NCBI GenBank assembly: GCA_004555175.1
Contig: SFJE01000003.1
Span: forward strand, 1,914 to 65,913
Direction of reading: 5' to 3'
From: Lentisphaeraceae bacterium
GTDB lineage: Bacteria; Verrucomicrobiota; Kiritimatiellia; RFP12; DVOR01
DNA: 64,000 bases
The position numbers and the translations under genes were made by a program. Positions within the stretch are counted from its first letter, which is position 1. Every line of letters starts with the position of its first letter. Positions 1-64,000 of this stretch are shown one piece after another. The notes beneath the pieces are model-generated. The model saw only the letters and a program-made list of their open reading frames with translations. It had not been told where the DNA came from and searched no databases.

Positions 1-654
<654 letters not shown>

Positions 655-660
655 CGCGCT

Positions 661-805
661 CGCCCCGCGATAGGCGATAGGCGATAGACGGGAACGCTGG
701 CGCGTGAAGTCTGCTCACGTTAGAACCGTCAGGCTTCACGGCTTCTGCCGCCAATAGACCTGTCGCGGTATCGCGCTTCACGCCTATCGCCTATCGCCTA
801 TCGAA
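661..805. repeat. Composite inverted-repeat element: GCGATAG x3 (667-687) and CTATCGC x3 (783-803) arms, an inner CGTGAAG.CTG inverted pair, and a core variant TGTCGCGGTATCGCG at 761-775
   Basis: Direct reading: the arms are reverse complements and the heptamer arrays are tandem. Confidence 0.7.
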
Positions 806-1458
806 TGGCTCCTCCAATGTCCTCCACTTCCACAGTCCCGCTGCGCTCTCGCCTCCTCTCCCTCGCCCTCACCTTCGGCAAGTTCGGGGGGATTACCTTT
901 GGCGGAGGCTACGCGATCATTGCGTTGCTCGAGGAGGAGCTCGTCCGGCGGCGGGGGTGGTTGAGCAGCGAGGAGCTGCTAGACATCATCACCGTGGGCG
1001 AGAGCACGCCCGGGGCCATCGCCGTCAACACCGCCACCTTCGTGGGCTACCGCCTGGCGGGGGTGTTGGGGGGCGTGGTGGCCACCTTTGCGCTAGTCTT
1101 TCCGGCGTGGGTGGTGATTGTGCTCCTCTCGGGGTGCTACCTGGTGCTGCGGGAGAATGTGTGGGTGGCCTCGGCGCTGGCGGGGATCCGCGTGGCGGCG
1201 GTGGTGCTCATCGTCCGCGCCTTCTTCCGAATGGCCAAGGGCGTCAAACGCACGCGCCTGAACTTCATCTGTATGGCGCTGGCCTTCGGGTTGGTGGCCT
1301 TTGCGGGGATGAACGCGGTCTGGGCCGTTATCGGCAGCCTCTGCTTCGGCGTAGCGTGGTATGGCCTGCGCCCCCGCTGGGTTAGTCAACAGTCGACAGT
1401 CGACAGTGAACAGGGCGCAGCAAGCTGCGACGGGCAGACGAGTGGGCAGAAACAATGA
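805..1458 (+). CDS. chrA: Chromate transporter ChrA, short-chain CHR family (first half-size paralog)
   Basis: The translation has the CHR family signature (FGGGYAIIALLEEELV.RRGWLS..E..D....GESTPG) and multiple TM helices. Third-position GC bias supports the frame. The C-terminal ~25 aa (QQSTVDSEQ...) are encoded by tandem heptamer repeats, so the true stop is uncertain. Confidence 0.75.
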   Translation: MAPPMSSTSTVPLRSRLLSLALTFGKFGGITFGGGYAIIALLEEELVRRRGWLSSEELLDIITVGESTPGAIAVNTATFVGYRLAGVLGGVVATFALVFPAWVVIVLLSGCYLVLRENVWVASALAGIRVAAVVLIVRAFFRMAKGVKRTRLNFICMALAFGLVAFAGMNAVWAVIGSLCFGVAWYGLRPRWVSQQSTVDSEQGAASCDGQTSGQKQ

Positions 1459-1535
1459 AGCAACACGGTTCTAACGCCTGCTCCTCCGTCGCGGAACGCG
1501 CCTGTCGACTGCCCACTGTCAACTGTCAACTTCTC
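1381..1535. repeat. Composite repeat: CAGTCGACAGTCGACAGTG (1391-1409), core CCGTCGCGGAACGCG (1486-1500), inverted heptamers CTGTCGAC/CTGTCAAC (1502-1530)
   Basis: Direct reading. The heptamer arrays are in inverted orientation around a spacer. The element overlaps the chrA1 3' end and the chrA1-chrA2 intergenic region. Confidence 0.7.
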
Positions 1536-1552
1536 ACCCCCGGAGCCCGCCT

Positions 1553-2122
1553 ATGATCTACTTGCTGCTTCTGTGGACCTTTATCAAGGTGGGGCTCTTC
1601 ACCATCGGTGGCGGCTACGCGATGATCCCGCTCATCCAGCAGGAGGTCATCGAGCGCCACAACTGGATGACGGCCGACCAGTTTACCGAGTTTGTCGGCA
1701 TTGCCGAGAGCACCCCCGGTCCCTTTGCCATCAACATCGCCACCTTCACCGGCGTGCATGTGGCCCAGGATGCCGGCGGCAGCGGCCTGCTCGGTAGCCT
1801 CTGCACCACCGGCGGCGTCGTCCTCCCCTCGCTCGTCATCATCCTCCTCATTGCCGGGCTCTTCCACTACGCCATGCGCCACTGGGTGGCCCGCGCCGCG
1901 CTCCAAGGCGCCAAGCCCGTCGTCGTTGGCCTCATCGGCGCGGCCGGCTACACCCTCCTGCGCCACACCCTCTGCGAAGGCGGCTTCAAACTCCTTTCCA
2001 CCGGACTCGCCCTCGGCCTCTTGGGGCTCTCCTTCCTCACCAAGCTCGGCGCGGTCTGGCTCATCCTCCTCGGGGCCGCCCTCGGGGTGCTCTGCTTTGG
2101 CGTATTCGGGTTGCAGCCGTGA
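1553..2122 (+). CDS. chrA: Chromate transporter ChrA, short-chain CHR family (second half-size paralog)
   Basis: The translation (FTIGGGYAMIPLIQQEVIERHNWMTADQF..GIAESTPGPFAIN) is the CHR domain. Adjacency to the first chrA suggests a heterodimeric short-chain pair. Confidence 0.8.
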   Translation: MIYLLLLWTFIKVGLFTIGGGYAMIPLIQQEVIERHNWMTADQFTEFVGIAESTPGPFAINIATFTGVHVAQDAGGSGLLGSLCTTGGVVLPSLVIILLIAGLFHYAMRHWVARAALQGAKPVVVGLIGAAGYTLLRHTLCEGGFKLLSTGLALGLLGLSFLTKLGAVWLILLGAALGVLCFGVFGLQP

Positions 2123-2883
2123 CCCGAGCGCGCCGCCGTCTGCTCCGTTGGCGATGCCGCGTGCAGCGTCTGCTTGAGGCGGTGCTCGACCTGCTCTTTC
2201 CGCGCGATTGCGCCCTCTGTCAGGGCTATGTCCCCACCGGACACCTCTGCCCGGCCTGCCGCAAGCGCTTGCGCGAGGCGCCCCTCCATACGCGTTGCCC
2301 GCGCTGTGGCGAAGAGTTCCCCGGCCTCGATGCGCCCGCCACGCCCTGCGCGGCCTGCCGTGAGCACCCGCCCGCCTTCCGCCGCGCCCTCATCGCCCTG
2401 CGCTACGACGACAACGCCCGCGCCCTCATCCACGCCTTCAAGTATCACCGCGGCATCCACCTGACGGCCGACTTCGTCCGCATCCTGCGCGCCAAGCTCC
2501 GCCGCGAGCTGCCGGGGGTGACCTTCTCCGCCGTTGTCCCCGTCCCCATCACCCGTGCCAAACTGCGCACCCGCGGCTACAATCAGGCAGAACTGCTGGC
2601 GCGCGCCCTTGCCCGCCGCCTCGGCCTCCCCTGCCTCCACCGCCTGCTCATCCGCCACGAGACGGGAGTCTTCTCCCAGACCCGGCTCCACCGCGCCGAG
2701 CGCCTCGCCAACGCCCGCGAAGCCTACGCCCTCGCCCCTCGCGCCCCAAGCCTCGCCGGGCAGCGCCTCCTCCTCGTCGACGACGTGATGACCACCGGCG
2801 CCACCGCCCAAGCCTGCGCGGAGGCCCTCGCCTCCGCCGGCGCCGAAGTCTACCTCCTCGCCCTCGCCCGGCCATTGAGATAA
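2119..2883 (+). CDS. comF: ComF family protein (phosphoribosyltransferase-like competence protein ComFC)
   Basis: N-terminal CxxC...CxxC zinc motifs and a C-terminal PRTase motif (LLLVDDVMTTGAT). The start codon is uncertain; GTG 2119 and GTG 2161 are both possible. Confidence 0.7.
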   Translation: MTRARRRLLRWRCRVQRLLEAVLDLLFPRDCALCQGYVPTGHLCPACRKRLREAPLHTRCPRCGEEFPGLDAPATPCAACREHPPAFRRALIALRYDDNARALIHAFKYHRGIHLTADFVRILRAKLRRELPGVTFSAVVPVPITRAKLRTRGYNQAELLARALARRLGLPCLHRLLIRHETGVFSQTRLHRAERLANAREAYALAPRAPSLAGQRLLLVDDVMTTGATAQACAEALASAGAEVYLLALARPLR

Positions 2884-2928
2884 CCCCAAGCGCCCCCTCC
2901 CCTCTCTCCTCCGTCCGCTGTTTAAGTG

Positions 2929-2962
2929 CTTGCACCGCGCGTGGGGGTGTGCTATGCTACAA
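2929..2962 (+). promoter_or_regulatory. Sigma70-like promoter upstream of pilB: -35 CTTGCA, 18-bp spacer ending TGTGC, -10 TATGCT
   Basis: A near-identical motif (AGTGCTTGC..GGGGGT..GTGTGCTAYRCT) recurs at 62924-62957 upstream of the tRNA cluster. Confidence 0.5.
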
Positions 2963-3015
2963 GCACGATAGATAGAAGGACGCTTCCGCCAGGAGACTGG
3001 CTTGGACCCTTTGGA

Positions 3016-4716
3016 GACGAACGCGTGACAACGAATGACGAGTATGCGCTGCAAGTTTTGCAGGAGACCGGGCGGTTGACGACCGAGCAGGTTGCTTCGG
3101 CCCTGTCGGCCAAGCGCAAGGATGGGCAGACGCCGTTGGATTGGTTGGTGGCCGAGGGGGCCGTCACGGAAGAGGATGTGCTAGGGACGCTGGCCGAGCA
3201 GTTTGGTCTGCCCTTCGCCTCGGTGGATGGGGACGATGTGGATCCCGAGACGGCGAAGTTGCTCGATGCCGAGACGGCGCGTAAGTATAACGCCGTGCCG
3301 TTGCAGGACGACGGCGACTCGGTGATGATTGCGATTTGCGACCCGGCGAACTATGACGCGCAGGACGCCATTCGCTATCGTCTCAACGGGCGCAATGCGG
3401 ACTTTGTGGTGGTCACCTCCGGGGATGTCCACCGGCTGATGGAGAAGCTCTATCCGCTGACCTTCGATCCGAATGCCAAGGATACCGGCGAGGACCTGGT
3501 CTCGCAGCGCAAGGAGATGGAGGTTGAGGGTGGCGACGAGGAGGGCGACGCGCCGGTTATCCGCCTGGTGAGCTTGATTTTGATGGATGCCTGCAAGATG
3601 AAGGCCTCCGATATTCACCTTGAGCCGATGGAGAAGCGCTTCCGCGTGCGCTACCGCATCGACGGCGCGCTGCGGGAGATGGATGAGCCGCCCAAACGCC
3701 TGCAGGGGGCCATTCTCTCGCGCGTGAAGTTGATGGCGAATATGGACCTCTCCGAGCGGCGCATCCCGCAGGATGGCCGCATTCAGATCAAGATGGGCGA
3801 GCGCGAGCTGGACCTGCGTGTGAGCACGGTGCCGACGAACTTCGGCGAGTCCATCGTGATGCGTATTTTGGATAAGCAGAACCTGGCGCTGGGTCTGCCG
3901 CAGCTGGGCTTCCTCTCCGATGACCAGGCGAAGTTTGAGCGCTTGATTGGCCTGCCCGATGGCGTGATCCTGGTCACCGGCCCGACGGGCTCGGGTAAGA
4001 CGACGACGCTCTACGCCTGCTTGGGCCAGATTAACCGCCCGGATAAGAAGCTCATCACCGTGGAAGATCCGGTGGAATACCAGATGAGCGGCATCAACCA
4101 GGTGCAGGTGAACCGCGCCGTGGGGCTCGACTTCTCCGCCGCCCTGCGCTCCATCCTCCGCCAGGCGCCGAATATCGTGATGATCGGTGAAATCCGTGAC
4201 CACGAGACCGCCGAAATCGCGATGGAAGCGGCCTTGACCGGTCACTTGGTCTTCTCCACCCTGCACACCAACGACGCGCCCAGCGCCGTGACGCGTTTGA
4301 CGGATATTGGCATCAAGCCCTTCTTGGTGGCTTCGGCCCTGCGCGCGGCCATGGCCCAGCGCCTCTGCCGCGCGATCTGCGAGAAGTGCAAGACCGAGCA
4401 TATCCCCACCGACCGCGAGCGCAAGATGCTCGGCACCCTCGCCAAGAATGCCGACGCGATGAAGATGTTCAAGGGCGCCGGGTGCGCGGTCTGCAACAAG
4501 ACCGGTTACAAGGGCCGTAAGGGTCTCTTTGAGATCTTCACGGTCGATGACACGGTCCAGCGAATGATTTTCGATAAGGTGCCCACCACGCAGCTGCGTG
4601 CCCGCGTCCGCGAAATGGGTATGCGCACGTTGCGCGAAGACGGAATGCTTAAGGTCGCCGCCGGCATGACCACCCTCGAGGAGGTCCTCCGCGCCACGAT
4701 GGGAGACGAAGACTGA
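3016..4716 (+). CDS. pilB: Type IV pilus assembly / type II secretion ATPase (PilB/GspE family)
   Basis: N-terminal GSPII_E_N-like domain, Walker A VTGPTGSGKTTT, and a C-terminal tetracysteine motif (CRAICEKC...CAVCNKTGYKGR). The ORF opens at 2926. GTG 3016 with an upstream GGAGA is the preferred start. Confidence 0.8.
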   Translation, partial: DERVTTNDEYALQVLQETGRLTTEQVASALSAKRKDGQTPLDWLVAEGAVTEEDVLGTLAEQFGLPFASVDGDDVDPETAKLLDAETARKYNAVPLQDDGDSVMIAICDPANYDAQDAIRYRLNGRNADFVVVTSGDVHRLMEKLYPLTFDPNAKDTGEDLVSQRKEMEVEGGDEEGDAPVIRLVSLILMDACKMKASDIHLEPMEKRFRVRYRIDGALREMDEPPKRLQGAILSRVKLMANMDLSERRIPQDGRIQIKMGERELDLRVSTVPTNFGESIVMRILDKQNLALGLPQLGFLSDDQAKFERLIGLPDGVILVTGPTGSGKTTTLYACLGQINRPDKKLITVEDPVEYQMSGINQVQVNRAVGLDFSAALRSILRQAPNIVMIGEIRDHETAEIAMEAALTGHLVFSTLHTNDAPSAVTRLTDIGIKPFLVASALRAAMAQRLCRAICEKCKTEHIPTDRERKMLGTLAKNADAMKMFKGAGCAVCNKTGYKGRKGLFEIFTVDDTVQRMIFDKVPTTQLRARVREMGMRTLREDGMLKVAAGMTTLEEVLRATMGDED

Positions 4717-5834
4717 TGAAAACCAACATCCACGAATTGGCCGCAACCGCCACCACCGAAATCACGATGGCCGACTTGATGCAGGCGGCGATCGACGAAG
4801 GCTCCTCCGACTTGCACATCCGCGTGGGCCGGCCCCCGATCCTGCGCTGCTCGGGCGCCCTCGAGCCGCTCGATTGCCCCGACCTGACACCCGGCGACAC
4901 CGCCAAGCTCGTCCTCGAGATCGCCACCGAAGAGCAGATTGACGAAGTGGAGCGTAACGGCGGTGCGGACTTTGGTCTGGCCTTCTCCGAGGCCGCCCGC
5001 TTCCGTGTCTCGGTCTTCAAGGAGCGCCACAACTACGCGCTCGTGCTCCGCCAGATTCCCTCGGCTATCCTGACGCTTGAGCAGCTGGGCCTGCCCGAGG
5101 CGGTCTATGAGCTGCTCACCAAGCCTCGCGGCCTCATCCTCGTGACCGGCCCGACAGGTTCGGGTAAGTCGACCACCCTCGCTTCGATGATTAACATTAT
5201 CAACAGCGAGTTCGACCGCCACATCATCACCATCGAAGACCCCATCGAGTTCTACCACTACTCTAAGAAGTCCTTGGTCACCCAGCGCGAAGTCGGCGCC
5301 GATGTGCCCAGCTTCGCCGAGGCTATCCGTCGCGCCCTGCGCCAGGACCCGGATGTGATTCTCGTGGGCGAAATGCGCGACCTCGAGACCATCTCCGCGG
5401 CCATCTCCGCCGCTGAAACCGGTCACCTCGTCTTCGGCACCCTGCACACCACCGGCGCGGCCGCGACCGTCGATCGTATCATCGACTCCTTCCCGACCAA
5501 CCAGCAGGAGCAGGTCCGCACCCAGCTCTCGATGAGCCTGGTGGCCGTCATCTCCCAGGTGCTGCTCCCGCGCGCGGATAAGGGCGGCAAGGGCCGTTGT
5601 GCCGCCTTCGAGATTATGATGAGCACCCCCTCCATCCGCTCGCGCATCCGCGATAACAAGACCTTCCAGATCAACTCCGACATCCAGACCGGCGCCAAGT
5701 TCGGCATGGTCTCGCTCGATACCTCGCTCCTGAACCTCTACGTTGCCGGCAAGATCTCCTACGAAGACCTCGTCACCAAGGCGCAGGACCCCGAGACCAC
5801 CGTCCAGAAACTGCGCGAAATGACCGGAGAATAA
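4716..5834 (+). CDS. pilT: Twitching motility ATPase PilT
   Basis: 372 aa. Walker A LVTGPTGSGKSTT, PilT-type sequence, no zinc motif. The ATG overlaps the pilB stop (ATGA). Confidence 0.85.
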   Translation: MKTNIHELAATATTEITMADLMQAAIDEGSSDLHIRVGRPPILRCSGALEPLDCPDLTPGDTAKLVLEIATEEQIDEVERNGGADFGLAFSEAARFRVSVFKERHNYALVLRQIPSAILTLEQLGLPEAVYELLTKPRGLILVTGPTGSGKSTTLASMINIINSEFDRHIITIEDPIEFYHYSKKSLVTQREVGADVPSFAEAIRRALRQDPDVILVGEMRDLETISAAISAAETGHLVFGTLHTTGAAATVDRIIDSFPTNQQEQVRTQLSMSLVAVISQVLLPRADKGGKGRCAAFEIMMSTPSIRSRIRDNKTFQINSDIQTGAKFGMVSLDTSLLNLYVAGKISYEDLVTKAQDPETTVQKLREMTGE

Positions 5835-5835
5835 G

Positions 5836-7521
5836 ATGGCTTCCTCCCTCGCCCTTCCCCCGCTTGTCGAACTCGTCCGCGACAACGGCTTTATTGACGA
5901 CGCCCAGGCCGAAGAGCTCGTCCGCGCGCACCTCCAGGATGGCAAGCCCTACAAGGAGCTCATCCTGGCGCTCGACGTGCTCTCCGAAGAGGACCTCCTC
6001 TCCCTGATGGCCGGTAGCCAAGGGACCGACGTCATCGACCTCTCCACTGTCGCCTTCGACGACACGCTCAAAAATCTCATCCCGGTGGCCAGCATTCGCC
6101 TGCACACCATCGTCCCCGTTGAGGTTGAGCGCGACCACGCCACCTTCGCCACCGCCGACCTCATCGAGGCCGATGTCATCGACGAGCTCACCTTCCTCCT
6201 CTCGCGCGAAATCCGCTTCGTCTTCGCCCCCGAGGAGGCTATCAAGAAGGCGATTGACGACAACTTCTCCGCCGGCGAAGCCTCCGACGCGCTTATTGAG
6301 GACCTCTCGGACTTCGATGGCGTTGATGGTGCCACCGACGAGAAGGGCATCGAGAGCGCTGCCGCCTCGGCTCCAGTCATCCGCTTCGTCAACCTCGTCC
6401 TCTATCAGGCCATTACCGACCGCGCCTCCGATATTCACATCGAGCCCTTCGAGAAGGACTTTAAGATTCGCTACCGCGTCGACGGCGCGCTCTACGAAAT
6501 GAATCCGCCGCCGCTCTCGATGGCCCTGCCGATTATCTCGCGCATCAAGGTGCTCTCGGGGTTGAACATCGCCGAGCGCCGCGTGCCACAGGATGGCCGT
6601 ATTGCCCTCACCGTCGCCGGGCGCCAGGTCGACCTCCGTGTCTCCTGCCTGCCCACCGTCCACGGCGAATCTGTCGTGCTCCGCGTCCTCGACCGCTCGG
6701 CCGTCTCCCTCGATCTGGAGAATATCGGCCTGCCCGAGGACATCTACGACGGCATCACGATGGACATCGAGAAGCCCAACGGCATCTTCATCGTCACCGG
6801 CCCGACCGGCTCCGGTAAGACCACCACCCTCTACTCTTGCCTGCGCGCCATCAATAAGCCCGACACCAAGATCCTCACCGCCGAAGAGCCGGTGGAATAC
6901 GACATCGAGGGCCTGGTGCAGGTGCCCATCAATCCGCAGCAGGGCAACACCTTCGCCAAGGTGCTCCGCGCCTTCCTCCGTCAGGACCCCGATGTCATTA
7001 TGGTCGGCGAAATCCGCGACTTGGAGACCGCCGAAATCGCCGTCCAGGCCGCCCTCACCGGTCACTTCGTCTTCTCCACTCTGCACACCAACGACGCCGC
7101 CGGCGCCGTCACCCGCTTGGTGGATATGAATGTGGCCCCCTACCTCATCTCCTCCACCCTCCAGGCCGTCCTCGCCCAGCGCCTCGTCCGCACCTGCTGC
7201 GCCAACTGCAAGACCTTCTACGACCCCGATGACGAGGCCATCCACCGCCTCGGCCTCGTCCGCTCGGACATCGGCAACCGCCAGTTCGCCTACGGTAAGG
7301 GCTGCAAGATCTGCAACGCCACCGGCTACAAGGGTCGTAAGGGCGTCTTCGAGTTCCTGCGGATGAGCAACCCCATCCGCGAGATGATCAACGCCCGCGA
7401 GCCCACCCTCGTCATCCGCGAGAAGGCCCGCGAACTCGGTATGCGCACGATGCGCGAAGATGCCATCCGCAACGTCCTCGACGGCTACACCACCGTCGAC
7501 GAAGTCCTCCGCTACACCTAA
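5836..7521 (+). CDS. Second PilB/GspE-family secretion ATPase
   Basis: 561 aa. Walker A VTGPTGSGKTTTLY and a tetracysteine motif (CANCKTF...CKICNATGYKGRKG). It follows pilT directly. Confidence 0.8.
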   Translation: MASSLALPPLVELVRDNGFIDDAQAEELVRAHLQDGKPYKELILALDVLSEEDLLSLMAGSQGTDVIDLSTVAFDDTLKNLIPVASIRLHTIVPVEVERDHATFATADLIEADVIDELTFLLSREIRFVFAPEEAIKKAIDDNFSAGEASDALIEDLSDFDGVDGATDEKGIESAAASAPVIRFVNLVLYQAITDRASDIHIEPFEKDFKIRYRVDGALYEMNPPPLSMALPIISRIKVLSGLNIAERRVPQDGRIALTVAGRQVDLRVSCLPTVHGESVVLRVLDRSAVSLDLENIGLPEDIYDGITMDIEKPNGIFIVTGPTGSGKTTTLYSCLRAINKPDTKILTAEEPVEYDIEGLVQVPINPQQGNTFAKVLRAFLRQDPDVIMVGEIRDLETAEIAVQAALTGHFVFSTLHTNDAAGAVTRLVDMNVAPYLISSTLQAVLAQRLVRTCCANCKTFYDPDDEAIHRLGLVRSDIGNRQFAYGKGCKICNATGYKGRKGVFEFLRMSNPIREMINAREPTLVIREKARELGMRTMREDAIRNVLDGYTTVDEVLRYT

Positions 7522-7548
7522 GGCGCCCCGCAAGCCCTTTTCTTCACC

Positions 7549-7578
7549 GCAGGCCCTCCCAGGCCTGCGTGTTTTTTA
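7549..7578 (+). terminator. Rho-independent terminator after the pil ATPase operon
   Basis: GC hairpin GCAGGCCCTCCCAGGCCTGC followed by TTTTTT. Confidence 0.7.
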
Positions 7579-7685
7579 GGCGCCCCGGCGCTCAAAAACA
7601 CCACATCTGCCTCCTGCTCGTAATGCTCCATATCCCACACGATAACCTTTTGGAATACAAGTAGATTTCGTTCGAGCTCGAACTT

Positions 7686-7739
7686 ATCTCACGAAAATCC
7701 AAGGATGTTTTTGGCCTCATCTCACGAAAATCCAAGGAT
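7686..7739. repeat. 21-bp direct repeat ATCTCACGAAAATCCAAGGAT x2 (7686-7706, 7719-7739) in a lower-GC spacer
   Basis: Direct reading. Confidence 0.7.
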
Positions 7740-7800
7740 AAGCGTCCCGAAAACGCAGACAACGCTTCGCCCATTCTTGCCGAGGCCGTTGAAGCCGTTA

Positions 7801-7818
7801 CGCCTGAGACCGGGGTTA
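7801..7818. repeat. Left copy of the 18-bp direct repeat CGCCTGAGACCGGGGTTA (right copy at 9177-9194, overlapping the ileS stop)
   Basis: Identical 18-mers flank the AAA ATPase cassette. Confidence 0.75.
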
Positions 7819-7855
7819 GCGGCTTCGGAGGCTAAACCACTGTCGCCAGTCTTGC

Positions 7856-7918
7856 GAAGTTTACGGTGTACTGCAAACTTTCGCGGTTACGCGCAGAAGT
7901 TTGTGGTATACTGCAAAC
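7856..7918 (+). promoter_or_regulatory. Tandemly duplicated 23-bp promoter-like unit (GAAGTTTRYGGTRTACTGCAAAC x2) with extended -10 TGGTATACT upstream of the AAA ATPase gene
   Basis: Two near-identical units at 7856-7878 and 7896-7918. The second sits ~20 nt upstream of the RBS AAAGGAGGAG. Confidence 0.45.
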
Positions 7919-7937
7919 AAATTGAAAGGAGGAGCCT

Positions 7938-9131
7938 ATGGTTGAGCGTCCAGATGCGTTGCAACGGTTGCTTTCGTGGAAAGATAAGGACCTGATTAAG
8001 GTTGTCACCGGCATTCGGCGGTGCGGGAAATCGACCTTGTTCTCGTTGTTGCAGGGGCGGTTGCGGGAGATGGGGGTGGCGGATGATCAACTCCATGCTA
8101 TCAACTTTGAGGATCCTGACTGGGCGGAGTTGGACTCTTGGAAGCAGGTCTGGGACGCTCTTAAGCCGCAGATTGAGGATGGCCGTAGGCACTATGTCTT
8201 TCTGGACGAGGTTCAGCAGCTGCCGAACTTTGAGCGGCTCGTCAATGGGTTGTATACGCGCAAGCAAGTCGACCTCTACGTGACGGGCTCGAATGCCTTT
8301 CTGCTCTCGAGCGAGTTGGCGACCTATCTCTCTGGGCGCTATGTTGAACTGCACTTGACGCCGCTCTCGTTTAAGGAGTTTGCTTCCGTTGCGCCAGCGC
8401 AGGAGCCGAGGAGTCAGACTTATCGCCGTTATCTGGTGCAGAGCGGCTTCCCGTATGCGTTGCAACTGCGTGAACCCCAGCACCTTGATGACTACCTCCG
8501 TGGGCTGTTTAATACCATCTTGCTTAAGGATGTGGTGGCGCGTAATGGTTTCAAGGATGTGGCGCTGTTGGGGCGGGTGGTGCGTTTCCTCTTCGATAAC
8601 ATCGGCAACCTCACGACGATCAACAAGATTTGTACGGCCTTCGAGGAGGCGAAGTCGCGCCCCAATGCCCAGACCATTGAGAATTACATTCAGGCGCTGT
8701 GCGATGTCTACATCCTTCATCAGGTCCGCCGTTACGATATTAAGGGCAAGGCGTGGCTGAAGACGAACGCGAAGTATTACCTGGAAGATGTGGGACTTCG
8801 GCGCATCCTCCTAGGAACGCGCGGCGGTGACCTCGGGCGGTTGCTGGAGAATGTGGTTTACCTGGAGCTCTGCCGCCGCCATCGGGAGGTCTATGTGGGC
8901 ATTCTCGACCGCGAGGAGGTCGACTTCGTGGCCATCGATGGGGCGGAGTACACCTACTATCAGGTGGCCCTAACGGTCCGCGATGAGCAGACGCTACGTC
9001 GCGAACTCCGGCCGCTCCAGAAGCTCCCCGGCTCGTATCCTAAGTTCCTGCTTACGCTTGATGATGACCCGGAGCTCTCGCACGAGGGCATTCGCCAAGT
9101 GAATGCCCTCGACTTCCTCTTGCAAGCATAA
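7938..9131 (+). CDS. AAA+ ATPase (AAA_14 + DUF4143 family ATP-binding protein)
   Basis: Walker A GIRRCGKSTL, Walker B VFLDEVQ, and DUF4143-like C-terminal half. Strong RBS. The gene lies in a lower-GC segment. Confidence 0.75.
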   Translation: MVERPDALQRLLSWKDKDLIKVVTGIRRCGKSTLFSLLQGRLREMGVADDQLHAINFEDPDWAELDSWKQVWDALKPQIEDGRRHYVFLDEVQQLPNFERLVNGLYTRKQVDLYVTGSNAFLLSSELATYLSGRYVELHLTPLSFKEFASVAPAQEPRSQTYRRYLVQSGFPYALQLREPQHLDDYLRGLFNTILLKDVVARNGFKDVALLGRVVRFLFDNIGNLTTINKICTAFEEAKSRPNAQTIENYIQALCDVYILHQVRRYDIKGKAWLKTNAKYYLEDVGLRRILLGTRGGDLGRLLENVVYLELCRRHREVYVGILDREEVDFVAIDGAEYTYYQVALTVRDEQTLRRELRPLQKLPGSYPKFLLTLDDDPELSHEGIRQVNALDFLLQA

Positions 9132-9136
9132 CGAAC

Positions 9137-9172
9137 AAATCCGGCGCGGAGGATTATCCGCGCCGGATTTGT
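9137..9172. terminator. Bidirectional terminator hairpin (AAATCCGGCGCGGA..TCCGCGCCGGATTT) between the ATPase gene and ileS
   Basis: Perfect 14-bp stem flanked by A/T runs. Confidence 0.6.
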
Positions 9173-9176
9173 CTTC

Positions 9177-9194
9177 CGCCTGAGACCGGGGTTA
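9177..9194. repeat. Right copy of the 18-bp direct repeat CGCCTGAGACCGGGGTTA; its last three nt are the ileS stop codon (TAA on the minus strand)
   Basis: Direct reading. Confidence 0.75.
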
Positions 9195-12100
9195 CTTGGC
9201 CTCGATGAGGAGGCGGAGTTCGTGGCCGTTGAGGTCGATGGGGTCGGTTGTGAGTTCGCCGGGGAGGAGGGCGTCGCCTTGGACTTCCTCAAGGATGGTG
9301 TCTTGCCAGGCATCGAGGGCGGCGGCGACTTCGTCGTCGGCTTGGAAGGTGACTTCGATGCGCTGGGTGACTTCGAGGTCGGCTTCCTTGCGCAGGGCTT
9401 GGACGCGGGAGACGAACTCGCGCATCAGGCCTTCGGCGAGGAGGGCGGCGGTGAGGGCGGTTTCGAGGGCGACGACGATGTTGCCTTCGGCGGCGACGAC
9501 GAGGCCTTCGCGCGGTTCGCGGCGGATGACGACTTCGTCGGGGGCGAGGGTGGTTTCGGTGCCCTGGATGGTGAGGGGGACGGTTTCGCCGCGGGCAAGG
9601 GCGGCGGCGAGGGGGGCCGGGAGGGCGGCGATGGCGGCGGCGGCGGCCTTCATTTGGGCGCCGAAGCGGGGGCCAAGGCGCTTGAAGTCGGCCTTGAGGG
9701 AGAGGTTGGCGAGGGCGGTTTCGTCGTCGCCGAAGGAGATGTCCTTGACGTTGAGTTCTTCGCGGATGATGTCGGTGTAGGCGGCGAGGGCGGCGCGGGC
9801 AGCGGCATCGGCGGAGACGACGTGGAGGCGGGCGAGGGGCTGGCGGACCTTGAGGTCCTTATCGGTGCGCAGCTGGCGGCCGAGGCGGACAACGCGCTGG
9901 ACGAGCTCCATATCGGCTTCGAGGCGGAGGTCACGGGCGGCAGCATCGGCGGTGGGGAAGGCGCAGAGGTGAACGCTTTCGGGGTCGTTCGGGCCGCGGA
10001 GGTTGCGGTAGATTTGCTCGCTGACGAAGGGGCAGAAGGGGGCGGCAACCTTTGAGAGTTGGACGAGGACGTAGCGGAGGGTGCGGTAGGCGTGGCGCTT
10101 GTCGGCATCGTCTTCGCTCTTCCAGAAGCGGCGGCGGGAGCGGCGGATGTACCAGTTGGTGAGCGCGTCGATGAAGTCGACGAAGGGGCGGACGGCCTTC
10201 TGGAGGTCGTAGGCGTCCATAGCGGTGGAGACATCGGCGATGAGGGTTTCCATCGAGGAGACGATCCAGCGGTCGAGGACGTGGGGGGAGGTGGGGCGGG
10301 CGACATCGGGCTCGTCGAAGCCGTCGGCATTGGCGTAGGTGACGAAGAAGCTGTAGGCGTTCCACCAGGGGATGAGGAGGTCGCGCAAGAGTTGTTTGAC
10401 GCCGGCTTCGGAGAAGCGGAGGTTTTCGGCGCGGACAACGGGAGAGTTGATGAGGTAGAGGCGAAGGGCGTCGGCGCCGTAGGTGTCGATGACGTGCTTG
10501 GGGTCGGGGTAGTTTTTGAGGCGCTTGGACATCTTCTTGCCATCTTCGGCGAGGACGAGGCCGTTGACGACCACGTTCTTGTAGGGGGCCTTACCGAAGA
10601 GGAGGGTGCCGAGGACGAGGAGCGTGTAGAACCAGCCGCGGGTCTGGTCGAGGCCTTCGGCGATGAAGTCGGCGGGGAAGAAGGTGTCGAGCTCTTTGCC
10701 GGAGAAGGGGAAGTGTTGCTGGGCGTAGGGCATGGAGCCAGATTCGAACCAGCAGTCGAGGACCTCGGGGGTGCGGTGATAGGTGTGGCCGTCCTTACGG
10801 ATGACGACCTTGTCGATGATGTGCTTGTGGAGGTCGGTAATCTTCTGCCCGCTGAGGGCTTCGAGCTCGGCGACGGAGCCGACGCAGATGCGGTCTTCGG
10901 GATCGTCGTCGTTGATCCAGATGGGCAGGCACGAGCCCCAGAAGCGGTTGCGGGAGATGTTCCAGTCCTTCGCGTCGCGCAGCCAGTTGCCGAAGCGGTT
11001 GGCGCCGACGGCTTCGGGCTGCCAGTGGACGGTGGCGTTGTTGGCGGTGAGGCGCTCGTGGAGGTCTTCAACGCGGACGTACCAGGCGTCGATGGCGCGG
11101 TAGATGAGGGGCGTGTCGGTGCGGTCGCAGAAGGGATAGGCGTGGACGATGGTGCCTTGGTGGACGAGCTTGCCGTTTTGCTTGAGCTCGCGAATGATGT
11201 CCTTGTCGCAATCCTTGCAGAAGCGGCCGCGCCAGGCTTCGGGGGCGGGGGCGGTGAAGGCGCAGCCTTCGTCCATCGGGTCTTCGAGGGTGATGCCGGC
11301 GGCCGAGCAGACGCGGAAGTCGTCTTCACCGTAGGCCGGGGCATTGTGGACCAGGCCGGTGCCGTCGGTGGTGGTGACGTAGCTATCGGTGAGGACGACG
11401 AAGGCGTTGGGCTTGTCCTTGTAGTAGGGGAAGATGGGCTCGTAGTGGAGGCCCTTGAGCTCGGTGCCCTTGAGCTTTTCGAGGATCTCGACCTTGGGGT
11501 TCTTGCCGAAGACGGCGGTCAGGCGGCTCTCGGCGAGGATGTAGACGGCCCCATCGGCGTCCTTGACGGCGAGGTAGTCAATCTCCGGGCCGGCGCAGAT
11601 GGCGAAGTTGGTGAGCAGCGTCCAGGGGGTGGTGGTCCAAACGAGGAGGTAGGCCTCTTCGCCCCAAACGGGATGGGCGCCCTGGGTGATGCGGCAGCGG
11701 ACGGTGACGGCGGGGTCCTGCACGTCCTTGTAGTTGCTGCCGGCCTCGAAGTTGGAGAGGGGCGTGGAGAGCTTCCACGAATAGGGCATAATGCGGTGGC
11801 TCTTATAGATGCGCCCCTGGTCCCACAGCTGCTTGAAGACCCACCAGACCGACTCCATAAAGCTCGGCTGCATGGTCTTGTAGTCATTATCAAAGTCTAC
11901 CCAGCGGCCCATACGGGTGACCGTCTCGCGCCACTGCGAGACGTAGCGCAGCACCATTGCGCGGCACTGCTCGTTGAAGGCCTCCACCCCGTGCTGGCGG
12001 ATCTCGTAGGCGCCATTGACGCCCAGCGCTTCCTGCGCCAGGGCCTCGATGGGCAGCCCGTGGCAGTCCCACCCAAAGCGCCGCTCCACGTAGTGCCCGC

Positions 12101-12323
12101 GCATGGTCTGGTAGCGCGGCACAATGTCCTTAATCGTTCCGGCCAGGAGGTGCCCATAGTGCGGCAGACCGGTGGCGAAGGGCGGCCCATCGTAGAACCG
12201 GAAGACCGGCGCGCCGCGCCGCTGCTCGAGGCTCTTGGCAAAGGTGCCTTCGCTCTCCCAGAGCTTCAGCACGGCTTCTTCATTCTTGGCAAAGTCGGGA
12301 CGATTGGAAACGGGCTTAAACAT
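9192..12323 (-). CDS. ileS: Isoleucyl-tRNA synthetase (type 2, eukaryote/archaeal-like)
   Basis: 1043 aa. HYGH class I motif (GLPHYGHLL), KMSKR motif, and an IleS-type editing domain. Confidence 0.95.
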   Translation of the reverse strand: MFKPVSNRPDFAKNEEAVLKLWESEGTFAKSLEQRRGAPVFRFYDGPPFATGLPHYGHLLAGTIKDIVPRYQTMRGHYVERRFGWDCHGLPIEALAQEALGVNGAYEIRQHGVEAFNEQCRAMVLRYVSQWRETVTRMGRWVDFDNDYKTMQPSFMESVWWVFKQLWDQGRIYKSHRIMPYSWKLSTPLSNFEAGSNYKDVQDPAVTVRCRITQGAHPVWGEEAYLLVWTTTPWTLLTNFAICAGPEIDYLAVKDADGAVYILAESRLTAVFGKNPKVEILEKLKGTELKGLHYEPIFPYYKDKPNAFVVLTDSYVTTTDGTGLVHNAPAYGEDDFRVCSAAGITLEDPMDEGCAFTAPAPEAWRGRFCKDCDKDIIRELKQNGKLVHQGTIVHAYPFCDRTDTPLIYRAIDAWYVRVEDLHERLTANNATVHWQPEAVGANRFGNWLRDAKDWNISRNRFWGSCLPIWINDDDPEDRICVGSVAELEALSGQKITDLHKHIIDKVVIRKDGHTYHRTPEVLDCWFESGSMPYAQQHFPFSGKELDTFFPADFIAEGLDQTRGWFYTLLVLGTLLFGKAPYKNVVVNGLVLAEDGKKMSKRLKNYPDPKHVIDTYGADALRLYLINSPVVRAENLRFSEAGVKQLLRDLLIPWWNAYSFFVTYANADGFDEPDVARPTSPHVLDRWIVSSMETLIADVSTAMDAYDLQKAVRPFVDFIDALTNWYIRRSRRRFWKSEDDADKRHAYRTLRYVLVQLSKVAAPFCPFVSEQIYRNLRGPNDPESVHLCAFPTADAAARDLRLEADMELVQRVVRLGRQLRTDKDLKVRQPLARLHVVSADAAARAALAAYTDIIREELNVKDISFGDDETALANLSLKADFKRLGPRFGAQMKAAAAAIAALPAPLAAALARGETVPLTIQGTETTLAPDEVVIRREPREGLVVAAEGNIVVALETALTAALLAEGLMREFVSRVQALRKEADLEVTQRIEVTFQADDEVAAALDAWQDTILEEVQGDALLPGELTTDPIDLNGHELRLLIEAK

Positions 12324-12325
12324 AG

Positions 12326-12386
12326 GTGGATTAGCTGTTAGCGGTTAGCGGCTAGCTGTTAGCGCGCGTTCCGCGACGGATGGGGT
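12326..12386. repeat. Repeat arm: heptamer array TTAGCTGTTAGCGGTTAGCGGCTAGCTGTTAGCG plus reverse core CGCGTTCCGCGACGG (12365-12379)
   Basis: It is the inverted partner of 12797-12860 across the four-helix-bundle gene. Confidence 0.75.
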
Positions 12387-12752
12387 TTAAGGTTGGGAGT
12401 GGTCTATCTGTGCCTCGAATGCGTGTAGCATCTTGGCGACTTCTTCTGAAAGGGTAAGTACGGGTGCAATATCCGCCTTCGCCAGCAGTTGCACACGCTC
12501 GCAAATATAGAGATGAGTCTGGAGTTCGGCCAAAGAGCCCTGGGCAATCTTTAAGAAGTGCTTCAACTCGTTGTCACGCCGCCGGCCATAGCCTTCTGCA
12601 ATGTTTGCTGGCACCGACACGGCCGCACGGCGCATTTGATCGGCCAGCGCAAAGCGCTCCTCTCCCGGCATCTCCGGGAGGAGACGATAGACCGTCACCA
12701 CCAGGTCCATCGCCTTCTGCCACACCGTCAAATCTTGATAGCTCTTAATCAT
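12387..12752 (-). CDS. Four-helix-bundle protein (23S rRNA intervening-sequence protein family, TIGR02436-like)
   Basis: The translation MIKSYQDLTVWQKAMDL...IAEGYGR is the family hallmark. The ORF extends to 12785, but ATG 12752 is the family-typical start. Confidence 0.7.
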   Translation of the reverse strand: MIKSYQDLTVWQKAMDLVVTVYRLLPEMPGEERFALADQMRRAAVSVPANIAEGYGRRRDNELKHFLKIAQGSLAELQTHLYICERVQLLAKADIAPVLTLSEEVAKMLHAFEAQIDHSQP

Positions 12753-12796
12753 CGTTGCTTGGGCTCGCCGTTGCACGCGCTCCACGTGCTCGATCG

Positions 12797-12860
12797 AAAG
12801 CTTCTCCGTCGCGGAACGCGTGCTAATGGCTAACAGCTAACCGCTAACTGCTGTCGCAAC
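12797..12860. repeat. Repeat arm: core CCGTCGCGGAACGCG (12806-12820) plus heptamer array GCTAATGGCTAACAGCTAACCGCTAACTGCTGTCGC
   Basis: Direct reading. Confidence 0.75.
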
Positions 12861-12865
12861 GCGGC

Positions 12866-13321
12866 TCAGCCGCGGAGGGCGGCAAGGACGCCATCGCGGT
12901 CGGGGGCGGAGATGATGGCTTCGCGGGTGGTCGGATCCATCAGCTTGCGGCTGATGCTACCGAGGAAGACCATATAGCCTGAGCCGGCGGAGGGCGGAAC
13001 GAGCATCAAGATAACGACCTTGGTCGGCTCGCCATCGGGGGCATCGGCCGCGAAGCCATCCTTGTGCACGCCGATGGCGCAGACGAGCTCCTCGACCACA
13101 TCGGTGCGGCCGTGGGGGAGGGCGATTTCGTCGGTCATCACGGTTGAGGCGGACATCTCGCGGCGGACGATGGCCTGCTTGGCTTCGTCCTTCTTGGCCT
13201 CGGGGAGGGCACCGCTAGCGACGAGCGCGTCCATCAGCTCGGCGATGACGCCAAAGATGTCTTCGCTACGCAGCGAGGTGACGACCACGGCCTTTTCCAA
13301 CATCGTGTCATAGGTGTTCAT
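12866..13321 (-). CDS. ptsN: PTS EIIA(Ntr)-like nitrogen regulatory protein (PTS_EIIA_2 domain)
   Basis: 151 aa. The EIIA fructose/mannitol-type fold signature includes an active-site His context (IALPHGR). Confidence 0.7.
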   Translation of the reverse strand: MNTYDTMLEKAVVVTSLRSEDIFGVIAELMDALVASGALPEAKKDEAKQAIVRREMSASTVMTDEIALPHGRTDVVEELVCAIGVHKDGFAADAPDGEPTKVVILMLVPPSAGSGYMVFLGSISRKLMDPTTREAIISAPDRDGVLAALRG

Positions 13322-13345
13322 AGTGCAACCTTTCGTTCAGAGTGT

Positions 13346-14314
13346 TCACATATAGGCGATACGCAACGCTTCGTTCTCCAACGTATCGCGTTCGATTAGC
13401 GCGTCAAGGGCCCGGCCGATGGGCCCGGGCTTGCCGTCGCCGACCTTGCGGCCATTGTATTCCACCACGGAGGCGACATTGAGGGTGGTGCCAACAGCGA
13501 GGATTTCGTGCGCTTCGTAGAGCTCTTCCTCGCGAATCGGGCGGAAGACCACGCCCTTGAGCGACCCTTCGCTCTCCAGCTTCTGGGCCAGTTCCGAGAC
13601 GCGCAACATCGTCGTGCCGGCCAGGACGGTATCTAGCGGCGGGAAGACGAGGCGGCCCTTCTTGGAGACGATGCCGATATTCTCGGTGGCGCTTTCGGTG
13701 ATGTGGCCATGGGGGTCCACGCCCACCATAAAGTCCACGTGCCAAATCTCGGCTTCACCCTTCATCAGCACATTGGGAATGTAGTTACAGGTCTTGGCAG
13801 TGGCGAAGACCGGCGGCTTGATGGGCACGCGGCTCTTACGCAGTTTAGCGCCCTCGGGGTGGCGCTTCATAAAGGGTTCGCCCCCGCCATAGACCAAGAT
13901 GTAGAGGGCCGAACCCTCGCTTTCGGTGGGCGAGACACCCATCCCGCCCGGACCGCGACTGAGCACCACGCGCACTGCGCAATTCGGCTGTGCGGCCACC
14001 TCCAGTGCCTCGAGCACCTTGGCCCGCAACGCTTCGGGCCCGCGCCGAAACGCGAGCCCGACCTGGTAGGCACTCCGCTGCAACCGCTGCAAATGCGCAT
14101 CGAGATTGTAAACCGCGCCATTGAGGCACTTCATCGTCTCGAAGACGCCATCACCGCGGTGCGTCAGGTGGTCATCAAAGGGGATGACCATCAGCGCCGG
14201 ATCGCGCACATAGCCATCCCACAGGCTCGAATAGAACAGGTGGTAAGGCGTACGCTTCGAGCCCGTCGCCGCTCGCAACGTCTCGACAAAGTCCTGGGGA
14301 CCAATCTCTCTCAT
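13346..14314 (-). CDS. Class IV PLP-dependent aminotransferase (branched-chain amino acid aminotransferase / ADC lyase family)
   Basis: Fold-type IV motifs (EAF..GT...V...G). The ORF opens at a GTG at 14332. ATG 14314 (MREIG..) is preferred. Confidence 0.75.
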   Translation of the reverse strand: MREIGPQDFVETLRAATGSKRTPYHLFYSSLWDGYVRDPALMVIPFDDHLTHRGDGVFETMKCLNGAVYNLDAHLQRLQRSAYQVGLAFRRGPEALRAKVLEALEVAAQPNCAVRVVLSRGPGGMGVSPTESEGSALYILVYGGGEPFMKRHPEGAKLRKSRVPIKPPVFATAKTCNYIPNVLMKGEAEIWHVDFMVGVDPHGHITESATENIGIVSKKGRLVFPPLDTVLAGTTMLRVSELAQKLESEGSLKGVVFRPIREEELYEAHEILAVGTTLNVASVVEYNGRKVGDGKPGPIGRALDALIERDTLENEALRIAYM

Positions 14315-14369
14315 ACCTATAAGATAACACACCCGCGCGGCCGCCGCAAGCGCACCGCCGGAGCCTCCT

Positions 14370-15839
14370 TTACGCGGAGGCCCCGCCGCCCTCCTTCATC
14401 TGCGGGAAGAGGAGCACATCGCGAATGGCCTCGGTGCCAGTGAGGAACATCACCAAACGGTCGATGCCCATCCCGAGCCCCCCGGTGGGCGGCATGCCAT
14501 ATTCCAACGCCTCAACGAAGTCCTGGTCGAGCGGCTCGGCATCGGCCTCCACCTGGCGGGCAAAGGCTTCGCGCTGCGCATCGGGGTTGTTCTGCTCGGT
14601 GTACCCGGGGCAGAGCTCGCGCCCGGCCACCACGAACTCGAAGACATCCACCAGCGCCGGATCATCCGAACACGCCTTGGCCAGGGGCACATACTGCTTG
14701 GGAATGCGCGTGACGAAGGTCGGCTGCATCAGGGTGCGCTCGATAAGCTTATCGTAGACCTCGTGCGAGAGGGTGAGCATATCGACAATCTCGGGGGTGA
14801 GCGTGAGTCCCTGCGCGACGGCGCGGGCCTTGGCGGTCTCGTAGTCGAGCGTGAACCAATCCTCGCCCATCCGCTCTTTGATAAGGTCCTGCTGGGCCAC
14901 CTCGCGGTAAGGCGGCTCGAAGTTGATAACGGTCTTCTCCTCGCCCGAGCCGTAGGCCACCTGGCGCGTGCCCAGGACCGTGTCGCAGAGATAAGGCAAC
15001 AGCCCCTCCACGAGGTTCTTCATCGAGGTGCGGTCGCCATAGGCCTCGTAGACCTCCAGCACGGTGAACTCGGGGTTGTGCGTGCGGTCGATCCCCTCGT
15101 TGCGGAAATCCTTGCCCAGCTCGAAGATCTTGTCGAAGCCGCCGACGAGCAGGCGCTTGAGGTAGAGCTCCGGAGCGATACGCAGGACCATCTCGCGGTC
15201 GAGCGCGTTGTGATGCGTCACGAAGGGCTTGGCCGCGGCACCGCCGGCCTGCGGCTGCATAATCGGCGTCTCCACCTCCACGAAGCCGCGCGAGGAGAGG
15301 AAGTTGCGAATGCCGAGCAAAATCTTGTGGCGGGCATCAAAGCGCTTGCGGCTCTCGGGGTTGGACATCAAATCCAGGTAACGCTTGCGGTAGCGGTCCT
15401 CGGTGTTCTGCAGACCGTGCCACTTCTCGGGCGGTTGGCGAATGGCCTTGGAGAGCAGCTCCCACTCGGCCACGGCCACGGTCTGCTCGCCGGCCTGGGT
15501 GGTAAAGAGCGTGCCCTTGGCGCCAATAATGTCACCCAAATCCAAGAGCTTGGCCGCGTTGTAGGCCTCCTCGCCCACCTCATCGCGCTTGAGCAAAATC
15601 TGGAAGGCATCCGAGCCATCATTCAGGTGGATGAACATCAGCTTGCCCATCCGCCGCTTGGTCTGAATACGCCCGGCCACGGCCACAGCCTTGCCCTCGG
15701 CAAAGTCCGCGCGCGTCTCCTGCAGCGTGCCGGTCCGCGCAAAAGCGTGACCATAGGGCGCGTAGCCCGCGGCCTCCAACTTCGCGCGGTTCTCAATCCG
15801 CTGCGCCCGATACTGATCTTCGCTCAATGCCTGCGCCAT
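14370..15839 (-). CDS. lysS: Lysyl-tRNA synthetase, class II
   Basis: 489 aa. OB-fold N-terminal domain and class II motifs 1-3 (e.g. FRNEG, GGLGMGIDRL). Confidence 0.95.
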   Translation of the reverse strand: MAQALSEDQYRAQRIENRAKLEAAGYAPYGHAFARTGTLQETRADFAEGKAVAVAGRIQTKRRMGKLMFIHLNDGSDAFQILLKRDEVGEEAYNAAKLLDLGDIIGAKGTLFTTQAGEQTVAVAEWELLSKAIRQPPEKWHGLQNTEDRYRKRYLDLMSNPESRKRFDARHKILLGIRNFLSSRGFVEVETPIMQPQAGGAAAKPFVTHHNALDREMVLRIAPELYLKRLLVGGFDKIFELGKDFRNEGIDRTHNPEFTVLEVYEAYGDRTSMKNLVEGLLPYLCDTVLGTRQVAYGSGEEKTVINFEPPYREVAQQDLIKERMGEDWFTLDYETAKARAVAQGLTLTPEIVDMLTLSHEVYDKLIERTLMQPTFVTRIPKQYVPLAKACSDDPALVDVFEFVVAGRELCPGYTEQNNPDAQREAFARQVEADAEPLDQDFVEALEYGMPPTGGLGMGIDRLVMFLTGTEAIRDVLLFPQMKEGGGASA

Positions 15840-15852
15840 CGCTGCGCCTCCC

Positions 15853-17850
15853 TTACGCCAAATAGTTGTTGACCAGTTCAGTCAGGTGTTCAACCGTGAA
15901 GCCAAAGTGCTTGGCCAACACGCCAGCCGGACCCGACGCGCCAAAGCCCTTCATTGTCAGCGAGATGCCTTCGCAGCCCAGATAGCGCTCCCAGCCGAAG
16001 GGCGAAGCCGCCTCCACCGCGATGCGCTTGGTGACCGCCTTGGGCAACACCGCCTCGCGGTACTCCGCGCTCTGCGCCTCGAAGAGATCCCAGCTCGGCA
16101 TCGAAACCACGCGCAGGTTGCGCGTATCGGCCTGTGCCACCTCCAGCGCCAAGGCAACCTCCGAGCCCGAGGCCATCAAAATCGCCTCCGGTTGCTGCTC
16201 GGGGTCCCGTTGCCAGAGGACGTAGGCGCCCTTGGCCACATTCGCCGCCGCCGGATAGTCGCTGCGGTCCAGCACCGGCAAGTTCTGGCGCGAGAGCAAA
16301 AGCGCCGTCGGCCCCGTCGTCCGCCGCAACGCCACCTCCCACGCCGCCGCCGTCTCCGTGGCATCGGCCGGACGCAGCACGCAGACGTTCGGCATCGCAC
16401 GCATCGCCGGCAACTGCTCAATCGGCTCGTGCGTGGGGCCATCTTCGCCCACATAGAAGCTATCGTGCGTGAGCACGTAAATCACCGGCAGCCCCATCAA
16501 CGCCGCCACACGGATGACCGGGCGGCAGTAGTCGCAGAAGACAAAGAAGGTGCCGCCAAAGCAACGCAAACCGCCGTGACTGGTCAGGCCATTCATCACC
16601 GCCGCCATCCCCAGCTCGCGCACGCCAAAGTGGAAGTTCCGCCCGCCGAAACGCTTGGGCCCCACATCGCCGAGCCCATGCAGATAGGTCATATTCGAGG
16701 GCGCCAAGTCCGCCGAGCCACCCACCAACCACGGCAAGGACGGGGCAAGCGCATTCAGCACCTTCCCCGAAGCCACGCGCGTAGAAATCGGCTTATCCTC
16801 CCACGCCGGCAACAACTTTGCAAAGTTCTTCGGCAACTCCTGCGCGTGCATCGCCTCCCAGACGCGCTTCACCCGCGGATGCGCCTCGAAGTGCTTACGC
16901 ACCTGACGCTCCCAGCGCCGCCGCATACGCCCCATCTGCGCCTGGCGCGCGGCGAACTTCTCGCGCACCGCATCGCTCACCGCAAAGGTCTCATCCGGGT
17001 TGAAGCCGAGGGCCTCCTTCATCAAGCGCACCTCCTCTTCGCCGAGCGGCGCACCGTGACAGGAGGCGCTATCGGCCTTATTCGGCGAGCCCTTTCCAAT
17101 CACCGTGTTGCAAATCACCAACACCGGCTTAGACTGCGAACGCATCGCGCGGTGGAGCGCGCGCGCAATACTGTCAAAGTTGTGCCCATCGCAGGTACAA
17201 ACCTGCCAACCGTAGGCGCGGAAGCGGTTGGCCGTGTCATCTGCCATCGCATCGGCCACATCGCCCTCAATCGAGATCCGGTTCGAGTCGTAAATCGCCA
17301 CCAACTTATTCAGCCCCAACGTGCCGGCCAGCGAAGCGGCCTCGTGCGAAATCCCCTCCTCCATATCCCCGTCCCCGCAGGTCACCCACGTGCGGTGATC
17401 GACCAGCTTCATCTCCGGCGTATTGAAGCGCTCGGCCATCATCCGCTCGGCAATCGCCATTCCCACCGCCGCGCCAAGCCCCTGCCCCAGCGGGCCGGTC
17501 GTCGTCTCCACCCCAGGCACCACGCCATACTCCGGGTGCCCCGGCGTCTTGCTCCCCAGCTGACGAAAATGCTTCAAATCCTCCAGCGACAGGTCATACC
17601 CCGCCAAGTGCTCCAAGGCATAGAGGAGCGACGACCCGTGCCCGCCGGACATGACAAAGCGATCCCGATCCGCCCACGTCGGTGCCGCCCCATCCACCTT
17701 CAGAAAGTAAAGCCAAAGCACCGCCATTACATCCGCCAGGCTCAACGCCACACCCGGATGCCCGGACTTCGCCGCCTGCACCTCGTCTGCCGCCAGACAA
17801 CGCAACGTATTCGCAACCAACTGCAAGGCCTTCTGCCGCTTCTGTTCCAT
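15853..17850 (-). CDS. tkt: Transketolase
   Basis: TPP-binding motif (SGHPG, GDGDMEEG) and the transketolase central and C-terminal domains. ATG 17850 (MEQKRQ..) is the preferred start within the ORF that opens at 17901. Confidence 0.95.
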   Translation of the reverse strand: MEQKRQKALQLVANTLRCLAADEVQAAKSGHPGVALSLADVMAVLWLYFLKVDGAAPTWADRDRFVMSGGHGSSLLYALEHLAGYDLSLEDLKHFRQLGSKTPGHPEYGVVPGVETTTGPLGQGLGAAVGMAIAERMMAERFNTPEMKLVDHRTWVTCGDGDMEEGISHEAASLAGTLGLNKLVAIYDSNRISIEGDVADAMADDTANRFRAYGWQVCTCDGHNFDSIARALHRAMRSQSKPVLVICNTVIGKGSPNKADSASCHGAPLGEEEVRLMKEALGFNPDETFAVSDAVREKFAARQAQMGRMRRRWERQVRKHFEAHPRVKRVWEAMHAQELPKNFAKLLPAWEDKPISTRVASGKVLNALAPSLPWLVGGSADLAPSNMTYLHGLGDVGPKRFGGRNFHFGVRELGMAAVMNGLTSHGGLRCFGGTFFVFCDYCRPVIRVAALMGLPVIYVLTHDSFYVGEDGPTHEPIEQLPAMRAMPNVCVLRPADATETAAAWEVALRRTTGPTALLLSRQNLPVLDRSDYPAAANVAKGAYVLWQRDPEQQPEAILMASGSEVALALEVAQADTRNLRVVSMPSWDLFEAQSAEYREAVLPKAVTKRIAVEAASPFGWERYLGCEGISLTMKGFGASGPAGVLAKHFGFTVEHLTELVNNYLA

Positions 17851-17924
17851 CGCCGTGATAACCTCTTCTAAGGGGCTCAAAAGAAAATAAAAGGATAGCA
17901 CATCCCCCTAAACCCCGCAACTCG

Positions 17925-18110
17925 CGTTCGGCCATTCGCGCGCTGGGCCGGATAATCCGGATAATCCGGAAATTCCGGATCATCTGGAGATTCCGGAGGC
18001 GGCCCGCCAATGGGGGGCAGGGGGCAAGGCCCCCCGCGTGAGCGCGCGAGCGAGGGCGCCGAGCGAAGCGAAGGCGCTATGCCAACACGATGGCGGTTCC
18101 GCCGCCGTAA
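17925..18110. repeat. Composite repeat: nonamer array (CCGGATAAT/CCGGAGATT), conserved block GGAGGCGGCCCGCCAATGGGGGRCAGGG, and module GAGCGAAGCGAAGGCGCTATGCCAA
   Basis: Closely matches 34680-34940 (the same modules rearranged). Confidence 0.7.
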
Positions 18111-18142
18111 GGTGTACCTCCGGCGCGTGAGGAGGCCCCTCG

Positions 18143-18188
18143 GGGATGTTATAGAGAAACAGAAGGCCCCCGAAGATCATCGGGGGCC
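18143..18188 (-). terminator. Rho-independent terminator of the large exported protein gene
   Basis: Hairpin GGCCCCCGAAGATCATCGGGGGCC followed on the minus strand by a U-rich run (TTCTGTTTCTCT). Confidence 0.7.
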
Positions 18189-18224
18189 GATCCGTCGCGC
18201 GCTAATCGCTAACCGCTACCAACG

Positions 18225-21200
18225 CTACTCCTCGCAGACCAAGCGAATGCCCACATTGGCCACGCGCTGCCAGCGCGGATAGTGAACGCGCAGGGAGACG
18301 CGCGAGAAGCGCGGCAAGAGGTCCCACGCGCCGCCACGGCAGACGACCTCGTCGGTGCCCTCGTAGGTGGAGGCGGTCCACTCGGCGGCATTGCCGATCA
18401 TATCCTTGAGACCGAAGGCGTTGGGCTTGTACTTGCCCACGATGCCCAGGACCTGCTGGCCGTCGTTGTAGCGCATGTCGCGGTGGTAGTAGTTGAGGGT
18501 TTGGCGCTGGTTGGGGATGCCATCGAGGGACTTATCGGCGAGGTTGGCGTAGGGGCCGAAGTTATCCTCCACGCCGCCCCAGTAGAAGGGGGTGTCGGTG
18601 CCGGCGCGGGCGGCCCACTCCCACTCCTCTTCGGTGGGCAGGCGGAACTTCTTGCCGGTCTTCTCGGAGAGCCACTTGCAGTAGGCGTTGGCCTCTTCCC
18701 AGGAAACGCGGACGGCGGGGAACCAGGGGTTGTTCATCACGTCGCAACCGGGGGTGGTGTGATCCTTGCCGAGCTGATCGATGTAGCCATTGTAGTGGGC
18801 GGGCTTCCAGCGCAGGAAGTTGCGCAGGGGCACCTCAATATCGGACATCAAGAAGGGCTTTTTGATGGTGACCGCGCGGGGGGTCTCATCGTGGTAGCCA
18901 TTGGGGTCGCCCATTACGAAGGTACCGGCGGGGATACGCAGGAAGGTGAGCGAGCCGCCGGGCATGTCCACCTGAACCGGCTGGGCCTTGATGCCCGTCA
19001 TCGGCCACCCCTCAACCTTGGGCGGCTCGGGCTTTTCGTGACGCTTCTTGGCGCGCTCCTTGGGCTGGATCTTGGCAATATCGGCGGCACACTTGGCGAA
19101 GTCGTAGGCTTCGGCCTCGATGGCGGAGTCGATATTGGAGACCTGATAGAGGGCGTTCCACTTTTCGCGGCGGGCGCGCGATTCGTTCATCCGCTCGAGC
19201 TGCTGCTGGGCGCCGTGAATGCCAATCCAGTTGCGGTGGAACTCGTTGGCCCAGTTGAGGGCGAAGTCGGTCCAGGTGCCCCAGAAGGGCGCATTGAGGT
19301 CAATCCAGGTGTAGAGCAAGCGCCACTCTTCGTCGGTGAGCTGCACGCCCTTGTGTCCGCGCTTGAGCATCTGAATGAGCACGGAGGTGTTGGCGGCATA
19401 TTCACCGGGGTTGAAGATGTGGTTATCGCTCTCGGGGCCGGGACGGCGGACGTAGGGGTTGAGGTCGTGATAGGAGCGGGTGAAGGCACCGGCGCCACCG
19501 GGGCGCAACCCATCACGATAGGGCAGGATGACCGGCTTGATGCTCGCCAGGTTCGGGCGGCGGCCGGTGAGCGACTGCTTGCCGTAGGGGCCATCCATCG
19601 TCATGTCGGTGTCGGTGGTCTCGTCGTTATGGCACTGAGCGCAGTTGCGCGTGAGGATGGGCTGAATATCGCGCATGAAGCTCCAGGTGAGCCCGCCACA
19701 GATCGAGGGCTCGAGCGCATCGGGCTTCGTCAGCAGCGGCGGCACATTGTAGATGGAGTTGGCCGACTCGTGGCAGCCGGTACAAGCCACCTTTTCGCCG
19801 GGCATCCCCACGAACCACGAGCGCATCAGCTGGATGGCCTGACCGTTGGCGTCCAGCGGCTGCAGGGCAATAGGCGTATGGGCCGGGGCCACAAAGTAGA
19901 CCGAGCCATCCTCGCGCACCGGCGCGGTGCCCAGGACATACTTCATATCCCAGCTCGACTCGGTGCCCACGCCTTCGTGCGAGCCTGCCTTATTATAGGC
20001 GTAGTGATAGGCAAAGACGCGCACCTGCTTGACCGTCCCGCGCGGCACGCCACGCAGCCCCGGGCCGTTGTAGATGTCGGCCACGTGCACGGTGCAGGTC
20101 TTCTCGCCGGGGACGATGCTGTCGGGGTAGACCGGCGGCGGGGTGGACTGCTCAAAGCGGATCGGCTCGGTGAGCGAGGAGCCCTCGATTTCGCACAGGA
20201 GCGTGAGGTTGTCGAAGACGTCCACCAGGTAGATGCCCCAGAGGTCCTCGCCACTGGCACGCATGGCGGTGAGGAAGTACTTGCCGGCGCCATCCTTGCG
20301 CGGGTTGTGGCCGAGCGGGAAGGGGGTGAGGAACTTGGGCCAGTCGCCCGCGTAGAGGTAGTCCTCAATGCGCTCGGGGATGGGCTTCTTCCAACCGGGG
20401 ATCATCTGCTCGCAACCGGCGGCCTCGGCACGGCCCTTGGAGACGTCGAAGAGCGCCAAGCGCCCGGCCTTGGAGGCGTGGTGACCGGTGGCCACGCAGA
20501 TAAACTTACCGTTCGCGCCGGGGATGGGCTTGGGGTCGCCATAGTGGTTGGGCCAGAAGCCGTTGGAGCCGAAGTAGGCCAGCTGACGGGTGCCGTCCGG
20601 GCGCATCGTCATCAGGATGCGGCTGAAGAAGTGGGTCTGATCGCAATACTCCCAGCGGACGAACATCACGCGTCCGTCATCGAGCATGGTGGGCGACCAG
20701 TTGGAGTCCTGGTCAAAGGTCAGGCGCTCCATCTTGTCGGTGGCCGGGTCGTAGCGATAGGTGTTGGTCATCGCCATGCGACCCGATTCGCAGGGCAGCC
20801 CCTGCTCGGAGGCGGTGGCCGTCACGATAAACTTGCCATCGGGCAGATAGCAGCCATCGCCAATGTCGTAATCCACGCCCTTGGGGGTGATTGGCTTGGC
20901 CTCGCCCTCGCCAAAGCGGTACTCCCAGAGCTTGAGGCGGTTGCCGTCCGCGGGGTCCTTCTTCACAAAGCAGACCCGCTTGGCATCCCAATTAAGGTCC
21001 ACGCAAGTCACCGACGCGCGCGGGGAGTTATAGAGCACCTCCACCTTCGGCGTCTCGGCCGCGAGGTCGGTAATCTTCACCAACTGCGAATTGATGCCGT
21101 GGTTGGCCTCCACCACATTGTAGCAGGCCATACTCGGCTGCGCCGGCGCATTCTGCCGCCGCGCATTCGGCCCGAAGTCATACTTCATCGCCAGCACTTC

Positions 21201-21524
21201 CATCCCGGCAACCATCGGCTGAGCGAGCACCGCGCGCTTCACTTCCAGCGTCAACGCCTTCGCGAGCGCCTCGTCCCCTTGCTCACGCAAGGCCTTGAGC
21301 GCCGCAGTCTTCCGCGCCGGCACCTCGCCAATCAGCGCACGCAGCGCCTCAAGCTCCGCGCTCTTGCCGTAGGTGACCTCCCAATCCTCGGCCATGCGCC
21401 CCAACGCCTCGGGATTGATGCGCTCGACCGCGCGCGCCAAGCACTTCTGCTGAACCGTCAAATTCGCCGCCGACACCCATGCCGCCAGCCCAACAAAGAG
21501 TACACTCAAGCAAATCTTCATCAC
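18225..21524 (-). CDS. Exported 1099-aa multidomain protein: signal peptide, central di-haem cytochrome c segment (PSCyt1-like), and C-terminal formylglycine-generating-enzyme (SUMF1/FGE-sulfatase) domain
   Basis: Signal peptide MMKICLSVLFVGLAAWVSA. Two CxxCH motifs (CTGCH, CAQCH) with the Planctomycete-cytochrome pattern F..DIQPIL...C..CH. The C-terminal FGE-like motifs are GNAAEW and RGGAW. Confidence 0.7.
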   Translation of the reverse strand: MMKICLSVLFVGLAAWVSAANLTVQQKCLARAVERINPEALGRMAEDWEVTYGKSAELEALRALIGEVPARKTAALKALREQGDEALAKALTLEVKRAVLAQPMVAGMEVLAMKYDFGPNARRQNAPAQPSMACYNVVEANHGINSQLVKITDLAAETPKVEVLYNSPRASVTCVDLNWDAKRVCFVKKDPADGNRLKLWEYRFGEGEAKPITPKGVDYDIGDGCYLPDGKFIVTATASEQGLPCESGRMAMTNTYRYDPATDKMERLTFDQDSNWSPTMLDDGRVMFVRWEYCDQTHFFSRILMTMRPDGTRQLAYFGSNGFWPNHYGDPKPIPGANGKFICVATGHHASKAGRLALFDVSKGRAEAAGCEQMIPGWKKPIPERIEDYLYAGDWPKFLTPFPLGHNPRKDGAGKYFLTAMRASGEDLWGIYLVDVFDNLTLLCEIEGSSLTEPIRFEQSTPPPVYPDSIVPGEKTCTVHVADIYNGPGLRGVPRGTVKQVRVFAYHYAYNKAGSHEGVGTESSWDMKYVLGTAPVREDGSVYFVAPAHTPIALQPLDANGQAIQLMRSWFVGMPGEKVACTGCHESANSIYNVPPLLTKPDALEPSICGGLTWSFMRDIQPILTRNCAQCHNDETTDTDMTMDGPYGKQSLTGRRPNLASIKPVILPYRDGLRPGGAGAFTRSYHDLNPYVRRPGPESDNHIFNPGEYAANTSVLIQMLKRGHKGVQLTDEEWRLLYTWIDLNAPFWGTWTDFALNWANEFHRNWIGIHGAQQQLERMNESRARREKWNALYQVSNIDSAIEAEAYDFAKCAADIAKIQPKERAKKRHEKPEPPKVEGWPMTGIKAQPVQVDMPGGSLTFLRIPAGTFVMGDPNGYHDETPRAVTIKKPFLMSDIEVPLRNFLRWKPAHYNGYIDQLGKDHTTPGCDVMNNPWFPAVRVSWEEANAYCKWLSEKTGKKFRLPTEEEWEWAARAGTDTPFYWGGVEDNFGPYANLADKSLDGIPNQRQTLNYYHRDMRYNDGQQVLGIVGKYKPNAFGLKDMIGNAAEWTASTYEGTDEVVCRGGAWDLLPRFSRVSLRVHYPRWQRVANVGIRLVCEE

Positions 21525-21639
21525 GCATGCTCCTTCTGCTTACGTCATATAGTGTAGCACACCCACGCCCAAAAGCAAACGCCTTTGACAATTCTAGGGT
21601 TTGCAATTTCAATCGCACCACGATGGCATTGCCTCTCGC

Positions 21640-21800
21640 CCGGCCGTAAACTAATAAGACCCCGTCTTATTGGCAACAAGACCCCGTCTTATTGGCAACA
21701 AGACGGGGCCTTAATAATTCCCGCCGCCCCGGGGGGAAGTTTTCGCCCGGCGTGCGGGAAGTTACGCCAGCCCGAGGCACAGTTTTCCGGCGGGAGCGGT
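21640..21800. repeat. Partial copy of the promoter-proximal element with 22-mer hairpin units (AATAAGACCCCGTCTTATTGGCAAC x2 inverted, x1 direct) and a GAGCGGTTAGT module, upstream of tolB
   Basis: Shares the unit sequence with 42509-42606 and 59523-59619. TTTGCTACAAT sits at 21905. Confidence 0.6.
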
Positions 21801-21928
21801 TAGTGGTTTGCGCGGAGGTCTCCTCTCGGTCCCAAGGAGCCCCTCACGCGAGCGGTAGTGCGCACCTTGCGGCGACCTTCTTTCGGTGATTACAATTCTT
21901 TCTGCGCGCGCGGGAGGTTTTTGCTACA

Positions 21929-23152
21929 ATGGCGGGCATGAGAGTTTTTGTGTGCACTTTGGCGATGATGGTTGCGGCGTGGTTGGGCGCGGCTCCGGTG
22001 ATTGATGTGGATGTGACGGGCGTGGCGAAGCAATCGCTCTCGTTGAGTGGCGTGACGGCTTCGGGCGCGGGAGCGGAGACTTTTCTCAAGACTTTGCAGA
22101 ATGACCTGTTGCGCTGCGGGTGGTATCGTTTGGCGGCGAATGGGCAGGTGAAGGTGACCGGGCAGTTGACGGGCGCGGCTGGGGTGAATGAGCAGCTGAC
22201 GGTGGCTTGGCCGGGGAAGCGTTTTGCCTGGCCGCGGCAGGCGATGTCGGCCGCCGAGGGGCGCAAACACGCGCACGAATTGGCCGATACGATCGTCAAT
22301 GCCACCACGGGCGAAAAGGGGATTGCGCAGAGCCGGTTTGCGATGGTGGCCAAGACGGGCACTTCGCGCACCGGGCAGGCGATTGAGGACCTCTATGTCT
22401 GCGATTACGATGGCTATAACATTACGCGCCTGACGCGCGATGGCGCGCCGATTATTGGCCCGCGCTGGGCGCCGGGCGGCAAGCAGATCTACTTCACCAG
22501 CTATCGCCTCGGCTTCCCGGCGGTCTTCGTGGCCGATGTGGAAACCAAAAGCGTGACGCGTCTGGCGGAGTTTCGCGGGCTGAGCACGGGGGCGGTGCCG
22601 TCGCCGGCGGATCCCAACAAGTTGGCGATCATTCTGGCGCACCAGGGTAATCCCGAGCTCTATATTATGGATGCGCGCACGCGGCACCTCACGCGCCTGA
22701 CGGAGACGAAGTTAGCGGCGGAGGCGAGTCCGTGCTGGTCGCCCGATGGGCGGAAGATTTGCTATGTCTCGGATGTGGCCGGCTCGCCGCAGCTCTATAT
22801 TGTGGATGTGGCCACGAAGCAATCGCGGCGGCTGACCTTCAAGGGCGGGGAGTCGGTGCAGCCGGATTGGGGCAAGCGGGGGATTGTCTTTGCCACCAAG
22901 CGCGGGGCGCCCTATCGCGTGGCGGTGATTGACCCGGAGAAGGGCGAGCGCTCGCTGCGCTACCTCACGCCCCAGAACGAGATTTACGAATCGCCCTCTT
23001 GGGCACCGGATGGGCGGCACGTGGTGGCCGCGCGCACGCAGGGCCGTCAGCGCACGCTCTGGGTGTTGGATGCCGAAGAGAAGGGCGAGAAGCCCTATCA
23101 ACCCTTTTCAGGCGGGAGCACGCAGTGGCTCAATCCCGCTTGGTCCAAGTAA
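21929..23152 (+). CDS. tolB: Tol-Pal system beta-propeller protein TolB
   Basis: Signal peptide, N-terminal TolB domain, and repeated WD-like blades (SP.WSPDG). Confidence 0.85.
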   Translation: MAGMRVFVCTLAMMVAAWLGAAPVIDVDVTGVAKQSLSLSGVTASGAGAETFLKTLQNDLLRCGWYRLAANGQVKVTGQLTGAAGVNEQLTVAWPGKRFAWPRQAMSAAEGRKHAHELADTIVNATTGEKGIAQSRFAMVAKTGTSRTGQAIEDLYVCDYDGYNITRLTRDGAPIIGPRWAPGGKQIYFTSYRLGFPAVFVADVETKSVTRLAEFRGLSTGAVPSPADPNKLAIILAHQGNPELYIMDARTRHLTRLTETKLAAEASPCWSPDGRKICYVSDVAGSPQLYIVDVATKQSRRLTFKGGESVQPDWGKRGIVFATKRGAPYRVAVIDPEKGERSLRYLTPQNEIYESPSWAPDGRHVVAARTQGRQRTLWVLDAEEKGEKPYQPFSGGSTQWLNPAWSK

Positions 23153-23179
23153 ACTTGAGCCACAGAAGGAAGCAAGACG

Positions 23180-23749
23180 ATGCGGATGTCCTTGATGATT
23201 GCCCTGTTGGCCGCCACGGCGATGGTCTTTACGGGGTGCGAACTGAAGAATGGCGCGGCCGGGGATAACTCGGAGGCCATGGGCGCTGGCATGGGTGGCG
23301 ATGCCGGAGACGATGTGGCCATCGACCCCAATGGCGCCGGCTATGACCCCAACGACCCCAACGTGGGCGCCTTCGGCTCGGACCGCTTTGAAGATACCCG
23401 CGAGCGCGTGCTCGATGCCGACCTCGCCCCGCTCTACTTCACCTTCGATTCCTACACGCTGCCCACCGAGGAGATCTCCAAGGCCGAGGCGGCCGCCGAG
23501 TATCTCATTGAGAACCCCACCCATGTGATGATTGTGGAAGGCCACTGCGACGAGCGCGGCTCGAACGAGTATAACCTCTCCCTCTCCGAGAACCGCGCCG
23601 GCGGCGTGCGCGATTACCTCATCTCCTACGGCATCGACCCGGCCCGCCTGCAGACCCGCGCCTTTGGCGAGGAGAAGCCCGCGGTCCCCGGTCAGACCGA
23701 AGAGGCCTTCCGCAAGAACCGCCGCGCCGAGTTTGTTCCCTATAAGTAA
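23180..23749 (+). CDS. pal: Peptidoglycan-associated lipoprotein (OmpA-family, Pal)
   Basis: Lipobox VFTGC and an OmpA C-terminal domain (NEYNLSLSENRA..V..YL). Confidence 0.85.
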   Translation: MRMSLMIALLAATAMVFTGCELKNGAAGDNSEAMGAGMGGDAGDDVAIDPNGAGYDPNDPNVGAFGSDRFEDTRERVLDADLAPLYFTFDSYTLPTEEISKAEAAAEYLIENPTHVMIVEGHCDERGSNEYNLSLSENRAGGVRDYLISYGIDPARLQTRAFGEEKPAVPGQTEEAFRKNRRAEFVPYK

Positions 23750-23830
23750 GTGTTGCAGTTGACGCAACGGCCCCGGTGACTTTATGCGCCGGGGCTTGCG
23801 CGATGCGCACACAAGCCCAACGCACCGGCG

Positions 23831-24259
23831 ATGTCCTTCCTCGAAACACTCGTTATCCTGCTCGTGGCCGTAGTGGTCCTGGGTCCCAAACGTTTGCCCG
23901 AGGCCGCCCGCAAGGTGGGCCACTGGATGGGCGTGCTCCGCCGCGCCTCCGATGAGTTCAAACAGCAACTGATGACGATGGATCAGGCCCTCGAAAAGCA
24001 GGTGAACGCGGCGGTCAACACCTCCACCGGCGAGCTTGATCACCTCCTGCCCTCCGATGAGGAGCTGGCGCAGGCGATGGACTTCGGTCCGCCGCCGCTC
24101 TCGCCCGATGACGTTCTGGCCACTGCCCCCGTCCCTGGCGGTCTGGCGCCAACCCCGCCGCCGGCGGAGGAAAAGCCGGCCGAGGCCGCGCCCGTTGAAG
24201 CCGCGCCCGTTGAGGCGACAGCTGAGCCCGCCGAAGCGCAACCGAAAGAGGAGGCCTAA
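23831..24259 (+). CDS. tatB: Twin-arginine translocase subunit TatA/TatB family
   Basis: N-terminal TM helix plus amphipathic helix (MSFLETLVILLVAVVVLGPKRLPE) and an Ala/Pro-rich tail. Confidence 0.7.
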   Translation: MSFLETLVILLVAVVVLGPKRLPEAARKVGHWMGVLRRASDEFKQQLMTMDQALEKQVNAAVNTSTGELDHLLPSDEELAQAMDFGPPPLSPDDVLATAPVPGGLAPTPPPAEEKPAEAAPVEAAPVEATAEPAEAQPKEEA

Positions 24260-25095
24260 TGGCCAAGACCCAGCCGCCGAGCAAGCGCCTGCAAGCGCGT
24301 TTCCGCCGTCTCTTCGCCGAGACCGCCGAGGACCGCGCGCAGGAGGAGAAGCTGGATCCGCCGCGGCCCTTCATTGAGCACTTTATCGACCTGCGCAACT
24401 GCATTGTCCGCTGTGCGGTGGCGTGGGCCCTGGGGATGCTCCTCATCGCGCCCTTCTCCCCGTGGGTCATCGAGGCGCTCCAGTGGCCGCTGCGCACGTC
24501 GGGTCTGGCCGAGGCGGGGGTCCAGATGCAGGGGCTCGAGGTGGGCGTGGGCTTCTCGCTCTTTATGACGACGATGCTGTGGGGCGGGACCATTCTCGCG
24601 CTCCCGGCGATGCTCTACTTCATCTTCCAATTCGTCTTCCCCGGTCTGCGCCGCCACGAGCGCAACCTCATCCGCTTTACGCTCGGGGTGGGCGTCTTCC
24701 TCTTCTTGGGGGGGGTCTCGCTCTGCTTTGGTTTCACGCTCAAACTGGCCCTGCGCGCGCTGATGGCCATCAACGCGTGGATGAACGTGCCGGTGGAGTT
24801 CTTGCAGGCCGAGCCCTATATCGGCTTTGTGCTCAAGGTGCTACTGGCCTTTGGCCTGGCCTTCCAGTTCCCCTTGGTACTGCTGGCGCTGGGGTGGCTG
24901 GGACTGATTTCGGCCGAGAGCCTGCGCGCGCGGCGCGGCTTGGCCATTGTGGGCATCTTTGTCTTGGCAATGTTCCTGACGCCGCCGGACCCCCTTTCGC
25001 AAATTGTGATGGCAGTGCCGATGTGCCTGCTCTATGAGATGACGATCTGGCTCGTGCGCCTCCGCGAAAAGGTGGCCGCCGAGGCCGAGGAGTAA
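24259..25095 (+). CDS. tatC: Twin-arginine translocase subunit TatC
   Basis: Six-TM TatC signature (HFIDLRNCIV....PF). The start overlaps the tatB stop. Confidence 0.9.
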   Translation: MAKTQPPSKRLQARFRRLFAETAEDRAQEEKLDPPRPFIEHFIDLRNCIVRCAVAWALGMLLIAPFSPWVIEALQWPLRTSGLAEAGVQMQGLEVGVGFSLFMTTMLWGGTILALPAMLYFIFQFVFPGLRRHERNLIRFTLGVGVFLFLGGVSLCFGFTLKLALRALMAINAWMNVPVEFLQAEPYIGFVLKVLLAFGLAFQFPLVLLALGWLGLISAESLRARRGLAIVGIFVLAMFLTPPDPLSQIVMAVPMCLLYEMTIWLVRLREKVAAEAEE

Positions 25096-25098
25096 ACA

Positions 25099-26283
25099 AT
25101 GGGCTTTGAATCCGGTTCCTTTTCCTTCCACGCCTTCTACCTCTCGCGCGGCTTCGAGCCCACCGAGATGGAGGCCTTTGCCAAGCGCGCCCTGCCCCCC
25201 ATCAAGACCCTGACCGGCGATGCGCCCCTCCACGGTTGGGCCGGCCCCGCCCACGCCCTCGATCTCGACCTCACCGAGGAGCACTGCTGGCGCGGCGACT
25301 GGCTTTGGTTCTCGCACGTGACCGCCCAGAAGAAGGTCCCCCCGAGCCTCCTGCGCGCCACCATCCTCGCCGAACTCGAGATTGAGCGCAAGGCCCGCCA
25401 GGTGGAAGTCCTCCCGCGCGCGGCAAAAACCGAGGTCCGCGAGCGCGTTCAAGAGGCTCTTTTGGCCGACGCGCAACCCTCCTTCGGCTCGATGGAGTGT
25501 GCGATTGACCTGCGCAACCAGCGCCTGCTCGCCTCGGCCATGACCGATGCCGCCGCCCAGGTCCTCTGCCCCTTCTTCCGCGAGAGCACCGGCGTAATGC
25601 CCGTGATGCTCTGCCCCGAGAGTGCCGCCTACCGCCTCTGCGGCATCGATTGCAACAGCCTCGAGCTGGTCAACATGACCCCGAACGAGGAGATTGGCGT
25701 GCCACCGGAGATCACTCTGGGCACCGAGTTCCTCACCTGGCTCTTCTACCACTGGGAGAAGGAAGAGGCCACCTTCGACTTTAATGGCGAACAATGCGGC
25801 CTCATGTTCGAGGGCCCGCTCATGTTCTCTGGCGACAAGGCCCCCGGCTGCCACGAAACCGTCCTGCGCAACGGCACCCCCCTCGACACCCCCGAGTTCG
25901 GCATCGCCCTCTGGAATGGCAAGAAACTCCGCCGCGCACGCCTCACCCTCACCAAGGGCGACTGGATCTGCTCGGCCACCGTCGATGGCTACGACTTCGC
26001 CTTCCGCTCGATGAAGGTCGACCCGCCCAAGAAGGCCAAGTCCGCCACCCCCGACGCCGTCGACGAAATGCCCTCGCTCAACGCCCCCGGCGCCAAAAAT
26101 CCCGCCGCCGAGCGCCCCGGCAACGACAAGCTCGCCGTCGATGAGCGCCTCGACCGCGCCGCCTTCTATGTCGACGCCTTCCTCCACCTCTATAAGCACT
26201 TCCTGTCCCTGCGCGAAGACCCCATCGCCTGGAAGGGCGTCCTCGCCAAGATTGGCCCCTGGATTGAAGCGCGCGCCAAGTAA
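25099..26283 (+). CDS. rdgC: RdgC-like recombination-associated protein (N-terminal RdgC homology with an extended C-terminus)
   Basis: Resemblance to E. coli RdgC from memory (F..YRL; GW.GP; KK.PPSL.....LE....AR). The assignment is from recall and is moderately confident. Confidence 0.5.
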   Translation: MGFESGSFSFHAFYLSRGFEPTEMEAFAKRALPPIKTLTGDAPLHGWAGPAHALDLDLTEEHCWRGDWLWFSHVTAQKKVPPSLLRATILAELEIERKARQVEVLPRAAKTEVRERVQEALLADAQPSFGSMECAIDLRNQRLLASAMTDAAAQVLCPFFRESTGVMPVMLCPESAAYRLCGIDCNSLELVNMTPNEEIGVPPEITLGTEFLTWLFYHWEKEEATFDFNGEQCGLMFEGPLMFSGDKAPGCHETVLRNGTPLDTPEFGIALWNGKKLRRARLTLTKGDWICSATVDGYDFAFRSMKVDPPKKAKSATPDAVDEMPSLNAPGAKNPAAERPGNDKLAVDERLDRAAFYVDAFLHLYKHFLSLREDPIAWKGVLAKIGPWIEARAK

Positions 26284-26291
26284 GGCCGCCC

Positions 26292-26984
26292 ATGGCCTCT
26301 GGCGACTTCCCCTACGCCCTCGATGAGCCCGCCGCCTGGCGCGGGCTCGCCCCCGAGTCCCTGCGCGCGGTTCCCTGCCCCCACGCCCCCGCTGGCACCC
26401 ACGCCTGCCGCTTCGCTCCGGAAAGCAAGGTCGCCCTCTTCCGCCAAGTGGCCGCCCTCGGCGCGCGTAGCGAAGTCCGCTGCCTACTCCTCGCCGAACC
26501 CGAGCGCGCTCCCGCGGAAGGCGAAGTCGCCGTCATCGCCGAAGATCTCCGCCGCTGGCTCGCCGCCCATCCCGGCCCCTTCCCCCACCCCATCGGCCTC
26601 CTCTGCTCCGGCGCCCCCTATCCCTGCGGCCCCACCCCCCTCTGCGAAACCACCCCCGAAGGCCGCCGACAAGACGAAGCGGAGGCCCTGCAAACCCTCT
26701 TCACCCGCAGCGAAAGCCTCGCCGAAGCCATCGAAATGGCCTTTGGCACCCTGCCGCCGCAAGAGCGCGAGTTCGTCCACGCCTGGGCCCATCGGCCCGA
26801 CCCCAACCACCCCTCGCGCCCCATCGCGATTTACCTCCTCGCCGAACAATTCCACTTTTCCCGCCGCAAAGGCTTCAAGATCCTCGCCGCCGCCAAGTCC
26901 CTCAACCCCACCGTCTACGCCCGCCTCGACGCCCTACGCAAGCAACGCCTACGCAAAACCGGCGCCTGGCAAGTCCGCGGCTAA
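26292..26984 (+). CDS. Hypothetical protein
   Basis: Strong third-position GC bias in this frame. No recognisable domain. Confidence 0.45.
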   Translation: MASGDFPYALDEPAAWRGLAPESLRAVPCPHAPAGTHACRFAPESKVALFRQVAALGARSEVRCLLLAEPERAPAEGEVAVIAEDLRRWLAAHPGPFPHPIGLLCSGAPYPCGPTPLCETTPEGRRQDEAEALQTLFTRSESLAEAIEMAFGTLPPQEREFVHAWAHRPDPNHPSRPIAIYLLAEQFHFSRRKGFKILAAAKSLNPTVYARLDALRKQRLRKTGAWQVRG

Positions 26985-27136
26985 CCCCCACCCGAACCGA
27001 ATACTAAACCCACCGCGTTAAGAGTTGCGCCTCGGCCTGGTGCAACGCCCTGCACGCCGCGAGGGTTCCAGCCGCCTCCCGGACGATGTAGAATTGCGCG
27101 ACAAGCTCGGGCGCGGAGATATCTGCGCCGGGTATT

Positions 27137-28318
27137 TTATTGAGCGAGGCGTTGGGCGCGGTGGCGGTTGAGGTAATCGCTGAAGAGGGGAACGGAGAAG
27201 GCGAGGGTGCCGTGGCTGGGGCTATAAACCATGCCCTTCTTGATGAGGGAGCTGCGGCGCGGACCAAGCGAGCTCATATTGATATGGAGCCGCGCGGCAA
27301 TCTCCGAAACCTTGGGAGTTGGGCCGGGCACCTCGGCCATCGCGAAGACAAACTCCTTTTCGGCGTTGGTCATCCGCTCCATCCGGACGCGGAAGAAGCT
27401 TTCATCGAGACGCCGCAACACCTTTGGCGTAACGGCTTCGACGGCTTCGGCGAGGATTGGTGAAGCCTCAATGGCGTTCCAGAGTTGATAGCCCCATTCT
27501 TGCAAGAAGTAGGGATAGCCTTGGGTCTTGGCGTGGATACACGTGGCCGCTTCGTCGGTCAGCACCACATGCGCTTCAGCGAAGGGCTCGCGGATGGCCT
27601 TGGCGGAGTCTTCGGGAGAGAGCGCGCCGACAGTTTGGAAGTGAATTAACCGTTCAGCATAGGACTTTACATTGCCCGTGAGCCCAGGCAGAAAGGGCAA
27701 CCCGGCAGCAAACAGGGCCATCGGAAGCGAGTCCTGCTGCATACGATGCATTGCCATAATCAGCGCGTCGAGGTCCTTTTCGCCAAGATATTGGATTTCA
27801 TCCAGAATGAGAAGCACACCCTGCTGTTTCTCCTGGACGGCTTCGGCCACGGTTGCAAGCAGCTCGCCAAGGTCGAAGGCCAAGTCCCCGCTGTCGGCAA
27901 TCCCGTGCTGCGGCTCAATCTCCAACCCAAAGTCGCCCATCTCGACCTTCACAGTGCCGATAAAGTTGCGCAGAGCCATCAGACTCCGCTTGACCTTTTC
28001 CTTGGCTCCGCGCTGGCGATCCAACTCAAAGAGCGTTTTTTTGAGCGGTGCAACGAGCAATGCACTCAGGGACCGCTCCTCGGTCGCTTCGATATGAATA
28101 GGGATAACTTTAGTTTGTGCCGCCATCCGCCGCACTTCACCCAACAGGACTGTTTTCCCCACGCCGCGCAGGCCAGTCAAAATCACACTTTGCACCGGGA
28201 AACCCCGTTCCAAACGCTTGATAAGCACATTGGCGCTCGTCAAGATATCCTCGCGGCCGACCAACTCCGGCGGCGGGGCCCCGGCTCCGGGAGAGAAGGG
28301 ATTGATAATCGGATCCAT
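27137..28318 (-). CDS. ATP-binding protein, archaeal-type ATPase family (PF01637-like AAA domain plus C-terminal winged-helix / DUF234-like)
   Basis: Motif F.PGAGAPP.ELVGRE......L...........ILTGLRGVGKT, Walker B LLILDEIQ. The ORF opens at 28396. ATG 28318 has an AAAGGAG SD and a canonical TTGATA-18-TATACT promoter. Confidence 0.7.
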   Translation of the reverse strand: MDPIINPFSPGAGAPPPELVGREDILTSANVLIKRLERGFPVQSVILTGLRGVGKTVLLGEVRRMAAQTKVIPIHIEATEERSLSALLVAPLKKTLFELDRQRGAKEKVKRSLMALRNFIGTVKVEMGDFGLEIEPQHGIADSGDLAFDLGELLATVAEAVQEKQQGVLLILDEIQYLGEKDLDALIMAMHRMQQDSLPMALFAAGLPFLPGLTGNVKSYAERLIHFQTVGALSPEDSAKAIREPFAEAHVVLTDEAATCIHAKTQGYPYFLQEWGYQLWNAIEASPILAEAVEAVTPKVLRRLDESFFRVRMERMTNAEKEFVFAMAEVPGPTPKVSEIAARLHINMSSLGPRRSSLIKKGMVYSPSHGTLAFSVPLFSDYLNRHRAQRLAQ

Positions 28319-28344
28319 ACGCGCTCCTTTCCTGTCTTTGGCGG

Positions 28345-28374
28345 AAGTATAGCAAAGTCTAACGAACAATATCA
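28345..28374 (-). promoter_or_regulatory. Canonical sigma70 promoter (TTGATA, 18-bp spacer, TATACT) in an AT-rich stretch driving the PF01637 ATPase gene
   Basis: Read on the minus strand: TTGATATTGTTCGTTAGACTTTGCTATACT. Confidence 0.5.
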
Positions 28375-28530
28375 AGAAATAAGAAAAACGCGCCACTCAG
28401 CCACGATGTGCCGCCAATCGATCAAAGTGCTCGCTAAACACATAGACACGCTAGCACTTCACGAATCCCCTCCCGTGATTAAAACACCTTATGCCCCCTC
28501 GCCCCTTTTGGGCCGTGGCGGCTCCCTTTT

Positions 28531-28590
28531 GAGGTAGGGCCTAGGTGACCTCGAGGTAGGGCCTAGGTCGAGGCGAGGTAGGGCCTTTCG
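28531..28590. repeat. Tandem repeat (GAGGTAGGGCCTAGGT-like unit, ~3 copies)
   Basis: Direct reading. Confidence 0.6.
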
Positions 28591-28790
28591 CGCGCGCAAA
28601 TTATGGTAAGGGCGGGAGCGGGCTAATGGAGCTTGCGCTGCACAACGATTCCTCTCGCAACGTGCCGAAGGTGCCCCTCACGTGGGCACAGCTCGCACCG
28701 TACGCGAGCGCAGCGAGCCCCGCTATTTGACGCAGGGGCGGAAGTCCGCTATAATGCGCGCGTTTGTATCTCATTAGAAGGATAGTAGCT

Positions 28791-29354
28791 ATGTATACCG
28801 CTTCCGATCTGAAGAAGGGCCTCAAGATTATGTTTGAGGATCAGCCCTGGATTATTACGGATTTCGACTTCTCCAAGCCTGGTAAGGGCCAAGCCATCTA
28901 CAACTGCAAGTTGCGCAATATGCTCAACGGCTCGGGCAAGAGCTGCTCGTTCCGCTCGAACGACCGCTTTGAGAAGCCCGACCTGGCGCAGATGCCCTTG
29001 GTCTTCTCCTACGAAGACAACGGTACCTACATCTTCAATGACGAGGATTACAACGAGATCCGCGTCTCCAAGGAGGTCCTGGGCAACAAGACCTACTTCC
29101 TGACCGACGGTCTGGAAGTCGATGCCCTGCTCTACGAAGAGAATGTCATTGACGTGGAACTTCCCTCCTTCATCGAGCGCAAGGTCATCAAGTGCGACCC
29201 GGGCGTGCGTGGCAATACCGCCGCCGGCAAGGTCACCAAGCCCGGCACCGTCGAGGGTGGCTACGAACTCCCCGTGCCCCTCTTCATCAATGAGGGCGAC
29301 CTCATCCGCATCGACACGCGCACCGGCGAGTATGCCGACCGCGTCAAGGCCTAA
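28791..29354 (+). CDS. efp: Elongation factor P
   Basis: 188 aa. The translation MYTASDLKKGLKI..DFSKPGKGQA is the KOW-like N-terminal domain of EF-P with the modified-lysine loop (KPGKG). A TATAAT at ~28745 lies upstream. Confidence 0.95.
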   Translation: MYTASDLKKGLKIMFEDQPWIITDFDFSKPGKGQAIYNCKLRNMLNGSGKSCSFRSNDRFEKPDLAQMPLVFSYEDNGTYIFNDEDYNEIRVSKEVLGNKTYFLTDGLEVDALLYEENVIDVELPSFIERKVIKCDPGVRGNTAAGKVTKPGTVEGGYELPVPLFINEGDLIRIDTRTGEYADRVKA

Positions 29355-29380
29355 CCCCCCAGTCGCCCAAAGGAGCGCTA

Positions 29381-30132
29381 TGGCCAAGCAAGACCTCCCC
29401 AACCTCCAAGACGTCTCTCGCGTGCCCGAGGAACTGCTCCCCGTTTTGCACTGGTGGCAGGATAAGGGTCCCAAGACCCTCGCCTTCACCGCCGCCGGGC
29501 TCCTCGTCGCCGCCGCCATTTTCTACGGCGTGCGCCAGCGCGAAGCCAAGCAGGACGTCACTGTGCAGAATCTCGCCTTCGCCACTCAGGCCGAAGAGTT
29601 CAGCACCGTTGTCAATGCCGGAGGCCAGGCCGCCGATCTCGCGCGCCTCGATCAGGCCCGCGCGCTCTACGCCGCTGGGGACTACGAGGGCGCCCTCGCT
29701 GCCTATGAGGCCGCCTGCAAGCGCCTCGACGATCCGGCCCTCGTCGACATCGCCCGCCTTGGCCGCGCCCGCACCCTTGAAGCGCTCGACCGTCTGGACG
29801 AGGCCCTCGCCGCCGTCACCGAGCTTGAAGCCACCGTGGCTGCCAGCTCCGTGCCGCACTACCTGGCCGGCGAAGTGCCGATGGCCAAGGCCATCATCCT
29901 TTGCCGCCAGGGCGACAAGGCCGCCGCCAAGGCCGCCCTCGCGCCGATCCTCTCGGCCGTTGAGCCCTCGCCCCTGGCCAAGTACGCCCCTCAGGCCGAG
30001 CGCCTTGCAAAGATTATCGACGCCTACGCGCCCAAGAGCCTCTTTGATAAGGCCGCTGACGTGACCCCCGCCGCCCCGGCCCCCGCGCCTGAAGCGGCCC
30101 CGGCTGCGCCCGCTCCAACTCCGGCGCAGTAA
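29381..30132 (+). CDS. Membrane-anchored TPR-like protein (YfgM/UPF0070-like topology)
   Basis: Single TM helix followed by an Ala-rich TPR-like region and a Pro/Ala-rich tail. An ATG with upstream AAAGGAG lies inside the longer ORF that opens at 29122. Confidence 0.45.
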
Positions 30133-30154
30133 GCGCAGAACACGCGGAATAATC

Positions 30155-30195
30155 AATCGGGCAGACCCCTAGGGGCCTGCCCGATTTGTTTAGAT
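30155..30195. terminator. Bidirectional rho-independent terminator between the yfgM-like gene and mrdA
   Basis: Hairpin CGGGCAGACCCCTAGGGGCCTGCCCG flanked by ATTTGTTT on the plus strand and ATTGATTATT on the minus strand. Confidence 0.7.
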
Positions 30196-30263
30196 GCGAT
30201 GGCGGGGCCGAAGGCCCATCCGCCATCTCTCATCCATCCTCCGCTCGCTCCGCGAACACGGCT

Positions 30264-32168
30264 TTAATCTTGGAGCGTTTCGTCTTCCACCGAAAGTGTG
30301 GCGGAGGCCTGCGCACGAAAATGTTCGGCGAGGACGCGGCGGACAATTGGGCCGGCGTCGCGGCCGCCGCCAATGCCATTATCGAGCATTGCGCAGACGA
30401 CAATTTCGGGCGATTCCACCGGTGCAAAGGCCACCGACCAAACGTGCTTGCGCTTGACGCCGCGATCGATATACTCGGCGGTGCCCGTCTTGCCGGCCAC
30501 GCGCACGCCCTCAACTTGCATCGTCTGGCCTGTGCCGCGATCGACCACCATCTCCATCCCCTCGATGACCGCGCGCAAGGTCTCTGCGCCCCAAGGCAAG
30601 CGGCGCTGGAGTTCGCCCTCCGGCCCAAAGGCCACCAGGCGCGGCCGGTAGACTGCTCCGCCCGCGGCCAAAGCCGCCACGCCGTGGGCCACCTGCAGGG
30701 GCGTGGCCGTTACAAAGCCTTGACCGATAGCGCATTGTGCGGTGTCGGCCGGGGTCCAAATGCCCTCGCCCGGGCGGGAGAAGTGCGCGCGCTTCCACTC
30801 GGCACTGGGCATCAACCCGGCCGCCTCGCCTGCAAGGTCGATGCCCGTGCGCTCGCCAAAGCCGGCTTGGCGGGCGGTGGCGGCGATGGCCTCCATTCCG
30901 ATGCGCGTGCCCAAGGTGCAGAAGTAGGGATTGCACGACTTCATCAGCGCTTCGCGCAGGTTCAGTTCGCCGTGGCCGTACTTGTAATGGCAGCGGAGGC
31001 GGCAACCGAAGTCGGAGAAGAGGCCCGTGCACTCGAAGAGGGTCTCGGGGTCGAAGCGCTGCTCCTGGGCGGCGATGGCGACGAAGGGCTTAAAGACCGA
31101 GCCCGGGGAGTACTGGGCCTGAATGGCGCGGTTGAAGAGCGGCTTGTCGGGATTGTCGATGAGCTGCTGCCAGGCGGAGCGGGAGATGGATGGGATAAAG
31201 GCATTCAGGTCGTAGGTCGGGGCCGAGGCGAGAACCAAGACATCGCCATTACGCGGATCGAGGGCCACCACGGCGCCCGGGCGCCCGGCAAGGGCCGCCT
31301 CAGCCGCGCGCTGGAGGGGAAGGGAGAGGGTAAGGGTGAGGTCACGCCCCTGTTCGGCGTGGCGGCGGACCCAGCGCTCGCGGGTATAGACGCGCGAATC
31401 GACGCGGAGCATCACCTCGCCGCTATTGCCGGCGAGAAGGTAATCGTAGTGGCGCTCAAGGCCGGTACGCCCACGCGGATCAGGCAATCGGTAGTCCCAC
31501 AGTGTGCGCTCGACCGTCGCTTCGGTACGCTCGCCCACATAGCCCAGGGCGTGAGCGGCGAGGGCGCCATTAGGGTAAATGCGCCGGGGCATCGGGCGAA
31601 CCTCGACCCCTGGGAGCTCCTCGGCCCACTCGGAGAGGTAGGCCACCGTGCGAAAGTCCACATCGCGCCAAGCCACCAGGGGAATGGGGCGAGATTCGTT
31701 GACATGGCGGGCAACCGCTTCGCGCGAGACTTGGCGAACCAGGCCGAGGCGTTCGGCGAGTTGATCGATGAGCGAATCGACGGCGAGGATGGTGTTGCGC
31801 CAAGCGCCGGGCTGGCTGAGTTCCTCGCAGTAGATAATCACCTCGTAGGATGGACGGTTGTCGGCCAACACCTCGCCATGGCGGTCAAGGATGCGCCCTC
31901 GCAGGCCTGGCACCTCCACCCGGCGCAGACTCTGGCGCTCCTTCACGCCATCATAGCGCATATTCTCACGCACCTGCACCCGCCACAGACGCGCGGTCAA
32001 CACCCCAAAGCCTGCCAAAAAGCACACCAGCAGCAGCCAGAGCGTCCACCCGTGGACCACACTCGCCTGCGAGGCTTCAATTTGCATGGCCCAGACTCTC
32101 CTCCTGCTTGGGCTTGAGCACCCGGAAATCAGCCCGACGGGCCAGCGCAAAGGCCGCCGCGCCCCCAA
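30264..32168 (-). CDS. mrdA: Penicillin-binding protein 2 (peptidoglycan D,D-transpeptidase MrdA)
   Basis: 634 aa. PBP dimerisation domain plus transpeptidase motifs (S..K: SVFKPF; SGN; KTG). Confidence 0.9.
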   Translation of the reverse strand: MGARRPLRWPVGLISGCSSPSRRRVWAMQIEASQASVVHGWTLWLLLVCFLAGFGVLTARLWRVQVRENMRYDGVKERQSLRRVEVPGLRGRILDRHGEVLADNRPSYEVIIYCEELSQPGAWRNTILAVDSLIDQLAERLGLVRQVSREAVARHVNESRPIPLVAWRDVDFRTVAYLSEWAEELPGVEVRPMPRRIYPNGALAAHALGYVGERTEATVERTLWDYRLPDPRGRTGLERHYDYLLAGNSGEVMLRVDSRVYTRERWVRRHAEQGRDLTLTLSLPLQRAAEAALAGRPGAVVALDPRNGDVLVLASAPTYDLNAFIPSISRSAWQQLIDNPDKPLFNRAIQAQYSPGSVFKPFVAIAAQEQRFDPETLFECTGLFSDFGCRLRCHYKYGHGELNLREALMKSCNPYFCTLGTRIGMEAIAATARQAGFGERTGIDLAGEAAGLMPSAEWKRAHFSRPGEGIWTPADTAQCAIGQGFVTATPLQVAHGVAALAAGGAVYRPRLVAFGPEGELQRRLPWGAETLRAVIEGMEMVVDRGTGQTMQVEGVRVAGKTGTAEYIDRGVKRKHVWSVAFAPVESPEIVVCAMLDNGIGGGRDAGPIVRRVLAEHFRAQASATLSVEDETLQD

Positions 32169-32625
32169 ACGCCCCCGCGCAAGGCGTGGCCAAGAGTCCG
32201 GTCAAGTTCGGCGCGAGCACCTCGGCCGACACCCCCGGCCAGCACGCGCTCCACGCCCATACCCATAGCCGGAAGATCGGCACCAGCGCCACGCCCCAGA
32301 GCAACCCGTGTAGCGTGCCCACCGTCTCGGGAAAGTTATCGCGGAAGAGGCGAATGCCACCCCAGATCATCAAGAGAAAGAGAATACACGTGCCCGGCGG
32401 CAAACCCCAATCGCACTCCAACAGCGCGCCGCCCCAAATGGCCACCCACGCGCCCAAGCGCGGTCCGCGCGTGGCCATCCAATACCCCAACCACGCCGGC
32501 ACCACCGCCAGTTGAACCGCCGGCGTACTCGGCAACAGGCGATTGAGCGCCCCCACGAGCACCGCGGCAAAGAGCGTCAGCCAGACCGCGTCCCACGCCC
32601 GCTCACTCGTTCCCATCGTCCTCAC
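32077..32625 (-). CDS. mreD: Rod shape-determining protein MreD
   Basis: Small polytopic membrane protein immediately downstream of mreC. The assignment rests on position and hydrophobicity. Confidence 0.7.
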   Translation of the reverse strand: MRTMGTSERAWDAVWLTLFAAVLVGALNRLLPSTPAVQLAVVPAWLGYWMATRGPRLGAWVAIWGGALLECDWGLPPGTCILFLLMIWGGIRLFRDNFPETVGTLHGLLWGVALVPIFRLWVWAWSACWPGVSAEVLAPNLTGLLATPCAGAFGGAAAFALARRADFRVLKPKQEESLGHAN

Positions 32626-33460
32626 TCTCTAGGCGCTGCGGGGGCGTCACCATCACAAAGGCCGTTCGCAGAAGGATTGGATCCACCGCCGGGGCCACAA
32701 GCACCTCGTTGAGCAGTCCGGTCTCCTCGCGCTGCACCGTGACCACACGTCCAATCAATAACCCGGCCGGAAAGAGGCCGCCGCTCCCCTCCGTAAAGAC
32801 CTCCTGCCCCTCGCGCACCGCAGCGTGCTTGCCCACAAAGCGCATCACCAGCGGCCGAGCCACATAGAGCGCCTCCTCCGTGCTATCGCGCCCGAAGTCC
32901 AAGCCCTCGCTTCCCTGCACCACCCCCTTGATCCCCCCGGGAAGCTCCACCGCCACGCGGCAGAGCGGATCGGAGAGCAAAATCACTTCGCAGCGGTGGC
33001 GCGTGACACCTGCGGCCACACGGCCAACAAGTCCCTCGGGCACCACCACCGCATCCCCCGCCTTCACCCCCTGCGCCGACCCCACGGCCAAACTCAGCCG
33101 CGGCCACACGCCCAATCCGCCGCCATGCGCCCATACCGGCGCGGCAACTACCTTCGCTGGCTGCGCGCGTTGCCAAGCCAGGGACGCACGCAGCGCGCCA
33201 TTCTCCTCGGCCAAGCGCTCGGCCTGGGCGAGCATCACGCGCAGCCGCTCGATTTCGGCTGCCTGCGTTTCGCGCACCGGACCATCGCACAGTCCGCGCC
33301 AAGCAGCCCCCAGCCGGCCCGAGACCTGCTGGCCAACGGCCGCCATCGCACGCTGGAAGGGATAAAGGATTTCTGCACAAAAGCCCCGCACCTGCCGATT
33401 CGCCCCCACGAACAGCAGCACGCCAAGGGCAGCCAAAAACCAAGGCCAAGTGCGCTTCAT
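32603..33460 (-). CDS. mreC: Rod shape-determining protein MreC
   Basis: N-terminal TM helix, a coiled coil, and the MreC beta domain (G..VV...G.VG.V). Confidence 0.85.
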   Translation of the reverse strand: MKRTWPWFLAALGVLLFVGANRQVRGFCAEILYPFQRAMAAVGQQVSGRLGAAWRGLCDGPVRETQAAEIERLRVMLAQAERLAEENGALRASLAWQRAQPAKVVAAPVWAHGGGLGVWPRLSLAVGSAQGVKAGDAVVVPEGLVGRVAAGVTRHRCEVILLSDPLCRVAVELPGGIKGVVQGSEGLDFGRDSTEEALYVARPLVMRFVGKHAAVREGQEVFTEGSGGLFPAGLLIGRVVTVQREETGLLNEVLVAPAVDPILLRTAFVMVTPPQRLESEDDGNE

Positions 33461-33581
33461 ATCAGCTCGCTACGCCCGCGATGACAGAGGACGAAAAGAA
33501 GATGACAGAGGCCCCGGTCAATATCCGTCGCGGCACGCGTCCTGTCATCTGTTCTCTCCACTCGCCACACGCGAGCACACC
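33461..33581. repeat. Variant repeat element: GATGACAGAG x2, core variant CCGTCGCGGCACGCG, and CTGTCATCTG arm
   Basis: Direct reading. It lies in the mreB-mreC intergenic region. Confidence 0.55.
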
Positions 33582-34616
33582 TTAGTGGCGGCGGGCCAGA
33601 TGTTCTTTGTAGAAGTCGAGCTCTTCGAGCATACGCCCGGTGCCGTTGGCCACGCCCGAGAGGGGGTCGTCGGCCACAATCACGGGCAGGCCGGTCTGGG
33701 CGGCAATAAGGCGATCGAGCCCGCGCAGAAGCGAGGAGCCGCCGGAGAGGACGATCCCGCGGTCAACCAAGTCGCTCGAGAGTTCGGGCTTAGCCTCGGC
33801 CAAGAGGTTGCGCACGGCATCGACGATGGAGGTGACCGGGTCCTTAAGCGACTCGCGGATTTCTTCGGAGGTGACCAGGAGGGTCTTGGGCAGGCCGGCA
33901 ACCAAGTCGCGCCCGCGCACTTCCATCGTCATCTCCTCCGCCAACGGATAGGCCGAGCCGATGGAGACCTTGATATTCTCGGCCATCCGCTCGCCAATAA
34001 GCAGGTTGTAGACGCGGCGCATATACTGGATGATGCACTCATCCATCGTGTCGCCCCCCACGCGCACGCTCTTGGCCTGCACAATGCCCGAGAGCGAAAT
34101 CAACGCCACCTCGCAGGTGCCCCCGCCAATATCCACAATCAAATTACCCGCAGGCTCGGAGACCGGAAGCCCCACGCCAATGGCCGCAGCCATTGGCTCC
34201 TCGATTAGCGTAACATCGCGCGCGCCGGCGTGCTTGGCCGCCTCTTCCACCGCGCGCCACTCCACCTCGGTAATCTCCGAGGGCACCGCAATCACCACAC
34301 GCGGACGCAACACCTTGTGCCCGCGCGCCTTGGAAATAAAGTAACGAATCATGGCTTCGGTGATGTCAAAGTCCGCAATCACGCCCGACTTCATCGGCCG
34401 CGCAGCCTCAATCCCCGCCGGCGTGCGCCCGAGCATCCGCTTAGCCTCTTCCCCCACCGCCAGAATCTTCTTCGTGCCCTTCTGCATCGCGACCACCGAG
34501 GGCTCGCGAATGACCACGCCACGCCCCTTCATAAAGATCAAGGTATTGGCCGTCCCAAGGTCAATTCCAATGTCGCACGAAAGCAAGTCCCGAATATGCT
34601 TAAACAGCCCGGCCAT
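33582..34616 (-). CDS. mreB: Rod shape-determining actin-like protein MreB
   Basis: Motifs IGIDLGTANTLI and the actin-like ATPase fold. ATG 34616 (MAGLFKH..) is the preferred start. Confidence 0.95.
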   Translation of the reverse strand: MAGLFKHIRDLLSCDIGIDLGTANTLIFMKGRGVVIREPSVVAMQKGTKKILAVGEEAKRMLGRTPAGIEAARPMKSGVIADFDITEAMIRYFISKARGHKVLRPRVVIAVPSEITEVEWRAVEEAAKHAGARDVTLIEEPMAAAIGVGLPVSEPAGNLIVDIGGGTCEVALISLSGIVQAKSVRVGGDTMDECIIQYMRRVYNLLIGERMAENIKVSIGSAYPLAEEMTMEVRGRDLVAGLPKTLLVTSEEIRESLKDPVTSIVDAVRNLLAEAKPELSSDLVDRGIVLSGGSSLLRGLDRLIAAQTGLPVIVADDPLSGVANGTGRMLEELDFYKEHLARRH

Positions 34617-34679
34617 AGCAGCTCCTTCAATAAAGATGCCTTTACGATACCATAAACCTTTGTCCCACGGCAACTAGCC

Positions 34680-34940
34680 AGCGGTTGGCTGCTAGCCGCG
34701 CTAAGGTGCTCGCTATCGCTCGCGTGAAGGCCGAGCGAAGCGAAGGCGCTATGCCAAAACGGTGAAGGCTGAGGCGCGCTAGGCCGGATCATCCGGAGAT
34801 TCCGGAGATTCCGGAGATTCCGGAGGCGGCCCGCCAATGGGGGACAGGGCGCGTTGGCCGGGGTGGAGCGCCCTGCGCTCCCGGGGTACAGGGCGAGCAA
34901 GTCCGAGCGAAGCGAAGGAGCTATGTCATCGCCCTGCCTA
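34680..34940. repeat. Composite repeat: module GAGCGAAGCGAAGG[C/A]GCTATG x2 flanking nonamer array CCGGAGATT x3 and block GGAGGCGGCCCGCCAATGGGGGACAGGG
   Basis: Near-identical modules to 17925-18110. Confidence 0.7.
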
Positions 34941-36248
34941 GGGGTTCGGGGGCGAGGAGCCCCCGGGCGCCCCGGCGCTGTTACAGAAGATCCACTGCGT
35001 AGGGCAAGGGGTGGCAAGGGCATCGGTAAAGGGGGCCACTTGGCCAACGGTGATGCCGGGCTCGAGGTAGAAGAAGACGGCGTAGGTTTTGCCGTCATTG
35101 ACATCCACGCGGTCCATCACCTCACGAATGGTCTGGGGGGTGACGCCGGGGTAACACTGGCGGGTGAGGGCGGGATCGGGCCCATCGACTGTCCAATCCT
35201 CAAGAATCTGGCAGAGCGTGGCCCGAACACCACCGCCCTCAGCCGGCGCGAGCTCGACCTCCCAAGGCTGAAAGACGCGCTTTTCGCGCACATTCCACGC
35301 CGCATCGGGCAGGAGCGCGCGGAGGGGAATCTGCCCCGGTTCGGGCGCGTCAATGACAAAGGCGCCCTGCTGCTCCAAGGCCACCAAGAGCCGCGCCAGG
35401 GGGATGCAATCGCGCACCGAAAGTTCGGGGGCGAAGCGCACGCACAGGAAGACATCGCGCGGATCCTCGGCTAACGCCTTGAGTTGTGCAAGGAGACCAT
35501 CGAGCGACTTCAGCGTCTCGGCGGAGATCTCCACGCGCTGGCGGTAGACGCGTGGCGTGGCCAACTTCTCCCACTTCAGGCGCACGACCATGCTCTGGCC
35601 GGCCACCATCCCCGCCTTGGCGCGGAACATCCCATAGGCCTGGCTCTTGGGCGCGGCGAAGGGAAGCCCCAAGACGGCCCCGGCCTCGGTGTACGCCGCG
35701 GCGATGGCAGCAGGCATCACATCATCGGCCGCGCACTGCCCCACAAAGGGGAACCCGCGTGCCGAGACCTCCTGCCCGGGGTTGGACCACTGGTCGTTCA
35801 CAAAGTCCGAGAGCGGCTGGAAGGGGGCGGTGGGAGCGGCCGCCGGGCGCATCGCCACGGTGACGCGCTCACCCTGGGCCAACGGCAAGCCTCGCTGGAG
35901 TTCGGCGGGTTTACCTTCGCTCAGCCCCACGGCGCGGAGGGCACGAGCCACGGTGGCCGGGCCATCCCAGGCCATTGCGATGCCCTCGTAGGCGCGGTCG
36001 CTCAGGGCACCCAGCAGGAAGAACTCCACCTCATAGTGCTCGCCTAGGCCTGTCAGCTCGGCCAGGAGGTAGACCTCGCCCGCCTCAGGCACGGCCACGC
36101 AGGTGGGCGAGATGACCTGACGCGCCTCGGGCAGGCCCTGCTGCCAGGTTGCCTTGGCCTCGGGGTGGGCAAAGGTGTAGGCCTGCGGCCCCTCTAGGGC
36201 CAAGGCTGCGCGCGTAACCATCAACAACATCAACCAAAAACGCTTCAT
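34938..36248 (-). CDS. Exported hypothetical protein (signal peptide MKRFWLMLLMVTRAALA)
   Basis: Long ORF with GC3 bias. ATG 36248 gives a signal peptide. The C-terminal end runs into the repeat element, so the stop is uncertain. Confidence 0.5.
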   Translation of the reverse strand: MKRFWLMLLMVTRAALALEGPQAYTFAHPEAKATWQQGLPEARQVISPTCVAVPEAGEVYLLAELTGLGEHYEVEFFLLGALSDRAYEGIAMAWDGPATVARALRAVGLSEGKPAELQRGLPLAQGERVTVAMRPAAAPTAPFQPLSDFVNDQWSNPGQEVSARGFPFVGQCAADDVMPAAIAAAYTEAGAVLGLPFAAPKSQAYGMFRAKAGMVAGQSMVVRLKWEKLATPRVYRQRVEISAETLKSLDGLLAQLKALAEDPRDVFLCVRFAPELSVRDCIPLARLLVALEQQGAFVIDAPEPGQIPLRALLPDAAWNVREKRVFQPWEVELAPAEGGGVRATLCQILEDWTVDGPDPALTRQCYPGVTPQTIREVMDRVDVNDGKTYAVFFYLEPGITVGQVAPFTDALATPCPTQWIFCNSAGAPGGSSPPNP

Positions 36249-36550
36249 CGTTCGCCTCCAGCGGCCCGACGATAGGCCACCACCATCCGCAAGGCCTCGG
36301 CCTTCGCATCGCCCTGGATGACCATCCGCCGCCAGGCGGCCACATCCTGCGCATTCAACTGCACGCCCAAGCGCACCTGCACCTCGGCGGCCACCTCGGC
36401 CACCGGCGTCTCCAGTGAAAGGGTCGCTGCCGCCGCGCGGTAGGGCGCACTCGGGCGCAAGGCCACCCAACGCGCCACCAACACCCCCGCCACGAGGAGC
36501 GCCCCCCACCCCACTGCAACGGCCACCACGCGTGCCCAGCCCTTAAGCAT
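36245..36550 (-). CDS. Small membrane-anchored hypothetical protein
   Basis: An ATG start followed by a TM helix. It overlaps its neighbours by a few nt. Confidence 0.35.
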   Translation of the reverse strand: MLKGWARVVAVAVGWGALLVAGVLVARWVALRPSAPYRAAAATLSLETPVAEVAAEVQVRLGVQLNAQDVAAWRRMVIQGDAKAEALRMVVAYRRAAGGER

Positions 36551-37232
36551 CGCGCGCCTCTTCAAGCATCGCCAAAATAATCCGCGCCGATTGGTCCGCC
36601 GCACGCTCCAAGAGATTATCGTAGGTTTCGGCCGCCTCATCATCGGCGCAGTCACTCATCGAGCGGATGACGAGGCAGGGCTTGCCGGCGGCAAAGGCCA
36701 CATGGGCAATCGCCGCCCCCTCCATCTCCACGCAATCAGGCGAAAATTGGGAGACAATCGCATCGCGCGTGACCCGGTCCGCCACAAAGCGGTCGCCCGA
36801 GGCGATTCGCCCCACGCGCACTTGCCCCCCAACCACCCCCGGCCGCGCACACGCCGCCTGCGCCCACATAAGTAGCCGCGCATCGCCCGGGAAGAACTGC
36901 TGCGCGGGGAAGTACTTAAGCATAATCGGGTCCTGATCGTGGAAGCAGAGCTCGCGAGAGAGGACCACATCCAGCGTCCGCAACCCCGCACCCGTCGCCC
37001 CAGCGATGCCCACATTGACCACACAGTCGCAGCCCTGCGCGTAAAGCAACCAGGTGGCGCACGCAGCGGCATTTACCTTCCCGATCCCGCAGCAAGCCAC
37101 CACCACCCGGTGCCCGCGCAACTGCCCAAAGAGAAACTCCGTTCCCAACGCCGAGACGGCCTGGTCAACGGTCATCTGCTCGCGCAAGAGCGCCACCTCG
37201 CGATCCAACGCGCCCAATATGCCCCAAATCAT
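36543..37232 (-). CDS. mtnN: 5'-methylthioadenosine/S-adenosylhomocysteine nucleosidase
   Basis: PNP/UDP phosphorylase fold motifs (GIGKVNAA, EMEGAA). Confidence 0.8.
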   Translation of the reverse strand: MIWGILGALDREVALLREQMTVDQAVSALGTEFLFGQLRGHRVVVACCGIGKVNAAACATWLLYAQGCDCVVNVGIAGATGAGLRTLDVVLSRELCFHDQDPIMLKYFPAQQFFPGDARLLMWAQAACARPGVVGGQVRVGRIASGDRFVADRVTRDAIVSQFSPDCVEMEGAAIAHVAFAAGKPCLVIRSMSDCADDEAAETYDNLLERAADQSARIILAMLEEARDA

Positions 37233-37332
37233 CGCAATCTCCTTTCCAAGAACGTGAAACGCCGGCATTATAACACAGCCCTGCCCCCTGCGCAGGGCGC
37301 CGGGACGCTGCGCGCGTGAAACGGGTGAAGGG

Positions 37333-38454
37333 CTATGCGTCTAGTTCTGCGCGCCAAGCTTCGGTGCCGCAGAGTTTGGTCATCCACTCGGGGCGGGCTT
37401 GGGGATGGGCGAAGAGGCGCTCGGGACCGTAGCGGCGGTGGAGGGTGCGCAGGAGGGCGCAAGTGACGGCCCAGGGGCGGAAGGTGCGCGCGTTGGTGAC
37501 GTGCAGGCGGATGGCACCTTGGTCGGGGGCTTGGGTGAAGTCGTGGAAGGTGATGCCGGGGAGGGCGAGGGCGTTGAGTTCGGCGGCGAGGCGCTCGCCC
37601 TCGAACCAGGGGGCGGAGAGGACGCGGAAGGCGTAGGCGGTGGCGCGGGCGATGTCGAGCTGCGGGAGGGCCTCGGCGAAGACGGTGGCCGGGTAGATGC
37701 GCGCAGTCTCCCAGGAACGGATGGCGGGAGAGGGGGGGATGAACTCGGGCACGGGCGGCCGCTCAAAGGGCGGACAAGGGGCGGTCATTGGCGCGGCCAG
37801 GTGAGGGAGACCGGAGAAGGCGGCGATTTCGGTGGGGAGGCGGCCGTGGACAAGGGGCAAGGCGCAGGGGGCCACGAAGGAGAAGTGCTCCGGCTCGGCC
37901 ACGGGGCCGTCTTCGATGGTGTGCCAGGGGATGGGGCGGTCGCAGACCAGGCAGGGGAGCTTGGCTTCGGCGCAGGCTTCGAGGGTGAGGAGCAGGGTGG
38001 CGAGGTAGGTGTAGCAACGCACGCCGAGGTCTTGGAGGTCGACGATGAGCAGGTCGAGCCCCGCGAGCATCTCGGGGGTGGGCTTGCGGTGCTGGCCGTA
38101 GAGGGAGTGGACGGGGATGCCCCAGAGCGGATGGGTGGCCGAGGCAGTGCGCTCGCCGGCGGCCGCCACGCCGAAGTAGCCGTGCTCGGGGCCAAAGAGG
38201 GCGCGCAAGTTCGCCCCAAAGACTCGCCGGCAGGCCTGCGCGGCGGTTTCGCCCGTGCTCAGGAGCGCAGCCTGGTGGGAGAGCAACCCCACGCGTAGCC
38301 TTCGATCGGCCGTGGCGAGCCAGGCCTCGATGCCGGCGTAGTTGGCTACGCCGGCATCAGCGGACAGCGGACAGCCGTTAGCTGCTAGCACGCGTGCCGC
38401 GACGGGCCGGCTAGCGGCAGAAACATCAAGGGGAGCACTCTCGACCATAGGCAT
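37333..38454 (-). CDS. DUF1343 family protein (NamZ-like exo-acetylmuramidase family)
   Basis: Motif LLSHQAAL...ALFGPEHGYFG typical of DUF1343. The N-terminal ~35 codons of the ORF are translated from the repeat element at 38345-38405, so the real start is probably internal. Confidence 0.65.
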   Translation of the reverse strand: MPMVESAPLDVSAASRPVAARVLAANGCPLSADAGVANYAGIEAWLATADRRLRVGLLSHQAALLSTGETAAQACRRVFGANLRALFGPEHGYFGVAAAGERTASATHPLWGIPVHSLYGQHRKPTPEMLAGLDLLIVDLQDLGVRCYTYLATLLLTLEACAEAKLPCLVCDRPIPWHTIEDGPVAEPEHFSFVAPCALPLVHGRLPTEIAAFSGLPHLAAPMTAPCPPFERPPVPEFIPPSPAIRSWETARIYPATVFAEALPQLDIARATAYAFRVLSAPWFEGERLAAELNALALPGITFHDFTQAPDQGAIRLHVTNARTFRPWAVTCALLRTLHRRYGPERLFAHPQARPEWMTKLCGTEAWRAELDA

Positions 38455-38507
38455 CTCCGTCGCGGAACGCGCGCTAACCGCTAGCAGCTAACCGCTATTT
38501 TTGCGGC
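38345..38507. repeat. Complete empty composite element: heptamers CAGCGGACAGCGGACAGCC+GTTAGCTGCTAGC, reverse core variant ACGCGTGCCGCGACGG, ~70-bp spacer, core CCGTCGCGGAACGCG (38467-38481), heptamers GCTAACCGCTAGCAGCTAACCGCTA
   Basis: Direct reading. Confidence 0.7.
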
Positions 38508-39292
38508 GCTTGCGCCACGAGGATAAGGGTGGTGGGGATAGCCTCACACTCGTCGAGGGCGGCGAGCCAATCATCGGAGGCGTAGGCGGGGTTGGGAACG
38601 GCGGGGGGCTCTTCCAGGCGCAGAAGGGTAAGGCCGGCGGCGCGGAAGGCGTTGAACCAGGCGCTGACGGGATAGGCGCGCGAGGCGATGGGCGCGTTGG
38701 TGCCGTCGGGCTGCTCGCGGATGTCATCGAGGGGGTGGAAGTAGTTGACCAGGAGGCGGCCCCAGGTGGAGGTGCCGTCGTCGTTCTCGGCCTCCACCCA
38801 TTCGCCATTATAGACGGGGTGGACGGTGGAGAGGACGAAGGTGCCGCCGGGCTTGAGCCAGCGGGCCACGCGCTTGACGAGACCAAAGGGGTCGTCAACG
38901 AACTCGAACGCGTGCGAAGAGGTGATGAGGTCGTAACTCGCCTCGGGGGCGGAGAAGGCCTCGATGGCGCCCTGGCGGAAGTCGATGGAGAGTCCGGCCT
39001 GGGCGGCATCGGCACGGGCGTAGGCGAGCTGCGCTTCGGAGATATCCAGGGCGGTGCAGAGCAGGCCGCGGCGAGCGAGGTAGAGGGAGTTTTGGCCTTC
39101 ACCGCAGCCGAGCTCGAGGGCGGTCATGCCGGGCGAGAGGGGGGGCAAAAGACGGAGTTCGCGATCGCCGGGCAGGAGCGGACCGTAGTGGAAGTCCGAG
39201 CTATCGATGCGCGTGATGGCGCGGTAGTCGGCGGCGATGGCATTCCAGTAGCGGCGCTGGGGCTCGCTGTGCAGGTGGCTGTCATCGGCCAT
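38495..39292 (-). CDS. Class I SAM-dependent methyltransferase
   Basis: Motif I LELGCGEGQN with a post-I acidic residue. 265 aa. Confidence 0.75.
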   Translation of the reverse strand: MADDSHLHSEPQRRYWNAIAADYRAITRIDSSDFHYGPLLPGDRELRLLPPLSPGMTALELGCGEGQNSLYLARRGLLCTALDISEAQLAYARADAAQAGLSIDFRQGAIEAFSAPEASYDLITSSHAFEFVDDPFGLVKRVARWLKPGGTFVLSTVHPVYNGEWVEAENDDGTSTWGRLLVNYFHPLDDIREQPDGTNAPIASRAYPVSAWFNAFRAAGLTLLRLEEPPAVPNPAYASDDWLAALDECEAIPTTLILVAQAPQK

Positions 39293-39851
39293 CTGTCATC
39301 CCCTTTTTCCGCTGCCAGAGGCTCCAGAGGATGACGCTCTTCCCATCGTCGAGGGTGCCGGCGTCAATGGCGCGGTCAATCTCCTCGGCAGAGAGGAGGA
39401 CGGGCTTAAGATTCTCGTCGGTGTCGAGTTGCTGGGCGAGGGGGGTGGGCTTAAGCAGGGCGTGGAAGTGGTAGTGCACCTCATCGCAGTAGCCCGGGGA
39501 GGGGAGGGTCGAGCCGAGATAGGTGAGGCGGTCGACCTCATAGCCGCTCTCTTCGCGCGTTTCGCGCAGGGCGGCTTCCTCGGGCTTCTCGCCGGGCTCC
39601 ATACAACCGGCCACCACCTCCAGCAGGGTGCGCTCCACGGCCTTACGATATTGGTGGACGAGGAGATAGCGGCCATCGGGCAACTGGCAGAGGATGCAGA
39701 CCGCGCCGCGGTGGCGCATCACTTCGCGCGTGGTCCGGCGGCCGTCGGGCATCTCGATGTCCAGCACATCCACCACCACTGCGCGGCCCTCAAAGGCACG
39801 GCGCGTGGCGAGGGTCTTCTCCACAAAGTCTTGCGCTTCAATCGCTTCCAT
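39282..39851 (-). CDS. NUDIX hydrolase (ADP-ribose pyrophosphatase-like)
   Basis: Nudix box GCMEPGEKPEEAALRETREESG. Confidence 0.8.
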   Translation of the reverse strand: MEAIEAQDFVEKTLATRRAFEGRAVVVDVLDIEMPDGRRTTREVMRHRGAVCILCQLPDGRYLLVHQYRKAVERTLLEVVAGCMEPGEKPEEAALRETREESGYEVDRLTYLGSTLPSPGYCDEVHYHFHALLKPTPLAQQLDTDENLKPVLLSAEEIDRAIDAGTLDDGKSVILWSLWQRKKGMTDGR

Positions 39852-39855
39852 TGCT

Positions 39856-41397
39856 TTACTCCATCTCCAAGCGCTGCTCAAGGGCGAGTGAACGCTTGCC
39901 GCCGAGCTGAACGCTGCGCGCGTAGTACTTGGCCGCTAGGTCGCGCTTGGGGTCAATCGCCGGCAGACGCGTCATGGTAACGGCCATATTAAAGCAGGCA
40001 TCGGGGTCACGCGGGTCCTCGCGCATCAGCGCTTCGAGCACCTTCATCGCCTCCATCGGCAAGTTCTTGGTGAGGTAGACGCCAGCGGCGACCATTCGCG
40101 CCTTGCGCCCAACAGCCCCGGAAGCAGGAATGGCCTCGACCAACTCCAGCGCATCATCACTGCGCCCCTGCAACAGTCGCAAGCGCGCCAGCAGCAACAG
40201 CAATTCGGGCTCATCCGGCCACTGCCCCAGCGCCTCGGTCAAGCGCGCCTCCAGCCGATCGATGAGCTTGTTGTTCCAAAACTCGTTGCACATCGCCACG
40301 GCATGGGCGCGCGCCTGAGCATCGGCCTCGGCCGCAGCTTTGGCCTTCGCATCGGCTTCGGCTTTAACCTTTGCCTGCGCCTTACGCATCCGGGCAATTT
40401 CCTCGGCCTGCGCCTGCTTACGCGCCAGCGCCTCGGCCTCCAGACGCTCCTTTTCGGCCTTGGCACGCGCCTCGGCCTCCGCCTGTTCGCGCGCAATCGC
40501 CTGCTCAATCACCGCTACGCCTTGGCGGGCATCCTTAAGCGCCCCCTCGGCGGCTTGAAGGCGATTGGCCGCCACCTGCTTACGCGTGGCCACCTGCTCG
40601 CGGGCCGCCTTCGCTTCCGCCAGTGCGGCCTTGGCAGCCTCGCGGGCGGCCTTGGCTTCGGACTCAGCGGCCGCAGCTTGAGCAACTTGAGCAGAATCTC
40701 CGCCCTTGGCAGCGGCCGTCTTGGCCTGGAAGGTGGCCTGGGAAGCCAGAAAAGCGGCGGCATCGGCGGCGGCGTGGGCCTTGGCAGCTTCGGTAAAGGC
40801 GGCAGCCTTCTGGTCAAACTCGCGCTCAAGGGCGGCGAGGGCCTCGCGTTCGCGGGCAATGTCGGCCTCGGCGGCCATCACGCGCTGCTGCGCATCGCGC
40901 AACTGATCGGCCAAGGTGGGGGGACGGGCGAGGGCGGCGACCTTCTCGGCCTCGGCAGCCTTGTCGGCAATCGCCTTGCGCTCTTCGGCGAGGCGAGCCT
41001 CGAGGTCGGAGGTGTCGGTAACGGCCTGGCGGTTATCCTGAACCTCGGCACGCTTGAGGGCCAGCGCATCGAGGCTGGAGATGCAGTGAAACTTTTTGAG
41101 GCGCAGGGAGGCAAAGGCCGCAGAGGAGGTATCCTCCTCCATCTCAATCTCCTCCAGACGCGTCTGAGCCTGCCGGAAGAGGCGGATGGCCTCCTCGGTG
41201 TCGCCCGCTTCAGCAACGGTCTGCGCCTGGGCAATGAGGCGATTAGGTTCGCGCAAGAGGTCGGCCACATGCTTGGCCACCTTGGCCTCCTTCTCAGCCT
41301 CGCTCTCGCCAAAGAGTCCGGCCTGCAACGGGGTGGGAGCGCCCACGGCCAATATTAGCGCCAAGAACCCGGGAATAACAGCGGCAAACGGTTTCAT
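39856..41397 (-). CDS. Exported Ala-rich coiled-coil protein with C-terminal TPR-like region
   Basis: Signal peptide, long A/E/K-rich heptad region, and a C-terminal TPR-like segment. Confidence 0.5.
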   Translation of the reverse strand: MKPFAAVIPGFLALILAVGAPTPLQAGLFGESEAEKEAKVAKHVADLLREPNRLIAQAQTVAEAGDTEEAIRLFRQAQTRLEEIEMEEDTSSAAFASLRLKKFHCISSLDALALKRAEVQDNRQAVTDTSDLEARLAEERKAIADKAAEAEKVAALARPPTLADQLRDAQQRVMAAEADIAREREALAALEREFDQKAAAFTEAAKAHAAADAAAFLASQATFQAKTAAAKGGDSAQVAQAAAAESEAKAAREAAKAALAEAKAAREQVATRKQVAANRLQAAEGALKDARQGVAVIEQAIAREQAEAEARAKAEKERLEAEALARKQAQAEEIARMRKAQAKVKAEADAKAKAAAEADAQARAHAVAMCNEFWNNKLIDRLEARLTEALGQWPDEPELLLLLARLRLLQGRSDDALELVEAIPASGAVGRKARMVAAGVYLTKNLPMEAMKVLEALMREDPRDPDACFNMAVTMTRLPAIDPKRDLAAKYYARSVQLGGKRSLALEQRLEME

Positions 41398-41417
41398 AAC
41401 GTCCTTTCAGCAACGCG

Positions 41418-42359
41418 TTAGAATGAGCAGACGCCAAAGTCACCCTTCAGCGGCTCCACGTGAATCGTGATGATGGCATCATGCCCAAAGGCATCCTCCA
41501 GCAGGTGCTCAGCGTGCGAAGCGAGCTCGTGGCTCTCGCGCACGGTCATCTCGGGATCAACCCGGAAGTGCACTTCAATAACCGCCACGGTGCCCACCCG
41601 CCGCGAACGTAGGTGGTGCGGCTCAAAGAGACCGGGGATGGAGTGAATAAGCTCGAGGATGTGGGCGTTCTCCGCCTCGCTCATTCCATGCTCCATCAGC
41701 TTATCAAGCGAATCGCGCACAATCTCCCAGGCAATCTTCAGCAGAATAATCCCCACCGCAATCGCCGCAATGGGATCGAGCAGTACCCACTTGCCCCCAA
41801 AGAGCGCCGCCGCGCCCGCGCCGGCCGAGGTGGCAATTGAAGAAAAGGCATCGCTGCGGTGGTGCCAAGCGTTGGCCAAGAGCGCATCATTCTCCGTTTG
41901 CCGCGCCACCCGCACCGTCAGCTGATAGAGCACCTCTTTGGCGGCAATTGAGACAAGGCCGGCCCAGAGCGCCATCAACTCCGGCCGCTGCGGGTAGCGC
42001 CCGTGCACCGCCGCCGCCCAAAGCGCCTCGCCCGCATGGAAGGAGATCATCAGCCCCACCCCACAGAGCGCCACCCCCACAATCACCGCCGCCAAGGTTT
42101 CGTACTTGCCATGTCCATAGGGATGATCGGCATCCTGCGGGCGACCGGCCAAACGCATCCCCACCATCACCGCAAAGTCCGTCACGAAGTCCGAAGCCGA
42201 ATGCACCGCGTCGGCCACCATCGCCGCCGAGTGGCCGAGCACGCCCACCACGAACTTCCCGACCATTAGCACCACATTTACCCCCACCGACAGCCATGTT
42301 ACCCGTGTGGCCCGCCGCACCCGCTCGTCCATCATTATTGTTGTTGCACGCTGCTCCAT
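41418..42359 (-). CDS. Cation diffusion facilitator family transporter (CzcD/FieF-like)
   Basis: Six TM helices with CDF signature HxxxD motifs (HSASD, HHRSD) and a cytoplasmic C-terminal domain. Confidence 0.85.
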   Translation of the reverse strand: MEQRATTIMMDERVRRATRVTWLSVGVNVVLMVGKFVVGVLGHSAAMVADAVHSASDFVTDFAVMVGMRLAGRPQDADHPYGHGKYETLAAVIVGVALCGVGLMISFHAGEALWAAAVHGRYPQRPELMALWAGLVSIAAKEVLYQLTVRVARQTENDALLANAWHHRSDAFSSIATSAGAGAAALFGGKWVLLDPIAAIAVGIILLKIAWEIVRDSLDKLMEHGMSEAENAHILELIHSIPGLFEPHHLRSRRVGTVAVIEVHFRVDPEMTVRESHELASHAEHLLEDAFGHDAIITIHVEPLKGDFGVCSF

Positions 42360-42410
42360 AACAAGCCCATTATAGCACACCCACCCTGCACTATGCTATA
42401 TCGTGCGCAT

Positions 42411-42660
42411 GGTGCTCATTGTCATACTCCTTTCACATTAGACAGTTTCAACCGTTCAAGCACCGCCATCATATCCCACTTCCGCGCTGGGTTAACTCGC
42501 TTCCCGAGCGACTTGAATGAATAAGGCCCCGTCTTGTTGCAAATAAGACGGGGCCTTGTTGCGAATAAGACGGGGCCTTATTACCAATAAGACGGGGCCT
42601 TATTAGTTGCGCTCCGCCGAGCGGTTAGTTCTCTCCGCGCCGCGTGATAATCCGCGCCGC
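42411..42660. repeat. ~250-bp promoter-proximal element, copy 1 (about 90% identical to 59417-59670) with a 22-mer array at 42509-42606 (one inverted plus three direct AATAAGACGGGGCCTTRTTRNN units)
   Basis: Direct alignment of the two loci. TTTGCTACAAT at ~42706 sits upstream of aroK/B. Confidence 0.75.
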
Positions 42661-42742
42661 CGAGGCACTCTAAGCACGGTCAGCGCACAGGGTACGCGGG
42701 GGTTTGCTACAATTTGGGCGAAGAAGGAGCTTGAAAGACGGT

Positions 42743-44326
42743 ATGCAGTACGCCTCGGAGACATTCTTTTTGTATGGTCCGCCAGCGACAGGGAAGTCCA
42801 CCTGTGCAAAAAATCTGGCGGCGGCGTTGGGAAAGCGCGCAGTGGATTTGGATTCACTGATCGAAGCGCGCGTGGGAATGAGTATTCCAGCTTATGTGGC
42901 GCAGGCTGGGCGCGAGGCCTTTCGCGATGCCGAGACGGCCACCCTAGAGGCTCTCTGCGCCGAGGCGCCGAACGCAGTGGTCGCGCTGGGGGGCGGGGCG
43001 TTACTGCGCGCGCAAAATCGTGCAATGGTCGAAGCCTGTGGACCGGTGGTCTGCATCCAAACCCCGCCGGCGGAGTTGGCGCGTCGGGTCGAGCGTAAGG
43101 CGGGGAGTCGGCCCTTCTCAGCGGATGCCGCGGCATTACTCAAAACGCTTGAAGAGCGCAAGGAGCACTACGCCTCCTTTCGGCTACAGGTGGCGGTCGA
43201 TGGCATCGCCCCGCCGCAAGAGGTGTGGCCGCGCGTGCTGGCGGCCTTTGGGATCTATCTGGTTTCGGGGATGGGCGCGCCCTATACAGTGCGCGTGGCG
43301 CCGGGGGCAATTGAGTTGCTGGGCGGGGTGATTGCGCGGCTGGAGCCGCGGCCACGCCATCTGCTCTTGGTGGGCGATAGCAACACCCTGCCGCTCTATC
43401 GCGCGCGCGTGGAGGCGGCCTTGGGCGAAGCAGTGGCCTGCCACGAGATTCCTGCCGGCGAAGAGCATAAAACCTTAGCGACGGTGGAGGGCATCTGGGG
43501 CGCAATGTTGCGCGCGGGGATTGAGCGCGGCGACTTGGTCCTGGCCTTGGGCGGCGGCGTGGTGGGTGACCTCACGGGCTTTGCTGCGGCCACCTGGTTG
43601 CGCGGGGTGCGCTGGCTGAATATGCCCACGAGCCTGCTGGCAATGGTCGATGCCGGCGTGGGGGGCAAGACGGGGGCGGACCTAAAGGCCGGGAAAAACT
43701 TGATTGGTGCCTTCCATCCACCGTGCGCGGTGCTCTCGGATACCAACGTGCTCTCCACGCTGCCCGAGCGCGAGCTGCGATGCGGTTTGGCCGAAACTTA
43801 TAAGCACGCGATGATTGGCGACCCGGGCTTGGCCGAGCTGCTCGCGCGCTTTGACCAGGCGCGCGGCTCGGTGGACTACCTGACCGAGCTCGTGGTGCGC
43901 TCGGTGGGGGTCAAGGTGCGGACCATTCTGGCCGATCCCTTTGAGCGGACCGGTCTGCGCGCGGCGTTGAACTTGGGTCACACCGTTGGCCACGCGGTTG
44001 AGGCGGCCAGCGGCTTTGCCGTGGCACACGGCGAGGCGGTGGCCATCGGGACGGTGGCGGCCGCGCGGTTGGCCGAGGGGATGGACTTGGCGCGCGAGGC
44101 AGGGCTCTCGGCGCGGGTCAAGGCCGGGCTTGAGGCGCTGGGGTTGCCCACGGAGATCCCCGCCGGCTACGATGCCGCCACGCTCAAGGATTACCTTTCC
44201 CACGATAAGAAGAAGGCCGCGGGCGTGGTTCGGTTTGCCCTGCCTGTGGCCTTTGGCGAAGTGCGGACCGGCTGCACGGTGCGCGAGGAGGTGCTTGATG
44301 AAGTTCTTGCAGGACAACGGCTTTGA
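42743..44326 (+). CDS. aroKB: Bifunctional shikimate kinase / 3-dehydroquinate synthase (AroK-AroB fusion)
   Basis: N-terminal P-loop LYGPPATGKST (shikimate kinase fold). C-terminal DHQS motifs (GGGVVGDLTGFAAA, NLGHTVGHAVE). An RBS AAGAAGGAG sits upstream of ATG 42743. Confidence 0.85.
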   Translation: MQYASETFFLYGPPATGKSTCAKNLAAALGKRAVDLDSLIEARVGMSIPAYVAQAGREAFRDAETATLEALCAEAPNAVVALGGGALLRAQNRAMVEACGPVVCIQTPPAELARRVERKAGSRPFSADAAALLKTLEERKEHYASFRLQVAVDGIAPPQEVWPRVLAAFGIYLVSGMGAPYTVRVAPGAIELLGGVIARLEPRPRHLLLVGDSNTLPLYRARVEAALGEAVACHEIPAGEEHKTLATVEGIWGAMLRAGIERGDLVLALGGGVVGDLTGFAAATWLRGVRWLNMPTSLLAMVDAGVGGKTGADLKAGKNLIGAFHPPCAVLSDTNVLSTLPERELRCGLAETYKHAMIGDPGLAELLARFDQARGSVDYLTELVVRSVGVKVRTILADPFERTGLRAALNLGHTVGHAVEAASGFAVAHGEAVAIGTVAAARLAEGMDLAREAGLSARVKAGLEALGLPTEIPAGYDAATLKDYLSHDKKKAAGVVRFALPVAFGEVRTGCTVREEVLDEVLAGQRL

Positions 44327-45551
44327 TGCCCAAGTGGGCAACGCCGAGGAGATTCTCCAGGCCTTTCGTGCCGAGATGGCGCGCGGGCTCTTGGGCGAAG
44401 GAAAGTTACCGATGCTGCCAGCCGGCTTCACGCTGAGTGAGCAAATGCCGCGCAATTGCGAGATGCCAGCCTTTGATGTGGGCGGCACAAACACACGCTC
44501 AGCCCGCGTCCACTTCGATGAACACGGCGTGCCGGTGGTCGGACCGCAACTCAAGGGCTTTATGCCCGGCTCGCGTGGGCCGGTCAGTCACGAGGAGTTC
44601 TACCGCCTACTCTGCGATGTGCTCGCGCCGAACCTCCGCACCGGCGAGCGCTTCGGCTTCTGCTTCTCCTACCCCGTCACCGCCGAAGGCGTGCTGCTCT
44701 ATTGGACCAAACACATTCAAGCCTCCTCCATCGTTGGCACCAATGTGGCCCAGGGCCTCTGCGCGGCCCTCACCGCCAGCGGTATCGGTCAAACCCGCCC
44801 CGTGGTGCTTAACGACACGGTTGCAGCCCTCTTGGCCGCCTATGCCCACCACGCCGAAGAGCAGCGCGCAGCCTATGTGGGCTTCATCCTCGGCACCGGC
44901 ACCAACACCGCTTACGCCGAAGCCGCCGGGCGCATCCTCAAGGCCCCGGGCCTCCCCGCCGGCACCTTCATGCCCATCAACTGTGAATCGGGCAATTTCG
45001 CCGACTTCCCCCGCTCGCGCTTCGATGAACGCCACGAGGCCTCCTCCGGCAATGGCAAGGCCCTCTGGGAGCGCTGCATCTCCGGCGTGCACCTAGGCGA
45101 CCTGGGCACCGAAATCCTCCGCACCGCCGCCGAAGCCGGGCTCTTCTCCGCCGGGCTACGCGATGACGTCCTCTCGCGCTCGCTCTCCAACATTGAGCTC
45201 GACGACTTCTGTGCCGGCCGCCGGCCCGATCTCTTCGCCTGTTCGGCCAATGAAGCCCAGATTATCCGCTCGCTCCTCTGCCCAATGTACGAGCGCGCTG
45301 CCCGCTTCGCCGCCATCAACATCGCAGCCGCCGCCCTCCAATCCGCAGAGGCCCGCGGCTGCCACGCCGGCCTCTGCCGCATCAATGCCGATGGCTCCAC
45401 CTTCTGGAAGACCGCCTGCGTCCCCTTCCGAGAGATCGTTGAACAACAACTCGACGCCCTCCTTCGCCCCCGCGGCTTCTCCTTCGAAATCGTCCGTATC
45501 GACGATGCCCCCCTCCTCGGCGCCGCCATCGCAGCAGCCTCCCAGGCCTAA
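44298..45551 (+). CDS. Eukaryotic-type hexokinase family protein (PF00349/PF03727)
   Basis: Hexokinase motifs (FDVGGTNTR, FGFCFSYPV, LNDTVAAL, ILGTGTNTAY, ADGSTF). The start overlaps the aroKB 3' end by 29 nt. Confidence 0.8.
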   Translation: MKFLQDNGFDAQVGNAEEILQAFRAEMARGLLGEGKLPMLPAGFTLSEQMPRNCEMPAFDVGGTNTRSARVHFDEHGVPVVGPQLKGFMPGSRGPVSHEEFYRLLCDVLAPNLRTGERFGFCFSYPVTAEGVLLYWTKHIQASSIVGTNVAQGLCAALTASGIGQTRPVVLNDTVAALLAAYAHHAEEQRAAYVGFILGTGTNTAYAEAAGRILKAPGLPAGTFMPINCESGNFADFPRSRFDERHEASSGNGKALWERCISGVHLGDLGTEILRTAAEAGLFSAGLRDDVLSRSLSNIELDDFCAGRRPDLFACSANEAQIIRSLLCPMYERAARFAAINIAAAALQSAEARGCHAGLCRINADGSTFWKTACVPFREIVEQQLDALLRPRGFSFEIVRIDDAPLLGAAIAAASQA

Positions 45552-45700
45552 CGCGTCCTCCCCTCCCCCCAAAAAAGCCCCGCGAGCGCCCCGTCTTCAG
45601 CCGCGAAGCGGTAACCGCTTGCGCCGAGAGCGTGTTGCGTGCTATAGTATAGGCATTGCTTGGGGCAAGTCCGCCTTGGGCATCAATGGAGAGAGAAACC

Positions 45701-45871
45701 ATGGCTTACAAAATCACTGAGAAGTGTGTTGCTTGCGGGACCTGCGCCGGGGAATGCCCGGTCGAGGCGATTTCCGCCGGCGATCCCATCTACACGATCG
45801 ATCCCGAGAAGTGCGTCAGCTGCGGCACTTGCGCCGGCGCCTGCCCGATGGAAGCGATCGTCGCGGAGTAA
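45701..45871 (+). CDS. fdx: 2x[4Fe-4S] ferredoxin
   Basis: 56 aa with two CxxCxxCxxxCP motifs. Confidence 0.85.
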   Translation: MAYKITEKCVACGTCAGECPVEAISAGDPIYTIDPEKCVSCGTCAGACPMEAIVAE

Positions 45872-45892
45872 CACCTGCGTACGTCCGTGGAT

Positions 45893-45935
45893 GGAGGTTT
45901 GGATGCCCGTTGGGCCCAAGCCTCCATTTTTATTT
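45893..45935 (+). terminator. Rho-independent terminator after the ferredoxin gene
   Basis: Hairpin GGAGGTTTGGATGCCCGTTGGGCCCAAGCCTCC followed by ATTTTTATTT. Confidence 0.75.
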
Positions 45936-45936
45936 A

Positions 45937-46092
45937 AGCAGACAGCCCGCGTTCCGCGACGGGCAGATGTTTCCTCCCAATTATGTGCTTCTCACGGCTC
46001 AGACGGGCCTTCCACCTTAAGCGCCAGCACGATGGCATAGCTCCTTCGCTAACGCTACGGACTTGTCAGCTGTCGGCTGTCAGCTGTTGGCT
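45937..46092. repeat. Composite repeat: reverse core CGCGTTCCGCGACGG (45948-45962), spacer, module CGATGGCATAGCTCCTTCGCTAACGCTACGGACTTG (inverted copy of 51965-52000), and heptamers TCAGCTGTCGGCTGTCAGCTGTTGGCT
   Basis: Direct reading. It overlaps the first 15 codons of the annotated decarboxylase ORF. Confidence 0.7.
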
Positions 46093-46107
46093 ATCATCTC
46101 CTCCCCT

Positions 46108-48300
46108 ATGGACTGCCAGACGATCTTCTACCTGACTGATGCGCCGGAGGCGACGCGTGAGGTGTTGCAGGATTTGGAGTATGGGCTTTCGGATGCCTTT
46201 CAGGCCTTTTGCCGGGAGCACTTTACCTTCGAGGATCCGCTCGACTACCCAGAGTTGCGGCTGATTGCCGTGCGCACGCCCGCGGAGTTGGATGCCGCGC
46301 TCTTCCACGCGCCCGATGAGCGGCACTTTCTCTCGGCCGAAGGGGCGGGGTGCTGTCTCTTTTTGCTGGATGACGAGCTGGGCGGCCGGCCGGTCTTTGA
46401 CTATCAGCTCGATGGCTTGCCACTGCCGAAGTGGTTCCTGACATACTTTCCGGCCATTCCCAAGGTGCTGGTGACGCGGCCCGGGCACGCGAAGCTGCAC
46501 TTGCCTTCACGGCGGTGGGCGCAGAAGCCCTTCTCGGTGCTGACGAACCCGAAGGCGAATCGCGAGCGGCTGGACCATCTCTTTGCCTCCTTTTGGCTGC
46601 CGCGCTTCTGGGACGCGCTTCGGCAGTATGTGCGCCGGCGCGCGGGGACGAGTTGGCACACCCCCGGCCACAACAACGGCAACGCCTTCGAGCGCTCGCC
46701 CTTCCTGCACGGCTTTCACGACGCCTTCTCTTCGATGATCTTCCGCTCGGATCTCTCGGTGTCGGTGGAGTCTCTGGGCGACCTCTCCGACCCGGAGGGC
46801 CACACGCCGCTCTCCGAGTCGCAGCGGCTCACTTCGGAGATCTTCGGTACGGCGCAGAGCTGCTACGTCACCAACGGCACGAGCACCTCCAACAAGGCGA
46901 TGTTGATGACGCTCCTGCGCCCGGGCGAAGTGGTGCTGCTCGACCGCAACTGCCACAAGTCGGTCCACCATGCGGTGGTGATGGCCGGGGCGGTGCCGCG
47001 GTATTTGCCGGCGCACTACAACGAGCGGCTGGGGGTGTGGGGGCCGATTGCGCTGGCGGATTTGCGCGCGGAGTTGGCTGCGGCGGCAGCGTTACCCGAG
47101 GCGCAGAAGCCCAAGATGCTCGTCATCACCACCTGCACCTATGAGGGCATTCTCTATCCGGTCTGGGAGATTGGCCGCTTGTGCGAGGAGGCCGGACTCC
47201 TCTTCTATGCCGACGAAGCCTGGGCGCCCTACCTGACCTTCCACCCCTACTACACGCGCACGCTCGAGGACGGCCGCCAGGTGCGCTTCAACGCGGTCTC
47301 GGAGGTGGGCGGGGCGCACTTTGCCGTGCAGTCCACCCACAAGGCGCTTTCGGCCTTCTCGCAGGCCTCGATGATCCACGTCTCCAATCGCTTCAAGGCG
47401 CTCTTGGAGAGCGACGCGGGCAAGCCCTTCCGTTGGCTGCGCCGCCGCTTCCACCTCCACGGTCACGGTTCCTACGAAAAGTTCTCGCACGACCTCCACG
47501 AGGTTCTGCGCTACTGGCACTCCACTTCGCCCCACTATCCCACCCTCGCCACGCTCGATATGGCCGGCATTCAGATGCGCCTCGAGGGGCTGGCCCTCAT
47601 CGAGCAGCGCCTGCACTGGGTGGCCGCCTTCCAAAAGCGCGTCTCGGACCTGGTGGGCCGCCCCATTCACGAGTGTTTCGCCGGCGTGCGCGCCATTGCG
47701 GGCGACGACCCGAGCTGGAAGCGCGAGGGCTACTTCCACGACCCGCTCAAGATGGTCCTCTGCTTCCGAACCGCGCGCGACTGCGAGGCCTTCCGCAAGC
47801 TCCTCCACCAGAGCCACATTCAGTGGGAGAAGGCCTCGCCCGTCACCATCCTCTTCCTCGTGACCGTCGGGACCGTGCGCGAGCACTTTGAGTACCTCTT
47901 CCGCTGCATTCGCCAGATGCAGAGCGCCATCGGCCTGAGCGAGGAGGCGCCGGACCCCGCGCAGCACCTGCGCCAGGCCATCGCCGGCCAGCCGGTCGTC
48001 CTCCCGCGCGATGCCGCGCTCTGCGATGGCGAGCTGCTGCCGTTGGAATCCTGCGAGGGGCGCATCTGCTCGCAGTTGCTGGTCCCCTATCCGCCCGGCA
48101 TCCCCGTCTTTATCCCCGGATTGCGCATCACCCGGCCAATGATTGACCTCATCTTGGAGGTTATCCGCCGCGAGGGCCCCGATGCCGTTCACGGCCTCTT
48201 CATCCGCGGCAAGAAGCCCTTCGTCGAAGTGCTGAACCGGGATGAGGAGGCGCGCGTGACCCGCTGCGCGGGCGACAGCTTTCCAAAGGAGAACCCATGA
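46108..48300 (+). CDS. Orn/Lys/Arg decarboxylase family (fold-type I PLP, major domain OKR_DC_1)
   Basis: PLP-lysine motif VQSTHKALSAFS and a wing-like N-terminal domain. ATG 46108 lies downstream of the repeat-derived 5' extension. Confidence 0.8.
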   Translation: MDCQTIFYLTDAPEATREVLQDLEYGLSDAFQAFCREHFTFEDPLDYPELRLIAVRTPAELDAALFHAPDERHFLSAEGAGCCLFLLDDELGGRPVFDYQLDGLPLPKWFLTYFPAIPKVLVTRPGHAKLHLPSRRWAQKPFSVLTNPKANRERLDHLFASFWLPRFWDALRQYVRRRAGTSWHTPGHNNGNAFERSPFLHGFHDAFSSMIFRSDLSVSVESLGDLSDPEGHTPLSESQRLTSEIFGTAQSCYVTNGTSTSNKAMLMTLLRPGEVVLLDRNCHKSVHHAVVMAGAVPRYLPAHYNERLGVWGPIALADLRAELAAAAALPEAQKPKMLVITTCTYEGILYPVWEIGRLCEEAGLLFYADEAWAPYLTFHPYYTRTLEDGRQVRFNAVSEVGGAHFAVQSTHKALSAFSQASMIHVSNRFKALLESDAGKPFRWLRRRFHLHGHGSYEKFSHDLHEVLRYWHSTSPHYPTLATLDMAGIQMRLEGLALIEQRLHWVAAFQKRVSDLVGRPIHECFAGVRAIAGDDPSWKREGYFHDPLKMVLCFRTARDCEAFRKLLHQSHIQWEKASPVTILFLVTVGTVREHFEYLFRCIRQMQSAIGLSEEAPDPAQHLRQAIAGQPVVLPRDAALCDGELLPLESCEGRICSQLLVPYPPGIPVFIPGLRITRPMIDLILEVIRREGPDAVHGLFIRGKKPFVEVLNRDEEARVTRCAGDSFPKENP

Positions 48301-49001
48301 CCTCAACTTCTGCCCCAGGCTCCACCCCCCTCTCCACCACGCTCAACCGCGAATACGCCCTGCGGCTGCTCGGCGTGGCCGTGCTCTTCATCGGCCTGAG
48401 CGGCTGGTTCCTCTATGATGGTGCGCGCGGCTACCCCGCCGAAAATGCCGCCGTCGCCCCCATCGCCGCCGAGCTCGCCCAGCAGCCCAAGACCCCGCGC
48501 GATTGGGTCAACACCGCCAAGACCGGCACCGTACCGCTCATCGATGCCTTCCAGGCGCGCGGCGTCAAGGCCCCCGGCAAGTTCGTCGACGGCTTCACCT
48601 CCTGGGTCCGCGCCGACGACCCGAAGGCCGACGACCCGAAGGCCGCCGCCGCCCTCCTCGCCCAGCCGGTCCATAGCGAGGACGACATCCGCACGCAGTT
48701 CATCTCCGCCGGGATTGGCCTCCTGGCCGCGGCCGGGCTTCTGGCGCTGCTGGCGCTACGTTGGGCCACGACCCTGCGGCTGGAGGGCGAAACCCTGGTT
48801 CAGCGGGTGGCCGGGCGCGAGCGCCGTTTCGCCTTGGCCGACCTGCACGCGCTCGATGACCGCGAGTGGGCCAAGCGCGGCATCGCCCGTGCCCGCTTCG
48901 CTGCCGGCACCGTCACACTCGATGCCTGGCACCACGCCGGCATCCGCGAAATCCACGCCCGCTTGGTCGAACTCCCCACTGCCGCCGGAGGTCAGCAATG
49001 A
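48297..49001 (+). CDS. Hypothetical membrane protein (two predicted TM helices)
   Basis: The start overlaps the decarboxylase stop (ATGA), implying translational coupling. GC3 bias is present. Confidence 0.5.
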   Translation: MTSTSAPGSTPLSTTLNREYALRLLGVAVLFIGLSGWFLYDGARGYPAENAAVAPIAAELAQQPKTPRDWVNTAKTGTVPLIDAFQARGVKAPGKFVDGFTSWVRADDPKADDPKAAAALLAQPVHSEDDIRTQFISAGIGLLAAAGLLALLALRWATTLRLEGETLVQRVAGRERRFALADLHALDDREWAKRGIARARFAAGTVTLDAWHHAGIREIHARLVELPTAAGGQQ

Positions 49002-50200
49002 AGCCTTCCACCCTGCCGCCCGAACTCTGCGAGGAGATCCGCACGCGCGTCTTCGCCCCGGGCTTTATCCGTCTGACCCAGTCGCTCGTGCGCGAGGGCA
49101 AGTCCTTCCGTATTTCCCTGCGCCCGGTGCGCCTGAAGGGCGAAACCTTTCTCCAGGCCGAGATGGTCGATGACGGCCGCACCCAGGTTCGCAACCTCAC
49201 CGAGGCCGCCGCCCGCAAGGGGCTCGACGAAATCCTCGCCCAGAGCGGCAAGCGCGACCTGCACCTCGTCTCCCGCGAGGGCGACCTCCATATCCGCGTT
49301 ACCAAGAAGGAGCGCGCGCTCGTCGCCCGCGGCAAGGCCAAGACCGCCCCCGAGGCACCCGAAGCCGCCCCCGAGCCCGAGGCGAACCACGACCGTATCA
49401 AGAAGCAGCCACTGAATAGCTTTGACTCGGCCGCGCTCCTGCGCGTGTTGGGTCTGGCCGATGAGCGTGGCGCCCTCAAGCCCTCGATGCGCGGAAAGTA
49501 CGACCAGGTCAACGCCTTGCTGCGCGCCGTCGAGCCCCTGTTGCCCCCCGAAGCGCCCGCGCGCTTCACCATTGTCGATTGCGGTTGCAGCAAGGCCTAC
49601 CTCACCCTCGCCCTCCACGCCTACCTCACCCAGGGCAAGGGCTGGCCGTGCGTCAGCACCCTGGGCATCGACCGCAATGCCGGCGTCATTGCCTCCGCCC
49701 AGAAGATGGCCACCACCCTCGGCCTGGCCCAGGAGGTTGAGTTCCGCGCCTGTGCCATTGCCGAGGCCGACTTCCCTGAGGCCCCCAACCTAGTGATGAG
49801 CTTACACGCCTGCGACACGGCTACCGACGACGCCCTCATCGCCGCCGTTCGCGCCAAGGCCCAGAGCCTCCTCTGCGTTCCCTGCTGCCAGCACGAGCTC
49901 CACCACGCCCTCGACAATGGCGGCGGAGCCATGCGCGCGCTCCTGCGCCACGGCATCCTCCGCGAGCGCCTGGCCGACCTGCTCACCGACACCTTCCGCG
50001 CCCAGGTCCTGCGCATCTGCGGCTACCGCGCCCGCGTGATGGAGTTTGTCTCGCAAGAGGCCACCGGGCGCAACATCCTCATCCGCGCCGAGCGCGGCCT
50101 GCGCCCGGGCCTAGGCGAGGCCGAAGCCGAATACCGCGCCCTATGCGACCTTTGGCAGGTGGAGCCGTATATTGGGCGAGCATTACTCGCGAGCGAGTAA
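48998..50200 (+). CDS. SAM-dependent methyltransferase (Methyltransf_32/METTL25-like)
   Basis: Motif I IVDCGCSKAYLTLAL, motif LHACDTATD, and a CC.HEL cysteine cluster. The start overlaps the upstream stop (ATGA). Confidence 0.7.
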   Translation: MKPSTLPPELCEEIRTRVFAPGFIRLTQSLVREGKSFRISLRPVRLKGETFLQAEMVDDGRTQVRNLTEAAARKGLDEILAQSGKRDLHLVSREGDLHIRVTKKERALVARGKAKTAPEAPEAAPEPEANHDRIKKQPLNSFDSAALLRVLGLADERGALKPSMRGKYDQVNALLRAVEPLLPPEAPARFTIVDCGCSKAYLTLALHAYLTQGKGWPCVSTLGIDRNAGVIASAQKMATTLGLAQEVEFRACAIAEADFPEAPNLVMSLHACDTATDDALIAAVRAKAQSLLCVPCCQHELHHALDNGGGAMRALLRHGILRERLADLLTDTFRAQVLRICGYRARVMEFVSQEATGRNILIRAERGLRPGLGEAEAEYRALCDLWQVEPYIGRALLASE

Positions 50201-50212
50201 TGCTCGCCCAAT
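50171..50212 (+). terminator. Perfect 19-bp inverted repeat hairpin (ATTGGGCGAGCATTACTCGC/GCGAGTAATGCTCGCCCAAT) containing the methyltransferase stop codon
   Basis: Direct reading. No obvious U-run follows, so it may act as a structure rather than a classical terminator. Confidence 0.5.
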
Positions 50213-50340
50213 AGCTGTTAGCTGTTAGCGGCTAGCTGTTAGCGCGCGTTCCGCGACGGATAGGCTGGAGGCGGCCCCTCACACGCCCCTTACCCGAGTT
50301 TGCCCGTCGCGGAACGCGGCTGTCCGCTGTCGGCTTGAAG
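50205..50340. repeat. Complete empty composite element: heptamers AGCTGTTAGCTGTTAGCGGCTAGCTGTTAGCG, reverse core (50245-50259), 44-bp spacer, core (50304-50318), heptamers GCTGTCCGCTGTCGGCT
   Basis: Direct reading. Confidence 0.75.
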
Positions 50341-50356
50341 CGGCGCTAGCCGCTTC

Positions 50357-51928
50357 TCACGCCAGGCGCAGGAAGATGACCTTGTGGACGGCGCGGGAGA
50401 TGGCGGTGTAGAGGGCCGGGCCGTTCCAGGCGGGGTCGTTTTCGGTAACGTCAAGCAAGATGAGGATGGGCGCCTCGAGGCCCTTAAACTTGCGGTAGGT
50501 GAAGTAGCGCAGACCGGGGAAGGCGGCGAGGAGGGGGTCGAGGTCCATCTTGGGGAGGACATGGGCGCCGAGGAGGAGGATGTCGCGCACCGGGATGGCT
50601 TGGACCTCGGTGAGCTGGCACAGGAGCGCGGCGAGGTGCTCGCGGAGCTTGGCGCGGGTGGGGAAGCGATAGTGCTCGCAGGGTTCGCCAGGTGGGGCGC
50701 TGGGGAGGATGCGCGTGGCTTCGCCGGCGTAGGGCTTGAGGAGGTCGAAGACGGTGCGGGTGTTGCGGCAGTTGGTGGTGAGCTTCGCCTCGGGCCAAGG
50801 GAAGGCAGGGATGGCCTCGAGGTTGCGCTGGAAGATGTTCTGCGCCGGGTCGTAGAAGACGATGAAGCCGCTGCGCTCGGGCACCAGGGCGGAGACGACT
50901 TGACAAAGCGCCGGGGAGAAGTCCTGCCCCTCGTCAACAATGACGCAATCGTAGGGCGAGCGCTCGGCGAAGGCCTTGGCCACGGGCACGGCATCGCGCG
51001 CGAGGGTGTGCCAGAATTCGCGCGAGCCATCATCCTGACGCCCGAGCAACTCGCAAAGCAAATCGTAGATGGCCACGGCACGGATGCGTGGCTCGGGGGC
51101 CGTGACATTGCGCAGGTGCTCGGCGAGGAGCAGATTGAAGCAGAGCAGAAGGACGCGCTTGCCCTCGGCGGCCAACTGGGCGGCGCGGCGCAGGGCCAGG
51201 AGCGTCTTGCCCGAGCCGGCGCAGCCGCGCACGCGCAGGCGGGGGAACTGCGAGAAGGCATCGAAGGCGACCGCTTGGTCCTGCGTCAGCCGAGCGAGAC
51301 TGGCATCGCTCAGGAGCCGGCGCTGACTCCAGCCCGGGCGGTAGGCCACGCGCGGGGCGAAGAGGGTGCGCAGGCGCACGCGCAGCGCTTCGCCGGCCTC
51401 GATGGAGAGTGGGGCGGGGGGCTGGAAGATGGTGGCGCGTGGGGAGGCGAAGAGGCGGCAGAAGGCCGCCTCGGGGTGCGGCAGGTCCTCAGCATAGAGG
51501 GTGATGCCCTGAAGGTCAATCGGCTCGTGCGCCGGCCGCAGGGAGAAGGGGAGCCAGACGGCGTGGCAAAGGGGCAGCGGGAAGGGGGCCACCGCGAGTT
51601 CCCGGCAGAGAATGCGCAGCAGGGCGTGGGCGTTGCGCGTGGCCTGTTCGGCGGGGGAAGCGCGCATCTTGCGGCCATTTTGGAACCACCCTTCGCGGGT
51701 GCAGAGCACCTCGCCGCCCTTCACCTCCAGCACCAAGAGTCCGTGTTGCGGGTGGAAGCAGAGGAAGTCCACTTCGCCCTCGCCCGCCGGCAGCCCCTCC
51801 TCGAGGTCCGAGTACGCCAGCGACCACCAGACGCTCCACCCCTCGGGCAAGTTCAGCTCCAGCGCCCGGAAGACGTAGCGCTCGGCCTGCGGCCCGCTAC
51901 CGAAGAAGTTAGGGATGAGTTCTGCCAT
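50357..51928 (-). CDS. NERD-domain nuclease fused to a UvrD/PcrA-like SF1 helicase ATPase
   Basis: NERD motif GEVDFLCF..GLLVLEVKGG, Walker A GCAGSGKT, motif II VIVDEGQDF, and a UvrD_C-like tail. 523 aa. Confidence 0.75.
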   Translation of the reverse strand: MAELIPNFFGSGPQAERYVFRALELNLPEGWSVWWSLAYSDLEEGLPAGEGEVDFLCFHPQHGLLVLEVKGGEVLCTREGWFQNGRKMRASPAEQATRNAHALLRILCRELAVAPFPLPLCHAVWLPFSLRPAHEPIDLQGITLYAEDLPHPEAAFCRLFASPRATIFQPPAPLSIEAGEALRVRLRTLFAPRVAYRPGWSQRRLLSDASLARLTQDQAVAFDAFSQFPRLRVRGCAGSGKTLLALRRAAQLAAEGKRVLLLCFNLLLAEHLRNVTAPEPRIRAVAIYDLLCELLGRQDDGSREFWHTLARDAVPVAKAFAERSPYDCVIVDEGQDFSPALCQVVSALVPERSGFIVFYDPAQNIFQRNLEAIPAFPWPEAKLTTNCRNTRTVFDLLKPYAGEATRILPSAPPGEPCEHYRFPTRAKLREHLAALLCQLTEVQAIPVRDILLLGAHVLPKMDLDPLLAAFPGLRYFTYRKFKGLEAPILILLDVTENDPAWNGPALYTAISRAVHKVIFLRLA

Positions 51929-51929
51929 A

Positions 51930-52112
51930 GCGTTATAGCCGACAGCGGACAGCCGACAGCGGACAAGTCCGTAGCGTTAGCGAAGGAGCTATGCCATCGA
52001 GCTGGCGCTCGATGTGGAAGGCCCGTCTGAGCCGTGAAGGGCACTCTTGCCAAGCCAACAGCCCCTCCGTCGCGGAACGCGGCTGTCCGCTGTCCGCTGT
52101 CGGCTGTCCGCT
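51930..52112. repeat. Composite repeat: heptamers GCCGACAGCGGACAGCCGACAGCGGACAAG, module GTAGCGTTAGCGAAGGAGCTATGCCATCG, spacer, core (52067-52081), heptamers GCTGTCCGCTGTCCGCTGTCGGCTGTCCGC
   Basis: Direct reading. It lies immediately upstream (5') of the NERD-helicase gene. Confidence 0.75.
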
Positions 52113-52166
52113 TGCCAGGTTATCGCACCTCATCTGCCATCGCTCCTCGGGGCTTTCGCCGGCGAA

Positions 52167-53078
52167 CTACACCTTCAGCGTGCCGCGGAAGTCGTTGATG
52201 TCGGCAATGCCGTGTGCGTCGAGCCAGGCCTCCATCCCTTCCAGGACGTGGAGGGGGGCGAGGGGGTCGATGAAGGTGGCGGTGCCGACGGCGACGGCCG
52301 TTGCGCCTACCAGGATGAAGTCGAGCGCGTCCTTGGCCGTGAAGATGCCGCCCATCGCTAGGAGGGGCACCTCGGCCACCTGCGCGGCCTCCCACACATG
52401 CTTGAGGGCGATGGGGTGGATGCCCGCGCCCGAGAGGCCGCCAACGCGGTTGGCGAGCACCGGGCGGCGCGTCTCTAGGTCCACGGCCATCGCCGGCAGG
52501 GTGTTAATGAGGGAGATTGCATTAGCCCCGGCCTCCTGGGCGGCCTTGACGAAGGGGCGCACGTCGGGCACATTGGGCGCGAGCTTGGGGAGGATGGGGA
52601 GCGTGGTGGCTTCGCGCACGGCCTTGACCACCTCGGTAAAGGTCTCCACGCGCGTGCCGAAGCTTGCCCCGCCCTCCTTGACATTGGGGCAGGAGACATT
52701 GAGCTCCAGACCGACCACGCCCGGCACACCGGTCAGCCGCGCGGCCACCTGGGCGTATTCCTCCACGCTGGTGCCCCAGATATTGACAATGGTCGGTACC
52801 TGGCGCTCGACGAGGAAGGGCATATCCTCGGCGATAAAGGCCTCGACGCCCGGCCCCTGCAGCCCGATGGCGTTCATCATCCCGCCGGGCACCTCGGTGT
52901 GGCGCGGCAAGGGGTTCCCCGGCCACGGGCACGCGCGGATTCCCTTGACCGTCACCGCGCCCAGACGCGAGATGTCGAAGAGCCCGGCATATTCCTGCCC
53001 ATACCCAAAGGTCCCCGAGGCCACGGTGACGGGATTCTTCATTTCAATCCCGCCGAGATTGACTGCCATCTTTGCCAT
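52167..53078 (-). CDS. pyrD: Dihydroorotate dehydrogenase (class 1-type catalytic subunit)
   Basis: Motifs NPV..ASGTFGYG and an FMN-binding TIM-barrel signature. The start is 53078 or 53069. Confidence 0.9.
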   Translation of the reverse strand: MAKMAVNLGGIEMKNPVTVASGTFGYGQEYAGLFDISRLGAVTVKGIRACPWPGNPLPRHTEVPGGMMNAIGLQGPGVEAFIAEDMPFLVERQVPTIVNIWGTSVEEYAQVAARLTGVPGVVGLELNVSCPNVKEGGASFGTRVETFTEVVKAVREATTLPILPKLAPNVPDVRPFVKAAQEAGANAISLINTLPAMAVDLETRRPVLANRVGGLSGAGIHPIALKHVWEAAQVAEVPLLAMGGIFTAKDALDFILVGATAVAVGTATFIDPLAPLHVLEGMEAWLDAHGIADINDFRGTLKV

Positions 53079-53097
53079 TGCTGCGCCTCCTGCTTAA

Positions 53098-53589
53098 TTA
53101 GCCGCGCGCGAAGCGGTCGAGGACGCCGTTGACGAAGGCTCCGGCCTCTTCGTTGGAGAAGTACTTGGCCAACTCGATGGCCTCGTTGATGACCACCGGG
53201 GCGGGGGTCTTCAGCGTGCGAATCTCATAGGCGGCCAGGCGCAACACGCAGCGCTCGATCACGCCCAGGCGGTCGAAGCTCCAGTGCTCGCAGAAGGGGA
53301 CCAGCTGCGCGTCGAGCGCATCGAGCTGGGCGAGGGTGCCGCGGACGAGCTGCTCGGTGAACTCACGCACGCCGGTGGAAGCCAGGCGCTCGCCCGGCTG
53401 GAGGGCGCGCTCCATCTCGTCAAGGTCGTCATCCTCCTTGCCGGCGGCCTCCTGGCGGCAGCTCCACTGCTGTTCCCAAAAGTGGGCGAGGATCATCTCG
53501 GGCTTGGCAAAGGGGTTCAGGTCGGCCTGGACAATCATCTGCAAGGCCCACTCGCGGGCTTTGTGGCGGCGGTTTGTCGGCGGCTTCAT
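53098..53589 (-). CDS. nusB: Transcription antitermination factor NusB
   Basis: ATG 53589 (MKPPTNRRHKAREWALQ..) within the longer ORF. NusB helical signature. Located immediately downstream of ribH as usual. Confidence 0.85.
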   Translation of the reverse strand: MKPPTNRRHKAREWALQMIVQADLNPFAKPEMILAHFWEQQWSCRQEAAGKEDDDLDEMERALQPGERLASTGVREFTEQLVRGTLAQLDALDAQLVPFCEHWSFDRLGVIERCVLRLAAYEIRTLKTPAPVVINEAIELAKYFSNEEAGAFVNGVLDRFARG

Positions 53590-53590
53590 C

Positions 53591-54085
53591 TCACTTCTCC
53601 TCTTGGGGCAGGCTCTTGCCGAGCAAGTTAGCCATCTCGATAGCGGCGCAGGTGGTGTCGTAGCCCTTATTGCCGGCCTTGGAGCCCGAGCGCTCGAGCG
53701 CCTGGTCGAGCGAGTGGGCGCAGACGATGCCATTGAGCACCGGGATGCCGCTCTCGAGCCCCAGCTGCGCCAGCGCGCGCGCCACGGAGGTGTTAATCAG
53801 CATCGCGTGGTCGGTGGCGCCATCAATCACCGCGCCCAAGGCCACCACCGCGTCCGGCCGCCCGGCAAAAATCGGCCGCGCGAGGAGCGCCTTGACGGCC
53901 AGGGGGATTTCATTGGCGCCGGGCACGCGCACCACGGCCAGGTCCTTCTCCACATCCAGCCCGTGCCGCCGGGCCGCATCCAATGCCCCCTGCAGCAACT
54001 GCTCGGTAAAGACCGAATTAAAGCGGCTGACCACCACTGCCAAGCGCAGACCCTGCGCCGAGAGGTTGCCCGAATACTCTTTCAT
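53591..54085 (-). CDS. ribH: 6,7-dimethyl-8-ribityllumazine synthase
   Basis: Motif LAVVVSRFN, 164 aa. Confidence 0.9.
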   Translation of the reverse strand: MKEYSGNLSAQGLRLAVVVSRFNSVFTEQLLQGALDAARRHGLDVEKDLAVVRVPGANEIPLAVKALLARPIFAGRPDAVVALGAVIDGATDHAMLINTSVARALAQLGLESGIPVLNGIVCAHSLDQALERSGSKAGNKGYDTTCAAIEMANLLGKSLPQEEK

Positions 54086-54121
54086 TGCTCTTCGTCCTTT
54101 CTGCTAAATCCGTGACCCTGC

Positions 54122-55342
54122 TTAGAGCAGGTGGCCCATCTTGGTCTTCTTGGTTTCCAGGTAGTGCGCGTTGAAGGGGCCGGCGTGGGCCACAATCGGC
54201 ACGCGCTCGACGATCTCCAGCCCGTGACCGGCCAGGCCAACGACCTTCTGCGGGTTGTTGGTGAGCAGGCGCAGCCGCCGCAGCCCCAGCGCGCTCAAAA
54301 TCTGCGCCCCGATGCCGTAGTCGCGCAGGTCCGGGGCAAAGCCCAGGCGGACATTCGCCTCCACCGTGTCGCACCCCTGCTCCTGCAGGCGGTAGGCGTG
54401 GAGCTTATTGGCCAGACCAATCCCCCGCCCCTCCTGGCGCATATAGAGCAAACACCCGCGCCCCTCGTCGGCAATCTGCTGCATCGCCGCGTGCAGCTGC
54501 CAACCGCAGTCGCACCGCGCGCTCCCAAAGACATCCCCCGTCAAACACTCGCTGTGAACGCGCACCAGCGGTGCGGGACCCTCGGTGCCGGTCAGGTCGC
54601 CCATCGTCAGGGCCAAGTGTTCGAGCCCATCGAGCGCGCTGCGGAACATCGTCAGGCGGAAGTGGCCAAAGGCCGTCGGCAAATCCACGCTCTCCACCCG
54701 CTCGACCAGCTGCTCGTGCGCCTTGCGGTAAGCAATCAGCTGCTCCACCGAACAGAGTTTCAGCCCGTGCTTACGGGCAAAGGGCACCAGGTCCGGCAGC
54801 CGCGCCATCGTGCCATCTTCCTTGGTGATCTCGCAGCAAATACCCGCCGGCTTGAAGCCCGCCAAGCGCGCCAGATCCACCGTCGCCTCCGTATGGCCCG
54901 CGCGCACCAGCACGCCCCCCTCCCGTGCGCGGAGCGGGAAGGTGTGGCCCGGCGAGACCCAGTCCGCCGCCGTGCTCTGCCCATCAACAAGCAGCCGCAC
55001 CGCCTTGGCGCGATCCTCCGCGGAAATTCCCGTCGTCACCCCCAAATGCGCCGCCCCATCAATACTCAGCGTAAAGGCCGTGGCAAAGGCATCGCCCCGG
55101 TTCACGCTCGGGGCCAAGGCAATCCCCAGCCGGTCCAACAACTCCCCCGCGCACGGCGCGCACAACAGCCCGCGCGCCTCGCGAATGCAAAAGTTCACCG
55201 CTTCGGCCGTCACGCACTCAGCGGGCATCACCAGGTCGCCCTCGTTCTCCCGGTTCGCGTCGTCAGTAATCACCACAAAGCGCCCGGCCTTCAATTCCGC
55301 CAGACACGCCTCAATGCTGTCGAAGACAATCTCCTCAGCCAT
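54122..55342 (-). CDS. ribBA: Bifunctional DHBP synthase / GTP cyclohydrolase II
   Basis: RibB motifs (VITDDANRENEGDLV) and RibA motifs (CxCxxxxC zinc site CDCGWQ, RLLTNNP). ATG 55342 (MAEEIV..) is preferred inside the ORF that opens at 55402, because the riboswitch lies upstream of it. Confidence 0.9.
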   Translation of the reverse strand: MAEEIVFDSIEACLAELKAGRFVVITDDANRENEGDLVMPAECVTAEAVNFCIREARGLLCAPCAGELLDRLGIALAPSVNRGDAFATAFTLSIDGAAHLGVTTGISAEDRAKAVRLLVDGQSTAADWVSPGHTFPLRAREGGVLVRAGHTEATVDLARLAGFKPAGICCEITKEDGTMARLPDLVPFARKHGLKLCSVEQLIAYRKAHEQLVERVESVDLPTAFGHFRLTMFRSALDGLEHLALTMGDLTGTEGPAPLVRVHSECLTGDVFGSARCDCGWQLHAAMQQIADEGRGCLLYMRQEGRGIGLANKLHAYRLQEQGCDTVEANVRLGFAPDLRDYGIGAQILSALGLRRLRLLTNNPQKVVGLAGHGLEIVERVPIVAHAGPFNAHYLETKKTKMGHLL

Positions 55343-55375
55343 CGCTCGCTTCCTCTCCCTCGCTGCCGAGGGTGG

Positions 55376-55500
55376 CCTTTCGCACTTCCATCCGGACTTC
55401 ACCGTCGGCCGCGGACTTCCACCGCGTCAAGCGCACCACCCGGCGCGCGTCGTGGGCTATACCACCGGTAGGGCCAAGGCCCTCCCTGCACGAAAGCGCG
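55376..55500 (-). ncRNA. FMN riboswitch (RFN element) leader of ribBA-ribH-nusB
   Basis: The minus-strand sequence matches RFN conserved blocks: AGGGCCTTGGCCCTACCGGTGGTATAGCCCACGA...GGTGGAAGTCCGCGGCCGACGGTGAAGTCCGGATGGAAG. It ends ~30 nt before the ribBA SD. Confidence 0.75.
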
Positions 55501-55502
55501 CG

Positions 55503-55540
55503 CATTATAGCATAAACCCTTGCGCTGCGTAAGGTGCGCC
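55503..55540 (-). promoter_or_regulatory. Candidate rib operon promoter (-10 TATAAT, weak -35 TTACGC) just upstream of the riboswitch
   Basis: Minus-strand reading: CTTACGCAGCGCAAGGGTTTATGCTATAATGCG. Confidence 0.4.
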
Positions 55541-55769
55541 GAGACACCCTTATCCCGGATTTCCTCAGGGATCGAAGGATGAGGGGGTTAGGCCTTCGAT
55601 TTAGAAGGAGAAGTTGGGAATAGATGACGCCCAGTGCTCACCGTCGTGCACATAAGGGCCGCCGTAGCGTACCGAAATGGCCGCGTCTGGTTGCCGAAAA
55701 CATCATCCTGCAAGGGCTTAACCGTGCAAAGCATGATTGCCATATTCGTGCCCATAGGGAGCTCCTTTC

Positions 55770-55912
55770 GTTTGGTGTCAACCGCTATTGTAGAGGAAAG
55801 TGAAAAGTCTCCCTATTTTTCCCCTTCCCGAGATTTATTTTTCCCTACTGCTCATTGGCCTCGTTCACTATTGGGGATAATTTATCCCAGAAATTTCCGG
55901 GATAAGGTGCCG
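55770..55912. repeat. Left terminal inverted repeat of the McrBC cassette. Its inner end carries a 24-bp palindrome TTATCCCAGAAATTTCCGGGATAA (55882-55905)
   Basis: Direct reading. Confidence 0.7.
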
Positions 55913-55945
55913 CGTTACTTACCTAATTGTTCTATGCTATAATTC
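55910..55945 (+). promoter_or_regulatory. mcrB promoter (-10 TATAAT at 55937-55942) with SD AGGAGG 8 nt before the ATG
   Basis: AT-rich canonical signals that contrast with the host regions. Confidence 0.5.
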
Positions 55946-56051
55946 GTCCATCAAGCAGAAAGTACTTGTCAGCACTGTTCCAACTGCACTTGTTGCACTG
56001 GAAATTGGCTAGCGGGGCCGAAAAGAAGACCGCAAGAGGAGGCATCTAATT

Positions 56052-57761
56052 ATGAACGCATACGTAGTAGCTCCGAGCTGTGATGCGGCAGGAACGCAGG
56101 ATGACTGGCTCCCGAAAATCGAAAAATTTCAGATTGCAATCAACGGGTATTCAGCAGACGAAGAAGATGGGAAGAAGCAGATTGGCCATCGTTTTGCAGC
56201 AATAAAAGATGGTGATCTCGTTATCATTGCCAACGGGAAGAATTCTTCTAAGGCGTGTTACTTTGCTGGTTTTGCTGAGCCCAAGGGTGATGCGGCCCTT
56301 GCTAAGCAGATTGGAGCTACTCAGGTTAGACGATTGCGTTCGTTCACGTCATTGAAGGGTGAGAAAATCCCGTTCTCTCTGGAGTGTAAACATGGTAACA
56401 CCCCCGGCCCGTGGATAGATGCATGTTACATGTTGGACGATAAGAAGCCGGCGGATAGGAACGTTATTGATACGGTGCTTTCGATTATTGCAAAATCCCA
56501 AGGAGGTCGTATGATCGATGAAATGATTAAGCTGCTGGAGAAGGCAAAGCAGGTAGTATTTACTGGTGCGCCTGGAACTGGCAAGACTTATCTTGCACGA
56601 CAGATTGCCCAGAAGATGATCTTAGGGAAGATAGTCGATGACGAGAGTAAATTGACTCTGGAAGAAAAGACGATGCTTGAGGAGCAGATGGGCTTTGTAC
56701 AGTTTCATCCGTCTTACGACTATACCGATTTCGTCGAGGGGTTACGGCCAAACAAATCGCCTAACGGCGATACGCTTGGTTTTGAACGGCGAGATGGTGC
56801 GTTTAAGAAATTCTGTAGCCGTGCAGCACAGAAGGCCGACAGTAATTTTGATAGGGTTTACGAACGGTTCATTTCTGATATTGATGAGCAGTACAGCGAG
56901 GACAACCCGCTGGAACTTAAAACGGACGGTCACAACGTTTCATTTTACGTATACCCTAACTCCAATGAAAGTTTAAATCTTCTAACCGGACCGAGCAAGA
57001 AGAAGCAGGGAAGTCTAACGCCGGACAAGATCAAGACCTTCTTGACAGATACGCCCTATAAGTGGTGGTCAGGTTATTATCGCGGCGTGTTAAATTATCT
57101 CAAGCGTAAATATGGTTTGTCGTCTAGCGCGCGGAAGACTGAGAAGCCGTATGTATTCATAATTGACGAAATCAACCGGGGTGATATTTCCAAGATATTC
57201 GGAGAGCTGTTCTTCGCGATGGATAAAGGCTACCGTGGCAAGGAAGCTTCGCGAGTGAAGACGCAATACGACAACCTGATCGAGAAGGGCGATGTTTTCT
57301 ATGGAGGGTTCTACGTGCCAGATAACGTGTACATCATCGGCACGATGAATGATATCGACCGCAATGTCGAATCGATGGACTTCGCGATTCGCCGTCGTTT
57401 TACCTGGAAGGAGATTGAGCCCTCGGCTCGTTTTGATGCCATGTGGTCTGACCTAGACGAAATTGCCGGAACAGTCAAAGAAGAGGCACGGCGACGGATG
57501 AACACCATGAATACAGTTATTGCGGAGACGAAAAACGGGCTGGGGCCTGCTTATCAGATTGGACCGTCGTATTTCCGAGAGTTGGCGACTTATCATGATG
57601 ACTCCGATGGAGGCTTTGCATCTTTGTGGGAGAATCACCTCAAACCGCTGATCAAGGAGTACCTGCGCGGATTTCCGAATGCCGACGGTATCATCGACAA
57701 GATTCACGGGGCATATAAAAATCCGCTGCAGGCGGAAGGAGATGCCAAAGAGGCGGAATGA
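56052..57761 (+). CDS. mcrB: McrB-like GTP-specific AAA+ restriction subunit with an uncharacterised ~170-aa N-terminal (putative modified-DNA-reading) domain
   Basis: Walker A GAPGTGKTY, motifs FHPSYDYTDFVEG, IIDEINRGDISKIFGELF and IIGTMNDIDR..DFAIRRRF. A ~150-aa insertion lies between the McrB signature and Walker B. Confidence 0.85.
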   Translation: MNAYVVAPSCDAAGTQDDWLPKIEKFQIAINGYSADEEDGKKQIGHRFAAIKDGDLVIIANGKNSSKACYFAGFAEPKGDAALAKQIGATQVRRLRSFTSLKGEKIPFSLECKHGNTPGPWIDACYMLDDKKPADRNVIDTVLSIIAKSQGGRMIDEMIKLLEKAKQVVFTGAPGTGKTYLARQIAQKMILGKIVDDESKLTLEEKTMLEEQMGFVQFHPSYDYTDFVEGLRPNKSPNGDTLGFERRDGAFKKFCSRAAQKADSNFDRVYERFISDIDEQYSEDNPLELKTDGHNVSFYVYPNSNESLNLLTGPSKKKQGSLTPDKIKTFLTDTPYKWWSGYYRGVLNYLKRKYGLSSSARKTEKPYVFIIDEINRGDISKIFGELFFAMDKGYRGKEASRVKTQYDNLIEKGDVFYGGFYVPDNVYIIGTMNDIDRNVESMDFAIRRRFTWKEIEPSARFDAMWSDLDEIAGTVKEEARRRMNTMNTVIAETKNGLGPAYQIGPSYFRELATYHDDSDGGFASLWENHLKPLIKEYLRGFPNADGIIDKIHGAYKNPLQAEGDAKEAE

Positions 57762-59083
57762 AATCGTCGCTGATAAAGCTCAAGGATAACGGAGACGTGA
57801 AAATCTCCGATGACGTCGCGATGAAATTGCGTCGTTATGCTGGGCTTCGTCTTGACGTATTGTGTGGCGAGAATCCTTCGTTGTTGATTTTCCCTAATTG
57901 CCTTGGGGATAATGGAGATAGGATCAATGAAGGACGGTTGTTCTCTTTGAATGGCGACTGTCTGTCGGTTGGCAACATCGTAGGGTTCTGGGGTGTTGAT
58001 GACGTGAATGTTCGCGTCCATTCCCGTTTCGACATGGATGATCGCCAGTATTTCTTCCACTACATGCTTCAGCGCATCTGCAAGGTGAATGTCATCGATA
58101 TGCAGACGCTGCCGGATGAAGAGGATTTGTGGGACTTCCTTATCTATTTGTTCCCGATGGCGCTTAAGGGCGCGATGCGTCAGGGCATCTTCCGGGCTTA
58201 TCGAGTGTTTAGATACGATGATGATCAGGTGAGGGGGGCGATTGACGTTGCCCGGTACATTCGGCATGATATTCCCTTTTCAGGACGTGTTTCGTATTCA
58301 ACGCGTGAGCATACTGCAGACAATCATGTGATTCAGCTTGTTCGTCATGCGGTAGAATTTATCCGTCGCCGCGCACCGGGTATTCTGTCTGTTGACGGAG
58401 AAATGCGTCAGGCTGTGGACACCATTGTGCAGCTGACGCCAGATTATTCGGAAAAGTCGCGGCAAAGGATTATGGCGGCGAATTTGCGGCCTGTGCGCCA
58501 TCCATATTACTCAGCCTATACAGGACTGCAGCGCATTTGCCTTCAGATACTTCGCCATGAAAAGATTGCGTTTGGGGAGAACGACGGACGCATTTGCGGC
58601 ATAGTGTTTGACGCCGCTTGGCTTTGGGAGGAATACCTGAATTCATTATTTGAGGGCGACAAGGGCTTTACTGGTGTGGTGCACCCGATGAATAAGACCT
58701 GCCAGAATCCGGTCTACTTCTTTGAGCCGAAAAGGGGGCCACATTATCCTGATTTCTATGATGAGAAGCGCCGCGTGGTTATGGATGCCAAGTATAAGAG
58801 TCTTGACAACGGCATTCCTCGTGAGGATTTATTTCAGTTGATTTCCTATATTCATGTAATGGCATACCGATCAGGCGTGTTATTATATCCGTCGCACGCT
58901 ACAGGATTTCATGATGAGGGGCGGCTGAAAGGATTAGGAGGTCGCATTGGCTGGGCTTCGCTCATGGTGCCAAAGGCGGCGGATTGCGTGGAGTTCAGGA
59001 ATTTCGAGGCTGCCATCCGCAATAATGAGGGGGAATTTTTAAGATTGCTAGGGGAGCATGATTACGATGACAACCATTCTTGA
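57758..59083 (+). CDS. mcrC: McrC-like PD-(D/E)xK nuclease subunit
   Basis: Overlaps the mcrB stop by 4 nt. C-terminal PD-(D/E)xK core (..D...VMDAKYK). 441 aa. Confidence 0.8.
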   Translation: MKSSLIKLKDNGDVKISDDVAMKLRRYAGLRLDVLCGENPSLLIFPNCLGDNGDRINEGRLFSLNGDCLSVGNIVGFWGVDDVNVRVHSRFDMDDRQYFFHYMLQRICKVNVIDMQTLPDEEDLWDFLIYLFPMALKGAMRQGIFRAYRVFRYDDDQVRGAIDVARYIRHDIPFSGRVSYSTREHTADNHVIQLVRHAVEFIRRRAPGILSVDGEMRQAVDTIVQLTPDYSEKSRQRIMAANLRPVRHPYYSAYTGLQRICLQILRHEKIAFGENDGRICGIVFDAAWLWEEYLNSLFEGDKGFTGVVHPMNKTCQNPVYFFEPKRGPHYPDFYDEKRRVVMDAKYKSLDNGIPREDLFQLISYIHVMAYRSGVLLYPSHATGFHDEGRLKGLGGRIGWASLMVPKAADCVEFRNFEAAIRNNEGEFLRLLGEHDYDDNHS

Positions 59084-59285
59084 GAGACTTATTGCAGCGA
59101 TCCGCAAGGCGGCGGGATACAATTCCGCAGTCGAAGTTGCGCCGTCCTGCATTCTCTGAACAGACAAGGAGAAGCAGTTCGAGGGCGCGGTCTCGGCACT
59201 GCAGAAGAACATGCCGGAACTGCTCGTGTGGGGCAAGTACGACGCCGCACGTCGGCGCGGTCCGACTGTCAAGCCCCCGGCTTAA

Positions 59286-59430
59286 GGCACCCTTATCTCG
59301 GAAATTTCTGGGATAAATTATTCCCGATAGTGAACGAGGCCAATGAGCAGTAGGGGAAAATAAATCTCGGGAAGTGAAAAAAGAATAGGGAGACTTTTCA
59401 GTTTCCGCTACAATAGCGGTTGACCACATA
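59286..59430. repeat. Right terminal inverted repeat of the McrBC cassette, with a palindrome TTATCTCGGAAATTTCTGGGATAA at its inner end
   Basis: Direct reading. Confidence 0.7.
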
Positions 59431-59670
59431 CTCCTTTCACGTTAGACAGTTTCAACCGCTCAAGCGCTGCCATTGTATCACACCTCCGCGCTGGGTTAAC
59501 TCGCTTCCCGGGCGACTTGAATGAATAAGGCCCCGTCTTGTTGCCAATAAGACGGGGTCTTGTTGCGAATAAGACGGGGTCTTGTTGCCAATAAGACGGG
59601 GTCTTATTAGTTGCGCTCCGCCGAGCGGTTAGTTCTCTCCGCGGGGCGTGATAATCCGCGCCGCCCTTTC
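59417..59670. repeat. ~250-bp promoter-proximal element, copy 2, with a 22-mer array at 59523-59619 (AATAAGACGGGGTCTTGTTGCC units)
   Basis: Aligns with 42411-42660. The McrBC cassette abuts its 5' end. Confidence 0.75.
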
Positions 59671-59785
59671 ATGGCCCACAGGCCCCCGGGAAATCTGGAA
59701 ACGCCCCGCGTCATCTGTCACCTCTCATCTCTCATCTGTCATCTGTCATCTTACATTATGATATACTTGCGCGCACAGTTTTTCC

Positions 59786-60586
59786 ATGCAGAAAGGACAA
59801 GCCGTGAGTACAGTAATGGAAGAGACGATTTCCAGCGCGATTGTGCGCTCGTTTTTCAAGAAGTTTGAGAGTCACCTGGCCGTGGATGTGGGCATCGTGG
59901 GGGCGGGTCCCTCGGGGTTGGTGGCGGCGAAGTATCTGGCGGATATGGGGCTGAAGGTGGCGATGTTCGAGAGCAAGCTTGCGCCCGGCGGCGGCACCTG
60001 GGGCGGCGGCATGCTCTTTAATGAGGTGGTGGTGCAGGATGATGCCGCGCCGATCCTCCACGACTTCAATATTACAACCGTGAACCTGGGCAACGGCTAT
60101 CACACCCTCGACTCGGTGGAGATGGCCTCGGGCCTCATCTTCGGCGCGCGCAAGGCCGGCGCCACCATCTTCAACACCATGTGCGTGGAGGACATCTGCG
60201 TGCGCGAAGGGAAGGTCTGCGGCCTGGTGGTGAATTGGAACCCGGTCCGCCGGCTGGAGATGCACGTCGACCCGGTGGTCGTGACGGCGCGCGCGGTGCT
60301 CGATGGCACCGGCCACCCCTCGGAGATTGTCCACAAGGCGGTCGACAAGGCCGGCATCAAGGTCGATTCGCCCACCGGTGGAATTATGGGCGAGAAGCCG
60401 ATGTGGATGGAAGATGGCGAGCGCACCACCGTCATCAACACCAAGCGCCTCTATCCCGGGCTCTACGCCTCGGGCATGGCCGCGAACAATGTCCAGGGCG
60501 GCTTCCGGATGGGGCCCATCTTCGGCGGCATGCTCAAGTCCGGCAAGAAGGTGGCCGAGCTCATCGCTGCCGACCTGCGGGCGTAA
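59786..60586 (+). CDS. thi4: Thiazole synthase Thi4 family (thiamine thiazole synthase / ribose-1,5-bisphosphate isomerase-like)
   Basis: FAD-binding motif [11 protein letters not shown] and the Thi4 family sequence. 266 aa. Confidence 0.85.
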
Positions 60587-60592
60587 GGCGCG

Positions 60593-61216
60593 ATGGACGC
60601 CTTCGGCCTCTACCTGGTCATCACCAACCCGGTCACCTCCTACGAGGCGGTGGCCGAGGCGGCGGTGAAGGCCCGCTTGCGCTACATCCAGTTGCGCATG
60701 AAGCACGCCGCGCGCGAGGTCCTCGTGGACACCGGGCGCAACCTGCGCGCGATTACCGCCGGCACCGAGACGCGCTTTATCGTCAATGACGACCCGGCGC
60801 TCGCCGTTGAGGTCGGGGCCGATGGCGTGCACCTGGGGCAGGGCGATATGCCGCTGCCCGAGGCGCGTGCGCGCTTCCCCGAACTCAACATCTTTGGCCT
60901 CTCCACCCACTCCTATGCGCAGATGGAGGCCGCCAAGGCTGTGAAGCCCGACTACGCCGGCGTGGGGCCGGTCTACGCCACCCCCACCAAGGAGATCCCC
61001 GATCCGACCCTCGGCCCTGCCGAGGCTGGGCGCATCGTCCAGGCCTCCCCGTGGCCGACGGTGGCCATTGGCGGGATCGACGAGGCGCGATTGCCGGAGG
61101 TTCTCCGCGCTGGGGCCATCAACTTCTCGGTGGTGCGCGCGGTCTGCCAAGCGCAGGACCCATACGCCGCCATCTGCCGGCTGCAGGCGATTTGGCGCGC
61201 CGAGCGAGGGTGCTAG
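60593..61216 (+). CDS. thiE: Thiamine-phosphate synthase
   Basis: Motifs LYLVT, a TIM barrel, and GADGVHLGQ.D. Confidence 0.85.
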   Translation: MDAFGLYLVITNPVTSYEAVAEAAVKARLRYIQLRMKHAAREVLVDTGRNLRAITAGTETRFIVNDDPALAVEVGADGVHLGQGDMPLPEARARFPELNIFGLSTHSYAQMEAAKAVKPDYAGVGPVYATPTKEIPDPTLGPAEAGRIVQASPWPTVAIGGIDEARLPEVLRAGAINFSVVRAVCQAQDPYAAICRLQAIWRAERGC

Positions 61217-61219
61217 GCT

Positions 61220-62878
61220 ATGTTGACGCGTCTGGTCGTGCGGAACTTGGCGGTGGTCGAGGCGGCAGAGGTCGCCTTCGGCCCCGGACTGAATGTCATC
61301 AGCGGCGAGACCGGCGCCGGCAAGTCGGTCCTGATGGGGGCGCTGCATCTGCTCTTGGGCTCGCGGGCTGACCGAAGCGTGGTGCGCACGGGGACCGAGG
61401 AGGCGCGGGTGAGTGCCGAATGGTCACTCACGCCAGAGACGCAGCAAGCCATCGACGCGCTTCTCTCCGAGGCGGACATCGACCCGTGCGAGGGCGGGCT
61501 ATTGCTCATTCAGCGCACGCTCTCGGCCGCCGGCACGGGGCGCATCCGCGTGAATAACTGCCCAGCCACCGCGGGACTCCTCCGCCAGCTTGCCCCCCGC
61601 TTGGCCGACATCCACGGCCCCAACGATAACCTCTCCTTGCTCGACGAGGCCTTTCAGCTCCACCTTCTGACCGCCTTCGCCGATGCGCCGGACGAGGTCG
61701 CCGCCTACGCCCTGGCTTGGCAGCGCTTCACCGCCGCCGAGGCTCGCCTGGCCGCGCTTCAGGGCGATCCCGCCGAGCGCGAGGCCGAGGCCGAGCGTCT
61801 AGCCGAAGCCCTCGCCGACTTTCGGGCCATCAACCCCACCGAGGCCGACGGCGAGGAACTCATCGAGCGCCACGCCCAGGCCGCCAATGCCGGCGAAATC
61901 CTCGCCCTGGGCAACGCCCTCACCGATGCCCTCACCGATGGCGAAGCCCCCGCCTCCGAGCAGCTTCAAGCCATTCAGCGCGAACTGCGCAACCTCGCCC
62001 GCCTCCTCCCCGAAGCCGGCGATTGGGCCAATGAACTTGCCGGCATCCAAGCGCAACTTCAGGAGCTCTCGCGCGCGATGGCCGAGCGCCTCTCGCGCGT
62101 CGATGCCGATCCCGATGCCCTTGCGCAGCTGGAAGCGCGCTTGGGGCAAATCCAGCGCCTGCGCCGACGTTATGGGCCCACCCTCGCCGATGTGCTGGCC
62201 TACCGCGTGCAGGCCGAGGCGCGCTTGGCCGAACTCCAGGGCGCCGAGGGGGCCATCGCCCAGGCCCAGGCCGATCGCGATGCCGCGCGCGAAGGGGTCG
62301 ACCGCGCAGGTCAAGCCCTCACCGCCAAGCGCCGTGCCGCAGCCGACCGCCTCTCGCAGGCGATTACCGCCGAACTGCGCGCCCTTGGCTTCGCCCAGAG
62401 CGACTTCCCGATTGCCCTTGAGCGCCTGCCGCAGCCCGGACCTTCCGGTGCAGACCGCGTCTGCTTCTGCTTTGCGCCCAACCCCGGTGAGGCGCCGCGT
62501 CCGCTTGCCGCCATCGCCTCCAGCGGCGAAATCGCCCGCGTGATGCTCGCCGTCAAGCTCCTCCTCGCCCGTCACGACCGCGTGCCGACGCTGGTCTTTG
62601 ACGAGATTGATGCCAATATCGGCGGCGAGACCGCCCGCAAGGTCGGTGAAAAGCTCCACGCGCTCGCCGCCAACGTCCAGGTGCTTTGCATCACCCATCA
62701 GGCGCAGTGCGCCCTCTTTGCCGATGTCCACCACCGGGTGGTCAAGTGCGTTGAGGATGAGCGCACCGTCACGCGCATCCTCCCGCTTGATGAAGCTGGG
62801 CGCCTCGCAGAATTGGCGCGAATGCTCGGTGGTGGCCCCGCCGCCCTAGCGCACGCCCAGGCCATGCTTGCTCGCTAA
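61220..62878 (+). CDS. recN: DNA repair protein RecN
   Basis: N-terminal SMC-like Walker A ISGETGAGKS, a long coiled coil, and a C-terminal signature/Walker B segment. Confidence 0.9.
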   Translation: MLTRLVVRNLAVVEAAEVAFGPGLNVISGETGAGKSVLMGALHLLLGSRADRSVVRTGTEEARVSAEWSLTPETQQAIDALLSEADIDPCEGGLLLIQRTLSAAGTGRIRVNNCPATAGLLRQLAPRLADIHGPNDNLSLLDEAFQLHLLTAFADAPDEVAAYALAWQRFTAAEARLAALQGDPAEREAEAERLAEALADFRAINPTEADGEELIERHAQAANAGEILALGNALTDALTDGEAPASEQLQAIQRELRNLARLLPEAGDWANELAGIQAQLQELSRAMAERLSRVDADPDALAQLEARLGQIQRLRRRYGPTLADVLAYRVQAEARLAELQGAEGAIAQAQADRDAAREGVDRAGQALTAKRRAAADRLSQAITAELRALGFAQSDFPIALERLPQPGPSGADRVCFCFAPNPGEAPRPLAAIASSGEIARVMLAVKLLLARHDRVPTLVFDEIDANIGGETARKVGEKLHALAANVQVLCITHQAQCALFADVHHRVVKCVEDERTVTRILPLDEAGRLAELARMLGGGPAALAHAQAMLAR

Positions 62879-62923
62879 CCGCGCCGCAGAGCCCCGCCCC
62901 AGCACGAAAAAAGTGCTTGCTTT

Positions 62924-62957
62924 GGGGGTAGGAGTGTGCTACACTGTGCGCACTTTA
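62924..62957 (+). promoter_or_regulatory. Sigma70-like promoter of the tRNA cluster: -35 CTTGCT, 18-bp spacer ending TGTGC, -10 TACACT
   Basis: Same motif architecture as the pilB promoter at 2929-2962. Confidence 0.5.
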
Positions 62958-62962
62958 TTTGA

Positions 62963-63039
62963 CGGAGCGTAGCGCAGCCTGGTAGCGCGTTTGGTTCGGG
63001 ACCAAAAGGTCGTGGGTTCAAATCCCACCGCTCCGACCA
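62963..63039 (+). tRNA. tRNA-Pro (anticodon CGG)
   Basis: Manual cloverleaf: acceptor CGGAGCG/CGCTCCG, anticodon loop TTCGGGA, T-loop TTCAAAT, encoded CCA. Confidence 0.9.
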
Positions 63040-63053
63040 TCTAAAGCCCAATG

Positions 63054-63137
63054 CACCCGTGGTGGAATTGGCAGACACGTAAGATTCAGGTTCTTATGCT
63101 GCGAGGCGTGTGGGTTCGAGTCCCACCGGGTGCACCA
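63054..63137 (+). tRNA. tRNA-Leu (anticodon CAG), long variable arm
   Basis: Manual cloverleaf: acceptor GCACCCG/CGGGTGC, anticodon stem TAAGA/TCTTA with loop TTCAGGT, T-loop TTCGAGT, CCA. Confidence 0.9.
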
Positions 63138-63147
63138 TACTTCCTAG

Positions 63148-63222
63148 GCCCCCATCGTCTATCGGCTAGGACACAAGGTTCTCATCCTTGGAAGAGCGGT
63201 CCGACTCCGCTTGGGGGTGCCA
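63148..63222 (+). tRNA. tRNA-Glu (anticodon CTC), copy 1
   Basis: Acceptor GCCCCCA/TGGGGGT, anticodon loop TTCTCAT, encoded CCA. Confidence 0.85.
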
Positions 63223-63238
63223 ACTGGGGAGGTCCTAC

Positions 63239-63313
63239 GCCCCCATCGTCTATCGGCTAGGACACAAGGTTCTCATCCTTGGAAGAGCGGTCCGACTCCG
63301 CTTGGGGGTGCCA
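63239..63313 (+). tRNA. tRNA-Glu (anticodon CTC), copy 2
   Basis: Identical 75-nt sequence to copy 1, after a 16-nt spacer. Confidence 0.85.
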
Positions 63314-63315
63314 TC

Positions 63316-63405
63316 GGAGAGGTGGCAGAGCCTGGTTGAATGCACATGACTCGAAATCATGCGTGCCGCAAGGTACCGGGGGTTCGAATCCCTCCCTCTC
63401 CGCCA
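63316..63405 (+). tRNA. tRNA-Ser (anticodon CGA), long variable arm
   Basis: Acceptor GGAGAGG/CCTCTCC, anticodon stem CATGA/TCATG with loop CTCGAAA, T-loop TTCGAAT, CCA. Confidence 0.85.
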
Positions 63406-63416
63406 CTTTTCAGATC

Positions 63417-63447
63417 GGCCACCTCCATTGAGGCGGCCTTTGTTTTC
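63417..63447 (+). terminator. Rho-independent terminator after the tRNA cluster
   Basis: Hairpin GGCCACCTCCATTGAGGCGGCC followed by TTTGTTTTC. Confidence 0.75.
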
Positions 63448-63457
63448 GGAGAAAGCA

Positions 63458-64000
63458 ATGGCTAGACGCAGCAAGCACGAGGACGACAAAGTTCAGTGTT
63501 CGTTTTGTGGACAAATGGTTGACCCGGCAGGATGCGTCCGTAGCGGGCAGAGCGACGCAGTGATTTGCGAGCAATGCATGCTAAAGATTGCTCAATGGAA
63601 AGCTGGGGAGTTGCCGGAAGTTCAGCAGATGATGGCCATGCTTCAGGAGGCGGGGATGGTGGAGGGCGCGCCTAAGGCCAAGGCCGCCGCAGAGCAGAAA
63701 CTCGCGCCCATCGAGGTGCCCCCACCCCCGCAGATCAAGGCCTTCTTGGATCAGTATATTGTGGGTCATGACCAGGTGAAGAAGTTGCTTGCCGTGGCCG
63801 TCCACAACCACTATCGCCGTCTGAACCAGAAACCGGCGAAGAACGCCAAGCACGATCCCTTTGCCGATGTGGAGATTGAGAAGAGCAATGTGCTCCTCAT
63901 TGGCCCCACCGGTTGCGGCAAGACCCTCTTTGCCAAAACCCTTGCGCGAATGCTCAAGGTCCCCTTCGCGATTGCCGATGCCACCACTGTCACCGAGGCG
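63458..64000 (+). CDS. clpX: ATP-dependent Clp protease ATP-binding subunit ClpX (5' part; continues past the window)
   Basis: N-terminal C4 zinc finger (CSFCG...CEQC) and Walker [12 protein letters not shown]. No stop codon within the window. Confidence 0.85.

Follow-up and report, generated by a model that had tools for sequence, protein, structure and literature searches.

The segment at 55545–59482 of the window (the whole 64,000-nucleotide stretch of DNA that was analysed) is very probably a degenerate, transposase-less composite transposon with McrBC defence genes as its cargo. As expected of such a transposon, the cargo lies between two copies of a single insertion sequence (IS), delimited by short terminal inverted repeats (TIRs; the inner one only in arm B), and the arms-plus-cargo unit is found in unrelated genomic contexts, in the window and in the locus L032. 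The host is ‘Candidatus Spyradenecus’ (Lentisphaerota), and the genome is a gut genome. The first-pass annotation had described a foreign defence cassette bracketed by transposable-element sequence and devoid of a working transposase. This idea holds and gains from the second context, but the MITE-like model with 140-bp ends that went with it does not.

The insert and its empty sites

The comparison with strains bearing an identical RibBA and an empty site (L019, L014, L015, L018 and L021) clearly showed a strain-specific insert of 3.9 kb, 55545–59482. In these strains, the sequence equivalent to ~55544 of the window is joined to that of ~59483, and in the L019 contig thi4 adjoins ribBA. Collinearity of the window with the empty-site strains runs to ~55544–55547, and the outer TIR of arm A coincides with this breakpoint. 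A related strain had been expected to lack 55770–59430 and to retain a single CTCCTTTC octamer; instead, the strains lack 55545–59482, and no CTCCTTTC was found at the junction in any of the five empty sites.

The GC content of the insert is 0.49 vs. 0.65–0.66 for the host, in agreement with the lower value noticed before, and this 49% GC insert is missing from all other sampled strains. The flanks are those named before, with ribBA and its FMN riboswitch (55376–55497, minus strand; Rfam RF00050, 79 bits; conserved in all strains) on one side and thi4 (59786–60586, plus strand; PF01946, E 4.5e-68) on the other.

The arms as decayed copies of an insertion sequence

The inverted repeat seen in the first pass is real: the reverse complement of 59286–59424 aligns with 55777–55911 at 127/139 positions (91%), with two indels. 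This ~140-bp repeat is the overlap of two inverted copies of a decayed IS of ~770 bp, which has its own TIRs of 15–20 bp (CACCCTTATCCCGG.../...CCGGGATAAGGGTG) found in the window at 55545, 55909 and 59288. Arm A (55545–55909, minus strand) is a ~365-bp deletion derivative of this IS that keeps both short TIRs, the outer CACCCTTATCCCGGATTTCC at 55545 and the inner GAAATTTCCGGGATAAGGTG ending at 55909; its reverse complement matches the 770-bp copies of L036 and L032 at element positions 1–250 and 695–770. Arm B (59288 to ~59426, plus strand, as defined by the alignment of all copies) is a truncated inverted copy that begins with the inner TIR CACCCTTATCTCGG at 59288 and comprises only element positions 1 to ~143. 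It is devoid of the outer ~625 bp and the outer TIR, and in the multiple alignment it departs from the other arms after GCGGTTGAC. Thus, the repeat seems to end at 55770/59431 only because arm B is truncated after ~140 bp, and the inner ends of the proposed 140-bp repeats are true IS ends, as indicated by the short TIRs at 55909 and 59288. Positions 55770 and 59431 can no longer be taken for element termini, since in related copies the homology runs through both, extending 100–600 bp past them in L032, L033 and L036.

The statement that the cassette contains no transposase is correct for an intact enzyme, but arm A holds a remnant, a 55-aa ORF on the minus strand (55588–55755, read from 55755 to 55588; ORF list and translation) made of the first ~20 transposase codons and an out-of-frame remainder. 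Its N-terminus aligns to residues 1–22 of the 416–438-aa transposases P0171 and P0180, and the transposase remnant as a whole aligns to residues 1–22 and ~274–390 of transposases of this size. The 770-bp copies keep about residues 1–28 plus 270–420, and the DDE core is missing. The transposase fragment matched the models NF033591 (IS4, E 3.7e-8), IS701 (2e-5) and PF01609 (0.007); as is usual for a fragment, the scores stayed under the cut-offs set for whole proteins. Where the C-terminal Y-R-E-K region of a DDE_Tnp_1-type transposase was sought, YNRWQIE/DVLFQDIKG was read. The full-length relatives reach at most 64 bits, with cut-offs of 152. Neither arm was found to encode a functional transposase, and a search of 5.8 billion proteins gave no intact close homologue, the nearest full-length relatives being 42–47% identical, which leaves any supply of transposase in trans hypothetical.

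The arm-flanked McrBC is also found in L031, L032, L033, L034 and L035 with an identity of 96.7–97.9%. In L032, its neighbours are a tyrosine integrase and a type I RM system, on a contig with 51.5% GC, while in the window it lies between ribBA and thi4 in a Lentisphaerota genome with 66% GC. The inverted arms of L032 are ~220 bp long and run past the equivalents of the 55770/59431 ‘ends’. Complete 770-bp copies with both TIRs are present at L032:13014–13779, L036:249–1018 and L036:3417–4185, mutually 94–96% identical. The first-pass annotation had predicted that the repeat would be found elsewhere with other cargo, and this is what L036 shows: here the 770-bp copies, in direct orientation, flank AbiLi/AbiLii (PADLOC, E 2.2e-60). 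The outer ends of this AbiL composite are bracketed by a 7-bp direct repeat, TACCTCG, at this single locus, and homologous integration of a circular IS–cargo unit into a resident IS copy would be another way to produce it. In the window, where arm B has lost its outer end, no target-site duplication can be shown for the composite.

An McrBC module from a BREX operon

The cargo (56016–59266) is a 3,251-bp block, 95.9% identical to the type-1 BREX operons L028, L029 and L030, in which the gene order is brxC-pglX-mcrB-mcrC-pglZ-brxL. It consists of mcrB and mcrC between the tail of pglX and a stump of pglZ. The full BREX gene set is present in these donor-like loci; in the window, a full type-1 system (brxA/B/C, pglX, pglZ, brxL) was not found, and no more than 36 bp of pglX and 200 bp of pglZ are left. 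Type IV restriction nested in BREX is known from BrxU in pEFER (PMC8565348), and auxiliary nucleases embedded in BREX loci have been surveyed (PMC12839542). In a similar way, L028–L030 carry mcrBC between pglX and pglZ, but the nested module is McrBC rather than GmrSD/BrxU, and, unlike these loci, the window keeps only the nested module with stumps of its neighbours and no BREX system.

Arm A is separated from the cargo by a spacer of ~105 bp (55910–56015, plus strand), common to L032-type copies except for an 11-bp indel. Just inside arm A, at 55935–55943, there is an extended −10 promoter-like site, TGCTATAAT, including the TATAAT reported earlier (55938–55943, with TGC before it); the AGGAGG is present as well. 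A consensus promoter scan did not list the TGCTATAAT site because its −35 is poor, and mcrBC is probably transcribed from this candidate promoter. The BREX block starts with the last 36 bp of the methyltransferase gene pglX (56016–56051, plus strand), which contain the SD for mcrB. Both genes announced in the first pass are present and intact: mcrB (56052–57761, plus strand; 569 aa; AAA_5, E 1.7e-13) and mcrC (57758–59083, plus strand; 441 aa; PF10117, E 4e-46 over 309 residues), the latter overlapping the mcrB stop by 4 bp, so that, as in E. coli, they form an overlapping two-gene operon.

McrB matches E. coli McrB (PDB 6hz4) in two stretches (E 1.8e-36) and, like the latter and McrB of Thermococcus gammatolerans, is an AAA+ GTPase with Walker A (GAPGTGKT), Walker B (FIIDEINRG) and an MNxxDR motif (MNDIDR). 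The extra N-terminal domain and the large insertion noticed before were both recovered. The N-terminus (~1–130) is a putative EVE/YTH-like reader domain; this PUA-like putative reader of modified bases resembles the YTH-like N-terminal domain of T. gammatolerans McrB and is nearest in fold to EVE/UPF0310 and the VcaM4I reader, unlike the DUF3578-type domain of E. coli. The subfamily insertion of ~100 aa (residues ~262–360) precedes Walker B and distinguishes the protein from E. coli McrB. McrC, in turn, carries a PD-(D/E)xK-type motif (YPDF...MDAKYK), just as E. coli McrC does. What had been called a short GC-rich gene remnant is indeed a remnant, but the gene had been left unnamed: it is a 66-codon 5′ stump of pglZ (59067–59266, plus strand), as shown by its translation against the N-terminus of L028 PglZ and by the end of the BLAST block at 59266, with codon 31 changed from TGG (W31) to TGA at 59157–59159. 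A 21-bp junction (59267–59287) leads from the stump to arm B. Judging from its sequence, the cargo is apparently an intact McrBC type IV restriction system, which should cut modified incoming DNA.

Origin of the cassette and its relation to known systems

The first-pass model of a 3.66-kb MITE-like non-autonomous element, with ~140-bp TIRs at 55770/59431 and CTCCTTTC duplicated within copy 2 of a host repeat, now appears highly improbable. It implies the ends GTTTGGTGTCAACC and GGTTGACCACATA and the uninterrupted targets ...CCCATAGGGAGCTCCTTTCACGTTAGACAG... and ...GGGAGCTCCTTTCACGTTAG..., and it was reasonable insofar as the same octamer does abut both ends of the alignable repeat (55762–55769 and 59431–59438), the outermost 14 nt match at 11/14 positions, and the joined flanks would put GAAAGGAG six nt upstream of a minus-strand ATG. 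However, CTCCTTTC is not a target-site duplication, because its left copy is internal to the IS and its right copy belongs to the host repeat. The left one is the reverse complement of GAAAGGAG, the Shine–Dalgarno sequence of the transposase ORF, a motif kept in all five IS copies that cover this position in the multiple alignment of arms. Together with the 222 bp to its left, the left octamer is part of the IS and recurs in L020, L032, L033 and L036; in the right arm of L032 it is inverted and reads GAAAGGAG rather than CTCCTTTC. The host repeat itself had been recognized correctly (copy 2, 59427–59665, plus strand, is 93% identical to 42423–42661), and the right CTCCTTTC lies within a block that matches its paralogue over CATACTCCTTTC, the match to copy 1 running over CATACTCCTTTCAC..., four bases beyond the prediction of the duplication model. 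The left flank and the sequence upstream of copy 1 are not significantly similar (114/1000 shuffles scored as well). With seven occurrences in the window vs. ~1 expected, the octamer is sevenfold over-represented, and its two flanking copies are unrelated occurrences of the Shine–Dalgarno complement. An 8-mer belonging to a longer host repeat on both sides had been named as evidence that would speak against the model; this was found on the right, while the left 8-mer is IS-internal, in the spirit of that proviso if not in its letter. Besides the homology of related copies past both ‘ends’, the empty sites argue against the model, as they also lack 55545–55769 and 59431–59482; among the strains compared, none has the empty site that the model predicts.

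Homologous recombination between strains, at a ribBA–thi4 hotspot or via the host repeat, could have brought in the IS arms as passengers from elsewhere. The locus does vary among strains with identical RibBA: L013 and L016 have an 857-aa gene next to ribBA and not thi4, and in L008 the sequence upstream of GGGTTAACTCGC is different again. Moreover, the right junction of the insert sits in a repeat whose paralogue is 17 kb away. The first 56 bp of repeat copy 2 (59427–59482, with the right CTCCTTTC) are missing in the empty-site strains despite being paralogous to 42423–42478, which counts against the composite transposon. Nevertheless, recombination is unlikely, since the left junction falls exactly at the outer TIR of arm A with the host otherwise collinear with the empty sites. 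Such an exact TIR/host junction is a product of transposition that recombination does not predict, and the absence of the 49% GC insert from all other sampled strains also argues against it. Another reading, a McrBC resident in the lineage with two independent IS insertions on either side by chance, would fit the common piling up of IS copies around defence genes, but its probability is next to negligible: it is already contradicted by the empty sites, which lack the whole unit, and by the edges of the cargo, which stem from BREX (pglX and pglZ fragments of an operon missing at this locus). The cargo GC (0.49 vs. 0.65 for the host) and the finding of the arms-plus-cargo unit elsewhere speak against it too.

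As to the composite transposon, two copies of one IS4/IS701-like element would have ended up on either side of part of a type-1 BREX operon in a donor, namely mcrB and mcrC with the final 36 bp of pglX before them and the initial 200 bp of pglZ after them, and the bracketed segment would then have moved as a unit. The sole indication that it arrived at ribBA–thi4 by transposition is the left junction, where TIR and host meet exactly. The IS copies presumably decayed afterwards, so that the family would now be represented mainly by the ~770-bp internal-deletion derivative that has kept both 15–20-bp TIRs; since the DDE catalytic core is lost, movement of this derivative would need a transposase in trans. 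Arm A would have undergone a further internal deletion with both ends kept, its outer end lying exactly at the host breakpoint, while of arm B only the first ~140 bp would have survived a subsequent deletion or recombination, which fused it to the host intergenic repeat. The cassette is probably no longer mobile.

Just as in Tn5, Tn10 and Tn9, passenger genes lie between two copies of one IS, which are in inverted orientation here and in direct orientation in L036; the copies are delimited by short TIRs, the unit occurs in different genomic contexts, and in L036 a 7-bp direct repeat encloses it. In contrast to these transposons, both arms are internal-deletion derivatives and do not encode any transposase; one arm has no outer end in the window, so that the transposon is no longer competent; and the cargo serves phage defence, not antibiotic resistance. 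Cargo lying between MITEs or non-autonomous IS derivatives is known from integron mobilisation units, MITE-flanked class 1 integrons in Acinetobacter and TIME-COMP elements. MITEAba12 provides an example of such flanking (PMC6382973). The loci described here are similar in that a functional gene cassette, presumably mobilised in trans, is enclosed by IS derivatives that have intact TIRs but no transposase. They differ in their arms, which are IS4/IS701-like and ~770 bp long or shorter decay products, in their hosts, which are uncultured Lentisphaerota of the gut as well as other bacteria, and in their cargo, McrBC or AbiL.

It is conceivable, though we put it forward as a rather doubtful suggestion, that the ~770-bp IS derivative is an active, trans-mobilised arm that has repeatedly captured anti-phage modules and shuttled them across distant gut bacteria, the two captures seen being those of McrBC, carved from a BREX operon, and of AbiL. 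If this were true, it would represent a defence-specialised family of MITE-type composite transposons, and would show how a nested auxiliary module leaves a BREX operon to become a free-standing mobile system.

McrBC cargo and its probable BREX origin

The insert between ribBA and thi4 contains mcrB and mcrC in an interior with a GC content of 0.49, below that of the host (0.65–0.66), just as the first-pass annotation had described. McrB (569 aa) matches AAA_5 and the E. coli McrB structures (E 1.8e-36), and McrC (441 aa) matches PF10117 (E 4e-46); there is a 4-bp overlap between mcrB and mcrC, and the McrBC catalytic motifs are intact. The dN/dS values of mcrB and mcrC vs. their relatives (0.24–0.74) fit function but are not decisive. 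PADLOC has no model for this McrC and gave only weak REase_II matches for McrB. The large insertion reported earlier for McrB is real: compared to E. coli McrB, about 100 aa (262–360) are inserted ahead of Walker B, a trait common to the subfamily. Its N-terminal domain, which had been called uncharacterised, is a putative modified-base reader of a class already known.

Homologues at least 90% identical to McrB were found within the type-1 BREX operon of three other contigs (L028–L030), with the genes arranged as brxC, a DUF4062/HATPase gene, pglX, mcrB, mcrC, pglZ and brxL. The gene between brxC and pglX is of the DUF4062/HATPase_c_4 type (e.g., L028:1303-17421). Positions 56016–59266 of the window correspond to a single continuous slice (3,251 bp) of this operon with 95.9% identity, comprising the final 36 bp of pglX, mcrB, mcrC and the initial 200 bp of pglZ. 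What had been noted as a GC-rich gene remnant is indeed a remnant, and its translation identifies it as PglZ residues 1–66 with a TGG to TGA change at codon 31. The L028–L030 loci represent the donor-type architecture for the window cargo. Type IV nucleases nested within BREX loci have been documented for BrxU (PMC8565348), and a survey covers auxiliary nucleases embedded in such loci (PMC12839542).

The flanking arms and the 770-bp element

The inverted repeat of about 90% identity around mcrBC was reproduced: the reverse complement of 59286–59424 matches 55777–55911 at 127 of 139 positions (91%), with two small indels, and a weaker similarity reaches 55770/59431, where the first-pass annotation had placed the termini of a MITE-like 3.66-kb element with TIRs of ~140 bp. 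Related copies show that these positions are not element termini. Five contigs, L031–L035, carry this McrBC with these arms (96.7–97.9% identity). In the 37-kb contig L032 (51.5% GC) the context is different from that in the window, the cassette adjoining a tyrosine integrase and a type I RM system. Its inverted arms are ~220 bp long (9651–9868 vs. 13014–13230) and continue across the positions of both proposed termini and across the adjacent octamer. The right arm of L032 is a discrete 766-bp unit (13014–13779) that starts with CACCCTTATCCCGGAAATTTC and ends with GACAAAATCCGGGATAAGGGTG, and therefore possesses short terminal inverted repeats of its own. Two more complete copies (770 and 769 bp, 94–96% identical) were found in another contig, L036.

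The alignment of the copies shows that arm A (55545–55909) is a reverse-oriented copy of the element that keeps both TIRs and has an extra internal deletion. Arm B (59288–~59426) is a forward-oriented copy running from the TIR to about position 143; its outer part is lost, and it passes into a host repeat at …GCGGTTGAC|CA|CATACTCCTTTCAC…. The ~140-bp "TIR" is the stretch still common to the two arms, its inner ends being true IS ends and its outer ends the truncation point of arm B. A candidate third partial inverted repeat (55542–55575) was marginal when taken alone (score 38 vs. 22 ± 4 for shuffles) and was set aside as such, later proving to be the outer TIR of arm A. A spacer of ~105 bp, which carries TGCTATAAT (55935–55943) and is found in L032 as well, separates arm A from the BREX slice.

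The 770-bp unit bears the start of an ORF (MGTNIANAIILRTIKPLLDDVF...) with GAAAGGAG upstream; it also has the C-terminal region of a transposase (…YNRWQIE/DVLFQDIKG…) in a different frame, which matches NF033591 (IS4-family, E 3.7e-8), IS701 models and, weakly, PF01609. A profile search against 1.84 billion representatives gave full-length relatives of 416–438 aa, in which residues 1–22 and ~274–390 align with the two remnants at 42–50% identity; at family level these relatives fit IS4 and IS701 best, in every case under the curated cut-offs. The 770-bp unit is thus a non-autonomous internal-deletion derivative of a ~1.5-kb DDE insertion sequence; an intact parent would be predicted to have the bounds CACCCTTATCCCGG...CCGGGATAAGGGTG and to encode a transposase of ~420 aa. 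A word-index search among 5.8 billion proteins found no close intact transposase, only fragments of up to 146 aa, and the nearest full-length relatives from the profile search are just 42–47% identical. Scanned as an exact match, the 21-mer core of the inverted repeat, CTGCTCATTGGCCTCGTTCAC, has no true copy in the GTDB genome representatives, JGI metagenomes or IMG/VR; one match each in GTDB and JGI was dismissed as chance, lying inside genes for RRM-type RNA-binding proteins with no extension. Patterns containing the TIR gave no match in IMG/VR, nor did the 770-bp element in PLSDB plasmids and INPHARED phages. In pig-gut metagenomes the IS family is broadly scattered and decayed; further remnants lie beside an apparent rRNA operon (L038:1335-5381), and one is fused in frame to a fragment of an RHS/YD-repeat protein (protein P0165).

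The insertion site, the octamer and other repeats

The metagenomic contig that contains the window is 159 kb long (ENA ERZ27309572 k141_160762). A sequence identical to the RibBA of the window was found in NCBI MAGs, and the 90%-identity cluster holding this RibBA has MAG proteins labelled 'Candidatus Spyradenecus sp.' (Lentisphaerota) among its members. The flanks are as originally annotated, with the FMN riboswitch and ribBA (minus strand) on the left and thi4 (plus strand) on the right. An exact-protein look-up of RibBA yielded five contigs from other samples in which the insert is absent (L019, L014, L015, L018 and L021); in L019, ribBA and thi4 are immediate neighbours. Homology between the window and the empty-site strains stops on the left at ~55544–55547 and restarts on the right at 59483, the two blocks being separated in these strains by ~30 bp of a hairpin sequence, GCGGGGGGCACCCGAACATCGAGCACCCCCCGC. 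The strain-specific DNA is thus 55545–59482, exceeding the element first proposed by 225 bp on the left and 52 bp on the right. At the left junction, GCCGAGACACCCTTATCC, the outer TIR of arm A adjoins the host precisely at the empty-site breakpoint (…GCCGAGA|CACCCTTATCCCGG). On the right, the 56 bp at 59427–59482 are missing in the empty sites and are paralogous to copy 1 of the 239-bp host repeat (42423–42661 vs. 59427–59665, 93% identity).

The earlier proposal was that the insertion entered the second copy of this repeat, which begins at the right edge of the element first proposed. Had the left flank been homologous to the sequence upstream of copy 1, an insertion into a contiguous repeat would have gained support; the comparison of 55548–55761 with that upstream sequence gave a score of 19, equalled in 114 of 1000 shuffles and hence not significant. 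The octamer CTCCTTTC does occur at 55762–55769 and 59431–59438, which had been read as an 8-bp target-site duplication. The transposase remnant ORF (55755->55588) has GAAAGGAG as its ribosome-binding site, and the left octamer is the complement of this sequence. The left octamer is kept in all five aligned element copies covering the position; arms oriented like arm B read GAAAGGAG instead. The right octamer belongs to the host-repeat block matching the 42423 paralogue over CATACTCCTTTCAC…, and the match goes four bases past the expected extent of a duplication. The window holds seven such octamers vs. about one expected. Because the left copy is IS-internal, the right one is part of the host repeat, the motif is over-represented and the left flank has no significant similarity to the sequence upstream of copy 1, we conclude that the apparent duplication is a coincidence of two Shine-Dalgarno complements beside an arbitrary alignment end. 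The MITE-like model predicts the empty site GGGAGCTCCTTTCACGTTAGACAG, with a single octamer in strains lacking the insert, but there is no CTCCTTTC at the empty junction.

In host repeat copy 1 (42409–42437, minus strand), GAAAGGAG-T-ATG starts an ORF of mere nine codons (MTMSTMRTI, then stop), which lies upstream of a TATAAT promoter belonging to a cation-diffusion-facilitator-like gene; the ORF may encode a leader peptide or be the relic of a gene start. In copy 2, the same SD-ATG reads into arm B. Three intergenic sites (21631–21741, 42520–42608 and 59524–59612) carry tandem repeats of a 22-bp unit, AATAAGACGGGGYCTTGTTGC, which forms one half of a strong hairpin; they look like a genome-specific terminator-like repeat family. 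An abundant intergenic family (1463–1532, 12332–12384, 12789–12852, 38358–38497, 50212–50329, 52044–52113) with the core CCGTCGCGGAACGCG and flanking runs of 6–7-nt units (TAGCGG/TAGCTG or CTGTCC/CTGTCA) in both orientations is REP-like and uncharacterised. The inverted pair 45985–46094/51935–52044 (110 nt each, 91%, 5.8 kb apart) encloses decarboxylase, methyltransferase and NERD/UvrD helicase genes; it was rejected as a similar cassette, since its interior has host GC and its genes are conserved in all related strains, and is an intergenic host repeat. Five tRNA genes are clustered at 62963–63402, two of them being near-identical (99%) tandem copies (63142–63222 and 63233–63313).

Proposed movement of the defence cassettes

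Other cargo, which the first-pass annotation had expected the repeat to flank, is present in L036: AbiLi and AbiLii (PADLOC E 2.2e-60 and 4.4e-7) lie between two 770-bp copies in direct orientation. The outer ends of this composite have the same 7-bp TACCTCG on both sides, as expected for composite transposition, with GTCCGTTTTACCTCGTAGGCGGCGG as the predicted empty site; such a repeat would also arise from an IS-cargo circle integrating into a resident IS copy. The locus (L036:249-4185; ENA ERZ940726, pig gut) has phage- or plasmid-like neighbours (DUF3799, DUF669, AAA_25).

The L032-type and window-type cassettes have a common left junction and different right junctions: in L032 the IS end meets mcrC at codon ~436, and in the window and L035 it follows the pglZ stump. 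This pattern is typical of IS-adjacent deletion. Flanking IS insertions would have excised the type IV module from its nest in a BREX operon, the pglX and pglZ stumps staying on, and the McrBC module would then have spread as a stand-alone cassette to a distant high-GC Lentisphaerota host. There the unit may have transposed into the ribBA-thi4 site, and transposition with a 7-bp GCCGAGA duplication predicts an intact right junction GGATAAGGGTGGCCGAGAGACGCGG. Alternatively, it may have come by recombination, as the ribBA-thi4 interval varies or is rearranged within this species: in two contigs with identical RibBA (L013:409-2982 and L016:384-2957) the ribBA neighbour is not thi4 but a gene for an 857-aa protein without a Pfam hit, and a thi4 contig (L008:1-148) has yet another upstream sequence.

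Taken together, the insert in this Lentisphaerota gut genome is a decayed composite transposon with BREX-derived McrBC, its arms being non-autonomous IS4/IS701-like derivatives, and at the window site it is probably now immobile. The original view of a mobile defence cassette that is bounded by repeats and lacks a transposase is thus supported, but its MITE-plus-8-bp-duplication form is refuted, and the site does not hold a new element with long TIRs and an 8-bp footprint. Two truncated IS copies and a common Shine-Dalgarno motif can imitate the signature of long TIRs and a target-site duplication. Transposase-less IS derivatives are well known as the arms of composite transposons that carry resistance genes; such transposons with phage defence are, to our knowledge, little described. 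The window offers a sequence-level record of a type IV module leaving a BREX operon through flanking IS insertions, and a second defence system, AbiL, is bracketed by the same non-autonomous IS derivative with a putative target duplication. The case is a modest but useful data point for defence gene movement.
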